Sequence record: SRR31156797_4827
Direction: 5' to 3' (one strand)
DNA length: 55,169 nucleotides
In this document: positions 1-55,169 of the stretch, one piece after another
Layout: each line of letters opens with the position of its first letter
Position numbering within the stretch: the stretch's first letter is position 1
Notes under the pieces: generated by a model
What the model was told of the DNA's origin: nothing
Database searches by the model: none
What the model saw: the letters and a program-made list of their open reading frames with translations, nothing else
Made by a program: the position numbers and the translations under genes

Positions 1-175
1 CCGCCTTTGTTGAACATTAGTTTCTTTTTTACATTATACATTAAAATTTATTTATACGTCGCTTCAAAGAAAAAGTTGGCTCAAAAGTTCAAAGCAAATA
101 AGTGAAAATAGGGGAGTGGTTGTGTAAAGAGGGAAATAAAAATGCAGCAGCTATCATTGCAAAATGTCTGAAAAA

Positions 176-220
176 AAGAAGTTCGCAAACGCCTTGGTTA
201 TCAGCGTTTGCGAACTTCTT
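176..220 (-). terminator. Intrinsic terminator of rpmG
   Basis: Perfect 17-bp inverted repeat aagaagttcgcaaacgc/gcgtttgcgaacttctt with an 11-nt loop, followed by a T-run on the minus strand, 8 nt after the rpmG stop. Confidence 0.85.
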
Positions 221-228
221 AAATAGTA

Positions 229-378
229 TTATTTTGTTTCGCGGTGTAAAGTAACTTTTCTTTCACGTGGGCAATATTTTTTCTTTTCCAAACGATCAGG
301 ATTGTTACGTTTGTTTTTGTTTGATAAGTAGTTGCGTTCTTTACAAGAAGTGCACTCTAATGTGATGTTTACGCGCAT
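229..378 (-). CDS. rpmG: 50S ribosomal protein L33 (49 aa, not in ORF track)
   Basis: Manual translation [50 protein letters not shown]-rich RBS upstream. Confidence 0.97.
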
Positions 379-515
379 GATTTTCCCCCCTAACGATACA
401 AGAATCCTCTAAGAAATCTCTCAGACTAAAATATAATAGCATGTTTTGTGCGGGAATGCTAGCTTTTTCCTGAAATTTGTTAAGTAGTTTTACTTGACGA
501 ATTACTTGAAACGCA

Positions 516-1475
516 TTAGTCCAATTTGCTCTGGATATCTTCGATCATTTTGGTATAGGCGATAGGACCGTTGTAGAGCCAGCTTGATTCAGGACCGAAT
601 TCCCATAAATGATTGTTTTTGACTGCATCAAGATTTTGCCAGACTTGTTCGCTGAAAAAATCAGCGCCTTTATCACTATTCACTAAAATCAAGTAATCGG
701 CATCCAATTCTGCCAATTTTTCCAGAGAAACGGCAGACCAGTCAGCAGTGGCACTTTCACTGATTTCTGAAACAAGCGAGGGAACTTCAAAACCGAGTTC
801 GTGATACAGCAGTTGACCACTTGATTTTGTTTCTGAAACCATGAAGACAGAATTATTGACCACCCATAAAACAGCAATTGACTTGCCTTGGATTTGATCA
901 GCGTACGTTTCCTTGGTAGTAGCGACTAAGTCATCATAATCAGCTTCTACTTGGGCAGCTTCCTCTTCTTTGTGTAAGACCTTTGCGATATCTGTCAGAC
1001 GTTCACGCCAGGTTACTTCCTCGCCATTTGTGACCACATAGGTCGGCGCGATCTTACTGTACTGATCATATTTGTCGCCTTCCACCATGGAATTGCTATC
1101 CATCAGCAGCAGGTCTGGCTCAAAGCTCAAGACATCTTCATAGGGCAGATCATAGTTGATTCTTGGCACATCTGCTAGTTTGTCTTGCAAGTATGCTTGA
1201 TCACTGTCATTGCCGACTGTCCATTGAGCAACCGGGGTTACCCCTAAAGCGACCAAATAATCTTCCAAGTAACTACCGATCACCCGTTGTGGGTTTTCGG
1301 GAACAGTGACTTCATTTCCCATCGCATCGGTAAAGGTTGTTGCTATTTCTGAAGAAGTAGTGGCTGATCCACTGCTATCCGTTGAGTCATTATTCGTACC
1401 GCAAGCACCCAGTAGAGTAAGGGAGCAGGCTGCTAGCAGGGTAAGCCAAGTACTTCTTTTTGACCATTGTTTCAT
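516..1475 (-). CDS. Iron-siderophore (hydroxamate-type) ABC transporter substrate-binding lipoprotein
   Basis: Lipobox LGAC, FTDAMGNEVTVPENPQRV, SKIAPT motifs of FhuD/FeuA family; aaaggagg RBS; Fur box upstream. Confidence 0.9.
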   Translation of the reverse strand: MKQWSKRSTWLTLLAACSLTLLGACGTNNDSTDSSGSATTSSEIATTFTDAMGNEVTVPENPQRVIGSYLEDYLVALGVTPVAQWTVGNDSDQAYLQDKLADVPRINYDLPYEDVLSFEPDLLLMDSNSMVEGDKYDQYSKIAPTYVVTNGEEVTWRERLTDIAKVLHKEEEAAQVEADYDDLVATTKETYADQIQGKSIAVLWVVNNSVFMVSETKSSGQLLYHELGFEVPSLVSEISESATADWSAVSLEKLAELDADYLILVNSDKGADFFSEQVWQNLDAVKNNHLWEFGPESSWLYNGPIAYTKMIEDIQSKLD

Positions 1476-1522
1476 AGAAAAACTTCCTCCTTTGTTAAAA
1501 GATGAGCACTTATCATTTTAAT

Positions 1523-1537
1523 TGAGAATAATTCTCA
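1523..1537. promoter_or_regulatory. Fur box
   Basis: Perfect 7-1-7 palindrome TGAGAAT-A-ATTCTCA between divergent siderophore uptake genes. Confidence 0.85.
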
Positions 1538-1611
1538 TTTGCTGATTGCTATTATTACGGAGAAACGCTGATTTGTCAATCTTATTTTTTTATTTCCTTT
1601 TTTTAGAACTA

Positions 1612-1655
1612 TTGACGAATAGTAGGATTACATTCATAATTGATAAGCATTATCA
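1612..1655 (+). promoter_or_regulatory. SigA promoter with adjacent Fur box
   Basis: -35 TTGACG (1612), 17 bp, -10 CATAAT (1635); TGATAAG-C-ATTATCA at 1641-1655, one mismatch to the 7-1-7 Fur consensus. Confidence 0.85.
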
Positions 1656-1677
1656 ATCAATTATTTTGGGGACGAAT

Positions 1678-2469
1678 ATGGCGAAATTACGAACAGTTGA
1701 CTTGAGTGTCGGCTATCAAAAACAAAAAATTGTGCAAAATCTAACAATTGAGATTCCAGAAGGGAAAATCATCGGCTTGATTGGTCCGAACGGCAGTGGA
1801 AAATCGACATTTTTAAAGGCACTCGCCCGAATTTTACAGCCTTTGTCTGGTGAGGTCCTATTAGATACACAAAACCTCCAGAACATCAAAACCAAAGAAG
1901 TGGCTAAAAAGATTGCGCTGCTTTCACAAGTTAGCGACTCATCGATTGGCTTGACGATTCGCGAAATTGTTTCTTACGGTCGTTTTCCCTATCAAAAAGG
2001 ACTGAATAGTCTATCGGAACAAGATCTTGCAGCGATCGACTGGTCTTTGCAGGCAACTGGTTTGACGGCACTGGCAGAAGAAGTGATCAGTACGCTGTCA
2101 GGGGGACAAAAGCAGCGCGTTTGGATCGCCATGGCACTGGCGCAAGATACGGATATCGTGATTTTAGATGAACCAACAACCTTTTTAGATCCTGCGCATC
2201 AATTAGAAATTTTGCTCTTATTACAGCAAATCAATAAAACCTATGGGAAAACGATCATTATGTCGATTCATGACCTGAATCATGCGTCACGTTTTTCTGA
2301 TTATATTTACGCATTAAAAGGTGGAGAGCTTTTGGTTTCCGGTACACCGGAAACGGTGCTGACCAAAGAATGGCTGCAGCGTTTGTTTGAGATCGATGCC
2401 GTGTTAGGTACCTTTCCTAATAGTACAAAGCCGCTGGTCTTGACCTATGAGTTAGGAGCGCAGATATGA
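1678..2469 (+). CDS. Iron-siderophore ABC transporter ATP-binding protein (FhuC-like)
   Basis: Walker A GPNGSGKST, LSGGQKQR, ILDEPT; start moved to ATG 1678, downstream of the promoter. Confidence 0.92.
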   Translation: MAKLRTVDLSVGYQKQKIVQNLTIEIPEGKIIGLIGPNGSGKSTFLKALARILQPLSGEVLLDTQNLQNIKTKEVAKKIALLSQVSDSSIGLTIREIVSYGRFPYQKGLNSLSEQDLAAIDWSLQATGLTALAEEVISTLSGGQKQRVWIAMALAQDTDIVILDEPTTFLDPAHQLEILLLLQQINKTYGKTIIMSIHDLNHASRFSDYIYALKGGELLVSGTPETVLTKEWLQRLFEIDAVLGTFPNSTKPLVLTYELGAQI

Positions 2470-3446
2470 AAAAGTTTCCTTGGCTGCTGCTGCTTTTTAG
2501 TGGCTGCTTTATTATCTGTTTCTTTTTAGCGATCACTCAAGGAGCAGCGGACCTTTCTTTTGAAACGATCTGGGATGCCGTCTTTGCTTTTGATTATGAG
2601 AATCAGCTGCATCAAGTCTTGCGCAATATTCGGTTGCCACGTGTTTTGGCTGCTTTTCTAGTAGGAAGTTGTTTTGCTGTTACAGGAGCCATCATGCAGG
2701 GGATTACGAGAAATCCCTTGGCAGATGGTGGTCTTTTAGGTGTCAATAGTGGGGCTGCCTTGGGACTAGCGATCGCATTTATCCTCTTTCCTAGTGTGCA
2801 ACCGAGTCAAGCGGCGCTGTTTTCCTTTTTTGGTGCGTTTGCGGCAACTGGGCTGCTTTTTTTACTGACCAGATACGCCAAACTAGGCATGTCGCCCACG
2901 GGACTGATTTTGGCTGGTGTGGCATTAAGTTCTTTTTTCTCAGCCATTAGTCAAACTCTGTCATTGCAATTTGATTTAAACCAAGAGATAGCCTTTTGGT
3001 TTATCGGTGGTGCGGCGAATGTGACTTGGCAGCAACTGCGTTTTGTGGGCCCCATCTATCTGATCGCCATCGTTTTTGTGCTACGGCTAGGAAAAGCCCT
3101 CAATCTGTTAGCACTAGGAGATGACACCGTCATTTCATTAGGCAAGCACCCGCATCTGATTCGGGCATCTGCCTTACTGTTAGTCGTAGTTTTGGCGGGA
3201 ATGGCGGTTTCGCTTGTAGGACCGGTCAGCTTTGTCGGCTTAATGGTTCCTCATGTCGTGCGGGGGATGGTGGGCAAAAACTATCAACTGATTTTGCCTT
3301 TGACGATCCTTGGAGGGGGAACACTGGTGATGGCCGCTGATCTGGCAGGTCGCTTGATCAATCCCCCTTTTGAGACACCCTTTGGGATACTGATGGCATT
3401 GATCGGTGTGCCTTTTCTATTGGTCAAGATACGGAGGGAAGACTGA
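2466..3446 (+). CDS. Iron-siderophore ABC permease (FecCD family)
   Basis: IRLPRVL, QGITRNPLAD, FVGLMVPH motifs; ATGA overlap with the ATPase gene. Confidence 0.92.
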   Translation: MKKFPWLLLLFSGCFIICFFLAITQGAADLSFETIWDAVFAFDYENQLHQVLRNIRLPRVLAAFLVGSCFAVTGAIMQGITRNPLADGGLLGVNSGAALGLAIAFILFPSVQPSQAALFSFFGAFAATGLLFLLTRYAKLGMSPTGLILAGVALSSFFSAISQTLSLQFDLNQEIAFWFIGGAANVTWQQLRFVGPIYLIAIVFVLRLGKALNLLALGDDTVISLGKHPHLIRASALLLVVVLAGMAVSLVGPVSFVGLMVPHVVRGMVGKNYQLILPLTILGGGTLVMAADLAGRLINPPFETPFGILMALIGVPFLLVKIRRED

Positions 3447-4423
3447 TGAAAAAAACACTCTTTGTTTTTTTTCTACTGGTGATGGCCGCTTTTTTAGGAA
3501 GTGTCATGGTGGGAAAAACAATCTTAACCTTTCAGACATTAGGGGCAATCTTTCAAGGTACGGCTTCTTCGAGTCAGGTACTGACGTTTACTGAGTTTCG
3601 ACTACCACGGGCTTGTCTGGCGCTGATCGCCGGCGGTGCCTTTGGTTTTTCTGGTTTTGTCTTGCAGGGGGTGACGAGAAACGAGCTGGCTGATGCAAGT
3701 ATCGTAGGAATCAACAATGGCGCGGGTCTCTTTGTAATGATCTACTTAGGGGTTTATACCCAAGGATCGCAGCTTTTACCTGTCGTTGGGATCTTCGGTG
3801 GCTTGTTGGCTGCTGTACTGGTCTATTTGATTGCCTATAAACACCGCCAATTGTTGTCGATGGAGCGAGTGCTGCTTGCGGGAATCGCCGTCAATGCAGG
3901 GTTGGCCGCGGCTACTTTACTTTTTACGGTGGAATTATCAAAAGACCGCTATCGCTTTGTAACAGCATGGCTTTCTGGATCTATCTGGGGAACCTCGTGG
4001 CAGCAAATTACCAGTCTGCTTCCTTGGGTCATCGTATTGTCTGTCGCAGCTTTCTGGACCGTACCTAAACTTAATCTGCTTGGTTTTGGTGAGGAACAGG
4101 CAATTAGCTTAGGGGTTTCTTTGACACGGTTGCGGACGTGGTTTTTAGTGATTGCGGTTGGTTTGGCTGCCAGTACGGTTGGCTATACCGGTAATTTAGC
4201 CTTTGTGGGCTTATTGGCGCCTCATATCGCCAAGGGACTCATCGGCAGAGAATCTCGCAGTGCCTTTTTCTTAGCGGGAATGATCGGCAGTCTGCTGGTC
4301 TTAGTAAGTGATACGATCGGTCGTTTACTATTGACAAGCGGTGAGATCCCAGCTGGTATCATCATTTCTATCGTGGGGGCACCGTACTTTGTCTTTTTAC
4401 TGATCCGGCGTAAAGAAGGATGA
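3446..4423 (+). CDS. Iron-siderophore ABC permease (FecCD family)
   Basis: FRLPRA, QGVTRNELAD, FVGLLAPH, EIPAGII motifs; TGATG coupling. Confidence 0.92.
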   Translation: MKKTLFVFFLLVMAAFLGSVMVGKTILTFQTLGAIFQGTASSSQVLTFTEFRLPRACLALIAGGAFGFSGFVLQGVTRNELADASIVGINNGAGLFVMIYLGVYTQGSQLLPVVGIFGGLLAAVLVYLIAYKHRQLLSMERVLLAGIAVNAGLAAATLLFTVELSKDRYRFVTAWLSGSIWGTSWQQITSLLPWVIVLSVAAFWTVPKLNLLGFGEEQAISLGVSLTRLRTWFLVIAVGLAASTVGYTGNLAFVGLLAPHIAKGLIGRESRSAFFLAGMIGSLLVLVSDTIGRLLLTSGEIPAGIIISIVGAPYFVFLLIRRKEG

Positions 4424-4513
4424 GCAGATAGTCATGATCTTGCCAAGAAATCTGCGATTCTAGTTTGCTATTTGGACACAGTTTTTGGTACTATTTCTGA
4501 GAGGAGTGATCCA

Positions 4514-5053
4514 ATGGAAAAACCAGTCATTAGAGAGCACATGATCCAAACATTAAAAAAAATGCCGAGCAAACAAAAGCAGCAGAAAGAAACGGTGATT
4601 TTGCAGTTGCTGTTTTCTTCTCAGATTTGGCAAACGGCTAAGTCAGTAGGAGTGATCCGTTCGTTGCCATTTGAATTTGATACAGCGGCTATTTTTGCTA
4701 AAGGATTTGAACAAAACAAACGAATCGCAGTGCCGAAAGCACAACAAAAAAAATTGCAGTTTTATCATGTGGAGCCGGCAACGCGTTATGAAACGTCGGC
4801 ATTTGGGGTTGAAGAGCCGATCAGTGAGCAAGAAGCCCATCACTTGGATTTACTCATTGTTCCCGGCTTGGCTTTTTCGAAAAAAGGCTATCGCATCGGC
4901 TTTGGCGGCGGCTATTATGATCGTTTCTTGTCAGCTTTTGATGGCAAGACCGTTTCTTTGGTCTTCGGAGAACAATTCAACGATCAATGGACACCAGATG
5001 TATTCGACATTCCAATCGATAAAATCTATACGGATTCGCTTATTCGCACGTAA
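4514..5053 (+). CDS. 5-formyltetrahydrofolate cyclo-ligase
   Basis: DLLIVPGLAF..GYRIGFGGGYYDRFL signature; gaggag RBS before ATG 4514. Confidence 0.93.
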   Translation: MEKPVIREHMIQTLKKMPSKQKQQKETVILQLLFSSQIWQTAKSVGVIRSLPFEFDTAAIFAKGFEQNKRIAVPKAQQKKLQFYHVEPATRYETSAFGVEEPISEQEAHHLDLLIVPGLAFSKKGYRIGFGGGYYDRFLSAFDGKTVSLVFGEQFNDQWTPDVFDIPIDKIYTDSLIRT

Positions 5054-5065
5054 AGGAGCACGTCA

Positions 5066-5734
5066 ATGAATTCTCAAATGAAAAGATGGCTGAATCAGTC
5101 GATCTTCACGTATCTATTTTTAGCTATCCAAACTATTGTGTTTATCTTGGGTTATTTTAGTCCCTCTATTCAATCAGGCGGGGTGATGTTTGGTCCGTTT
5201 GTCGTCTATTTAAATGAATATTGGCGTTTCGTTACCCCAATCTTTCTGCATTTCGGGTTGGCACATTTTGCAATCAACTCTGTGATTCTCTATTATATGG
5301 GGCAACAAGTAGAAGCCATCTATGGTCATAGCCGTTTTTTTGCCTTGTATTTACTAAGCGGCATCATGGGCAATACCATGAGTTTTGCTTTCAACCAAAT
5401 AGGGGTTCAATCAGCAGGCGCTAGTACTTCATTATTCGGGCTTTTCGGGGCATTTTTGATTTTAGGTTGGCATTTTAGAAATGATTACCGCATCCAAGCA
5501 ATGGTACGGCAATTTGCCCTATTCGTTGGATTGAACCTGGTTTTTGGGGTGTTTGATCAAACGATTGATATGTGGGGACACATTGGCGGGATCCTCGGTG
5601 GGTTATTGTTAGGGAATCTTTTGGCATTGCCAAAGAACTATGGAAAATATTCGATCCACACCAGAATCCTCTCTGGCGGACTCTTTGTTTTCTTATTGGC
5701 TATTTTTGTGATATATGGTTTTAAAAAATATTAA
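5066..5734 (+). CDS. Rhomboid family intramembrane serine protease
   Basis: YWR, H..LAH...N, GAS catalytic motif, H in MWGHIGG. Confidence 0.92.
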   Translation: MNSQMKRWLNQSIFTYLFLAIQTIVFILGYFSPSIQSGGVMFGPFVVYLNEYWRFVTPIFLHFGLAHFAINSVILYYMGQQVEAIYGHSRFFALYLLSGIMGNTMSFAFNQIGVQSAGASTSLFGLFGAFLILGWHFRNDYRIQAMVRQFALFVGLNLVFGVFDQTIDMWGHIGGILGGLLLGNLLALPKNYGKYSIHTRILSGGLFVFLLAIFVIYGFKKY

Positions 5735-5764
5735 TTACTTGTATAATAAGCAGGAAGTGGTTAA

Positions 5765-5974
5765 ATGGAAACGTTATATGACGTACAACAATTACTGAAA
5801 CAATTTGGTGTTTACGTATATGTCGGCAAGCGGATCTACGATATAGAACTGATGCAAATCGAGTTGAAAAACTTTTATGACAGTCGCTTGATAGATCGGG
5901 ATGTATATCTGACTGCCCGGCGAATTCTTACGCGGGAGCATCGAATTGAAGAAAGCCGGGAGGAAAACAAGTGA
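5765..5974 (+). CDS. YqgQ/DUF910 family protein
   Basis: METLYDVQQLLKQFG N-terminus; usual position upstream of glucokinase. Confidence 0.85.
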   Translation: METLYDVQQLLKQFGVYVYVGKRIYDIELMQIELKNFYDSRLIDRDVYLTARRILTREHRIEESREENK

Positions 5975-6945
5975 TGGACAAAAAAATCATCGGAATTGAT
6001 TTAGGCGGAACAACGGTGAAATTCGCTATTTTAACGAGCGAAGGCGAGATTCAGCAAAAATGGAGTATTGACACCAATATTCTTGATGAAGGCTCACATA
6101 TCGTGCCAGAAATCGTGGCATCGATCAATCATCGCCTAGAATTATATGGCTTACAGCCGGAAGCATTTATCGGTATTGGTATGGGGACACCAGGAAGTGT
6201 CGACCGTGACAAAGGAACCGTCATAGGTGCCTACAATCTGAACTGGAAAACACTTCAGCCAGTCAAAGAACTGATTGAAAAAGGCACAAAAATCCCATTT
6301 GCCATCGATAACGATGCCAATGTAGCAGCTTTAGGTGAGCGTTGGAAAGGGGCAGGGGATAACAATCCTGATGTCATCTTTATCACACTAGGTACAGGTG
6401 TTGGCGGCGGTATCATCATGGAAGGGCAATTGCTTCATGGGGTTGCTGGTTGTGCCGGAGAAATCGGTCATATCACTGTTGATCCTGAAGGGTTCGAATG
6501 TACTTGCGGCAAACGTGGTTGTTTAGAAACGGTTTCTAGTGCGACGGGTGTTGTGCGAGTTGCTCGACAGTTGGCAGAAGAATATGCTGGCGACTCGGCA
6601 TTGAAACAACAGCTGGACAATGGGGAAGATGTTTCAAGTAAAGATATTTTTGAAGCGGCTCAAGCAAACGATTCATTTGGCTTGATGGTCGTTGATAAAG
6701 TGTGCTTCTACCTTGGGTTGGCATGCGGAAACCTAGGAAACACATTAAATCCATCAAGTATCGTTTTAGGTGGAGGCGTATCGGCAGCCGGTGAATTTTT
6801 ACGTGAACGGGTTGCTGCCTACTTTGCTCAATTTACCTTCCCACAGGTAACGGAAAGTACTGAAATCAAATTGGCCGAACTTGGGAATGATGCCGGTGTG
6901 ATTGGGGCAGCATCATTAGCTTTGCAGTTTGCAGCAAAAGCATAG
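5974..6945 (+). CDS. glcK: ROK family glucokinase
   Basis: GIDLGGT, DNDANVAALGE, GEIGH, CTCGKRGCLE; alternative GTG start at 5971. Confidence 0.95.
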   Translation: MDKKIIGIDLGGTTVKFAILTSEGEIQQKWSIDTNILDEGSHIVPEIVASINHRLELYGLQPEAFIGIGMGTPGSVDRDKGTVIGAYNLNWKTLQPVKELIEKGTKIPFAIDNDANVAALGERWKGAGDNNPDVIFITLGTGVGGGIIMEGQLLHGVAGCAGEIGHITVDPEGFECTCGKRGCLETVSSATGVVRVARQLAEEYAGDSALKQQLDNGEDVSSKDIFEAAQANDSFGLMVVDKVCFYLGLACGNLGNTLNPSSIVLGGGVSAAGEFLRERVAAYFAQFTFPQVTESTEIKLAELGNDAGVIGAASLALQFAAKA

Positions 6946-7027
6946 ATGACAAGCTGCTAGGCAAGGATAGATTAAAGCAGCATAAATCAAAAAAGAATGT
7001 TTGTTACAATAGAGAGGAATAGAAGAA

Positions 7028-7429
7028 ATGACACCAATTATGTGGCTAAACTTGGTTTTGGCATTAATAATCTTAGCAATCGCTTTGAACTGGGCGTATT
7101 TTCAAATTATGGGACGCCGTTCAGCAACGATCATCTCAGAAGATGAATTTAAAGCAGGAATGAAGAAAGCCCAAGTGATCGACGTTCGGGAAAAAAATGA
7201 ATTTGACAGTGGGCATATTTTAGGGGCGCGTAATATTCCCTTTACTGTTTTAACCAATTCCTTCAGCGCATTTCGTAAAGATCAACCGATCTACTTATAT
7301 GACACGCGTAAATCGTTGAGTATTCGCGCAGCAAATAAATTACGAAAAGAAGGCTTTACCAATGTCTATATCCTAAAAGAAGGTTATGAAGGCTGGAGTG
7401 GCAAGACGAAAAAGAAAAATAGTTTATAA
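7028..7429 (+). CDS. Rhodanese-like domain protein with N-terminal TM helix
   Basis: IDVRE..EF..GHILGARNIP; Asp (LYD) at the usual active-site Cys position. Confidence 0.88.
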   Translation: MTPIMWLNLVLALIILAIALNWAYFQIMGRRSATIISEDEFKAGMKKAQVIDVREKNEFDSGHILGARNIPFTVLTNSFSAFRKDQPIYLYDTRKSLSIRAANKLRKEGFTNVYILKEGYEGWSGKTKKKNSL

Positions 7430-7434
7430 AAGAG

Positions 7435-7555
7435 AGAACTTAAGGCAAAAGAACACAAGCAAATTTGAATGAGCGACGAAACACCAAACGGAGTGTTTCA
7501 AGTAAGTCATTGTTCAATTTACATTGTGGACTTTTGCCTTTATTTATAGAACTTA
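7435..7555. repeat. ~100-bp interrupted palindrome flanked by 8-bp direct repeats (MITE/REP-like)
   Basis: aaggcaaaag/cttttgcctt outer arms, nested cacaa/ttgtg and gaaacac/gtgtttc; AGAACTTA at 7435-7442 and 7548-7555. Confidence 0.55.
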
Positions 7556-7580
7556 GGTCTATCGATAAGGAGAGTGTGCG

Positions 7581-7937
7581 TTGATCAAGCGAAAAAGAAT
7601 TTATGAAGTGGCGGAAACGACAGATGGCTATCGGGTATTGGTGGATCGCATCTGGCCTAGAGGAATGAAAAAGGAGGCAGCCCAGATCGATCTATGGCTC
7701 AAAGCAGTCGCACCAAGTACTGAATTGCGCAAATGGTTTGGGCATGATCCTGAACGTTTTGATGCGTTTAAAGGCCGCTATCTACAAGAATTAGAGAAAG
7801 CGCCAGCTAAAGATGCCTTGGCACGGTTAAAAGCGTTGGTTGCTGAACAACAGACCGTGACCTTACTTTACGGAGCGAAAAATGAAGAACAAAATCAAGC
7901 CGTGATTTTGCAGGACTTACTGGAGAAGGCAGAATGA
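7581..7937 (+). CDS. DUF488/YeaO family protein
   Basis: RIYE....DGYRVLVDRIWPRG, APSTELRKWFGHD; TTG start with aaggag RBS. Confidence 0.9.
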   Translation: MIKRKRIYEVAETTDGYRVLVDRIWPRGMKKEAAQIDLWLKAVAPSTELRKWFGHDPERFDAFKGRYLQELEKAPAKDALARLKALVAEQQTVTLLYGAKNEEQNQAVILQDLLEKAE

Positions 7938-7943
7938 TTACCT

Positions 7944-7982
7944 AAAAGAGCCGCCAGCCTATTGAAGGCTGACGGCTCTTTT
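7944..7982. terminator. Bidirectional intrinsic terminator
   Basis: aaaagagccgccagcct-attga-aggctgacggctctttt between convergent genes. Confidence 0.8.
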
Positions 7983-7993
7983 GTAGCAAATGA

Positions 7994-8161
7994 TTAGCGG
8001 GCAACGCTTTTACGCATCGCGCGTTTCCGTTTTTCATCATGATCTGCTTGTTGTTCGTCAATTGGATCAATCACTTGTTTCTTGACCGTCATAACAACAC
8101 TTGCAGCTGCAGCAACCGTTGCGACTGTTCCTACTAAAAATCCTGAAAGAAATCGTTTCAT
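7994..8161 (-). CDS. DUF3042 family small protein (55 aa, not in ORF track)
   Basis: Manual translation MKRFLSGFLVGTVATVAAAASVVMTVKKQVIDPIDEQQADHDEKRKRAMRKSVAR; gaggtg RBS; alternative ATG at 8164. Confidence 0.85.
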   Translation of the reverse strand: MKRFLSGFLVGTVATVAAAASVVMTVKKQVIDPIDEQQADHDEKRKRAMRKSVAR

Positions 8162-8240
8162 CATTAAACACCTCGCCTTTAGTTATAGGTTCATTATGAA
8201 TGAAAACGGAAAAAATATCAAAAAAAATCACTTTTGGGAT

Positions 8241-8290
8241 TGAAAACGCTTGAAATAATTTAGTAAATAATTTACAATAAGTTTACTAAA
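8241..8290 (+). promoter_or_regulatory. gal operon promoter with cre-like site and candidate GalR operator
   Basis: -35 TTGAAA (8250), 17 bp, -10 TACAAT (8273); cre-like TGAAAACGCTTGAA at 8241-8254; inverted TTTAGTAAA (8259)/TTTACTAAA (8282). Confidence 0.7.
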
Positions 8291-8311
8291 AAGAAAGTGG
8301 GAGTGAGAAAA

Positions 8312-9469
8312 ATGGAGCAATTGCAACAGATATTTATTGATAAATTTGGAACAGCAGGCACAGGCATGTATTTTGCGCCAGGGAGAATCAACTTGATCGG
8401 TGAACACACAGATTACAATGGCGGTTATGTTTTCCCGGCGGCAATCACATTAGGCACGTATGCAGTAGCACGAAAACGTGAAGACCAGTTGATCCAACTC
8501 TATTCAGAGAATTTTCCAGAAAAAGGCGTGATCTCCTTTCAGTTAGATGAACTAGATTACCGAAAAGAAGATGATTGGACAAACTATCCGAAAGGGGTCG
8601 TTCGTTTCCTAAAAGAAGCGGGGCAAGGGATCGATCGTGGCTTTGACATCGCTTTTTATGGCAACATTCCGAATGGCGCAGGTCTTTCTTCTTCTGCATC
8701 GATTGAATTGCTGACGGGGGTTTGTCTAAAAGATCTCTTTGATTTAACTTTGAAGACCTTGGACTTAGTTAAAATCGGCAAAAAAGTCGAAAATGAGTTT
8801 ATTGGCGTTAACTCAGGGATCATGGATCAATTTGCGATCGGAATGGGTCAAAAAGACCATGCATTGCTTTTAGATACGAACACTTTAAATTATGAAGTCG
8901 TACCAGCGGCATTTGGTGATTATGTCGTAGCGATCATGAATACCAATAAGCGCCGCGAATTGGCTGATTCTAAATACAATGAACGACGTGCAGAATGTGA
9001 AGAAGCATTAGCTCGTTTGCAAAAATCATTAGCCGTTGATTCATTGGGTGCATTAGACGAAGCAACCTTTTTTGCAAATACAGCATTGATCGATGATCCA
9101 CGCTTGATCAAACGGGCGAAACATGCAGTGACGGAAAACCAACGGACATTAAAAGCAAAAGCCGCTTTGACTGCTGGTGATCTTGAAGAATTCGGCCAGT
9201 TGTTAAATGCTTCGCATGCTTCATTGCGGGATGATTATGAAGTGACAGGGCGTGAACTAGATACATTAGTCGCAGCTGCTCAAGCGCATCCTGCTGTTTT
9301 AGGTGCGCGGATGACTGGTGCGGGCTTTGGCGGCTGCGGGATCGCATTGGTCAAAGCAAGTGAATGGGCTGATTTTGAAGCGTCCGTCAAAGCAACCTAT
9401 TTAGCAGAAATCGGCTACGCAACCGACATTTATCAAGCAAGTATTGATGATGGTGCACGAAAACTGTAG
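8312..9469 (+). CDS. galK: Galactokinase
   Basis: [39 protein letters not shown]. Confidence 0.97.
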
Positions 9470-9510
9470 AATAAGAAATGATGAAGGAATTTAGAAAGAA
9501 GGCTGAAAAT

Positions 9511-10509
9511 ATGGCGATTTTAGTATTAGGAGGAGCCGGCTATATCGGTTCTCATGCAGTCGATCAATTGATCGGACAAGGAAAACAAGTCGTTGTCGTT
9601 GACAATTTGCTGACAGGACATCGCCAAGCGATCCATCCAGCAGCAACCTTTTATGAAGGGGATATTCGCGACAAAGCATTTTTACAATCGGTTTTTGAAA
9701 AAGAAACGATCGATGGCGTGATTCACTTTGCTGCTAGCTCTTTGGTGGGTGAATCCGTAGAAAAACCATTGAAATATTTCAACAATAATGTGTATGGGAT
9801 GCAGGTCCTCTTAGAAGTGATGAAGGAACATCAAGTGAAACATATTGTCTTTTCTTCTACAGCAGCAACCTATGGGGAACCTGATCATAGTCCAATCACG
9901 GAAGAAACCCCAACAAATCCTAAAAATCCTTATGGCGAAAGCAAGTTGATCATGGAAAAAATGATGCGTTGGTGCGATGAAGCCTATGGTATGAAGTATG
10001 TCGCATTGCGTTATTTCAATGTGGCTGGCGCGAAGTCGGATGCTTCGATCGGTGAAGACCATGATCCAGAAACACACTTAGTACCGATCATCTTACAAGC
10101 TGCTTTAGGACAACGAAAAGAAGTCGCGATTTTTGGGGAGGATTACGATACTCCAGATGGGACTTGTGTTCGTGATTATGTCCATGTCGAAGATCTGATC
10201 GCTGCTCACCTGTTGGCATTAGAATATTTACAAAAAGGCAATGAGAGCAATGTCTTCAATTTAGGCAGCAATCATGGGTACTCTGTGAAAGAAATGGTGG
10301 AAGCGGCCCGCAATGTAACGAAAAAAGAGATCCCAGCCAGAGTGGCGCCTCGCCGTGCCGGTGATCCAAGTACCTTAGTGGCATCGAGTGAAAAAGCACG
10401 AAAGGTTTTAGGCTGGAAACCAGTCTATACCGACGTCGAAGCAATCATCGAGACTGCTTGGAATTGGCATGTCAGCCATCCAAATGGGTATCAAGGGCAG
10501 GAGGAATAA
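9511..10509 (+). CDS. galE: UDP-glucose 4-epimerase
   Basis: [28 protein letters not shown]; start set at ATG 9511. Confidence 0.97.
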
Positions 10510-10512
10510 CCA

Positions 10513-13010
<2,498 letters not shown>

Positions 13011-13090
13011 CAACCAGTTGAATCATCGGAGGATACCGTTACACACGTCAACTGAGTTTTAATGAAATAACAAAAAAATGAATATCGCCT

Positions 13091-13161
13091 TACCCGAACC
13101 TTTAAACAGCCCCGCTGGTTTGCAACTGCAGCCGTGCTTGCTTTTTTCAAAGGTTCGGGTA
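13091..13161. repeat. 13-bp perfect inverted repeat with 45-nt spacer
   Basis: tacccgaaccttt ... aaaggttcgggta. Confidence 0.7.
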
Positions 13162-13274
13162 TTGTTGTCCTATTGCTTTTTTTCTAAACGCAGGCATCTT
13201 TTTGGAGACTTGGTTGGGCATTTGATTAGAATATGGTAGAATATGAGAGAGTTTTTTGAATGGGGAGAAGATAG

Positions 13275-14000
13275 ATGAAAACATTAGCGATTGATACCTC
13301 AAACCAGACACTGGCGGTTGCGGTGGTCGATGGTCAAGAAGTGTTGGGACAAAGCCAGACGATGGCGATCAAAAACCACAGCACAGCATTGATGCCTGCC
13401 ATTGATGGATTGATGCAGGCGGTGGGGATGGCCCCTAAAGAGCTGGAGCAAATCGTTGTTGCGAAAGGTCCTGGCTCGTATACGGGTTTGCGCATCGGTG
13501 TCACAACAGCAAAAACGCTGGCACAAACATTGAACATCCCGCTGATTGGTGTTTCTAGTTTGAAAGCAGTCGCTGCCAATTGCGTGGGCGTATCGCAAGT
13601 GATCGTCCCGTTGTTTGACGCTCGCCGTCAAAATGTCTACGCAGGTGCCTACCAATGGCATAATGGTACCTTAGAAACAAGGATCAAAGACCAGCATATC
13701 TCACTGTCTGAGTTATTGACCCAGCTAAAAGCAGTTGATGGTCAAGAAGTGCTATTTGTCGGCGCCGATACCGTCAAATTTAAAGACATGATCGAGGCGG
13801 AACTGCCGACAGCCCATATCAATCAAGTGTCGTTTTGGAATTACCCGAATGGCGTTGTTTTAGCTGCTATTGCGAAAGAAGAAGCGCCGGTGGCTTCGAT
13901 CCATGATTTTGTACCGGACTATTTAAAATTAGTTGAAGCCGAAGAAAAATGGTTAGCCTCGCATGAACCGGGAGTGGATGCCTATGTTGAAAAAATTTAA
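13275..14000 (+). CDS. tsaB: tRNA threonylcarbamoyladenosine biosynthesis protein TsaB
   Basis: LAIDTS, GPGSYTGLRIG, DARR. Confidence 0.96.
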   Translation: MKTLAIDTSNQTLAVAVVDGQEVLGQSQTMAIKNHSTALMPAIDGLMQAVGMAPKELEQIVVAKGPGSYTGLRIGVTTAKTLAQTLNIPLIGVSSLKAVAANCVGVSQVIVPLFDARRQNVYAGAYQWHNGTLETRIKDQHISLSELLTQLKAVDGQEVLFVGADTVKFKDMIEAELPTAHINQVSFWNYPNGVVLAAIAKEEAPVASIHDFVPDYLKLVEAEEKWLASHEPGVDAYVEKI

Positions 14001-14526
14001 AACGATGACGGGAAAGTTGGCTCTTTTCCGTCAGATTCAATATCCAGAGCGTAAAAAAGAGATACGAGGGGAAACGTATGTTGTTCGTGAATTAGTCGGT
14101 GATGACATTAAAGAGCTGCTGCAGGTGGAGCGTCTCGTGTATGCTGGGGAACTGCCTTGGACCAAGAGCGCCTTTTTGTCAGAACTTTATTCACGGGTCA
14201 AACATCTTTATTTGGGCATCTTGCATAATGAACGGATGATTGGGTTTATCGGGGTGCGGATTTTAGGCGCTGATGCCCATATCACTAATATCGCGATCAT
14301 TCCTGATTATCAAGGAAAAGGGATCGGTTCTTTCTTGATAGGAGAGATGGAACGTTATGCAAGGAAAAACAAATGCGACCGTTTGACATTAGAAGTTCGC
14401 CTGGGCAATCGTGATGCGCAACGTTTGTATCGGACCCTCGGGTTTGTTTCACAGGCGATCAAAACGGCGTATTACACTGAAGGCAATGAAGACGCATTGG
14501 ATATGGTGAAATTTTTAAATGACTAA
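13984..14526 (+). CDS. rimI: RimI-like GNAT N-acetyltransferase
   Basis: PW...F, HITNIAI.P.YQGKGIG, LEVR..N..AQ.LY, YY....EDA; start chosen from ggag RBS. Confidence 0.85.
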   Translation: MLKKFKTMTGKLALFRQIQYPERKKEIRGETYVVRELVGDDIKELLQVERLVYAGELPWTKSAFLSELYSRVKHLYLGILHNERMIGFIGVRILGADAHITNIAIIPDYQGKGIGSFLIGEMERYARKNKCDRLTLEVRLGNRDAQRLYRTLGFVSQAIKTAYYTEGNEDALDMVKFLND

Positions 14527-14992
14527 CGAACAAGCAGAACAAACGATCCCGACACCGCAAATGCTCTGGTCATTGGCGGATCAGAGCTATCCCTTTGGCT
14601 CGCCTTGGAATCTGCAGCAATTTCAGCAAGATTTGCAAAACAGCAACAGTCGCTATTTGTTTCGTTATGGAAAAACCAAGCAAGAGCTGATTGGGTTTCT
14701 CTGTTTTCAGCAAGTGCTGGATGAAGCAGAGCTGTTTAATGTAGCGGTTTTACCAGCATATCAAGGGCATGGTTTGGCGAAAGAATTGTTGAAACAAATG
14801 GAATCGCTCGTGGAACAAACCGATGGTCGGCGGATCTATCTTGAAGTACGTGTGTCGAATTTACAAGCACAGGCCCTTTATTTGCGCATGGGCTATACGG
14901 TCATCGGTCGTAGAAAAAAATATTACAGTCATCCTGAAGAGGATGCGTTGATTATGGAAAAGAAAGTAGGCGGAAAAAAATCAAATGAATGA
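14519..14992 (+). CDS. rimI: Second RimI-like GNAT N-acetyltransferase
   Basis: [36 protein letters not shown]. Confidence 0.85.
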
Positions 14993-16004
14993 ATTGATTT
15001 TAGCCATTGAAAGCAGTTGTGATGAAACCAGTGTGGCAGTGATTAAAAACGGCGACACCATTTTAAGTAACATTGTTGCTTCGCAGATCAAGAGCCACCA
15101 GCGCTTCGGCGGTGTCGTACCAGAAGTCGCTAGTCGTCACCATGTCGAACAGATTACTTTGTGCATCGACGAAGCATTGACCCAAGCCAACACACAACCA
15201 GAAGAATTATCAGCCGTGGCTGTCACCTATGGTCCAGGGTTGGTTGGGGCACTGTTGATTGGGCTTTCTGCAGCGAAAGCCTTTGCGTGGGCCCACAGCT
15301 TACCGCTGATTCCGGTCAATCACATGGCAGGACATATTTATGCAGCTCGCCTAGTGAAGCCATTGGTTTTTCCTTTAATGGCATTATTGGTCAGCGGCGG
15401 CCACACCGAATTGGTGTATATGGCAGAAGATGGCTCTTTTGAGATCATCGGAGAAACGAGAGATGATGCCGCTGGTGAAGCCTATGACAAAGTCGGTCGA
15501 GTTCTCGGTTTGCCTTATCCTAGTGGGAAAGAAATTGATCGCCTTGCACATCTAGGTAGTGATACGTATCACTTTCCTCGAGCAATGATGCAAGAAGATA
15601 ATTTTGATTTTAGTTTCAGTGGCTTGAAGAGTTCCTTTATCAACTTTGTGCATAATGCACAGCAAAGAGAGGAAGCATTGTCAGTAGAAAATCTAGCAGC
15701 CAGTTTTCAAGCCAGCGTAGTCGAAGTATTGGTTCACAAAACAGTGCGGGCATGCCAAGCCTATCCGGTAAAACAACTGATCGTCGCTGGCGGGGTCGCC
15801 GCGAATCAAGGCTTGCGTGACGCTTTACAAAAAGCAATGCAGGAATTGCCGGAGGTAGAACTGTTGATTCCACCGTTGCGCCTTTGCGGAGATAATGCGG
15901 CCATGATTGGTGCCTATGCCCATGTTGCGTTGAAAAAGCAGCACCTAGCAGACCTTTCATTGAATGCTGATCCAAGTGTCAGCTTTGCCCATAGGATTTC
16001 TTAA
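14985..16004 (+). CDS. tsaD: tRNA N6-adenosine threonylcarbamoyltransferase
   Basis: [38 protein letters not shown]. Confidence 0.97.
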
Positions 16005-16011
16005 GATGATT

Positions 16012-16043
16012 GCACCTAAGATCCGTTCTTAGGTGTTTTTTTT
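16012..16043 (+). terminator. Intrinsic terminator after tsaD
   Basis: gcacctaaga-tccgt-tcttaggtgt followed by a T-run. Confidence 0.85.
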
Positions 16044-16074
16044 GTTTCATTTATGAGCAAACAGAAGATATAGT

Positions 16075-16118
16075 TGTATTATATTTCATTATTTGATATT
16101 CTGATGTATATTTATTAA
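16075..16118. promoter_or_regulatory. Two candidate ARG boxes (ArgR operators)
   Basis: TGTATTATATTTCA (16075) and TGTATATTTATTAA (16105) resemble TGnAT-W4-ATnCA; upstream of the OTCase with argR nearby. Confidence 0.55.
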
Positions 16119-16140
16119 TTATTTGAGAGGCGGGTATGCA

Positions 16141-17154
16141 ATGACATCAGTTTTTAAAGGACGCAGTTTTTTAGCAGAGAAAGATTTCACAAAAGAAGAA
16201 CTGCAATATTTAATTGATTTTTCCCAGCACTTAAAAGGGATGAAAGCCAACAATCAACCACATCGCTACTTAGAAGGAAAAAATATTGCACTTTTGTTTG
16301 AAAAGAATTCGACACGGACACGAGCAGCCTTTACGGTTGCAGCGGTGGATCTGGGGGCACATCCGGAATTTTTAGGGGCCAATGATATTCAGTTGGGGTC
16401 TAAAGAATCCATTGAAGATACCGCCAAAGTATTCGGCCGCATGTTTGACGGGATCGAGTTTCGCGGCTTTAGCCAACAGGTTGTCGAAGATCTGGCCAAC
16501 TATTCAGGCGTGCCTGTTTGGAATGGCTTAACGGATGACTGGCATCCAACACAAATGATCGCTGACTTTTTAACCATTCAAGAAAACTTCGGTGAACTGA
16601 CTGGCTTGACCATCGCATACTGCGGGGATGGGCGCAACAATGTCGCCAATTCTTTGTTAGTGACGAGTGCGATTTTAGGGGTCAATATTCATGTCGTCAC
16701 CCCGAAGGCCTTGCAGCCAGAAGCAAACATTATCGAACAAGCACAAGCCTATGCTCAGCACTCTGGCACAAAGATCCTGGTGACGGATGACGTGGATCAA
16801 GGTGTTTTAGGCGCTGATGTCGTGTATACCGATGTTTGGGTTTCAATGGGCGAAGAAGAAAAATTTGAAGAGCGGATCGAACAGCTGCTGCCTTATCAAG
16901 TAAACCAATCGTTGATGGAAAAAACGCAAAATGACCAAGTGATTTTTATGCACTGTTTACCGGCTTTTCATGATGAACAAACTATTTATGGCAAAAAAGC
17001 AGCGCAGGCGTATGGGATTTCTGAGATGGAAGTCACTGACGAGGTCTTTCGTAGCAAGTATGCTCGTCAATTTGATCAAGCCGAAAATCGTTTGCACTCA
17101 ATCAAAGCGATCATGGCAGTGACTGCCGGGGATCTATTTATTCCTAAAGTATAA
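16141..17154 (+). CDS. arcB: Ornithine carbamoyltransferase (catabolic ArcB-like sequence; ArgF/ArcB family)
   Basis: [21 protein letters not shown] motifs; termini resemble lactic-acid-bacterial ArcB. Confidence 0.9.
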
Positions 17155-17242
17155 AAATAAAATTTTTGAAAAATGCCAGAATCTCGCTAGCCAAACAAAC
17201 ATTTCTTTGCTATACTTTCTGGGAAGTAAATAGCCTTGATTT

Positions 17243-17454
17243 GATGAAACAAGAGAAGTAGCGATTCGAGTATCAGTTAGCGAGTTCGGGGTGGTGGAAG
17301 CCGAATTGATCAGATTGTGAAACGCACTTGTGAGAATTTGCTAAGCAAACGGAATTCTGCCGTTATCAGAAAAAAGTGGGTCCGAAAAGGACAATCAGAG
17401 TGGTACCGCGGGAAATCTCGTCTCTAGTGCAAGTTATGCGCTAGAGGCTTTTTT
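17243..17454 (+). ncRNA. T-box riboswitch (Arg) upstream of argS
   Basis: AGTA and AGCGAG..GGTGGAA stem I motifs; CGC specifier at 17323-17325; T-box AGAGTGGTACCGCG (~17397-17410); terminator 17420-17454. Confidence 0.93.
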
Positions 17455-17554
17455 GTTTTTATCAATCATTTCTTGCATGAAAAAATACAACTGTTTGCTT
17501 GCTTCAAACAACGTTTCATCAAAAAATGGGTTCAGTCATTATAGGAGGGATACT

Positions 17555-19246
17555 ATGAATAACAAAGAAATCGTCGCACAAGCGATCCATCAAGTAGTAA
17601 AAGAAGATCTATCGATCGAACAAGTTCAGCAATTACTGGAAAATCCAAAGTCAGCCGACCATGGGGATGTGGCATTCCCAGCCTTCTCGCTAGCAAAAGT
17701 CTATCGGAAAGCGCCGCAGCAAATTGCCGCAGACTTAGCAGAAAAAATCGATCAAGCGTCTTTTGAAAAAATTGAAGTGGTCGGTCCGTATTTAAACTTC
17801 TTTATGGATAAAAAAGCAATCTCTGCCCATGTCTTAGAGCTGGTTCTCAAAGAAAAAAATCATTTTGGCGATCAAACCATCGGCAATCAGCAAGCAGTAC
17901 CGATCGATATGTCTTCACCAAATATTGCCAAACCCATCTCAATGGGGCATTTGCGTTCCACTGTGATTGGTAACTCGATCGGCTTTATTTTAGAAAAAAT
18001 CGGTTATCAGCCAATTCGCATCAACCATTTAGGCGACTGGGGCACACAATTTGGGAAATTGATCGTTGCCTATAAGAAGTGGGGGTCAGAAGAAGCGGTC
18101 AAAGCGGAACCAATCAACGAACTATTACGTTTGTATGTTGATTTTCATGAAGCAGCCGAGACAGATAAGCAATTAGAAGATGATGCGAGAGCTTGGTTCA
18201 AGAAACTAGAAGATGGTGACCAAGAAGCAATGGATTTGTGGCAATGGTTCCGTGATGAATCATTAAAAGAATTCAATAAAATCTATGATATGTTGGAAGT
18301 TTCCTTTGATTCATTGAATGGCGAAGCTTTCTATAATGATAAAATGACAGAAGTCGTGGAATTATTAGAAGAAAAACACTTGCTAAAAGAAGACCAAGGG
18401 GCAGAAATCGTTGATTTGGCTGCCTATGACTTAAATCCGGCATTGATCCGTAAGTCCGATGGTGCGACCCTTTACATCACACGGGATATGGCTGCAGCGC
18501 TTTACCGCAAACGGACCTACAATTTTGCAAAATCATTGTACGTGGTAGGGAATGAACAAAGTTATCACTTCAAACAATTAAAAGCTGTTTTGAAGGAAAT
18601 GGGCTTTGAGTGGGCAGATGATATGACCCACGTACCATTTGGGTTGATCACCAAAGATGGGAAAAAACTGTCTACAAGAAAAGGCAAGATTGTTCTTTTG
18701 GAAGAAGTATTGAATGAAGCGATCGATTCAGCGAAAGAACAAATCACTGAAAAGAACCCAACACTTGAAAACAAAGAAGAAGTAGCAAAACAAGTCGGTG
18801 TCGGGGCAGTCGTTTTCCACGATTTGAAAAATGACCGTTTGAATAATTTCGACTTTACGCTAGAAGAAGTCGTCCGTTTTGAAGGAGAGACCGGACCATA
18901 CGTGCAATACTCTCATGCCCGTGCCATGAGCATTCTTGAAAAAGCCAACTTTGATCCCGCTGCTGTCAGCAGTCTGGCGTTGGCAGACGCTGAGAGCTGG
19001 GAAGTTATCAAATTGATTCAGCGCTACCCAGAAACGGTCATGCAAGCGGCGGAAAAATATGAACCATCCGTCATTGCCAAACATGCCATCAAGTTGGCAC
19101 AAGCCTTTAACAAGTATTATGCCAATGTCAAAATCTTAGCCGAAGATACGGAAAAAGACGCACGTCTAGCTCTTGTTTATGCAGTAACTACTCTATTGAA
19201 AGAAGATTTACGGTTGCTTGGTTTACACGCACCCGACAAAATGTAA
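17555..19246 (+). CDS. argS: Arginine--tRNA ligase
   Basis: [34 protein letters not shown]; aggaggg RBS before ATG 17555. Confidence 0.97.
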
Positions 19247-19247
19247 C

Positions 19248-19291
19248 AAAAAAAGCTGTGCTTCTTGTTTCGACAAGGGCACAGCTTTTTT
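19248..19291. terminator. Bidirectional terminator argS/argR
   Basis: aaaaaagctgtgcttcttgt-ttcg-acaagggcacagctttttt. Confidence 0.85.
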
Positions 19292-19331
19292 GTAGTGAAG
19301 AATGCAGCTAGATCCTATAGCTGTTTTTGCG

Positions 19332-19802
19332 CTATAAGACCGCGTGGTTTCTGATAAATTGATAAAAAGTTTCAGCGTCTTCGTCGCTGCGGGAAATCAC
19401 CGCTACTGTATCAAAGCCCGCCAACGAGCAAACTTTTTCTGGCATGGTCACTTCATCGATCGCTGCCGAAAGCAAAGGCGCATTGTCCGCAACGGTATGG
19501 ATCAAGGTCATGAATTGCACACGATCTACTTTAGTGACAACGTCTTCGATCATCTGTATCAACCGCTGCTCTTCTTCTTTTTCATCCTCAGAAGCTTGCA
19601 TTCCTTGAAAAATGACAAACTTTGTCTGACCTGACTCATCGGGCACTTTCACGATTTTCAAATCACGAATATCGCGAGAAATAGTCGCTTGCGTGGCGGA
19701 GACGCCTTGGACTTCCAATTGCTGCAATAATTCTTCTTGCGTGCGTACAGTATGTTCAGTAATGATTTGTCTAATAAGTAAATGGCGATCAGCTTTTCGC
19801 AT
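19332..19802 (-). CDS. argR: Arginine repressor
   Basis: TQEEL, TQATISRDI winged HTH; C-terminal LAGFDT. Confidence 0.93.
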   Translation of the reverse strand: MRKADRHLLIRQIITEHTVRTQEELLQQLEVQGVSATQATISRDIRDLKIVKVPDESGQTKFVIFQGMQASEDEKEEEQRLIQMIEDVVTKVDRVQFMTLIHTVADNAPLLSAAIDEVTMPEKVCSLAGFDTVAVISRSDEDAETFYQFIRNHAVL

Positions 19803-19976
19803 AGGTAAACTCCTTTAAGCATGATTGATTAAGTCAGCCTTATCATAGCAGATAACGCCGAAAAAACCTAGATATTATAAGAAAAGATTTAGAGTGTTAA
19901 AAAAAGCTGGATCGTGAATCGTAGTTTTTCATTTGAATCAGTTGCATTTCTTTTTTAGCTACTGTATACTGTTTAA

Positions 19977-20102
19977 GGCGTGAGTTTTTCACGTCAATCC
20001 CACATCTTGTTCCATCTGCGAAGCGGTGCTGATCGATTCAGTTCTTCAAGGAGTAAAAGAGCAAGAGAGGAAAACAAAAAACCAAATTGGAGGAAACACA
20101 AC
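19977..20102 (+). promoter_or_regulatory. rpsB 5' leader (probable S2 autoregulatory RNA)
   Basis: Promoter TTGCAT(19942)-17-TATACT(19965); ~125-nt leader with CACA...GGTGC elements as recalled for Firmicute rpsB leaders. Confidence 0.6.
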
Positions 20103-20891
20103 ATGGCAGTAATCTCAATGAAACAATTACTTGAAGCCGGCGTACACTTTGGTCACCAAACTCGTCGCTGGAACCCAAAAATGAAGAAATATATCTTCAC
20201 AGAAAGAAACGGCATCTACATCATTGATTTGCAAAAAACAGTGAAATTAGTAGACGCAGCTTACGACTACATGAAAAATGTTGCTGAAGAAGGCGGCGTT
20301 GCATTGTTCGTAGGTACTAAAAAACAAGCACAAGAAGCAATCAAAGAAGAAGCAATCCGTTCAGGTCAATACTATGTTAACCATCGTTGGTTAGGTGGAA
20401 CATTGACAAACTGGGAAACAATCCAAAAACGTGTTGCTCGTTTGAAACAAATCAACAAAATGGAAGAAGATGGTACATTTGCTGTTCTTCCTAAAAAAGA
20501 AGTCGTTGGCTTGAACAAAGAGCGCGAACGTCTTGAAAAATTCTTAGGCGGTATCGCTGATATGCCAAGAATTCCAGATGTAATGTACGTTGTTGACCCA
20601 CGTAAAGAACGTATCGCGATCCAAGAAGCACGCAAATTAAATATCCCGATCGTAGCGATGGTCGATACAAACTGTGATCCAGACGAAATCGATGTTGTTA
20701 TCCCATCAAATGATGACGCTATTCGTGCCGTTAAATTGATCACTGCGAAAATGGCAGATGCTTTCATCGAAGGTAACCAAGGCGAAGACCAAGTAGCAGA
20801 AGAAGATTTTGCTGCTGAATCAACAGAAAACGCAACTTCAATCGAAGAAATCGTTGATGTTGTCGAAGGCGACAACGCATCAGCTGAATAA
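20103..20891 (+). CDS. rpsB: 30S ribosomal protein S2
   Basis: [27 protein letters not shown]; ggagg RBS. Confidence 0.99.
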
Positions 20892-20900
20892 TAAATGATG

Positions 20901-20957
20901 GAGCTGTTTCAAAGGCTAGGCGCCAAGCCTCACTCTCCTTTGAAACAGCTTTTTTTA
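20901..20957 (+). terminator. Terminator/attenuator-like hairpin between rpsB and tsf
   Basis: agctgtttcaaagg ... cctttgaaacagct followed by a T-run. Confidence 0.7.
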
Positions 20958-21001
20958 AAGACAAGCAATCTTGTTTAAAAACATTTAGGAGGAAACAAAA
21001 A

Positions 21002-21883
21002 ATGGCAGAAGTAACAGCTAAATTAGTAAAAGAATTACGCGATATGACTGGTGTAGGAATGATGGACGCAAAACGTGCATTAGTTGAAGTAGAAGGCGAC
21101 ATCGAAAAAGCCGTTGACTTATTACGTGAAAAAGGTATGGCAAAAGCTGCGAAGAAAAACGACCGTATTGCTGCTGAAGGTTTAGCATCTGTAGCAATCA
21201 ACGGCAACACAGCAGCAATCGTTGAAGTGAACTCAGAAACTGACTTCGTTTCTAAAAACGAAATGTTCCAAGACTTAGTAAAAGAAATCGCTGAAGTAAT
21301 CGCAGCGAACAAACCAGCTGATATGGATGCTGCTTTAAAATTAGAAACCTCTAAAGGCACAATGGATGCTGCGTTGATCGAAGCAACACAAGTAATCGGA
21401 GAAAAAATCAGCTTCCGTCGTTTTGAAGTTGTTGAAAAAGATGACAATGCTGCTTTCGGCGGTTACCTACACATGGGCGGACGTATTGCGGTATTGACTG
21501 TTCTTGAAGGAACAACTGACGAATCAGTTGCGAAAGATGTTGCAATGCACGTTGCAGCGATCAACCCTCGCTACGTGAACGAAGCACAAATCTCTCAAGA
21601 AGAATTGGATCATGAAAAACAAGTCTTGACAGAACAAGCATTGAACGAAGGCAAACCAGCGAACATCGTTGAAAAAATGGTTGAAGGACGCTTGAAGAAA
21701 TTTAAAGCAGAAATCGCTTTGGTTGACCAACCATTCGTTAAAGACCCAGATATGACAGTTGAAAAATATGTTGTATCAAAAGGCGCAACTGTGAAATCTT
21801 TTGTCCGCTTTGAAGTCGGCGAAGGTATCGAAAAACGCGAAGACAACTTCGTTGAAGAAGTAATGAGCCAAGTGAAAAAATAA
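21002..21883 (+). CDS. tsf: Elongation factor Ts
   Basis: [30 protein letters not shown]. Confidence 0.99.
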
Positions 21884-21902
21884 TTCTGTTCCTCGAACAG
21901 AT

Positions 21903-21933
21903 GGGAACGCATGGAAGTGCGCTCCCTTTTTTT
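21903..21933 (+). terminator. Terminator after tsf
   Basis: gggaacgcat-ggaa-gtgcgctccc followed by a T-run. Confidence 0.75.
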
Positions 21934-22003
21934 AAGCAAAAACGGTTTTTGAAGAAATAGTGTAGATAATTTTCAACGAAAGAGCACCAATATGCTACAA
22001 TAG

Positions 22004-22753
<750 letters not shown>

Positions 22754-22754
22754 C

Positions 22755-23312
22755 ATGGCTGACAAAATTTTAACAGAAGCAAAAGACAAAATGAAAAAAG
22801 CAGCAGAAAACTTGCAGCGGGAATTAGGACAAATCCGTGCTGGCCGCGCGAACGCGAGCATCTTAGACCGCGTAATGGTTACTTACTATGGTGTACCAAC
22901 ACCCTTGAACCAAATGGCTTCAATTACGATTCCAGAAGCAAGAATTTTGATGATCACACCTTTTGACAAAACAATGATCCAAGAAGTAGAAAAAGCTATC
23001 ATGCAAAGTGATATTGGTATCACACCTGCCAATGATGGAACGGTCATTCGTTTGGTGATTCCTCAATTAACGGAAGAACGCCGTAAAGAATTAGCGAAAG
23101 ACGTGAAAAAAGAAGCTGAAAATGCGAAAATCGCCGTCCGTAACATTCGTCGGGATGCCATGGAAGCTTACAAGAAACAAGAAAAAGCTGGCGATATCAC
23201 AGAAGATGATTTGCGGGAATCTGAAAAAGAAGTGCAGACTGCTACAGATAACAGCATCAAAGAAATCGATGCCATCGCAGCTGAAAAAGAACAAGAATTA
23301 CTTGAAGTTTAA
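22755..23312 (+). CDS. frr: Ribosome recycling factor
   Basis: [24 protein letters not shown]. Confidence 0.98.
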
Positions 23313-23322
23313 AAGGAATGAC

Positions 23323-23350
23323 GAAGAGTCGCTTCAGCGGCTCTTTTTTT
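23323..23350 (+). terminator. Terminator after frr
   Basis: aagagtcgc-ttca-gcggctctt followed by a T-run. Confidence 0.8.
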
Positions 23351-23503
23351 ATGGGCGAAACTATCTCATGTACTTGAATATGACAGCTGTTTTTTTGTTT
23401 TTTCTTAATATAGAAATCTTTTCTTGGTTTTCATAGGCAAGAAATCTGATTATTGTTATAATGTAAAAGATGAATTTCAAGAATTGGAAGAGGAGCGAAT
23501 ACG

Positions 23504-24304
23504 ATGCTGCGTTTTTTTCCACAAAAAGACAAATATATCAAAGAAGCGGCTGAACATGAATTTGATCCATCACTGCCGATTCCCCAACACATCGCGATCA
23601 TTATGGATGGTAACGGCAGATGGGCGCAAAATCGGCGCTTGCCAAGAGTAGCTGGCCACAAAGAAGGCATGGAGACGGTAAAGAAAATCACGAAACACGC
23701 TTCACACTTAGGTGTGAAGGTATTGACGCTTTATGCATTTTCGACAGAGAATTGGAAAAGGCCGAACGAGGAAGTAGACTTTTTGATGCAACTACCAGTC
23801 GACTTTTTCGACACCTTTGTTCCTGAGCTGATCAAAGAAAATGTTCAAGTCAAAGTGATGGGGTTCACGGATTCTTTACCCGCGCACACGCAAGAAGCGG
23901 TCAAGCGAGCGATCGACCAAACCAAAGATAACACCGGGATGATCTTGAATTTTGCTTTAAATTACGGCAGCCGCGCAGAAATTTTGACAGCTGTCCAAGC
24001 GCTTTATGAAGAACTCTCGGCTTCCGGCGAAGCCCTACCAGAGCTCACGGAAGACATGCTGGGGACGCATTTGATGACTGGTTTTTTACCAAGCCCTTTG
24101 CGGGATCCTGAATTGGTGATTCGAACGAGTGGTGAGGAACGTGTCAGTAATTTCTTGTTATGGCAGATTGCATACAGCGAGTTATTCTTTACGAAGGCGC
24201 TCTGGCCTGATTTCGATGCTGCTTTACTAGAAGATGCGATCGGGAGCTTTCAACAACGAAACCGGCGTTTTGGCGGTTTGAAAACAGAGGAGGAAGAAGA
24301 GTGA
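23504..24304 (+). CDS. uppS: Undecaprenyl diphosphate synthase
   Basis: HIAIIMDGNGRWA, FSTENWKRP, RTSGEERVSNFLLWQ. Confidence 0.97.
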   Translation: MLRFFPQKDKYIKEAAEHEFDPSLPIPQHIAIIMDGNGRWAQNRRLPRVAGHKEGMETVKKITKHASHLGVKVLTLYAFSTENWKRPNEEVDFLMQLPVDFFDTFVPELIKENVQVKVMGFTDSLPAHTQEAVKRAIDQTKDNTGMILNFALNYGSRAEILTAVQALYEELSASGEALPELTEDMLGTHLMTGFLPSPLRDPELVIRTSGEERVSNFLLWQIAYSELFFTKALWPDFDAALLEDAIGSFQQRNRRFGGLKTEEEEE

Positions 24305-25107
24305 GACAACGTGTAATCACTGCGGTCGTCGCATTAGCCTTTTTCCTGCCAATTATTTATGTTGGCGGCATTGCCGTCGAATTGCTGGCAGCAGCAATGG
24401 CAGGAATTGGTGTTTATGAATTATTTCGGATGAAAGGACTAGCTATTTTCAGTTTTGAAGGAATTCTTTCAATCCTCGGAGCGGTGATCTTAGTTTTGCC
24501 TCAAGAACGCTGGTTTTTCTTTTTGCCAGAGGGGACAGATAAAAGTGCCTTGTACTATCTGATCGTTCTTTTGTTACTAGGGATCGCGGTTATTTCGAAA
24601 AATACGTATACCATCGATGAAGCTGGGTTTCCGGTGATCGTTAGCTTATATACTGGTGTCGGGTTTGAACGTTTCTTGACGGCACGGTCAGCAACGGATG
24701 GATTAGTTGTTTTAGTTTTCGGGCTGTTTATCGTGTGGGCAACGGATATTGGGGCTTACATGGTGGGACGGCGTTACGGCCAACGAAAATTATGGCCGGA
24801 GATTTCTCCTAATAAAACCATCGAAGGGGCCCTAGGCGGGATTGCTGCTGCGGTGGTCGTAGCTGGTTTGTATCTATTAGCATTTCCTGGGAAAGATTAT
24901 TTTGGACACGGTAGTGCCATCATGATTTTATTGACGGTCCTCTTTTCGATCGCTGGGCAATTTGGTGATTTAGTGGAATCCGCGATCAAACGTCACTATG
25001 GCGTGAAGGATTCAGGGAATATCCTGCCAGGTCACGGAGGAATCTTAGATCGCTTCGATAGCATGTTGTTTGTGTTTCCAATCATGTATTTATTCGGTGT
25101 CTTTTAG
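24301..25107 (+). CDS. cdsA: Phosphatidate cytidylyltransferase
   Basis: SPNKTIEG, GDLVESAIKR, KDSG..LPGHGGILDRFD. Confidence 0.97.
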   Translation: MRQRVITAVVALAFFLPIIYVGGIAVELLAAAMAGIGVYELFRMKGLAIFSFEGILSILGAVILVLPQERWFFFLPEGTDKSALYYLIVLLLLGIAVISKNTYTIDEAGFPVIVSLYTGVGFERFLTARSATDGLVVLVFGLFIVWATDIGAYMVGRRYGQRKLWPEISPNKTIEGALGGIAAAVVVAGLYLLAFPGKDYFGHGSAIMILLTVLFSIAGQFGDLVESAIKRHYGVKDSGNILPGHGGILDRFDSMLFVFPIMYLFGVF

Positions 25108-25116
25108 AAAAGTTTT

Positions 25117-25150
25117 AAGAAGTGCAGGCTTGGCTTGCGCTTCTTTTTTT
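25117..25150 (+). terminator. Terminator after cdsA
   Basis: aagaagtgcaggc-ttg-gcttgcgcttctt followed by a T-run. Confidence 0.7.
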
Positions 25151-25257
25151 AAATTCTTGTTACAACGGGAATGTGAGTTCCTCAACGGGAACCGGTGTGA
25201 TAAAATAAGGAAAGGCTGCCCTGAATGAGAGGGATGCTGTGAAAGAGAGGAACGAGC

Positions 25258-28304
<3,047 letters not shown>

Positions 28305-28321
28305 ATCGGAACAAATGGTAG

Positions 28322-28352
28322 ATCGAGAGAGGAAATCCTTTCTCGATTTTTT
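28322..28352 (+). terminator. Terminator after proS
   Basis: atcgagagagga-aa-tcctttctcgat followed by a T-run. Confidence 0.7.
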
Positions 28353-28412
28353 AATGAAAGTGAAGACAAAAAGAGGTATACTAGTGAGTACTGAGAAAAG
28401 GAGGATCTTCAA

Positions 28413-31400
28413 TTGTCAAAAGAAAGAGAGACCTTTGAGATATTATTAGACCAAATTGCAGCTGCCCCAAATCTTCGGCAGCATCCGTTGATGCAGACTG
28501 CCCAAATCAGACAAGTAACCGTGCATCGACAATCAAAAGCGTGGACGTTTTATTTCCAATTTGAACGTTTATTACCGGTGATGGTGTATCAATCCTTTAA
28601 ACAACACATTGAACTAGCGTTTAAAGAGATCGCGGAAGTTCGCATTGTCATTGAAGCTCAAGATGGTTCCTTCGATGAGCAGTTCATTCAAGAATACTGG
28701 CCATTAGCGTTAGCCAATCAAAATTGTGATCGGCCGTTAGTTCATCAAGTGATTAAAAATCAAATGCCTATGATTCAAGAGAACAAAGTGATTTTACCCG
28801 TCAACAATGATGCGGTCATCACGATTTTGCAGCAACAGTACTTACCGATCATTGAGGAAAATTATGGGACTTTCGGGTTTCAAAAATTTCGGATCTTGCC
28901 GCAGCTAGACAAAGAACAGGCTGAGGCAGCCTTGAAAGAACTTGAAGCACGAAAAGAAGAACAAACGGCAGCCTTCCAATTGCAAGCCGCTGAGAACTTA
29001 ATGGCCCACGAGCAACGCAAAAAAGAAGTCAAAACAGTCGAATTTGACGGACCAATTGCCTTGGGACGTAATATTCCTGCCGATGAACCTGTGACACCGA
29101 TGATCAATATCATTGAGGAAGAACGCAGAGTTACGATCCAAGGGTATGTCTTTGATAAAGAAGTTCGAGAATTGCGTTCAAAACGGAAGATTTTGATTTT
29201 GAAAATCACCGACTATACGTCGTCGTTTAGTGTGAAAAAATTCTCCAATAATGAAAAAGATGAACAAGTCTTTGATGCCATTGCTAAAGGTAGTTGGGTC
29301 AAAGTGCGTGGTAGTGTTCAAGAAGATACTTTTATGCGAGATCTCGTTATGAATGCGCAAGATTTGCTGGAAGTCAAACACGAGGCCCGCAAAGATTATG
29401 CACCTGAAGGCGAAAAACGGGTCGAACTTCACCTGCATTCTAATATGAGTACGATGGATGCAACCAACAATGTGGCAGACTTTGTCGCTCAAGCTGGCAA
29501 GTGGGGCCATAAGGCGATTGCGATCACCGATCATGGTGGCGCACAAGGGTTTCCTGATGCCCATCACGCCGGAGAAAAAGCCGGGGTAAAAATTCTTTAC
29601 GGTGTGGAAGCCAATATCGTGGATGACGGGGTAGCGGTTGCCTATAATCCGAAGCCTGTCCCACTGACTGATGCCACTTATATCGTGTTTGACGTGGAGA
29701 CCACCGGATTGTCTGCAGTGTACGACACCATCATTGAATTGGCCGCTGTGCGGATGCATAAAGGCAACGTGGAAGGCTCCTTTGATGAATTCATCGATCC
29801 TGGCCATCCTTTATCACGAACGACCGTAGAATTGACGGGGATCACCGATGAAATGGTTCGGGGGTCAAAATCGGAAGAAGAAGTCTTACGTTTGTTCCGT
29901 GAGTTTTCTGAAGGAGCCATTCTAGTTGCCCACAATGCGTCATTTGATATGGGCTTCTTAAATACAAGTTATCGAAAATACGGTATTCCAGAAGCAGAAA
30001 ATCCCGTCATTGATACATTGGAACTCGCTCGTTATTTGTATCCAGAGTTTAAGCGATTCGGTTTAGGTGTCCTTTCCAAAAAATTCGGCGTTAGTTTGGA
30101 GCAACATCACCGAGCGATCTACGATGCCGAGGCAACCGGTCATTTAGCGTGGATCTTTGTCAAAGAAGCGATGGAAAAACATGACATGCTGCTGCACGAA
30201 GATTTGAACCGACACGTTGGGGGCGAGAACTCCTATAAAGCAGCTCGGCCTTTCCATGCCACGATCTTAGCCCGAACACAGGCGGGATTGAAGAATTTAT
30301 TCAAGCTGATCTCGATGTCGAATGTGAAGTACTTCCATGATAAAGTCCCGCGGATCCCGCGCTCAGAATTGGTGAAATTGCGGGAAGGATTGTTAGTCGG
30401 AACCGCTTGTGATAAAGGGGAAGTCTTTGTCGCAATGATGCAAAAAGGGGTCGATGCAGCGCGGGAACTTGCTAAGTTTTATGACTATATCGAAGTCATG
30501 CCCAAAGCAGTTTATGCCCATCTCTTAGAAACGGAGCTCGTGAAAAGTGAAAAAGACCTAGAAGACATTATTCGGAATTTGATCCAAATGGGTGAAGAGT
30601 TAGGAAAAATCGTTGTTGCTACTGGGAATGCCCACTACCTGAACGAAGAAGATGCCATTTATCGTAAGGTCTTGATCAATTCGATGGGGGGCGCCAATCC
30701 CTTGAATCGGCATAGTTTACCGGATGTACACTTCCGAACAACCGATGAGATGCTGACCGCTTTTCAGTTTTTAGGTCCAGAAGTAGCGAAAGAAATTGTG
30801 GTGACGAACCCAAATAAAATCGCTGATCTCTGTGAAAAAGTCATTCCGGTAAAAGATGATCTGTATACACCAAAGATTCCCGGATCTGAACAAGAGATCA
30901 CCGACTTGAGTTACAACCGTGCCAAAGAGCTATACGGTGATCCATTACCAGAAATTGTGGAAAAACGTTTGAAAAAAGAGCTTGATTCGATCATTGGGAA
31001 TGGGTTTTCCGTGATCTATTTGATCTCACAAAAACTGGTTCATAAAAGCAATCAAGACGGCTACTTAGTAGGGTCACGGGGATCAGTCGGTTCTAGTTTC
31101 GTAGCAACGATGACTGGGATCACTGAGGTCAATCCATTAGCCCCTCATTATTATTGTCCCGATTGCCAGTATTCTGAGTTTTACGAAGACGGCTCGTATG
31201 GTTCTGGTTATGATATGCCAGAGAAAAAATGTCCAAAATGCGGCACACGTCTGAACAAAGATGGCCATGATATTCCTTTTGAAACCTTCCTTGGTTTCCA
31301 TGGCGATAAAGTCCCCGATATCGATTTGAACTTCTCTGGGGAATATCAGCCAGAGGCCCATAACTATACGAAAGTGCTCTTCGGCGAAGAATATGTCTAT

Positions 31401-32762
31401 CGTGCCGGAACGATCGGTACAGTAGCCGATAAAACAGCCTTCGGTTTCGTAAAAGGCTTTGAGCGCGATCATAATCTCCATTATCGAGCAGCTGAAGTCG
31501 ATCGATTGGCTAAGGGTGCAACTGGCGTCAAACGGACAACTGGTCAGCATCCGGGGGGAATCATCGTTATTCCAGACTATATGGATGTCTATGATTTCAC
31601 GCCGATTCAATACCCAGCAGATGATCAAAATTCAGAATGGAAAACGACCCACTTTGATTTCCATTCCATTCATGACAATATTTTAAAACTGGATATCCTG
31701 GGACACGATGACCCAACGGTGATTCGGATGCTGCAGGATTTATCAGGAATCGATCCTAAAACGATCCCCACGGATGATCCGGAAGTGATGCGTATTTTTG
31801 GTGGTACGGACGTGCTAGGTGTGACTGAAGAGCAGATCTACTCAAAAACAGGTACATTAGGCATCCCAGAATTTGGGACCCGATTTGTGCGGGGGATGTT
31901 GGATCAAACCCATCCATCGACGTTTGCAGAGCTTTTGCAGATCTCTGGTCTTTCCCATGGTACCGATGTATGGTTGGGCAATGCCGAAGAACTGATTCGT
32001 CGCGGAGATGCCAGTCTAGCAGAAGTAATCGGCTGTCGGGATGATATCATGGTGTACTTGATCCATGCTGGCTTAGATGACGGGATGGCCTTTAAAATCA
32101 TGGAGACGGTTCGTAAAGGGCAATGGAACAAGATCCCTGACGACTTGCGGGACACTTACTTGCAAGCGATGCGGGAGAACAATGTCCCTGAATGGTATAT
32201 CGATTCTTGTTCGAAGATCAAGTATATGTTCCCGAAAGCCCATGCGGCGGCGTATGTTTTGATGGCGTTGCGGGTGGCTTACTTTAAAGTGTACTTCCCA
32301 ATTCTCTATTACTGTGCTTATTTCTCTGTCCGGGCGGATGATTTTGATTTGATTGCCATGTCAAAAGGAAAAGACGCCGTAAAAGAACGGATGCAAGAAA
32401 TCACTGACAAAGGATTGGATGCGTCAACGAAAGAAAAGAATCTGTTAACCGTTCTGGAGTTAGCCAATGAAATGTTAGAGCGCGGTTATGAATTTGGGAT
32501 GATCGATCTGTATAAATCGGATGCGGAAAACTTCGTGATCGACGGAAAAAAATTGATCGCACCATTTCGAGCAGTGCCGAGTTTGGGACTAAACGTAGCG
32601 AAACAAATCGTGGAAGCACGGAAAAATGGTCCTTTCTTATCGAAAGAAGATCTCGCCAATCGCGGGAAAGTTTCTAAGACTTTGATTGAATACATGACGG
32701 ATAACGGTGTTCTTAAAGATTTACCTGATGAAAATCAGTTATCGTTGTTTGATATGTTGTAA
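28413..32762 (+). CDS. polC: DNA polymerase III PolC
   Basis: PHP ELHLHS, exonuclease DVETTG/HNASFD/HRA..D, GSRGS, PDIDLNF, Zn-finger Cys pairs; TTG start. Confidence 0.99.
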
Positions 32763-32793
32763 ACCACCGGCTGTTCACTTAAGATAAAAAATA

Positions 32794-32846
32794 AGCACAT
32801 CATCATAATGGCTAGTATAGCTAGTTTCTGCATGATGTGCTTTTTT
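32794..32846 (+). terminator. Terminator after polC
   Basis: aagcacatcat ... atgatgtgctt followed by a T-run. Confidence 0.7.
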
Positions 32847-32976
32847 GTCTTGTTTGTGAAATCGATCTAAGCAGCCACAATCTGACGAAAATCAGAAAGA
32901 TCGTGGTCTATTGTGGGAAATCATAGGGGCCAGCCTTGGTAGCGAATCAATCGAACCTTTACCATACAAAGAGGAG

Positions 32977-33027
32977 AAAAATACTCGTTACCGAAAGAAG
33001 CGAATGCCTTTGGTAACGAGTATTTTT
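32977..33027 (-). terminator. Terminator of the AEC transporter gene
   Basis: aaaaatactcgttaccgaag-type arm pairing with ctttggtaacgagtattttt, 20 nt past the minus-strand stop. Confidence 0.75.
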
Positions 33028-33047
33028 CGACAAAGTTCGTTAAATAG

Positions 33048-33989
33048 CTAAAAAAAGAAAAAAAGCAAAACAGGCAAATACACCATGTACAGTAAGACGG
33101 AATAGCCTAAACATGAAGTTGCAAATTCTTCATCCCCTTGGTAGTTTCGTACAAGGATCGGGACAGAGTTTTGGACGGGCATAGAGGCTTGAATAATAAA
33201 CACAGAAAGCATCAATTCAGGAACAGGGATGATTCTGCTTAACAGCCACACAACGAGGGGCGAAAGAACGAAACGACCAAACAAGACACCGACAATGTCT
33301 TTCGTCATTCGCAAATTTTTGAGTCCCCCAAAGTAGACGATGATTCCGATAATAAACATTGATAAGGGTGTCGTCAAATCTGCTAGATAGCTTCCAAGGC
33401 CATCAACAAATGAGGGCAGCGGTAAGGTGAATAGCATCCAGATCAAACCGATGATGAAACCAATCAAGGCTGGTGAAAAAATCTTTTTTAGCATGACCAA
33501 TGGATGAAAGGAAATCCGGGCTTCACCAAAATCAGGATTGTCTTTTGCTAACTCAAAAATACCGATGGTCCAAAATAATGTCGTATTTACAATATAGTAC
33601 AACAACACATAAGGAACGGCTTTTTCACCAAAAATAGCTAAATTGATCGGTAAGCCGATGAAGATCGTATTGGAAAAGGTAAACATGGCGGAAAATGCGC
33701 CTTGGTGTTTGGCTTCAACTTGCGCGAAACGTCGCCATAAATAACCAGCGAAGTAAGTGATCATCATGGAAAGTAATGGGATGATCATCCCCGAAACCAA
33801 TGAAAGAAATTCATCTTTCGTAAAGTTTTTAATAATCGTTAAAAACATATTGGCTGGTAATGAGACATTTAATACCAATTTTGAAAACGTATCGGCGGTT
33901 CGATTAGAAAACCATTGTTTGTAAGACAACCAATAACCGATAAACATGAGACTGAAAATGACAAAAATATTGATATATGCTTGAAACAT
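33048..33989 (-). CDS. AEC (auxin efflux carrier/malate permease-like) family transporter
   Basis: FSNTIFIGLP, TTPLSMFIIG, QASMP motifs; ~10 TM segments; gaggtg RBS before ATG 33989. Confidence 0.88.
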   Translation of the reverse strand: MFQAYINIFVIFSLMFIGYWLSYKQWFSNRTADTFSKLVLNVSLPANMFLTIIKNFTKDEFLSLVSGMIIPLLSMMITYFAGYLWRRFAQVEAKHQGAFSAMFTFSNTIFIGLPINLAIFGEKAVPYVLLYYIVNTTLFWTIGIFELAKDNPDFGEARISFHPLVMLKKIFSPALIGFIIGLIWMLFTLPLPSFVDGLGSYLADLTTPLSMFIIGIIVYFGGLKNLRMTKDIVGVLFGRFVLSPLVVWLLSRIIPVPELMLSVFIIQASMPVQNSVPILVRNYQGDEEFATSCLGYSVLLYMVYLPVLLFFFF

Positions 33990-34098
33990 GTGCTCACCTC
34001 TCATTTACTATAGCGAAAGGCAGAAGAAGAAGCAACTGATTCCCATTTGAAAACAACAAAAAACCAAACCACTCATTGAGCGATTTGGTCAAGAATTA

Positions 34099-35025
34099 CT
34101 AACGTTGCTGCTTGCCTGCGTTACGACCTTTTCCATTAGGCTTTGTGGTGTTCAACGCTTTTTTGACAGCTTCTGTTTTTTCAGGAGTTACATCTTTGCG
34201 AGGCGTAACCACCGTTTTTGGCGGATTGGCTTTCATTTCTGCTTCGACTTGGGCACGAATTTTTGGTTTCATGATGACATTCGTGATAAATGTTTGGATA
34301 CAACTGAAGACCCCACCGACTACCCAATAAAGCGTCACACCAGCTGGTGCACTCATTGACATGAAAACGATCATCAATGGAGAAACGATCAACATGGTTT
34401 TCATCGTTTTTTTCTGTTCTTCCGGAATCCCAATGGTTGAGATGTATCCTTGTGCCAGGTAGGAAATACCAGCAATCGCTACAAAGAGGATGCTGGGGTC
34501 ACCTAATGATACGCCAAAGAACTCAGAGTTTTGGATTCCTTGTGTGTAACGGGCGGTGAAGTAGAGGGCAGAGAAGATCGGCATCTGAATCAGTAAAGGC
34601 AAACAACCGATACCGCCAAACATACTGACGTTGTTTTCAGAATAGATTTTTTGCATCTCCGCTTGCGCTTGCATTTGTTCTTCCCGAGTGGTTGCTTTCT
34701 TCAAATTGGCTTGCGCAATATCCACTTGAGGTTTCAGAAACTGCATTTTTTCACTTTGAATCATCGTTTTTCGAGACTGATGGATCCCTAATGGTAAGAT
34801 AATGACGCGGACAACGATCGTTACGGCGATGATCGCCCAGCCGTAAGACCAGTTGAAGTTTTCAACGAGCATCGTGATCATATCACCTAAAGGTTTCACC
34901 AAAAAGCGATAAATCATTCCTGTTTCTTTCGGCGTACCATCAGCATTGGTACTGACACAGCCTGATAATGCTAATAACAGGCCAAATAATCCTGATGAAA
35001 GCAACCATTTATTCATTTTAGACAT
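34099..35025 (-). CDS. yidC: Membrane protein insertase YidC
   Basis: Lipobox LSGC, GWAII...VR..ILPL, GCLPLLIQMPI, LYW. Confidence 0.95.
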   Translation of the reverse strand: MSKMNKWLLSSGLFGLLLALSGCVSTNADGTPKETGMIYRFLVKPLGDMITMLVENFNWSYGWAIIAVTIVVRVIILPLGIHQSRKTMIQSEKMQFLKPQVDIAQANLKKATTREEQMQAQAEMQKIYSENNVSMFGGIGCLPLLIQMPIFSALYFTARYTQGIQNSEFFGVSLGDPSILFVAIAGISYLAQGYISTIGIPEEQKKTMKTMLIVSPLMIVFMSMSAPAGVTLYWVVGGVFSCIQTFITNVIMKPKIRAQVEAEMKANPPKTVVTPRKDVTPEKTEAVKKALNTTKPNGKGRNAGKQQR

Positions 35026-35149
35026 TCTATTCTTCCTCTTCACAATAAATTTAGACAAAAATAACTATACTAAAAAAGACCGACTATTTCAATGTACAAA
35101 GAGAAATTCATTGAAAAATCAATCTTTCGACTTAGAAAACATTCAATTA

Positions 35150-35428
35150 TCAATAATAGACTACATCAAAGCTAGTACGTTCTTTAATGGTATCGTCTGG
35201 TTGGATGTCGATTTGGTTCACTTTTCCAGCGGGAGAAGGAGAATCTTTCACTCCGGCAACAAAGGCATCGATGATTTTTTCATCTCCCATCGCTTCAATC
35301 GAAACAGAACCATCTGCCTCATTTTTTACAGATCCTGTGACCCCTAATTGATCGGCAAGCATTTTCGTGGTATAACGAAAGCCGACACCTTGGACACGCC
35401 CTTGAACATGGATTCGTAGTTTCTTCAT
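35150..35428 (-). CDS. acyP: Acylphosphatase
   Basis: VQGRVQGVGFR, GSVKN..DGSV. Confidence 0.95.
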   Translation of the reverse strand: MKKLRIHVQGRVQGVGFRYTTKMLADQLGVTGSVKNEADGSVSIEAMGDEKIIDAFVAGVKDSPSPAGKVNQIDIQPDDTIKERTSFDVVYY

Positions 35429-35523
35429 GGACAATCCCTCCTCTGCTTATAATGATAGCGTTTTTTCAGTAAAAGAACAAGTTAGATCGATTGACTCATG
35501 CTATAATAAATCGAGGTGACCAC

Positions 35524-36285
35524 ATGAAAGAAATTCAATCGAAAAAAAATACCTTTATCAAGGAAATCAAAAAACTAACACAAAAAAAACACCGTACACA
35601 GACCAATACGTATTTGATCGATGGCTGGCATTTAGTGCAAGAAGCGCTGCAGGCCAAAGTACCTATCAAAGCGTTGTTGGTGACACCGCGAGGGTTAAGT
35701 GAAGCCAACGGGCAGCTCGATGATTATCAGGAAGAAAGCTATTTGATCACAGAGGAGATCGCAGCGATGCTTTCTGATTTACCAACACCACAAGGAATTT
35801 TTGCCGTGGTGGAAAAGCAAGAGCAAAACTTACAGACACTGACGGGTAATTGGTTGATTTTAGATAATGTGCAAGATCCCGGGAACGTTGGTACCATGCT
35901 TCGAACAGCGGATGCTGCTGGATTTAGCGGGGTGTTTCTCGGCGAAGGAACAGCAGATCTTTACAGCACAAAAGTCTTGCGCAGCATGCAAGGAAGCAAC
36001 TATCATTTACCGATTTTAGAAGGAGCGATCCCGCCATTTCTAAAGCAGCTACGCTCAGCTGGCGTGACGATTTATGGCACCGAATTAAATAAAGAAGCCG
36101 TTCCTTATACCGAGCTTCCTAAAGAACAAACAGCTGCCTTCATTTTAGGTAACGAGGGACAAGGGGTTCACCCAGAACTGTTGGCTTTGACTGACAAAAA
36201 TGTGTATATTCCCATCTATGGTCAGGCGGAATCATTGAACGTCGCCATTGCAGCCGGAATTTTGATGTATTTTTCTGTCAGTTAG
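35524..36285 (+). CDS. TrmH/SpoU family RNA methyltransferase
   Basis: LDNVQDPGNVGTMLRTA, GNEGQG, ESLNVAIA. Confidence 0.93.
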   Translation: MKEIQSKKNTFIKEIKKLTQKKHRTQTNTYLIDGWHLVQEALQAKVPIKALLVTPRGLSEANGQLDDYQEESYLITEEIAAMLSDLPTPQGIFAVVEKQEQNLQTLTGNWLILDNVQDPGNVGTMLRTADAAGFSGVFLGEGTADLYSTKVLRSMQGSNYHLPILEGAIPPFLKQLRSAGVTIYGTELNKEAVPYTELPKEQTAAFILGNEGQGVHPELLALTDKNVYIPIYGQAESLNVAIAAGILMYFSVS

Positions 36286-36409
36286 ATTTTTAAGGAACTG
36301 TTAAACTATTTGAATCTATTGCACCTCACCTAGAATCTTCGATGAATAGGTGCTATACTTTGTCTTGTAACAATCAAGCAGATCAAAAAAAGGTGGCAGA
36401 CAAAAATTT

Positions 36410-36919
36410 ATGACAGAAAAATGGCAAGAAGATAGCGAATATATGTCTTACGTGGCTGACCTGTTAGAAACAGAAGCTGTAAAAAAATTAGCCAACTTTG
36501 TGCAGCATATGAACTCCACACGTTTGGAACATTCGATCAGCGTCTCTTATTATAGTTACAAATTGGCCAAGAAATGGGGCGGCGATGCTCGTGCAACAGC
36601 TCGTGCAGGACTCCTTCATGATTTATTCTACTATGACTGGCGTACCACAAAGTTTGATGAAGGTACCCATGCGTATATGCATCCACGAATTGCAGTAAAA
36701 AATGCTGAAAAAATCACTGAACTAAGTGATCTAGAAAAAGATATCATCTTGAAACATATGTGGGGAGCAACGATTGCGCCGCCACGTTATAAAGAAAGCT
36801 ATATTGTCACAATGGTTGACAAATATTGTGCGATCAAAGAAGCATCAGAACCACTTACAGAAAGTATGAAAGAAAAATGGCAACAACGTTTCTGGAAGAA
36901 ACATCGTACGATTCAATAA
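36410..36919 (+). CDS. HD domain phosphohydrolase
   Basis: RLEHS, GLLHDLFYYDW, HP, HMW, DK. Confidence 0.88.
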   Translation: MTEKWQEDSEYMSYVADLLETEAVKKLANFVQHMNSTRLEHSISVSYYSYKLAKKWGGDARATARAGLLHDLFYYDWRTTKFDEGTHAYMHPRIAVKNAEKITELSDLEKDIILKHMWGATIAPPRYKESYIVTMVDKYCAIKEASEPLTESMKEKWQQRFWKKHRTIQ

Positions 36920-36920
36920 G

Positions 36921-36961
36921 AAAAAAGTTCTTCGAACCAGCCGGTTCAAAGAACTTTTTTT
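36921..36961. terminator. Bidirectional terminator
   Basis: aaaaaagttcttcgaacc-agcc-ggttcaaagaactttttt between convergent genes. Confidence 0.8.
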
Positions 36962-36967
36962 GTTTGC

Positions 36968-38167
36968 TTAGCCAAAAATAAGTTGGAGGATCGCTGCGCC
37001 TACATAAAGGATCAGTAAGGTGATCAATACCGTTAAGTGTCGTCTTTTGTGCATAAAAAGGATCGCTACGAATTCTCGTAAGAAGGCATTTGGTAAATAG
37101 TAAAAGGCGGTGGGTGCTCCGATACCATCCGCTTTAAGTTGTGCTTGATCTGCATAGAGACCGGCACGAAAAATATGGTAATTGTTGGAGGAAAAAATAA
37201 CTTTGTAGCCATTTGGCTTTAAGGAATCCATGATTTCTTTCGAAAACTTCATGTTTTCATAAGTAGTCGTGGAATTTGTTTCTACTAAAATCTCTCCTTC
37301 GGGCACTCCTTGCGCAACTGCATATTCTTTCATCGCGACAGCTTCTGGCAGCTTTTCATCGCTTCCTTGGCCGCCTGACATCAGTAACCGAGGAGCGGTT
37401 TTTTTCGCTTTAAATTGCGCTTCGTAGAACGAGATTGCTTTATTGATACGCTTGGCCAATAAAGGGGAGACCGTGGTGCCATTCAAAAGACCTGCTCCTA
37501 AGACGATGATAAAATCTTGATTGTAACGAGGATGATTGAACTGATAAATGACTGAAATCGATAAAAAGTTCAAAAAGACCACAAATAGATACATCAGACT
37601 TAGGGGAACAACGCCGAATAAGGTTCGGATCCAATCCGGGAAAAAGTGCAAAAGGGTATCTGAAAATAATAAAACGGTCAAAACCACTGCTAAGATCAGG
37701 GTCAATAGATTGGCGATTGATCGCGACTCTCTTCGTAAAACAATAATGGAATTCCAGTAAAGAAAGACCACGAGAATGGCTAAGCCGAATAATAATACAG
37801 CAAAGAAGATCGCTAGCAAAACAGCCAATAGACCACCTACAAGAATATCTTGTGTTCGGTATAGATTAATGACTAGGTAGCCACCAAATGCTAAGACAAA
37901 CAAATTAAAGAGCAAGCCATTTACGAGTCGGTGCTTGTTGCGCCGATAAGAAAATAAAAAAAGGCCGGCGAAGGCGACTGGTATTAGAATAAAGAAACTG
38001 CCTGTCCGTAATTCTGAGACGGCTAAATAAATCAGCAGGGCTAAAATCGTCCAACAGCACTCAAAAAAGAAAATATCTGGCTCATCTTTACTCTTGCGCC
38101 ACTTTTGAACGACGATCACACCCGTCAAATAGCTGATGGCAAAAATCAGCAATTGCGTAAAATCCAT
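36968..38167 (-). CDS. Membrane protein with YdcF/DUF218 domain
   Basis: IIVLGAG, SGGQGSDE..EA, STTTYEN, YHIFRA, RE; multi-TM N-terminus; ATG 38167 fits the aaggag RBS. Confidence 0.88.
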   Translation of the reverse strand: MDFTQLLIFAISYLTGVIVVQKWRKSKDEPDIFFFECCWTILALLIYLAVSELRTGSFFILIPVAFAGLFLFSYRRNKHRLVNGLLFNLFVLAFGGYLVINLYRTQDILVGGLLAVLLAIFFAVLLFGLAILVVFLYWNSIIVLRRESRSIANLLTLILAVVLTVLLFSDTLLHFFPDWIRTLFGVVPLSLMYLFVVFLNFLSISVIYQFNHPRYNQDFIIVLGAGLLNGTTVSPLLAKRINKAISFYEAQFKAKKTAPRLLMSGGQGSDEKLPEAVAMKEYAVAQGVPEGEILVETNSTTTYENMKFSKEIMDSLKPNGYKVIFSSNNYHIFRAGLYADQAQLKADGIGAPTAFYYLPNAFLREFVAILFMHKRRHLTVLITLLILYVGAAILQLIFG

Positions 38168-38291
38168 GTTTTTCACTCCTTTAACGATACACCTAGTATA
38201 CCGAAAAATGACAAAAATTACTTGTTGCTAAGGTCAAAGTTGCTGAATTTCTTGCAATTCGCTAAAATGAAGAAAAGAAGGAGGAAGGAAC

Positions 38292-38804
38292 ATGCAATTA
38301 GGTGAAGTGATTCGCGTTGAACGGCCCGCTTTTTATGTGATCGGAAAAGAAGGCAAGGGATTAGCGGAAGAAGGAGCTTCTTGGGTACCAGCGCTATGGG
38401 AACTTGCAACAAAGGATTTTGAAGAGATCGAATTTCTAGTGAGCGATCAAAAGGCAGAAGAACTGGAATTTTGGGGCTTAATGAGTGATGGCACTAATTG
38501 GTTAGAGCCTTGGCAAGAAACCGGCCGTTATTTGGCAGGCGTTCAAGTCCATACAGAAAATTTTCCTCCCGTCGGTTGGGTCCGTTGGGAAATGCCCGCA
38601 ATGACCTATCTCGTTGTAAAAACGGATGAAAAAAACTTGACCATGATGACTGAAAAAATGTTGATGGAAGTTTTACCAGAAAATAACGTCCACTTGTCAG
38701 CAGCGATCCAAGAAAGATATCTTCCTCATTTTAAAGAAGGGGAAGTTGAATTGTTTTTCCCTGTTGAGCCTTTGGCAGCAGCAACGGTGGAAACGGTAGA
38801 ATAA
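38292..38804 (+). CDS. GyrI-like small-molecule-binding protein
   Basis: FYVIGKEG...W..LW, YLAGV, ERY....ELFFPV pattern. Confidence 0.65.
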   Translation: MQLGEVIRVERPAFYVIGKEGKGLAEEGASWVPALWELATKDFEEIEFLVSDQKAEELEFWGLMSDGTNWLEPWQETGRYLAGVQVHTENFPPVGWVRWEMPAMTYLVVKTDEKNLTMMTEKMLMEVLPENNVHLSAAIQERYLPHFKEGEVELFFPVEPLAAATVETVE

Positions 38805-38849
38805 AAAAAATCTGTCCGAGAAGCAATCTTTGCTCAGGACAGATTTTTT
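38804..38849. terminator. Bidirectional terminator
   Basis: aaaaaatctgtcc ... ggacagatttttt between convergent genes. Confidence 0.8.
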
Positions 38850-38861
38850 CTTTGGTTTGGA

Positions 38862-40196
38862 TTAAAAAAGATTCTCGAAAAAGGTAGACACACCGCGCCA
38901 AGCACGAACAAAGATGTTGGCTTTTTCTACCGTTTGTGTTGTGACCAATCCTGCAGTTTCGTCATGATCAGAAGCATCAATATAACCAAGCGTATCAGCT
39001 GGAATCGAAGCACTTACAGTACCGACTTCTGTGCCCTCAGTCAATGGCGCTTGCAGGGCAGAATCACGATAATGCTCATTAAAGTCAATGGTTGTTTCAA
39101 AGGCTGTTGCATCCATATCTCCACGTACCCATAAGGTCAAACCTTGATTTAAGGCAACGGGAACACTCAATTCTTTCCCATCTTTGACTGACACCGTCTG
39201 TGTATCTTCTAACTGTGCATTTTCTGGTAGAATTTCTACTTGTTCCCAAGCATCGAAGGAGTAGTCCATCAACCGACCTGTTTCGATAAAACGTACGCTT
39301 GGATTTTCCGCATGACCATTGACGTTTAGCACGACGGTGATAATTCGTTGACCATCCTTGACGGCGGTTCCGACAAAGCAGGCGCCTGCCATATCTGTCG
39401 TACCAGTCTTAAGACCGTCAACACCATCTTTAGTATTCGTAAAACCTGGAAGCATCCAGTTCCAATTGACCATCTCGACAGGCGAATAGGAACCTTCGCC
39501 AAATTGTTTGGTGGAAAGACTTGTTACTTCTAAAACGTCTGGAAAGTCTTGCAGCAAATGGCGAGCAATCAGGGCGACATCTTTTGCGGATAGTTCGTTT
39601 TCGTCAGTGGAAGTTGACCCGGGATAGATATTGTCCCCTAAATAAGTATTGTTCAAGCCAGAAGCATTGACGATCTTTGCATCGGTAATGCCCCATGATT
39701 GCACTTTTTCTTGCATTTGATCAACAAAGGCACTTTCAGACCCAGCAATCAGCTCCGCGAGCGCTACGATTGCAGCATTTGCAGATTGGATATAACTGGC
39801 ATCATACAAATCTTTTACTGTATAGGTAACGTCTTGATGCAAAGGGACATTCGATAAGTTTGGCGACACGCTGAGATTCGCGGCATAATCTGAAATAGGG
39901 ACAGGATCATCCCAAGCGATGGTTCCTTGCTCTACTTGCTCAGCTACAAGGTAGAGACTGATGATCTTGGTGATGGAGGCGATGCCCATGGCGGTCTCAC
40001 CATCTTGATCATACAACACTTTGCCTGTGTCAAAATCAATGGAGTAAGCGGCTTTTGCATCGACTGAAAAATCTTGGATCTCTTCGGCGCTCATAGCTGT
40101 ATCATCAGCATACGAAACGACGGGTAAGCCGGCAGCAGCAAAGAGGATTGCCAAAGCAGCAACGATGGAATACCCGAACTTGGTTATTTTCTGCAT
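38862..40196 (-). CDS. D-alanyl-D-alanine carboxypeptidase (peptidase S11)
   Basis: SxxK (ASITK), SxN (SAN), KTG; signal peptide; amphipathic C-terminal helix. Confidence 0.93.
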   Translation of the reverse strand: MQKITKFGYSIVAALAILFAAAGLPVVSYADDTAMSAEEIQDFSVDAKAAYSIDFDTGKVLYDQDGETAMGIASITKIISLYLVAEQVEQGTIAWDDPVPISDYAANLSVSPNLSNVPLHQDVTYTVKDLYDASYIQSANAAIVALAELIAGSESAFVDQMQEKVQSWGITDAKIVNASGLNNTYLGDNIYPGSTSTDENELSAKDVALIARHLLQDFPDVLEVTSLSTKQFGEGSYSPVEMVNWNWMLPGFTNTKDGVDGLKTGTTDMAGACFVGTAVKDGQRIITVVLNVNGHAENPSVRFIETGRLMDYSFDAWEQVEILPENAQLEDTQTVSVKDGKELSVPVALNQGLTLWVRGDMDATAFETTIDFNEHYRDSALQAPLTEGTEVGTVSASIPADTLGYIDASDHDETAGLVTTQTVEKANIFVRAWRGVSTFFENLF

Positions 40197-40367
40197 ATAT
40201 GTAGTAGCTCCTTTAAAGTTGTATCTAAGCAAAAATTTTAACAAAGAGTATCCACTGTTGCAATACTCTAAGAGAAAACTTAGCATTTAATTGCGTAAGA
40301 CCGATCCCTCAGTAGACAAACTGAGACGTTACGTGACTAAGGTTGTTTACTGTAAATAATAGCTAAC

Positions 40368-40407
40368 AAAAAAACTTACCTTCCTATAAAATAGAAGGCA
40401 AGTTTTT
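40368..40407 (-). terminator. Terminator downstream of the 54-aa ORF
   Basis: aaaaacttaccttc-ctataaaatag-aaggcaagttttt; T-run on the minus strand; could be bidirectional. Confidence 0.7.
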
Positions 40408-40437
40408 GTGAATTGACATAGGGTCAAACTGATTCAC

Positions 40438-40602
40438 TTAGCGACGATTGGAATGGATTCTCGGGTTTTGGTTTTGGACTCTGACGGGAACTTTCACCGC
40501 CTTCGTTTCTTGTTGCATAGCCAATTTTGCTAAAAAGAATGTCCCAGCTAACAATGCAGCTAAAGCAAAGATGGAAAAGAGTGAAATAAAGGTCGTTAAC
40601 AT
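40438..40602 (-). CDS. Small membrane protein, 54 aa (not in ORF track)
   Basis: MLTTFISLFSIFALAALLAGTFFLAKLAMQQETKAVKVPVRVQNQNPRIHSNRR; SD AGAAAGAAGGGA; candidate promoter upstream and terminator downstream. Confidence 0.75.
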   Translation of the reverse strand: MLTTFISLFSIFALAALLAGTFFLAKLAMQQETKAVKVPVRVQNQNPRIHSNRR

Positions 40603-40631
40603 AAAAATCCCTTCTTTCTATTTAAAATAAA

Positions 40632-40710
40632 TGTGGAAGGTAGGAATCGAACCTACACCTTAATCTATGAACGATCAAACATCACTCAACGGAACACCTT
40701 GTTCAACCAC
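40632..40710 (-). ncRNA. tRNA-like RNA (pseudo-tRNA or tRNA-mimic leader)
   Basis: Perfect T-arm GTAGG-TTCGATT-CCTAC; acceptor-like stem GTGGTTG/CTTCCAC (5 of 7 pairs); two further hairpins; 79 nt. Confidence 0.6.
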
Positions 40711-40721
40711 TTGTTAAGTTA

Positions 40722-40730
40722 ATGATAGCA
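40722..40730 (-). promoter_or_regulatory. Extended -10 promoter for the tRNA-like RNA and small ORF
   Basis: TGcTATCAT on the minus strand, 11 nt before the first acceptor-stem base; no convincing -35. Confidence 0.5.
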
Positions 40731-40816
40731 TGGATTGCCAAGAAATGCTGATAAAAAGTCTGAGAATTGACCGAAGAAAATGTGAAGAAAACATGAACTT
40801 GTCTTTCTCAGCGATT

Positions 40817-41161
40817 TTAGATGATTTTTGTCAAAGAATAGTGGCAATCTTCAGCTTCATCATATAAAGTAATGACGGAGCCTTTTTGTTCAAGAACTAA
40901 ATGATAGCCAAATGTGTCCAGTAAAACTAACCGCATCGGAGTCAATTCAACGATGGAAGCAGTCAAAGGCTTGCCTTCGATGGTCAACGAATAATCATTG
41001 GCTATTTCTATCGTGACATCTTCTTTTGTCTTGGAAGTAAAACGCCAATTACCAATGAAATTCTGGCGATTCTCATTTTTTTGTTTTTCTTTTCGCAACA
41101 GCAAGGAGCTGACCACGCCCGTTGCAAGAGATAAACCAATCAAAATAGACCTTTTCTTCAT
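40817..41161 (-). CDS. DUF4828-like protein
   Basis: Hydrophobic N-terminus, FIGNW, LDTFGYHL, YDEAED. Confidence 0.65.
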   Translation of the reverse strand: MKKRSILIGLSLATGVVSSLLLRKEKQKNENRQNFIGNWRFTSKTKEDVTIEIANDYSLTIEGKPLTASIVELTPMRLVLLDTFGYHLVLEQKGSVITLYDEAEDCHYSLTKII

Positions 41162-41343
41162 TTATACACGTCCTATCATTTACGATTCATCAAGTTGTGC
41201 CTTGTGGACAGGTGTCCACTTTTTCGCACTAGAAAATAATTGCCATAAGTATACCATGAGAAGGTAAAAAAGCATGGTACTTTAGTTTGAAGTTTAGAAG
41301 TTTTTATCAAAATATGCTATGATTCAAAAGAGCAGGTGAGAAA

Positions 41344-42069
41344 ATGAATTATCCGAATACCCTTTTAGCCACGTTTCTCGTGCGAGACAACCGGTTCATT
41401 GCCCGATGTCTCGTTGACGGTCAAGAAGTAATCGTCCATGTAAAAAATACCGGACGAGGAAAAGAGCTCTTGCACAAAGGTGCGCTTGTTACCCTGCAAT
41501 ATTGGGACAATCCGAAACGCAAAACCAATTACGACTTGATCTCAGTCAAGAAACAAGACCAATGGATCAACATCGATAGTCAAGTACCGAATCGTTTAGG
41601 CTATGAAGGCCTCTTGGATGGCACGATCCAGTTGCCAAATATCAAAGGGAGAATCGCGCTTTTGCGAAGGGAAGTTGTCTATAGGACATCAAAATTCGAC
41701 CTTTATTTTGAAACAGATGAACAAGAAAAAGGCTTTTTAGAAATCAAGGGAATGACCCTTGAAAACAAGCAAGTCGGTGCTTTTCCAGATGCACCAACCA
41801 TTCGTGGCTTGAAACACGTCAATGAATTGATCCATGCCAAAGAAGCTGGCTATTATGCGGCGGTTTTGTTTATGATCCAATTTGAAGCGGTGCAAATCGC
41901 CACGATCCATCGACAGATGCAACCGGATCTGGCCACTAAAATCGCTGAAGCGCAAAGCAAGGGTGTCGAAGTGTTTGCCTATAATTGCCAAGTAAACCAA
42001 GGGATGATCACGGTCAAAGAACCAATCCCTTTTGATTTGAATGTCGTCTTTGACGACCCTAATCTATAG
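41344..42069 (+). CDS. sfsA: DNA/RNA nuclease SfsA
   Basis: R.NRF, HVKNTGR, EIKGMTL, FPDAPT.RG.KH..EL. Confidence 0.93.
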   Translation: MNYPNTLLATFLVRDNRFIARCLVDGQEVIVHVKNTGRGKELLHKGALVTLQYWDNPKRKTNYDLISVKKQDQWINIDSQVPNRLGYEGLLDGTIQLPNIKGRIALLRREVVYRTSKFDLYFETDEQEKGFLEIKGMTLENKQVGAFPDAPTIRGLKHVNELIHAKEAGYYAAVLFMIQFEAVQIATIHRQMQPDLATKIAEAQSKGVEVFAYNCQVNQGMITVKEPIPFDLNVVFDDPNL

Positions 42070-42087
42070 AAGAAAGAAGGAAAAAAC

Positions 42088-43089
42088 ATGATTCATTTAG
42101 GGATTATCGGCACAAATTGGATCACCGATCAATTTGTACAAGCAGCCCACGAAACCAAACGCTATCAATTGGTTGCCGTATACTCAAGAAAGTTAGCAAC
42201 GGCACAACGTTTTGGAGAAAAATATGGGGACATCGAGTATGCGACCGATCTGGACACTTTTTTTGGCTTAGCTCATATGGACACGGTCTACATCGCGTCT
42301 CCGAATAGTTTGCACTTTGAACAAGCCAAGCAAGGTATTTTAGCAGGAAAAAATGTCATTGTGGAGAAGCCAGCCTTTTCAACGCCTGAGGAAATGGCGG
42401 AGATCATCGAATTGGCAAATCAGCAACAGGTATTATTCTTTGAAGCAGCTCGCAACATCCATGAAGCAAGTTTTTCTACTGTAGCCGAATTCTTACCGAC
42501 ACGCGGTGCCATTCTTGGGGCGAACTTTTCTTATATGAAATATTCGTCTCGTTATGACGCTGTACTAGCTGGGGAGGAACCAAATATTTTTTCTCCACAT
42601 TTTTCTGGCGGTGCCTTAGCGGATTTGGGCGTCTATCCGATTTATGCGGCGGTCGCTTGGTTTGGCAAACCGCAAGATGTTCATTATTTTGCCCGTAAAT
42701 TACCGACTGGTGTAGATGGTATCGGGACTGCAGTGTTGCGCTATGCTGACTTTGATGTCACAATCCAAACAGGAAAAATCGCTGATTCAGAGTTGCGTTC
42801 AGAAATCTATTTTGAAGACGGTACATTAGACCTAAATGCCGTCAATGCCATCGAAGAAGCCGCATTTTATGAGCGAAAAACAAAACAAACCCAGGCATTA
42901 GCAGTAAGTGCTTTAGAAAACCCGATGATCGAAGAAGCACAAGACTTTGCAGACATCATCGAAAACAAAAATGATCCCCAACAAGGACAACGGTATGAGG
43001 AATGGGTGGAACTTGCTCGCAGTGTCAATGAAACCATCGCTCTTATGCGTAAACAAGCAGGCATCATTTTTGATGCAGATAAAAAATAA
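42088..43089 (+). CDS. Gfo/Idh/MocA family oxidoreductase
   Basis: GIIGTNWI, YIASPNSLH, VEKP, GGALADLGVY. Confidence 0.92.
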   Translation: MIHLGIIGTNWITDQFVQAAHETKRYQLVAVYSRKLATAQRFGEKYGDIEYATDLDTFFGLAHMDTVYIASPNSLHFEQAKQGILAGKNVIVEKPAFSTPEEMAEIIELANQQQVLFFEAARNIHEASFSTVAEFLPTRGAILGANFSYMKYSSRYDAVLAGEEPNIFSPHFSGGALADLGVYPIYAAVAWFGKPQDVHYFARKLPTGVDGIGTAVLRYADFDVTIQTGKIADSELRSEIYFEDGTLDLNAVNAIEEAAFYERKTKQTQALAVSALENPMIEEAQDFADIIENKNDPQQGQRYEEWVELARSVNETIALMRKQAGIIFDADKK

Positions 43090-43103
43090 GGAATGGAACA
43101 TTT

Positions 43104-44378
43104 ATGACAGTATTTGAATTGACACAATTGCCAGACATCTGGCAAGAAAAATGGCAGGCGGCAGGGTATCACGCACCGTCCTTGATCCAAGAGAAAACCT
43201 TTGGCCCTTTAAAAGATGGTGAGTCTGTCATTGGAGTCTCACCGACCGGTTCTGGTAAAACTTTGGCGTACCTCTTGCCACTGTTAACAAAAGTCGAGGC
43301 AAAGCAAGGTAATCAGTTGCTGATTTTGACTTCTTCACAAGAATTAGCGATGCAAGTCACAGAAGTGGCCCGGGAATGGGCCCAAGCCATTGGTTTGACC
43401 GTTCTGCCGCTAATTGGTGGCGCAAGTACAAAACGCCAAGTGGAAAAACTGAAAGACAAGCCCGAGGTCTTGATTGGCACCCCAGGCCGAGTGTTAGAAT
43501 TGATCAAAGCAAAAAAAATCAAGACCCAGCAGTTGCAATCGTTGGTATTAGATGAGGTTGACCAATTATTGAAAGAAGGGGCCTTCACACTGGCTGCCAA
43601 GATCAATCAAACATTGCCAAAACAAATCCAGCGTAGTTTCTTTTCAGCAACCGCTAACGAAGTGATTGATGAGATTCGACCATTGGTGACAAAAGAGCCG
43701 CTGATCATTGATGTTACCCAAGAAGATCAGAGCAAAGGCGTGATCCATCACTACTATTTGAATTATCCGCAACGACGAATCGTGGATGCTTTAAGGCGCT
43801 TTGCTCATTTACCAAACTTTCAAGCCTTGGTTTTCTTCAATGAATTAAGCGCAATGGGAAATGCAGAAGAAAAACTGCTGTTTCACGGCTTGCCGGTGGC
43901 ATCATTAGCATCTGACCAAAACAAACTTGCCCGAAAAGGCGCACTGGAGAGCTTCCGTCAAGGAAAACTAGTAGAATTATTGACGACCGATGTCGCCTCT
44001 CGCGGCTTAGATGTGGTGGATTTGCCTTATGTCATCAATACGGAAGTCCCGTTAGAAAAAGAATCCTATCTGCACCGGGCAGGACGTGTTGGACGAATGG
44101 GCAAAGAAGGAACCGTCGTCACGATCGTTCAAGACCATTCGTTGAAGGATTTGAAAAAAATCGCGAATCAATTGTTCATAGAACTCAAGGAAGTCTATCT
44201 GCATGGGGGACAATTACACACAGAAGCACCTGTTATCGAAAAGGAAAGCAAGAAAGAAACGAAAATAGTAAGTGTGCAGAAAATTTCCAAGAAAACATCT
44301 GAAAAATTACACACTCCTGTTAAAAAGACCAAGAAAAAGACGAAAAAGCAAAAAGACAAAGGAAAAAGACGCCATTGA
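43104..44378 (+). CDS. DEAD/DEAH-box RNA helicase
   Basis: SPTGSGKT, TPGR, DEVD, SAT, SRGLD, HRAGRVGR; basic tail. Confidence 0.93.
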   Translation: MTVFELTQLPDIWQEKWQAAGYHAPSLIQEKTFGPLKDGESVIGVSPTGSGKTLAYLLPLLTKVEAKQGNQLLILTSSQELAMQVTEVAREWAQAIGLTVLPLIGGASTKRQVEKLKDKPEVLIGTPGRVLELIKAKKIKTQQLQSLVLDEVDQLLKEGAFTLAAKINQTLPKQIQRSFFSATANEVIDEIRPLVTKEPLIIDVTQEDQSKGVIHHYYLNYPQRRIVDALRRFAHLPNFQALVFFNELSAMGNAEEKLLFHGLPVASLASDQNKLARKGALESFRQGKLVELLTTDVASRGLDVVDLPYVINTEVPLEKESYLHRAGRVGRMGKEGTVVTIVQDHSLKDLKKIANQLFIELKEVYLHGGQLHTEAPVIEKESKKETKIVSVQKISKKTSEKLHTPVKKTKKKTKKQKDKGKRRH

Positions 44379-44444
44379 GCGTCTTTTTGTGTTACCATTA
44401 ACGTTGTTTATTATTAGTGTGTAAAAAAATGAGGAGGCTATCGA

Positions 44445-47159
44445 ATGAATTCGCGAAAAGAAGAGATTTTTCAAACGATCGAACTGCATAAGCAAGGGTT
44501 GACCGCAGTTGACGTCGCTAAAATCTTACAAATCGATCGCAGCAATGCAAGCCGTTATCTCAGTGAGCTTTATAAAGAAAAGAAAATCGGCAAACGTTCC
44601 GGCCGTCCGGTCGTTTATGAGCCATTAGAAGAAACGGTGCATGTGGATGTTTCCTCTGAAGTGAGTTTTGAAAGTCTTGTTGGGGTTCAAGCTTCTTTAA
44701 AAGTAAGTATCCAGCAAGCCAAAGCAGCAATTTTATATCCGCCTAGAGGACTCCATACCATTATTTTTGGAGAGACAGGTACCGGTAAATCCTTATTTGC
44801 CGAATGTATGTATCACTTTGCGGTTGAATCAAATATGTTAGAAAAAGATGCTCCTTTCGTATCGTTTAATTGTGCGGATTATGCACAAAATCCGCAGTTG
44901 TTGTTTGGTCACATCTTTGGCATCAAAAAAGGGGCCTACACAGGTGCTGCAGAAGATAGTCCAGGACTTATGGCAAAAGCCGATGGCGGTATATTGTTCT
45001 TGGATGAGATCCATCGACTGCCGCCAGAAGGCCAAGAAATGCTCTTTACCTTCATTGACAAAGGGATCTACCGCCCATTAGGGGAAAGCAACCAAGTTCA
45101 TGAAGCCGCCGTGCAGATCATTGGTGCCACCACTGAATCATCAGAAACCTTTTTGACGACCTTCAATCGGCGAATTCCCATGGCTATTACTTTGCCAAAT
45201 GTGGAAAGTCGTTCGCTAGATGAACGGTATGAAATCATTTCCTTGTTTATCAAGCAAGAGGCGACCCGTCTAAATCAGCGGATCGATGTCGAGCGAGATG
45301 CGATATTGGCCTTTATGCTCTATGATGCAGAAGGCAACATCGGTCAAATCAAGCGAGACCTGAAACTCGTCTGTGCGAAGGCATTCTTACATTATCGGAC
45401 CTATGGGAAAAAACACCTCCTGATTCGAAAAGGCGATTGCTCACTGCAAGTTCAAAAAGGGCTGTTGAAGATCAAAGAAATGTCAGAACGCTTGGATCGG
45501 TTTTTAGATGGCAAAGGCGACTTTCTGAGTTTCGAACCCGGCGACCCAGATGTTGTCTGGTCTCGTGATCCGCAACGGAATATGCAGGTGTACAATGAGA
45601 TCGAAGAAAAAGTCAGCACACTGATTGAAACCGGTGTAGCCAATGTTGATTTAGAAAACTTGATCTCTAAGGATGTGGATGCCTACTTTGAAAAATATGT
45701 CGAAGAATTGATCCAAAACCCTGTTCATAAAGAGTTGATTCCAGAAGACATTTGGAAACTGACCAATGTTCTTTATGACTTGGCAGGTCAGAGGTTAGAT
45801 CGAACTTATAGTGAAAAAGCCCGTTTTGCCTTTGCGTTGCATTTGCAAAGTACGCTGGAACGTGTTAAAGAGGGACATATGATCGTTCATCCCGATTTGA
45901 ACACGATTAGAAAAAACTTAAAATCCGAATTTCAAGTGGCAATGGATTTATCGACGATCATTGAAGAGGAACGTCATGTCGAGATCCCATTTGATGAAAT
46001 AGGCTTTATCAGTATGTTTTTAGCGATTCAAGTCAAACAGCCTTCGCCATTGCCCCTTGAAAAAATCGAGATCATTGTCTTGATGCATGGCAAGGCAACT
46101 GCCAGCAGTATGCTGGAGACAGCCCAAGAGCTGCTGGAGACCGACTATGGCAAGGCAATGAATATGTCTTTGGATATGGAAGTCGGGCAAATGTATGACC
46201 AGCTGTTGAATTATATCAATGAAAACAAAGAGAAGATGAGCAATGGCTTATTGCTTTTAACCGATATGGGCTCCCTCAATTCATTTGCGAATTTGATTTC
46301 CGAAGAGACGGGGATTCGTACGAAAGCTATTTCGATGGTCAGCACGATGATTGTTTTAGAAGCTTTGCGGATGGCAGAGAGTGGGCGCAGTTTAGAAGAT
46401 ATCTACCAAAACATTCAGCGTTCTTTTGAAACCATCGTACAAGAACAGTTCCGTACGGTTCGTGAAGCAAAAGGAAATAAAAAGGCAGTCATCGTTACTT
46501 GCTTTACTGGGGAAGGTGTCGCTGCCAAACTTTATCAACGAATTTATCCCGTCGTCGATCAATCAAAAGTCGAGATCATCCAAATGCAATTTATTGAAAA
46601 AGAAACCTTCAAAAAACATATTGACGGCTTGCTAGAAGAATATGAGATCAAAGCTATTGCCGGCACCGTCGAGATCGATTATCAAAACATTCCGTTTTTC
46701 TCCGCCTATGATGTTTTTGATGACAATCGCTTGAATGTGCTAAAACGAATCGCTTCAGATGAAGTGCCGATCGAAAAGATCGTGCGTTCATTGGAAAATA
46801 CGATAACTCATGTTGGGTCCGTCTATCATCTGATCGAAAGCCTGCAACGAATCGTTCATCAGATTCAAAATCAATTGCATGTGATTGTAGAACCAACCGT
46901 CGATGCAGGATTAGTCATTCATTTAGCCTTTTTGGTAGAAAGTTTATTGAAGAAGGAGCCTTCCCGTACTTTCGTCAACTTAGCTACTTTCCAAAAACGG
47001 TACCGAATTGAAATGGATGTTTTACGAACCCATTTATTACAAATTGAAAAAAATTATCAAATCAAATTTTCTGAAGATGAGATCGCCTATTTAACCCAAA
47101 TGTTTTTAGAAAACAAAATCAAAAATTATGATGAATCCGCACACAATTTTAGTGTGTAA
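44445..47159 (+). CDS. LevR-type sigma54-dependent activator (HTH-AAA-PRD-EIIA-EIIB-PRD)
   Basis: GETGTGKS, GAYTGA loop, FLDEIH, PRD FALHL, EIIA MHG..TASSM, EIIB TCFTGEG. Confidence 0.93.
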   Translation: MNSRKEEIFQTIELHKQGLTAVDVAKILQIDRSNASRYLSELYKEKKIGKRSGRPVVYEPLEETVHVDVSSEVSFESLVGVQASLKVSIQQAKAAILYPPRGLHTIIFGETGTGKSLFAECMYHFAVESNMLEKDAPFVSFNCADYAQNPQLLFGHIFGIKKGAYTGAAEDSPGLMAKADGGILFLDEIHRLPPEGQEMLFTFIDKGIYRPLGESNQVHEAAVQIIGATTESSETFLTTFNRRIPMAITLPNVESRSLDERYEIISLFIKQEATRLNQRIDVERDAILAFMLYDAEGNIGQIKRDLKLVCAKAFLHYRTYGKKHLLIRKGDCSLQVQKGLLKIKEMSERLDRFLDGKGDFLSFEPGDPDVVWSRDPQRNMQVYNEIEEKVSTLIETGVANVDLENLISKDVDAYFEKYVEELIQNPVHKELIPEDIWKLTNVLYDLAGQRLDRTYSEKARFAFALHLQSTLERVKEGHMIVHPDLNTIRKNLKSEFQVAMDLSTIIEEERHVEIPFDEIGFISMFLAIQVKQPSPLPLEKIEIIVLMHGKATASSMLETAQELLETDYGKAMNMSLDMEVGQMYDQLLNYINENKEKMSNGLLLLTDMGSLNSFANLISEETGIRTKAISMVSTMIVLEALRMAESGRSLEDIYQNIQRSFETIVQEQFRTVREAKGNKKAVIVTCFTGEGVAAKLYQRIYPVVDQSKVEIIQMQFIEKETFKKHIDGLLEEYEIKAIAGTVEIDYQNIPFFSAYDVFDDNRLNVLKRIASDEVPIEKIVRSLENTITHVGSVYHLIESLQRIVHQIQNQLHVIVEPTVDAGLVIHLAFLVESLLKKEPSRTFVNLATFQKRYRIEMDVLRTHLLQIEKNYQIKFSEDEIAYLTQMFLENKIKNYDESAHNFSV

Positions 47160-47192
47160 TGAAAAAACTGCGAGTGTGTAAACGAGAAATTG

Positions 47193-47232
47193 GTTCAGAC
47201 CATTGATAAATAAAGGTCTGAACTTATTTTTT
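47193..47232 (+). terminator. Terminator after the activator gene
   Basis: gttcagacc ... ggtctgaac followed by a T-rich run. Confidence 0.65.
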
Positions 47233-47234
47233 TT

Positions 47235-47250
47235 TGGCACGCTTTTTGCT
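47235..47250 (+). promoter_or_regulatory. Sigma54 (-24/-12) promoter of the PTS operon
   Basis: TGGCACGCTTTTTGCT matches TGGCAC-N5-TTGC; directly downstream of a sigma54 activator gene. Confidence 0.93.
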
Positions 47251-47293
47251 TTATAGTAAAGTGTAACTTACAACAGAAAGGAGCAGATGCGCG

Positions 47294-47611
47294 ATGGCGA
47301 AAAAAACGATTATGCTGGTTTGTTCAGCAGGAATGAGTACCAGTCTATTGGTGACAAAAATGCAAAAAGCAGCCGAAGCTAAAGGAATGGAAGCAGATAT
47401 CTTTGCTGTTTCAGCTTCAGAAGCCGACCAACATTTGGAGTCAAAACCAGTCGATGTTCTATTGTTAGGACCACAAGTACGTTTCATGAAATCACAATTT
47501 GAACAAAAATTAGCACCAAAAGGCATTCCTTTGGACGTGATCAACATGGCAGACTATGGCATGATGAACGGCGAAAAAGTATTGCAACAAGCAGAAACAT
47601 TAATGAACTAA
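47294..47611 (+). CDS. PTS lactose/cellobiose family IIB
   Basis: LVCSAGMSTSLLV, LLGPQVRF, YGMMNG. Confidence 0.95.
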   Translation: MAKKTIMLVCSAGMSTSLLVTKMQKAAEAKGMEADIFAVSASEADQHLESKPVDVLLLGPQVRFMKSQFEQKLAPKGIPLDVINMADYGMMNGEKVLQQAETLMN

Positions 47612-47649
47612 GATTTTTTAGGATCGAAGTGTAAGGAGGATTTTTAAAG

Positions 47650-47967
47650 ATGGATGAGCAAAATTTGGAAGCCATTATGGGATTGATCATGTATGGTGGT
47701 AATGCAAAAAGTGACGCAATGGAAGCAATCGCGGCAGCAAAAGAAGGGAACTTCGAATTAGCTGACCAAAAAATCAAAGATGCTGAAGCATCTCTTGTGG
47801 AAGCGCATCATTCGCAAACAGGATTGTTGACACAAGAAGCGCAAGGCAATCATATGACCGTGACATTGTTGACCGTGCATTCACAAGATCACCTAATGAC
47901 ATCAATCGCATTTACCGATTTAGCGAAAGAAATCATTGATGTCTATCGACGTCTAAATAACGAATAA
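47650..47967 (+). CDS. PTS lactose/cellobiose family IIA
   Basis: GNAKS, AHHSQT, VHSQDHLM. Confidence 0.95.
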   Translation: MDEQNLEAIMGLIMYGGNAKSDAMEAIAAAKEGNFELADQKIKDAEASLVEAHHSQTGLLTQEAQGNHMTVTLLTVHSQDHLMTSIAFTDLAKEIIDVYRRLNNE

Positions 47968-48048
47968 TCTTTGAACGGATAGAAGTAGTTATTGTCGATG
48001 AATCAAAAAATCTTCTTTGACGAATAGAACTTATAGGAGGAATTAAGA

Positions 48049-49446
48049 ATGGATGGATTAACAAGTTGGATGGAGAGACACATTCTCCCGGTTGCAGCTA
48101 AGATTGGTGCGCAAAAGCATTTGGTTGCCTTGCGGGATGCTTTTATCGGAATGATGCCAGCAACGATGGCTGGGGCAATTGCAGTATTATTGAACGCCTT
48201 CATGCGTGATTTTCCAAACACTTATCTTGGTGCGGACAATGCAATTACGAAATTTTTCACGCCAGTGATCGCAGTCAATGGTTTAGTTTGGACAGGTACC
48301 TTAGCAATTATGGCGGTTATCTTCTCAGCTTCATTCGGTTATAATTTAGCGAAGGCTTACAATGTTGATGCACTATCAGGTGCGTTGGTCTCTTTAGCAG
48401 CATTTATTATGGGTATTCCACAATCTGCTTCTCTTTCTTTAGCGTTAGAAGAAGCACTACCAGCAAACGTGGTAGACATGATCAACAGTACAAGTGCTAC
48501 ATCAGGATTTGCAGCAGATGGTTCAACGATCAGCGCTGCAGGCTGGGGCTACTTCCCATTTAGCGCCTATATGGGTGGCTCTGGATTGTTCACGGCAATC
48601 ATCTTTGGTTTCGTTTCAGTTATTATCTTTGCAAAATTGATGCAAAAAAATATTATTATCAAAATGCCAGATTCAGTGCCACCAGCAGTTTCCCGTGCCT
48701 TTGCAGCGATTATCCCTGGGATTGCCGGACTATATGCTTCAGGTTTGATTTACTATCTATTTGAACGCTTTGTCGGTATGCCGATAATTGACTGGATCTC
48801 CGAATCGATCCAAAAACCATTATTGGGTCTCTCTCAAGGGTACTTTGCCGTATTTATCATTGTTTTACTTGTCCATGTCTTGTGGTTCTTTGGATTACAT
48901 GGAACAAATATCATGGGACCTGTTCTACAATCGATCTACGGTGTGGCAATGGTTGAAAATACTAATGCTTATCAATTAGGGGAAGCTGTTCCTTATAAAT
49001 GGGTAGCAGGTTCATTCGAAGCATTTGTTTGGCCTGGTGGAGCAGGTGTGACTTTAATGCTCTTGATCGCAATCTTGCTATTCTCTAAACGTGCCGACTA
49101 TAAGACAGTTGGTAAACTAGGGATTGGACCTGGGTTGTTCAATATCAATGAACCAGTAATGTTTGGTCTACCAATCGTGTTAAACCCATTGTTTATCATT
49201 CCATTTATTGTTGCACCGTTAGTTACAGCAACGATTGCTTACTTTGCAACAACTTTAGGGTTAGTTGCACCAGTTGTGGTAAATGTGATTTGGGTAATGC
49301 CAACGATCCTAAGCGGCTTCTTAGCTACCGGTGGAGACTGGCGTGCGATCATCTTGACAATTATTAATTTGGCTGTAGCTTTATTGATCTGGGCACCATT
49401 TATTATTGCTGCCAACAAAATCAATCCAGCAGACCAAGAGAACTAA
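48049..49446 (+). CDS. PTS lactose/cellobiose family IIC
   Basis: ALRDAF, KMPDSVPPAV, WFFGLHG, FNINEPVMFGLPIVLNP. Confidence 0.95.
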   Translation: MDGLTSWMERHILPVAAKIGAQKHLVALRDAFIGMMPATMAGAIAVLLNAFMRDFPNTYLGADNAITKFFTPVIAVNGLVWTGTLAIMAVIFSASFGYNLAKAYNVDALSGALVSLAAFIMGIPQSASLSLALEEALPANVVDMINSTSATSGFAADGSTISAAGWGYFPFSAYMGGSGLFTAIIFGFVSVIIFAKLMQKNIIIKMPDSVPPAVSRAFAAIIPGIAGLYASGLIYYLFERFVGMPIIDWISESIQKPLLGLSQGYFAVFIIVLLVHVLWFFGLHGTNIMGPVLQSIYGVAMVENTNAYQLGEAVPYKWVAGSFEAFVWPGGAGVTLMLLIAILLFSKRADYKTVGKLGIGPGLFNINEPVMFGLPIVLNPLFIIPFIVAPLVTATIAYFATTLGLVAPVVVNVIWVMPTILSGFLATGGDWRAIILTIINLAVALLIWAPFIIAANKINPADQEN

Positions 49447-49455
49447 TCAAATAAA

Positions 49456-49492
49456 CTAGATGGGTGGCTTCACCCATCTAGCTATCTTTTTT
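49456..49492 (+). terminator. Hairpin after IIC (possibly leaky terminator or mRNA stabiliser)
   Basis: ctagatgggtg-gctt-cacccatctag; T-run offset by several bases. Confidence 0.55.
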
Positions 49493-49505
49493 AGGAGGAG
49501 AAAAA

Positions 49506-49727
49506 ATGATTATTGTAAATTCCGCGATGCAACAAGACAACATCAAAGCATTACTTGAGTCTCTGACAGAAGGTGAGATCAAGTATACCTTTAAAGAAAA
49601 AAAAGGGATTCAGTTGATTTTTGAAACAACGGCAGAAGACAAAGAAAAAGCAGCGAAACTTGCCAAAGACGCAATCAAAAATACTGATTGGGGTCGAGTA
49701 CTATACTTTAACGTCGTTAGTCAATAG
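49506..49727 (+). CDS. Hypothetical protein, 73 aa
   Basis: Strong aggaggag RBS; operon context. Confidence 0.8.
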   Translation: MIIVNSAMQQDNIKALLESLTEGEIKYTFKEKKGIQLIFETTAEDKEKAAKLAKDAIKNTDWGRVLYFNVVSQ

Positions 49728-49739
49728 TGAGGTGATATC

Positions 49740-49934
49740 ATGTTTAAAAATGGATTGTTTTTTATAAGCATCGGTAGTATGTTATTTATATACAGCGCTA
49801 ACGCGCAGTCAGGTGAATACCACTGGGTGAATCTCATCACGTCAGTCATTCTAATGGCTATTGGAGGAATCATGGCTTCAATTGGACACAAACGCAACAA
49901 GAAAGACAAGGAGGCGCAAGATGGAAATCACTAA
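49740..49934 (+). CDS. Small two-TM protein (DUF3188-like)
   Basis: MFKNGLFFISIG N-terminus, two hydrophobic helices, basic tail; gaggtg RBS. Confidence 0.7.
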   Translation: MFKNGLFFISIGSMLFIYSANAQSGEYHWVNLITSVILMAIGGIMASIGHKRNKKDKEAQDGNH

Positions 49935-50334
49935 AAAAATGAATGTACCCGCTGACTTTTTATATAAAACGATCATCGATTCCGTTTTACATGATATTAA
50001 ACAAGCGACAGATCAAACACTTACTGAAGAGCAATTAGAAGGCTATAGTTATCTAAAACAATTTTATAAAGATAGCAATGCCACCATAACGATTGAAACA
50101 GTCAAGAAGAATCAAGCCTATGCGTTCCAAACGGCGACGAAAAAAAATACCTTCCGTGTACACTATCAAATTGAAGCGATAGATGACGCGCATTGCACCT
50201 TGCACTATGAAGAGAAAATGACTTCTGAAGGCATGATTCAGCAATTAAATGACATGCTCTTAGGTACGATTCTAGGATATTTCAAACGCAAGCAATTTAA
50301 AAAAATGTTGAGTATGATGGAAGAAGCATATTAA
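49921..50334 (+). CDS. DUF3284 family protein
   Basis: S..HDI.QAT, G.SY.K pattern typical near cellobiose PTS genes; aaggagg RBS before ATG 49921. Confidence 0.8.
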   Translation: MEITKKMNVPADFLYKTIIDSVLHDIKQATDQTLTEEQLEGYSYLKQFYKDSNATITIETVKKNQAYAFQTATKKNTFRVHYQIEAIDDAHCTLHYEEKMTSEGMIQQLNDMLLGTILGYFKRKQFKKMLSMMEEAY

Positions 50335-50394
50335 GGGGTCGACTGACGCCTTTTTTGCGTTTCTTGCGTGTTTTCAAGTAGAGGAGATGAAGGA

Positions 50395-51576
50395 ATGACA
50401 GATGTCAAAAAAATGACCGAATTTGGTTCGCAAGAAGTACTGGACTTGGTTTCTTATGCCTTTCAGTGGGAATTGAATGAAACAAATATCAAGCGCTATC
50501 GCAAGCTTGCGGAAAATTCTTGGAATTATGGTTCCTACGATGGGAATGGAAAATTGGCGAGCCAAATCATGGCAACGATTTTTGATGTGAACTTTCATGG
50601 AACGAGTTATCCGATGGCAGGGATCGGTTTTGTGGCTTCGTATCCAGAGTATCGCAGCCAAGGTCGGATCGATCGGATCATGAAACAAATCATTAAGGAC
50701 TGCTATGAACAAAAAATCGTTCTTTCCTATCTGGCACCTTTCTCCTTTGCTTTTTACCGCAGATATGGGTATGAGTATACTTTTGAACGGACGGTTTATG
50801 AAGTCGATGCGCATCAATGGCCCGATGGCAAGAAAGTGAATGGAACGATTCAACGCATGAATTGGGAGGAAGCACAGCCGATCATTCACGAGATTTATCA
50901 TCAATTGCCGCGCCATCAAAAGGGCGGACTGATTCGCCAACCCTGGTGGGAAGAAATCAAGTTTGTTTTGCGCCGACCGTATACGTTTGCGATTTATCGC
51001 AATGAAGCAGGGGTCCCTGAAGGCTACTTGATTTACTTTATCGAGGGAGGACGTTTCGATATTCAAGAGTGGGGCTATTTGACTGCGAATGCTTACCAAG
51101 GATTTAATCGGTTTATCGTCTCCCATGCAGATTCAGTAGCACAGATTAACTATCGACCAGGGTTTGATGGGGAAGTCCTACAAGCAAACGCGGCCAAACC
51201 ATTGGCTCACTACCAAGTGCGCCCGGACATGATGGCGCGCGTCATCGATGTGGAAGGGTTTCTAAAAAGTTATCCATTCACATTGAAAAAAGCCGGCGGT
51301 TTTGCCATAGAAATTCAAGGGGATGAATATGCCCCATGGAATAATGGGTGTTATGAAGTGACAATCGAAAACGCTCAGCATCAAGTCACGAAAACGGCGG
51401 CCACCAAGCTGCCAAAAGCAACCTTGTCGATTCAGCGTTTTGTGCAGCTGTTCTTGCAGGCACAATCCCTCGATTCTCTGGTCTTTTTCCAGCAAATGGA
51501 AACGGACCAGGAAGCTGCAGTGTTGATTCAGGAAAACTTGCCAACAGGAAAACCACTATTGGAAGACTATTTCTAA
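50395..51576 (+). CDS. Eis-like GNAT acetyltransferase with C-terminal SCP2 domain
   Basis: VASYPEYRSQG, YLAPFS..FYRRYG, MARVIDV, APWNNG, C-terminal DYF. Confidence 0.88.
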   Translation: MTDVKKMTEFGSQEVLDLVSYAFQWELNETNIKRYRKLAENSWNYGSYDGNGKLASQIMATIFDVNFHGTSYPMAGIGFVASYPEYRSQGRIDRIMKQIIKDCYEQKIVLSYLAPFSFAFYRRYGYEYTFERTVYEVDAHQWPDGKKVNGTIQRMNWEEAQPIIHEIYHQLPRHQKGGLIRQPWWEEIKFVLRRPYTFAIYRNEAGVPEGYLIYFIEGGRFDIQEWGYLTANAYQGFNRFIVSHADSVAQINYRPGFDGEVLQANAAKPLAHYQVRPDMMARVIDVEGFLKSYPFTLKKAGGFAIEIQGDEYAPWNNGCYEVTIENAQHQVTKTAATKLPKATLSIQRFVQLFLQAQSLDSLVFFQQMETDQEAAVLIQENLPTGKPLLEDYF

Positions 51577-51607
51577 GCAAATCGACACAGACGCATTCAC
51601 TTTCTAA

Positions 51608-51643
51608 CAAAAAAAGATTCCTTAAAAATAAGGAATCTTTTTC
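51608..51643. terminator. Bidirectional terminator (GNAT / tRNA-Arg)
   Basis: aaaaaagattcctta-aaaa-taaggaatctttttt. Confidence 0.8.
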
Positions 51644-51652
51644 TTCAAAAAA

Positions 51653-51724
51653 CGTTCCCTGCCGGAATCGAACCAGCAACTAATCCTTAGGAGGGACTTG
51701 TTATATCCATTTAACTAAGGGAAC
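51653..51724 (-). tRNA. tRNA-Arg(CCU), CCA not encoded
   Basis: GTTCCCT-TAGTTAAATGGATATAACA-AGTCC-CTCCTAA-GGATT-AGTT-GCTGG-TTCGATT-CCGGC-AGGGAAC-G forms a full cloverleaf. Confidence 0.95.
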
Positions 51725-51793
51725 ACAATAGCTATATTTTACCTGTTATTCGTGTTTCTCGCAAGATGAGAAGGAAAAGAAAGGAAGAAAAAC

Positions 51794-52726
51794 ATGGTCA
51801 AACGATTGATAAGTGCAAACTATAGTGAAATCAAAGAAATGTCGGCGCAAGAATTGAAACAATCCATTAAAGCGAGCGAAGGACGAGTAATCGTCTGTGA
51901 AACGGTGGTTCAAACCATGCCGCAAGCTGGCGATATCACCAACGCAGAAGTCGCGGCAGCTTTTGGGGCTGACTTAATTTTGTTGAATGGGTTTGATTGT
52001 TATCGTCCAGCTATTTTTGGGATGCCTGGTATCACATTGGAGCAGCTGCTTGATCCTACACAACCGATTGAAAACCCGATTCCTCAACTAAAACAACTGA
52101 TTGGACGACCTGTCGGCATCAATCTTGAGCCGATCCCAGCTACGACGGAGATGATGAGTGAAAAGATCAGCATCAGTCAAGGCCGAACAAGTTCGGTTGA
52201 CACCATCAAAAAAGCCCAAGAACTCGGGGTGGACTTTCTCTGCTTTACAGGCAATCCTGGAACAGGTGTGACCAACCGAGAAATCGCTAAAGCAGTAAAA
52301 TTGGCAAAAGAACATTTCTCTGGGTTGATCATCGCTGGAAAAATGCACAGTGCCGGCTCAGATGAGCCTGTGGTTGATCGAGAAGCCATCATTTCTTACG
52401 CTGAAGCTGGGGCAGATATTTTGTTACTGCCTTCCGTTGGCTCGATTCAAGGCTTTCTAGAAAAGGATCTGATTGAAGCTGTTCAAATTGCCAAACAATA
52501 TGACTTATTGACGATGTCAGCGATCGGAACGAGTCAAGAAAGCGCACGTCCAGAAACGTTGCGGCAATTAGCCATTATCAACAAAACCTGTGGGGTCGAT
52601 CTGCAGCATATCGGTGATGCCGGCTATGGCGGTATGGCACCGACCGAAAATATTTTCGAAACATCGGTTGCAATTAGAGGCATGCGCCATACGATCAATC
52701 GTGTCGGGCGTTCAATTAATCGTTAA
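51794..52726 (+). CDS. Uncharacterised TIM-barrel protein (PEP phosphonomutase-like)
   Basis: KASEGR, FGADLILLN, GINLEP, TGNPGTGV, AGKMH, IGTSQE, HIGDAG recalled from a conserved family of unknown function. Confidence 0.65.
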   Translation: MVKRLISANYSEIKEMSAQELKQSIKASEGRVIVCETVVQTMPQAGDITNAEVAAAFGADLILLNGFDCYRPAIFGMPGITLEQLLDPTQPIENPIPQLKQLIGRPVGINLEPIPATTEMMSEKISISQGRTSSVDTIKKAQELGVDFLCFTGNPGTGVTNREIAKAVKLAKEHFSGLIIAGKMHSAGSDEPVVDREAIISYAEAGADILLLPSVGSIQGFLEKDLIEAVQIAKQYDLLTMSAIGTSQESARPETLRQLAIINKTCGVDLQHIGDAGYGGMAPTENIFETSVAIRGMRHTINRVGRSINR

Positions 52727-52822
52727 ATCAGAAAAAATTACTAGCGAAGGAAAACGAAGAATCGTTCTGCTTCGCTTTTTGCGTTTTTTTCGCTAAGTTA
52801 GAAAGAAAGGAGGAAACACAAA

Positions 52823-53542
52823 ATGAAACAAGCATTGATCATTTACGGAGGATGGGAAGGACACGCCCCAAAAGAAACCAGTCAGTTTTACCAAACGTTG
52901 CTGGAGTCAGAAGGATATCAGGTGACACTCGCCTCAGATTTTGAACCTCTCTATCATAAAGAAGAATTAAAAAGGCTGGATCTGTTGATCATGAATTGGA
53001 CGCGTGGAGAATTGCCTGATGAGCCGCTGCAAAATGTCACTCAGGCTGTAGCAGAAGGAGTAGGATTAGCAGGAGTTCATGGCGGCTTTGCTTCGGCTTT
53101 TCAAGCCAGTAAAGGCTGGTTGTTTCTGACTGGCGGCTGTTTTTTGGCACATCCTGGCGGCTTGGAAACGACCTATAGCATCGATCTTACGACAAATCAC
53201 TATATTACGGCAAATACGCAATCGATCCCTCAGTTGACGACGGAGCAATACTATTGTCTGGTTGATCCAGCCGTCACTGTGTTAGCTACCTCAACATTTG
53301 CCGCTAAAGATCATCCGAATGCAGCTAACCAAGAAGTCATACTGCCAATGATGTGGATCAAAAAATGGGGCAAGGGCCGAGTCTTTTTCCAATCTGTTGG
53401 ACACAGTCTAAAAGAGCTGAAAGAGCCGACCATTCAGACTTGGACCAAGCGAGGCTTTCTATGGGCCACCAGAAACACATTGACAGATCCGTTGAAGAAT
53501 AGTCGGTATAGTGAGTCATCAGAAAAACGAATGAGGAAATAA
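52823..53542 (+). CDS. ThuA-like (class I glutamine amidotransferase fold) protein
   Basis: GGWEGH.P, G.HGG, AHPG, EQYY, WGKGRVF..SVGH. Confidence 0.85.
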   Translation: MKQALIIYGGWEGHAPKETSQFYQTLLESEGYQVTLASDFEPLYHKEELKRLDLLIMNWTRGELPDEPLQNVTQAVAEGVGLAGVHGGFASAFQASKGWLFLTGGCFLAHPGGLETTYSIDLTTNHYITANTQSIPQLTTEQYYCLVDPAVTVLATSTFAAKDHPNAANQEVILPMMWIKKWGKGRVFFQSVGHSLKELKEPTIQTWTKRGFLWATRNTLTDPLKNSRYSESSEKRMRK

Positions 53543-53625
53543 AATTGTGCAATCGTTTTACTTTATGGAAGAAAATAAGCATGGTACACTTTATTTGTAT
53601 TTGATTAAGCAGGAGGTAATGTGGA

Positions 53626-54750
53626 ATGGGAAAATTTGGAAAAAGTTTTTTATCGCAGGTAATATCTGACGGAATCAAAGGACCATTTGTCACGATCATG
53701 CTCAATACGCATGTCGGCCACCAGAATGTCGAAAAGGATCAAATCAAATTTAAGAACTTTGCCAAAGATGCGAAGCGCCGCTTTGAAAAGAAATACCCAG
53801 AACATTCTTGGGATCTTTTTCAAACGAAAGTTGATGAACTGCTTGCAGATCAATCATTTTGGCGCAACAGTACAACAAGTGTGGCGGTGATTATCACCCC
53901 AGAAGAGGTACTGGTCCATCGGTTAAGTATTCGTGTGGATGATCAATATTACGTAGGGGAAACCCCTTATGTATTAGCTGTCATCAAAAATGCACAATTT
54001 AATTACCCATTTTATCTCTTAGCGTTGAATCGCGATTCAATGCAAGTCTATCAAGTTGAAAACAATCAAGTGCGTGAAGTCGAGTTGCCAGAAGAGGCAC
54101 CGACGACGATTGAAAAAGCGCTGGGGGAAGAAGTCACTGGTGGTGGTAACTTTAATTACAGTGCTCAAGGTGGCCCTAACTCAGGGGGAGAAGGCGTTGC
54201 TTATCACGGCTTTAGTGCCAAAGATGAAGAAGTCGAGATCGATCACGTCAACTACTACCAAGCAGTTGATGCATTTTTCAAGAATGATTTTTCAAATGAA
54301 GAGCATTTACCAATGTATCTGTTTGCATTACCAGAAAATCAAACGCTGTTTAAAAAAGTGGCAAAAACGAACTTTTTCAAAGCAGAACCAAGTATTTCCT
54401 CTTCCCCAGCATCGTTATCCTTGAAAGAGATCCAAACGTGTACGCATAAGTTGATTGCAGAGTTGACACAAAAAGAAGTTGGGGAATACGGTAAGCTGTT
54501 GGATCGAAAATTTATTGACCAATTGGTTGATATCGTGCCTTCAGCCAAAGAAGGCCGGATCGCCAATCTGTTTGTGGCTACCTCAAATCTCGCCGATGGT
54601 TTTGGAGAAGATCCTGATACAGAGTACGATCGGCGGCAAGTGTTAAATACACTGGCAATCGATGTTTTAGAGAACGGCGGTGAGGTATCTATCTTGGAAC
54701 AAAAAGATGCCCCTGGAGAAAAAAGTTTGACGGCGATTTTGCGCTACTAA
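53626..54750 (+). CDS. Bacterial archaeo-eukaryotic release factor-like (baeRF) protein
   Basis: N-terminal ..D.IKFKN, YLLAL, Gly-rich loop ending in HG, C-terminal A.EGRI..L and GG.V......AILRY (eRF1/Pelota-like); aggagg RBS. Confidence 0.65.
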   Translation: MGKFGKSFLSQVISDGIKGPFVTIMLNTHVGHQNVEKDQIKFKNFAKDAKRRFEKKYPEHSWDLFQTKVDELLADQSFWRNSTTSVAVIITPEEVLVHRLSIRVDDQYYVGETPYVLAVIKNAQFNYPFYLLALNRDSMQVYQVENNQVREVELPEEAPTTIEKALGEEVTGGGNFNYSAQGGPNSGGEGVAYHGFSAKDEEVEIDHVNYYQAVDAFFKNDFSNEEHLPMYLFALPENQTLFKKVAKTNFFKAEPSISSSPASLSLKEIQTCTHKLIAELTQKEVGEYGKLLDRKFIDQLVDIVPSAKEGRIANLFVATSNLADGFGEDPDTEYDRRQVLNTLAIDVLENGGEVSILEQKDAPGEKSLTAILRY

Positions 54751-54792
54751 ACGCAGTTGCGTCGTTAGCCAATAAATCGTTTCCAAAAAAGA

Positions 54793-54829
54793 GAAGGCTG
54801 TTGCAGATCTTTAATGCAGCAGCCTTTTT
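54793..54829 (+). terminator. Terminator after the baeRF-like gene
   Basis: aaggctgttgca ... tgcagcagcctt followed by a T-run. Confidence 0.8.
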
Positions 54830-54877
54830 GCGAATTATAAAAAAATAAAGGCGTTTTCATTTTTTTTGATTTTCTAT

Positions 54878-55028
54878 TAGTCATAATGAAGATAATGTGC
54901 TATAATACAAAGTGTAGTTTTTGTTACGGTAAATTATGGTAGCTTGTTTCATCTTAAACATCTTCCACATTTTCACCTTATACAAGTAATTGCAAAATAT
55001 GTGTATAAACACAAGGAGGATTTTTATT
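54878..55028 (+). promoter_or_regulatory. csp promoter and long 5' UTR (cspA-type leader)
   Basis: TAGTCA-17-TATAAT with TG extension (54898-54906); ~115-nt leader; aaggagg RBS. Confidence 0.65.
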
Positions 55029-55169
55029 ATGGAAACAGGTACAGTGAAATGGTTTAACTCAGACAAAGGTTTTGGATTCATCACTGCAGAAAACGGTAAC
55101 GATGTATTCGTTCATTTCTCAGCTATCCAAGGCGAAGGGTTCAAAACTTTAGAAGAAGGTCAAGCAGTG
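55029..55169 (+). CDS. Cold-shock protein (CspA family), truncated by window end
   Basis: [47 protein letters not shown] with RNP1/RNP2. Confidence 0.97.

What the first reader, a model, noticed from the sequence alone, without database searches (positions are those of the whole stretch)
40632..40710. tRNA-shaped non-canonical RNA forming the 5' leader of a small membrane-protein gene
Seen (minus strand): GUGGUUG AACAAGGUGUUCCGU UGAGUGAU-GUUUG-AUCGUUCA UAGAUUAAGGU GUAGG-UUCGAUU-CCUAC CUUCCAC A, 79 nt. It has a perfect T-arm directly followed by a 7-nt strand that pairs 5/7 with the 5' end, a D-arm-like hairpin (AACA/UGUU around AGG) and an anticodon-arm-like stem. It lacks U8, a proper U33 anticodon loop and CCA, so it is unlikely to decode. 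It starts just after an extended -10 and ends 29 nt before the ORF's AUG. Known: pseudo-tRNAs such as B. cereus tRNA-Other can be regulatory, and tRNA 3' fragments also mark att sites. From memory, GGUGUAGGUUCGAUUCCUAC resembles the Firmicute tRNA-Trp T-arm region. There is no integrase nearby, and the matching 5' strand at tRNA distance argues against a simple att scar. Inference: a tRNA-mimic cis-regulatory leader or processed sRNA coupled to a peptide. This is the best candidate for an undescribed system in the window.
Basis: partly seen in the sequence, partly recalled or inferred. Interest (0 to 1): 0.82.

Follow-up and report, generated by a model that had tools for sequence, protein, structure and literature searches.

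The report
tRNA-shaped small RNA family in enterococci
A conserved tRNA-shaped RNA that cannot decode sits in front of a tiny membrane-protein gene, and it belongs to an apparently undescribed family of such RNAs spread through Enterococcus and Vagococcus.

Summary
Window 40710..40632 (minus strand) is a 79-nt tRNA-shaped sequence. The Rfam tRNA model aligns to it end to end but below threshold (21.4 vs 29 bits), and ARAGORN does not call it.

It is not a scar. Within its genus it is 95% identical, against 71-73% for the flanking promoter and ORF. Compensatory changes keep the central hairpin and the T stem paired. No resident tRNA shares its 3' end.

It is one member of a family:
- Covariance models find 79-115-nt relatives in 77 of 134 genomes of the same bacterial family.
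- An exact pattern scan of 185,579 species genomes gave 74 hits: 59 Enterococcus (E. faecalis included), 14 Vagococcus and 1 Lactobacillales MAG.
- There were none in phage or viral collections.
- No Rfam family other than tRNA comes close.

Many members are stand-alone genes with their own -10 box and terminator. Orthologues of the downstream peptide in four other genera lack the element. So it is not an obligatory leader of that peptide.

The 3' flank matches the genome's real CCA-less tRNA genes: no encoded CCA, and U or C after the discriminator.

Best reading, by inference: a non-decoding tRNA-like sRNA matured by RNase P, RNase Z and CCA addition, which here also separates the peptide mRNA. 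The function of the mature RNA is unknown.

The parts
40722..40730 (-). Extended -10 promoter element TGCTATCAT, 11 nt upstream of the first base of the element
   Evidence: Read directly from the sequence. Conserved as TGnTATNAT in the genus alignment. The simple promoter scan did not list it because there is no good -35 hexamer.
40632..40710 (-). 79-nt tRNA-like RNA. Sub-parts: acceptor 5' strand 40710-40704; mini D-like hairpin 40703-40693 (AAC/GUU around NNGGU); central 8-bp hairpin 40688-40668; T arm 40656-40640; acceptor 3' strand 40639-40633; discriminator A at 40632.
   Evidence: Rfam tRNA model end to end at 21.4 bits. Own models R1 at 104.6 bits and R2 at 66.4 bits. Covariation. 95.4% identity within the genus.
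40603..40631 (-). 29-nt spacer starting UUU just after the discriminator (the predicted RNase Z site), with the Shine-Dalgarno sequence GAAGGG at 40614-40609
   Evidence: Sequence. The AUAGAAAGAAGG motif is also conserved in peptide orthologues that lack the element. The +1 base is U in 52 of 58 family members.
40438..40602 (-). ORF for a 54-aa single-helix membrane peptide (MLTTFISLFS...VKVPVRV...), including the stop codon
   Evidence: ORF list. Orthologues occur upstream of dacA in 7 genera. Annotated only as a hypothetical protein. No Pfam or NCBIfam family.
40366..40407 (-). Intrinsic terminator: a 15-bp stem followed by U7, ending the element-plus-peptide transcription unit
   Evidence: Fold of -19 kcal/mol, z -5.81, 0 of 200 shuffles as stable. 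A 411-nt contig from an RNA library spans 40352-40762.
40817..41161 (-). Upstream gene on the same strand: DUF4828 protein, 114 aa (context)
   Evidence: Pfam PF16110, E 2.1e-27. In genus g5 its stop codon lies 6-9 nt before the element.
38862..40286 (-). Downstream gene on the same strand: D-alanyl-D-alanine carboxypeptidase of the PBP3/DacA type (context)
   Evidence: Pfam Peptidase_S11, E 8.3e-65; NCBIfam strep_PBP3 at 414 bits, below its cut-off.

Best explanation
The element is a gene for a non-decoding, tRNA-like small RNA. It belongs to a family specific to Enterococcus, Vagococcus and at least one further genus of the same order.

The RNA keeps the top half of a tRNA: a 7-bp acceptor stem stacked on a 5-bp T stem, a canonical UUCGAUU T loop, and a GG in a small D-like loop that can form the elbow. 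The anticodon arm is replaced by a lineage-specific hairpin, so the RNA cannot read codons.

In this window the gene lies between the promoter and the ribosome-binding site of a small membrane-protein gene. It is therefore transcribed as the 5' part of a transcript of about 345 nt, and possibly also from the upstream DUF4828 gene.

I infer that the cell's tRNA-maturation enzymes treat it like a CCA-less pre-tRNA. RNase P would cut at G1. RNase Z would cut after discriminator A at 40632, in front of UUU. The CCA-adding enzyme would then add CCA. This would release a stable RNA of about 82 nt and, in the same step, a separate peptide mRNA with a short 29-nt leader, in the manner of tRNA punctuation.

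Shown: the fold, its conservation and covariation, the family and its spread, its independence from the peptide, and a 3' flank like that of real tRNA genes.

Inferred: cleavage, CCA addition, and any function of the mature RNA. My best guess for that function is a tRNA mimic. Its invariant acceptor and D-like sequence GUGGAUGAAC..GGUGUU would be read by a tRNA-binding protein, and the variable hairpin would give specificity.
For: Structure and selection:
- The Rfam tRNA model aligns end to end. The E. faecalis copy reaches 28.5 bits and another genus 29.1 bits, against a gathering score of 29.
- Covariation on 8 orthologues.
- On 42 family members, 99.0% of 588 core pair cells are paired. Three T-stem pairs change on both sides, in 25 cells, and 0 of 500 shuffles reach the score.
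- Divergent paralogues carry compensated changes in the acceptor (GUAGAUG/CUUCUAC, GUGGGCG/CGUCCAC) and in the mini D stem (AAG/CUU).

Family and spread:
- R2 at E<=1e-7 hits 77 of 134 genomes and 12 of 17 genera of the bacterial family.
- In an order-level sample, hits fall in families f1 (11 of 20), f8 (14 of 18) and f2 (6 of 19), with 0 in five other families.
- The exact pattern over 185,579 species genomes gave 74 hits: 59 Enterococcus, 14 Vagococcus and 1 Lactobacillales MAG.

Independent genes:
- Of 58 unique members, 21 have a -10-like hexamer 5-8 nt upstream of G1.
- 25 of 58 have a terminator-like hairpin starting within 60 nt.

Processing signature:
- 0 of 58 members encode CCA. The base after the discriminator is U in 52 and C in 6. 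The next two bases are UU 30, UA 20, CU 6, UC 2.
- The 30 CCA-less real tRNA types of the nearest genome show UU 15, UA 8, UC 4, CU 3.
- That genome encodes RNase Z (388 bits, cut-off 293) and one CCA-type nucleotidyltransferase.

Transcription unit:
- Strong terminator after the peptide.
- An RNA-library contig of 411 nt covers 40352-40762 at depth 19, against 0-4.5 for the flanks. Another contig runs from the DUF4828 gene through the element to 40424. Both are weak hints only.
- In genus g5 the DUF4828 stop codon is 6-9 nt from G1, which leaves little room for a promoter of its own.
Against: - No read-level data. All 23 listed runs are kept as contigs, so no 5' end, 3' end or added CCA could be seen.
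- In this genus the acceptor stem has two adjacent U-U mismatches (5 of 7 pairs), which might weaken recognition by RNase P or RNase Z.
- There is no U8/N9 linker and the D stem has only 3-4 bp, so the tertiary fold is assumed, not shown.
- The discriminator is not conserved (G 33, A 20, U 5 of 58), which argues against one specific synthetase.
- The 5' strand and the mini D arm are invariant in the main family. For those helices, covariation comes only from a few divergent paralogues.
- 20 of 58 members do have a small membrane-peptide ORF just downstream, against 42 of 4308 random positions. Some functional coupling to peptides therefore cannot be dismissed.
Confidence: 0.55

Rival explanations
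1. An uncleaved structured 5' leader. The tRNA-like fold stays on the mRNA and acts in cis. It could protect the 5' end from 5'-3' exonuclease, or sense a tRNA-binding factor to tune translation of the peptide.
For: The element lies between the -10 box and the SD of the peptide gene in three genera: g1, g2 and g5. 20 of 58 family members are followed within 110 nt by a small membrane-peptide ORF, against about 1% of random positions.
Against: - Peptide orthologues upstream of dacA lack the element in g14 (5 of 5 loci), g16 (4 of 5), g11 (1 of 1) and g15 (3 of 5). They have an ordinary TGnTATAAT promoter and the same SD.
- 38 of 58 members have no such peptide, and many end in a terminator.
- There is no competing fold with the SD: z -0.15 and 0.02.
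- Within the genus the loops vary while the stems are kept.
Confidence: 0.15
2. An aminoacylatable tRNA-like carrier. After CCA addition the RNA is charged by a synthetase that ignores the anticodon, and it donates the amino acid to a non-ribosomal process such as cell-wall or lipid modification.
For: The acceptor stem is invariant across the main family (G1-C72, U2-A71, G3-C70, G4-C69 in 41-42 of 42), as expected of identity elements. The window's clade has discriminator A. A D-Ala-D-Ala carboxypeptidase gene lies downstream. Non-decoding tRNAs used for cell-wall synthesis are known in staphylococci (recalled, not checked here).
Against: - The discriminator varies (G 33, A 20, U 5).
- There is no G3:U70, so the alanine identity is not met.
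- No base is conserved at -1 for histidine identity (listing).
- No transferase gene is a conserved neighbour.
- Family members sit in unrelated contexts.
Confidence: 0.07
3. Part of a small-toxic-peptide (type I toxin-antitoxin-like) module, in which the peptide mRNA needs 5' processing to become translatable.
For: Small single-helix peptides with basic tails follow many members: two peptide kinds at 5-7 or more distinct loci. No Pfam family matches them.
Against: This peptide is syntenic with dacA across 7 genera and mostly lacks the element, which fits a housekeeping envelope protein. No antisense RNA was looked for or seen. There is no SD-sequestering fold.
Confidence: 0.05
4. A decaying tRNA pseudogene or the remnant of an integration (att) site, with no function.
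For: tRNA-like 3' half with a degenerate D and anticodon region; two mismatches in the acceptor stem in this genus.
Against: - 95.4% identity within the genus against 71-73% for the flanks.
- Compensatory changes.
- Kept across 12 of 17 genera.
- No resident tRNA shares the 3' end.
- No integrase among the ORFs of 36-45.5 kb.
- Not found in phage or viral collections.
Confidence: 0.03

Closest known systems
Bacillus cereus tRNA-Other (pseudo-tRNA), Rogers et al. 2012, PMC3399842 (abstract read)
   Same: A chromosomal tRNA-like element that does not work in translation. It is expressed within larger RNAs and is proposed to provide a tRNA-like structural element. [quoted passage not shown] Here a cell-wall gene (dacA) is the neighbour.
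   Different: tRNA-Other flanks a genomic island in a single lineage and is predicted as a pseudo-tRNA. The present RNA belongs to a multi-genus, multi-copy family with covariation, lacks an anticodon arm altogether, and is not next to an island. The sequences were not compared here.
tmRNA tRNA-like domain
   Same: Acceptor stem plus T arm with a reduced D region. The anticodon arm is replaced by other structure. It is matured by the tRNA-processing enzymes (recalled). R1 gives a weak hit (18.9 bits) to the tmRNA 3' part in locus L081.
   Different: No G3:U70. There is no internal tag reading frame, because the ORF here lies downstream with its own SD and AUG. It is about 80-115 nt rather than about 360 nt. 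ARAGORN's tmRNA search does not call it.
Bacterial Y RNA (YrlA) tRNA-like module (bioRxiv 10.1101/312249, abstract seen in a search listing)
   Same: A non-coding RNA that mimics the tRNA elbow and acceptor/T region without decoding.
   Different: In YrlA the RNA termini form the Ro60-binding stem and the tRNA-like part is distal (recalled). Here the termini form the acceptor stem, as in a real tRNA. No rsr/Ro gene was seen among the neighbours examined.
tRNA punctuation, plant mitochondrial t-elements, and mascRNA from MALAT1 (recalled, no call)
   Same: tRNA-like folds inside longer transcripts that RNase P and RNase Z cut, so defining the ends of the neighbouring RNAs. mascRNA also receives CCA.
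   Different: Those are organellar or eukaryotic. A bacterial chromosomal family of this kind was not found in my five literature searches. Cleavage is not shown here.
Canonical tRNA (Rfam RF00005)
   Same: Acceptor of 7 bp plus T arm of 5 bp, a UUCGAUU loop, a GG in the D-like loop, a discriminator, and a 3' flank like resident CCA-less tRNA genes.
   Different: No U8/N9, a D stem of 3-4 bp directly after the acceptor, and no 5-bp anticodon stem with a 7-nt loop. It scores below the gathering threshold here (21.4 vs 29), and ARAGORN is negative for every family member inspected.

Membership tests
Canonical decoding tRNA (RF00005 / ARAGORN) | Score at or above the Rfam gathering threshold, or a call by a tRNA finder | tested here: not met
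   21.4 bits against 29. ARAGORN makes no call in the window. It also makes none for the 20 family loci or for 11 further ones. One distant member reaches 29.1 bits.
Canonical decoding tRNA (RF00005 / ARAGORN) | Anticodon arm: 5-bp stem with a 7-nt loop and U33 | tested here: not met
   The central hairpin is 8 bp with a 5-nt loop whose sequence varies within the genus (GUUUG, AAUUG, AGAUG, AGUUG). Other subfamilies have 21-57-nt domains there.
Canonical decoding tRNA (RF00005 / ARAGORN) | Acceptor/T-arm minihelix (7+5 bp), T loop UUCRANY, and a D-loop GG | tested here: met
   The acceptor pairs 5 of 7 in this genus and 6-7 of 7 elsewhere.
att-site remnant / tRNA pseudogene | Identity with the 3' part of a resident tRNA; integrase or island nearby; neutral decay | tested here: not met
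   The 25-nt 3' part occurs only at this locus in the nearest genome at up to 3 mismatches. The best of 44 unique resident tRNA sequences matches 20 of 28 (only tRNAs lying in the 27 fetched loci L002-L028 were compared). No integrase in the ORF list. Strong conservation.
tmRNA | G3:U70 alanine identity, an internal tag ORF, pseudoknots | tested here: not met
   G3-C70 in 42 of 42. ARAGORN's tmRNA search is negative. No Rfam tmRNA hit.
T-box or other known cis-regulatory leader (Rfam 15) | Match to a curated covariance model | tested here: not met
   Only sub-threshold tRNA and chance snoRNA-type hits at E<=10. No family at E<=0.1 on the elements of 8 other members. Searches show only tRNA-clan models on the elements.
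Bacterial Y RNA (YrlA) | Ro60-binding terminal stem and linkage to rsr | tested here: inconclusive
   No Rfam Y-RNA hit. The topology differs by reading. The rsr gene was not searched for in the genome.
RNase Z / CCA-dependent tRNA-type precursor (works-like test) | No encoded CCA; U-rich or pyrimidine start of the trailer, as in resident CCA-less tRNA genes; enzymes present | tested here: met
   0 of 58 encode CCA; +1 is U in 52 and C in 6. Resident tRNAs show +1 U in 27 of 30 and C in 3 of 30. RNase Z and a CCA-type enzyme are present in the nearest genome. Actual cleavage cannot be tested with these tools.
Type I toxin-antitoxin | Antisense RNA overlapping the peptide mRNA; a toxic peptide | not tested
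   No strand-resolved reads were available.

The most novel reading that the evidence does not exclude
Enterococci and vagococci keep one to two detected copies per genome of a dedicated class of tRNA top-half mimics. These RNAs are cut out by RNase P and RNase Z and receive CCA. They then act in trans through their invariant acceptor and elbow on a tRNA-handling factor, either as a decoy or regulator or as a charged carrier. Because they so often sit in front of small membrane-protein genes, their processing would couple tRNA-maturation capacity to the production of envelope micro-proteins. This would be a bacterial counterpart of tRNA punctuation with a regulatory output.
Probability: 0.12. 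Interest if true: 0.85.

Novelty: new variant of a known kind. Interest (0 to 1): 0.68.

Why it matters
Non-decoding tRNA mimics are rare in bacteria; tmRNA, YrlA and the single-lineage tRNA-Other are the known cases.

This is a covarying, multi-copy family found across a clinically important genus, E. faecalis included. It matches no Rfam model. In the papers I could search it is not described as tRNA-like.

It gives a directly testable case of tRNA-processing enzymes acting on a bacterial sRNA or mRNA precursor. It also shows a recurrent link between a structured RNA and small membrane proteins.

One practical point: some members sit at the Rfam tRNA threshold (28.5-29.1 bits), so pipelines may annotate them inconsistently as tRNA or pseudo-tRNA.

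Tried and rejected
- Whole genome of the window: none is held. I used the nearest genome, G001, which shares 87% of sampled words.
- Thermodynamic stability as evidence: z -1.31, not significant, so I relied on conservation and covariation instead.
- Origin from a particular tRNA: weak R2 hits in the order sample were true tRNA-Leu(UAG) in 3 of 4 loci inspected. Those in the class sample were tRNA-Gly in 6 of 6 loci inspected. No single ancestor is indicated, so I dropped the tRNA-Leu idea.
- RNA-seq: 23 runs listed, 18 on record as RNA, all kept as assembled contigs. Laying 4 of them gave no ends, strand or CCA. Two of the four (X1, X3) gave long contigs that may be DNA. A part without cover in X2 and X5 is no evidence.
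- SD sequestration by the acceptor 3' strand (CCUUC with GAAGG): only 5 bp, and the fold is no better than shuffles.
- Conserved protein neighbour of stand-alone members: none common. The avium-group 83-nt type follows a 123-139-aa protein unrelated to DUF4828 (16-19% identity).
- The simple promoter and terminator scan missed both the extended -10 and the terminator. The terminator was confirmed by folding.
- Phage, plasmid or viral origin: no phage match and no viral-contig match. The one 'plasmid' match is a 484-kb E. gallinarum replicon with the same chromosomal synteny.
- Literature: five full-text searches plus term look-ups in PMC11109978, PMC8632094, PMC7724050 and PMC10117718 (passages only) found no description of this family. 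The sRNA tables of the E. faecalis maps are in supplements that I could not open, so the E. faecalis copy may be listed there under a number.
Full report
OBSERVATION. The parts are:
- GUGGUUG, the acceptor 5' strand.
- A small hairpin AACA-AGG-UGUU.
- An 8-bp hairpin UGAGUGAU-GUUUG-AUCGUUCA.
- An 11-nt linker.
- A perfect T arm GUAGG-UUCGAUU-CCUAC.
- CUUCCAC, which pairs 5 of 7 with the 5' end, and discriminator A.

An extended -10 (TGCTATCAT, 40730-40722) lies 11 nt upstream. The ATG of a 54-codon ORF (40602) lies 29 nt downstream. ARAGORN calls only tRNA-Arg(CCT) at 51652-51725 in the window. At gathering thresholds Rfam finds only that tRNA and a T-box at 17235-17428. With relaxed thresholds the Rfam tRNA model aligns to exactly 40632-40710(-) over its whole length at 21.4 bits (threshold 29; E 0.083 for 701 nt). 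It matches the acceptor and the T arm and treats the middle as an insertion. The folding energy by itself is unremarkable (z -1.31).

IS IT UNDER SELECTION? No genome is held for the window. The nearest held genome, G001, carries the locus at 99% identity over 501 nt (100% over the 401-nt query). A BLAST search over 61 relatives found the locus in 8 of 8 genomes of the same genus and 2 of 2 genomes of a second genus, g5. In g5 the similarity begins at the very first base of the element. In the alignment the element is much better conserved than its surroundings:
- Mean pairwise identity among six species of the genus is 95.4% for the element.
- It is 73.2% for the 70 nt upstream, 85.3% for the spacer and 71.0% for the ORF.

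Between the two genera the central hairpin changes from UGAGUGAU/AUCGUUCA to UAAAUAAG/CUUAUUUA and the T stem from GUAGG/CCUAC to GUGGG/CCCAU. Pairing is kept in both. On 8 orthologues 96.7% of 184 pair cells are paired. Four pairs change on both sides, no shuffle of 500 reaches the covariation score, and slid registers give 35-54% pairing. The element is therefore a functional structured RNA.

IT IS NOT A COPY OF A RESIDENT tRNA. The 25-nt T-arm plus acceptor occurs only at this locus in G001 with up to 3 mismatches. I compared 44 unique tRNA sequences that ARAGORN finds in the 27 fetched tRNA loci of G001 (L002-L028). This covers those loci only, not all 57 Rfam tRNA hits of that genome. The best match to the last 28 nt is tRNA-Pro with 20 of 28.

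A FAMILY, NOT A SINGLE LOCUS. A covariance model of the 8 orthologues (R1) found full-length matches of 83-115 nt in most genera of the same bacterial family. There were often two to four per genome, although the weakest R1 hits include real tRNAs. ARAGORN calls none of the 20 hits I inspected.

All members share GUGGAUGAAC-NN-GGUGUU at the 5' end and (G/A)AGGU-T arm-CNUCCAC-R at the 3' end, around a variable middle of 21-57 nt. On 42 members:
- The 14 core pairs are paired in 99.0% of 588 cells.
- The T stem covaries freely: GUAGG/CCUAC, GCAGG/CCUGU, GCUGG/CCAGC, UUAGG/CCUAA, CCAGG/CCUGG. Three pairs carry two-sided changes, in 25 cells.
- The acceptor and the 3-bp D-like stem are invariant in sequence.

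More divergent paralogues supply compensated changes there too: GUAGAUG/CUUCUAC, GUGGGCG/CGUCCAC, AAG/CUU, AACC/GGUU. One of them is a second, 105-nt copy present in all 8 genomes of the window's genus.

DISTRIBUTION WITH THE BROADER MODEL R2.
- At E<=1e-7 the family is in 77 of 134 genomes and 12 of 17 genera of the bacterial family. It was not found in five genera: 0 of 8, 0 of 5, 0 of 3, 0 of 1 and 0 of 11 genomes. It was found in only 1 of 19 genomes of genus g16.
- In an order-level sample of 151 genomes it is in three families: 11 of 20, 14 of 18 and 6 of 19. The last figure is one genus, 6 of 6. It is in none of five other families.
- The four weak hits in family f9 are real tRNA-Leu(UAG) in three cases and an uncalled tRNA-shaped sequence in one.
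- In a class-level sample of 151 genomes, strong hits occur only in the same two families. The weak hits I inspected (6 loci) are tRNA-Gly.

An exact pattern (GTGGWTGAACNNGGTGTT, a gap of 35-65 nt, then GGTTCRANTCC) scanned over one genome for each of 185,579 species gave 74 hits. These were 59 Enterococcus, 14 Vagococcus and 1 'Lactobacillales bacterium' MAG. They include E. faecalis, whose 90-nt copy lies 94 nt upstream of an hsp20 gene. They also include E. casseliflavus and E. innesii copies that are identical to the window's element. So the window comes from the casseliflavus/gallinarum group.

The pattern is absent from the viral contig collection. The element has no match among 50,697 phage records. 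Its only 'plasmid' match is a 484-kb E. gallinarum replicon with the same gene order. There the peptide is annotated as a hypothetical protein, and that collection's table lists no RNA genes.

No Rfam family other than tRNA comes near any member. None matched at E<=0.1 on 8 members. The tRNA model scored 28.5 bits on the E. faecalis copy. It scored 29.1 and 24.4 bits on two others, and the tRNA-Sec model scored 27.6 bits against a threshold of 47 on a third.

CONTEXT: LEADER OR GENE? In the avium-group enterococci the 83-nt type has a TATACT box 6-7 nt upstream of G1 and an intrinsic terminator 5-35 nt after the discriminator. It is a free-standing sRNA gene. The 74 pattern hits reduce to 69 with full flanks and then to 58 unique elements. 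Over those 58:
- 21 have a -10-like hexamer 5-8 nt upstream.
- 25 have a terminator-like hairpin starting within 60 nt.
- 20 are followed within 110 nt by an SD plus an ORF for a 25-80-aa single-helix peptide.
- The same test is positive at 42 of 4308 random positions in the same loci.

These 20 are not independent, because they include orthologues. They fall into two peptide kinds at some 5-7 distinct loci. One kind is the window's MLTTF...VKVPVR peptide. The other is a 28-41-aa MKK..G..LS..KH.Y.Y.K peptide. Neither is in Pfam.

The window's arrangement, element then peptide then dacA, recurs in three genera. The peptide-dacA pair is older than that. Among 27 dacA-orthologue loci, the peptide is found in g1 (3 of 3), g2 (2 of 3), g5 (2 of 2), g14 (5 of 5), g16 (4 of 5), g11 (1 of 1) and g15 (3 of 5). 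It is not found in g17 (0 of 1) or g10 (0 of 2). R2 finds the element in only 7 of the 27 loci, all in g1, g2 and g5.

I read 11 element-less loci. Each peptide gene there has an ordinary TGnTATAAT-type promoter 30-70 nt upstream and the same AUAGAAAGAAGG ribosome-binding region. None has a T-loop motif within 220 nt. So the element was inserted between the promoter and the SD in a subset of lineages. The peptide does not need it. No alternative pairing with the SD is predicted.

HOW IT MOST LIKELY WORKS. The conserved parts are exactly those that tRNA-maturation enzymes read: the 12-bp acceptor/T minihelix, the T loop and the GG that closes the elbow.
- None of 58 members encodes CCA.
- The base after the discriminator is U in 52 and C in 6. 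The first two trailer bases are UU 30, UA 20, CU 6, UC 2.
- The real tRNA genes of G001 number 31 distinct types, with one flank kept per type. Of these, 30 lack CCA. Their trailers start UU 15, UA 8, UC 4, CU 3.
- G001 encodes RNase Z (388 bits; cut-off 293) and one CCA-type nucleotidyltransferase.

That RNase Z prefers CCA-less precursors with a U-rich trailer in Bacillus is recalled knowledge, not checked here.

I therefore infer maturation as for a CCA-less tRNA. RNase P would cut at G1; a short leader is expected here, since the -10 box is 11 nt upstream. RNase Z would cut after A40632. CCA would then be added. In this window the same cut would free the peptide mRNA with its 29-nt leader.

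In genus g5 the stop codon of the upstream DUF4828 gene is only 6-9 nt from G1. There the element would also separate the DUF4828 and peptide messages, a bacterial form of tRNA punctuation.

A strong terminator (15-bp stem, U7; -19 kcal/mol, z -5.8) ends the unit at about 40368.

Expression evidence is thin. All runs that hold the stretch are stored as contigs. In one bird metatranscriptome a 411-nt contig covers 40352-40762 at depth 19, against 0-4.5 for the flanks. In a biofilm RNA library a contig runs from the DUF4828 gene to 40424. These are weak hints and say nothing about ends or CCA.

What the mature RNA does is unknown. The invariant acceptor and D-like sequence, beside a freely covarying T stem, suggests a sequence-specific partner. 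The variable discriminator (G 33, A 20, U 5) and the lack of G3:U70 argue against a single synthetase.

COMPARISON WITH KNOWN SYSTEMS.
- It works like a tRNA top half but fails the membership tests for a decoding tRNA: no anticodon arm, a score below threshold and no ARAGORN call.
- It is closest in idea to B. cereus tRNA-Other, a pseudo-tRNA embedded in larger RNAs that affects the cell wall and antibiotic resistance (PMC3399842, abstract). That is a single-lineage element beside a genomic island.
- tmRNA and YrlA are other bacterial tRNA mimics with different topology and partners.
- Cutting tRNA-like folds out of longer transcripts is known from organelles and from mascRNA (recalled).

LITERATURE. 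Five full-text searches and look-ups in two structured-RNA surveys found no description of this family. Look-ups in the E. faecalis/E. faecium transcriptome map and the Grad-seq paper (passages only) also found none.

The Grad-seq paper reports that KhpB pulls down tRNAs together with 'sRNA070' in a form shorter than annotated. Whether sRNA070 is the E. faecalis family member could not be checked, because the supplementary tables are closed.

VERDICT.
- The 'dedicated leader' interpretation is not supported.
- The 'processed tRNA-like sRNA' interpretation is favoured but rests on inference.
- The family appears undescribed and is a new variant of the known kind 'bacterial tRNA mimic'.

Noticed in passing
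window 17235-17428 (+): T-box leader, 101.7 bits (gathering score 93), elsewhere in the window.
   Followed up: no
window 51652-51725 (-): The only canonical tRNA in the window: tRNA-Arg(CCT), Rfam 60.4 bits.
   Followed up: no
G001:C67:155724-155828 (locus L182:1001-1105): A second, divergent 105-nt paralogue of the family (acceptor GUAGAUG/CUUCUAC, D-like AAG/CUU). It is present in all 8 genomes of the window's genus. It lies about 250 nt from a PyrG leader on the opposite strand.
   Followed up: partly
L079:1330-1422 and L087:1665-1761: A genuine tRNA-Sec (Rfam 68.4 bits; ARAGORN anticodon tca) sits 70-80 nt from a 95-nt family member in two avium-group Enterococcus genomes. Selenocysteine decoding is unexpected in this genus.
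   Followed up: no
L104:3647-3751, L135:7552-7656, L090:2920-3030 and others (alignment A5): A set of 28-41-aa single-helix peptides (MKK..G..LS..KH.Y.Y.K) lies directly downstream of 90-95-nt family members in several Enterococcus and Vagococcus species. No Pfam family matches them.
   Followed up: partly
L188:1001-1091 (G248, another family of the order): A 91-nt tRNA-shaped sequence (acceptor GAGGUUG/CAUCCUC, T loop UUCAAUU) that ARAGORN does not call. R2 scores it 33 bits. It may be a separate tRNA-like RNA.
   Followed up: no
L095:4914-5003 (E. faecalis) and L078: The E. faecalis family member lies 94 nt upstream of an hsp20 gene and downstream of nrdI. The Rfam tRNA model scores it 28.5 bits, just under threshold, so annotation pipelines may treat it inconsistently.
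   Followed up: partly
L080:2489-2593: A 23S-methyl RNA motif (88.4 bits) upstream of a SpoU-type methylase gene, near a 115-nt family member.
   Followed up: no
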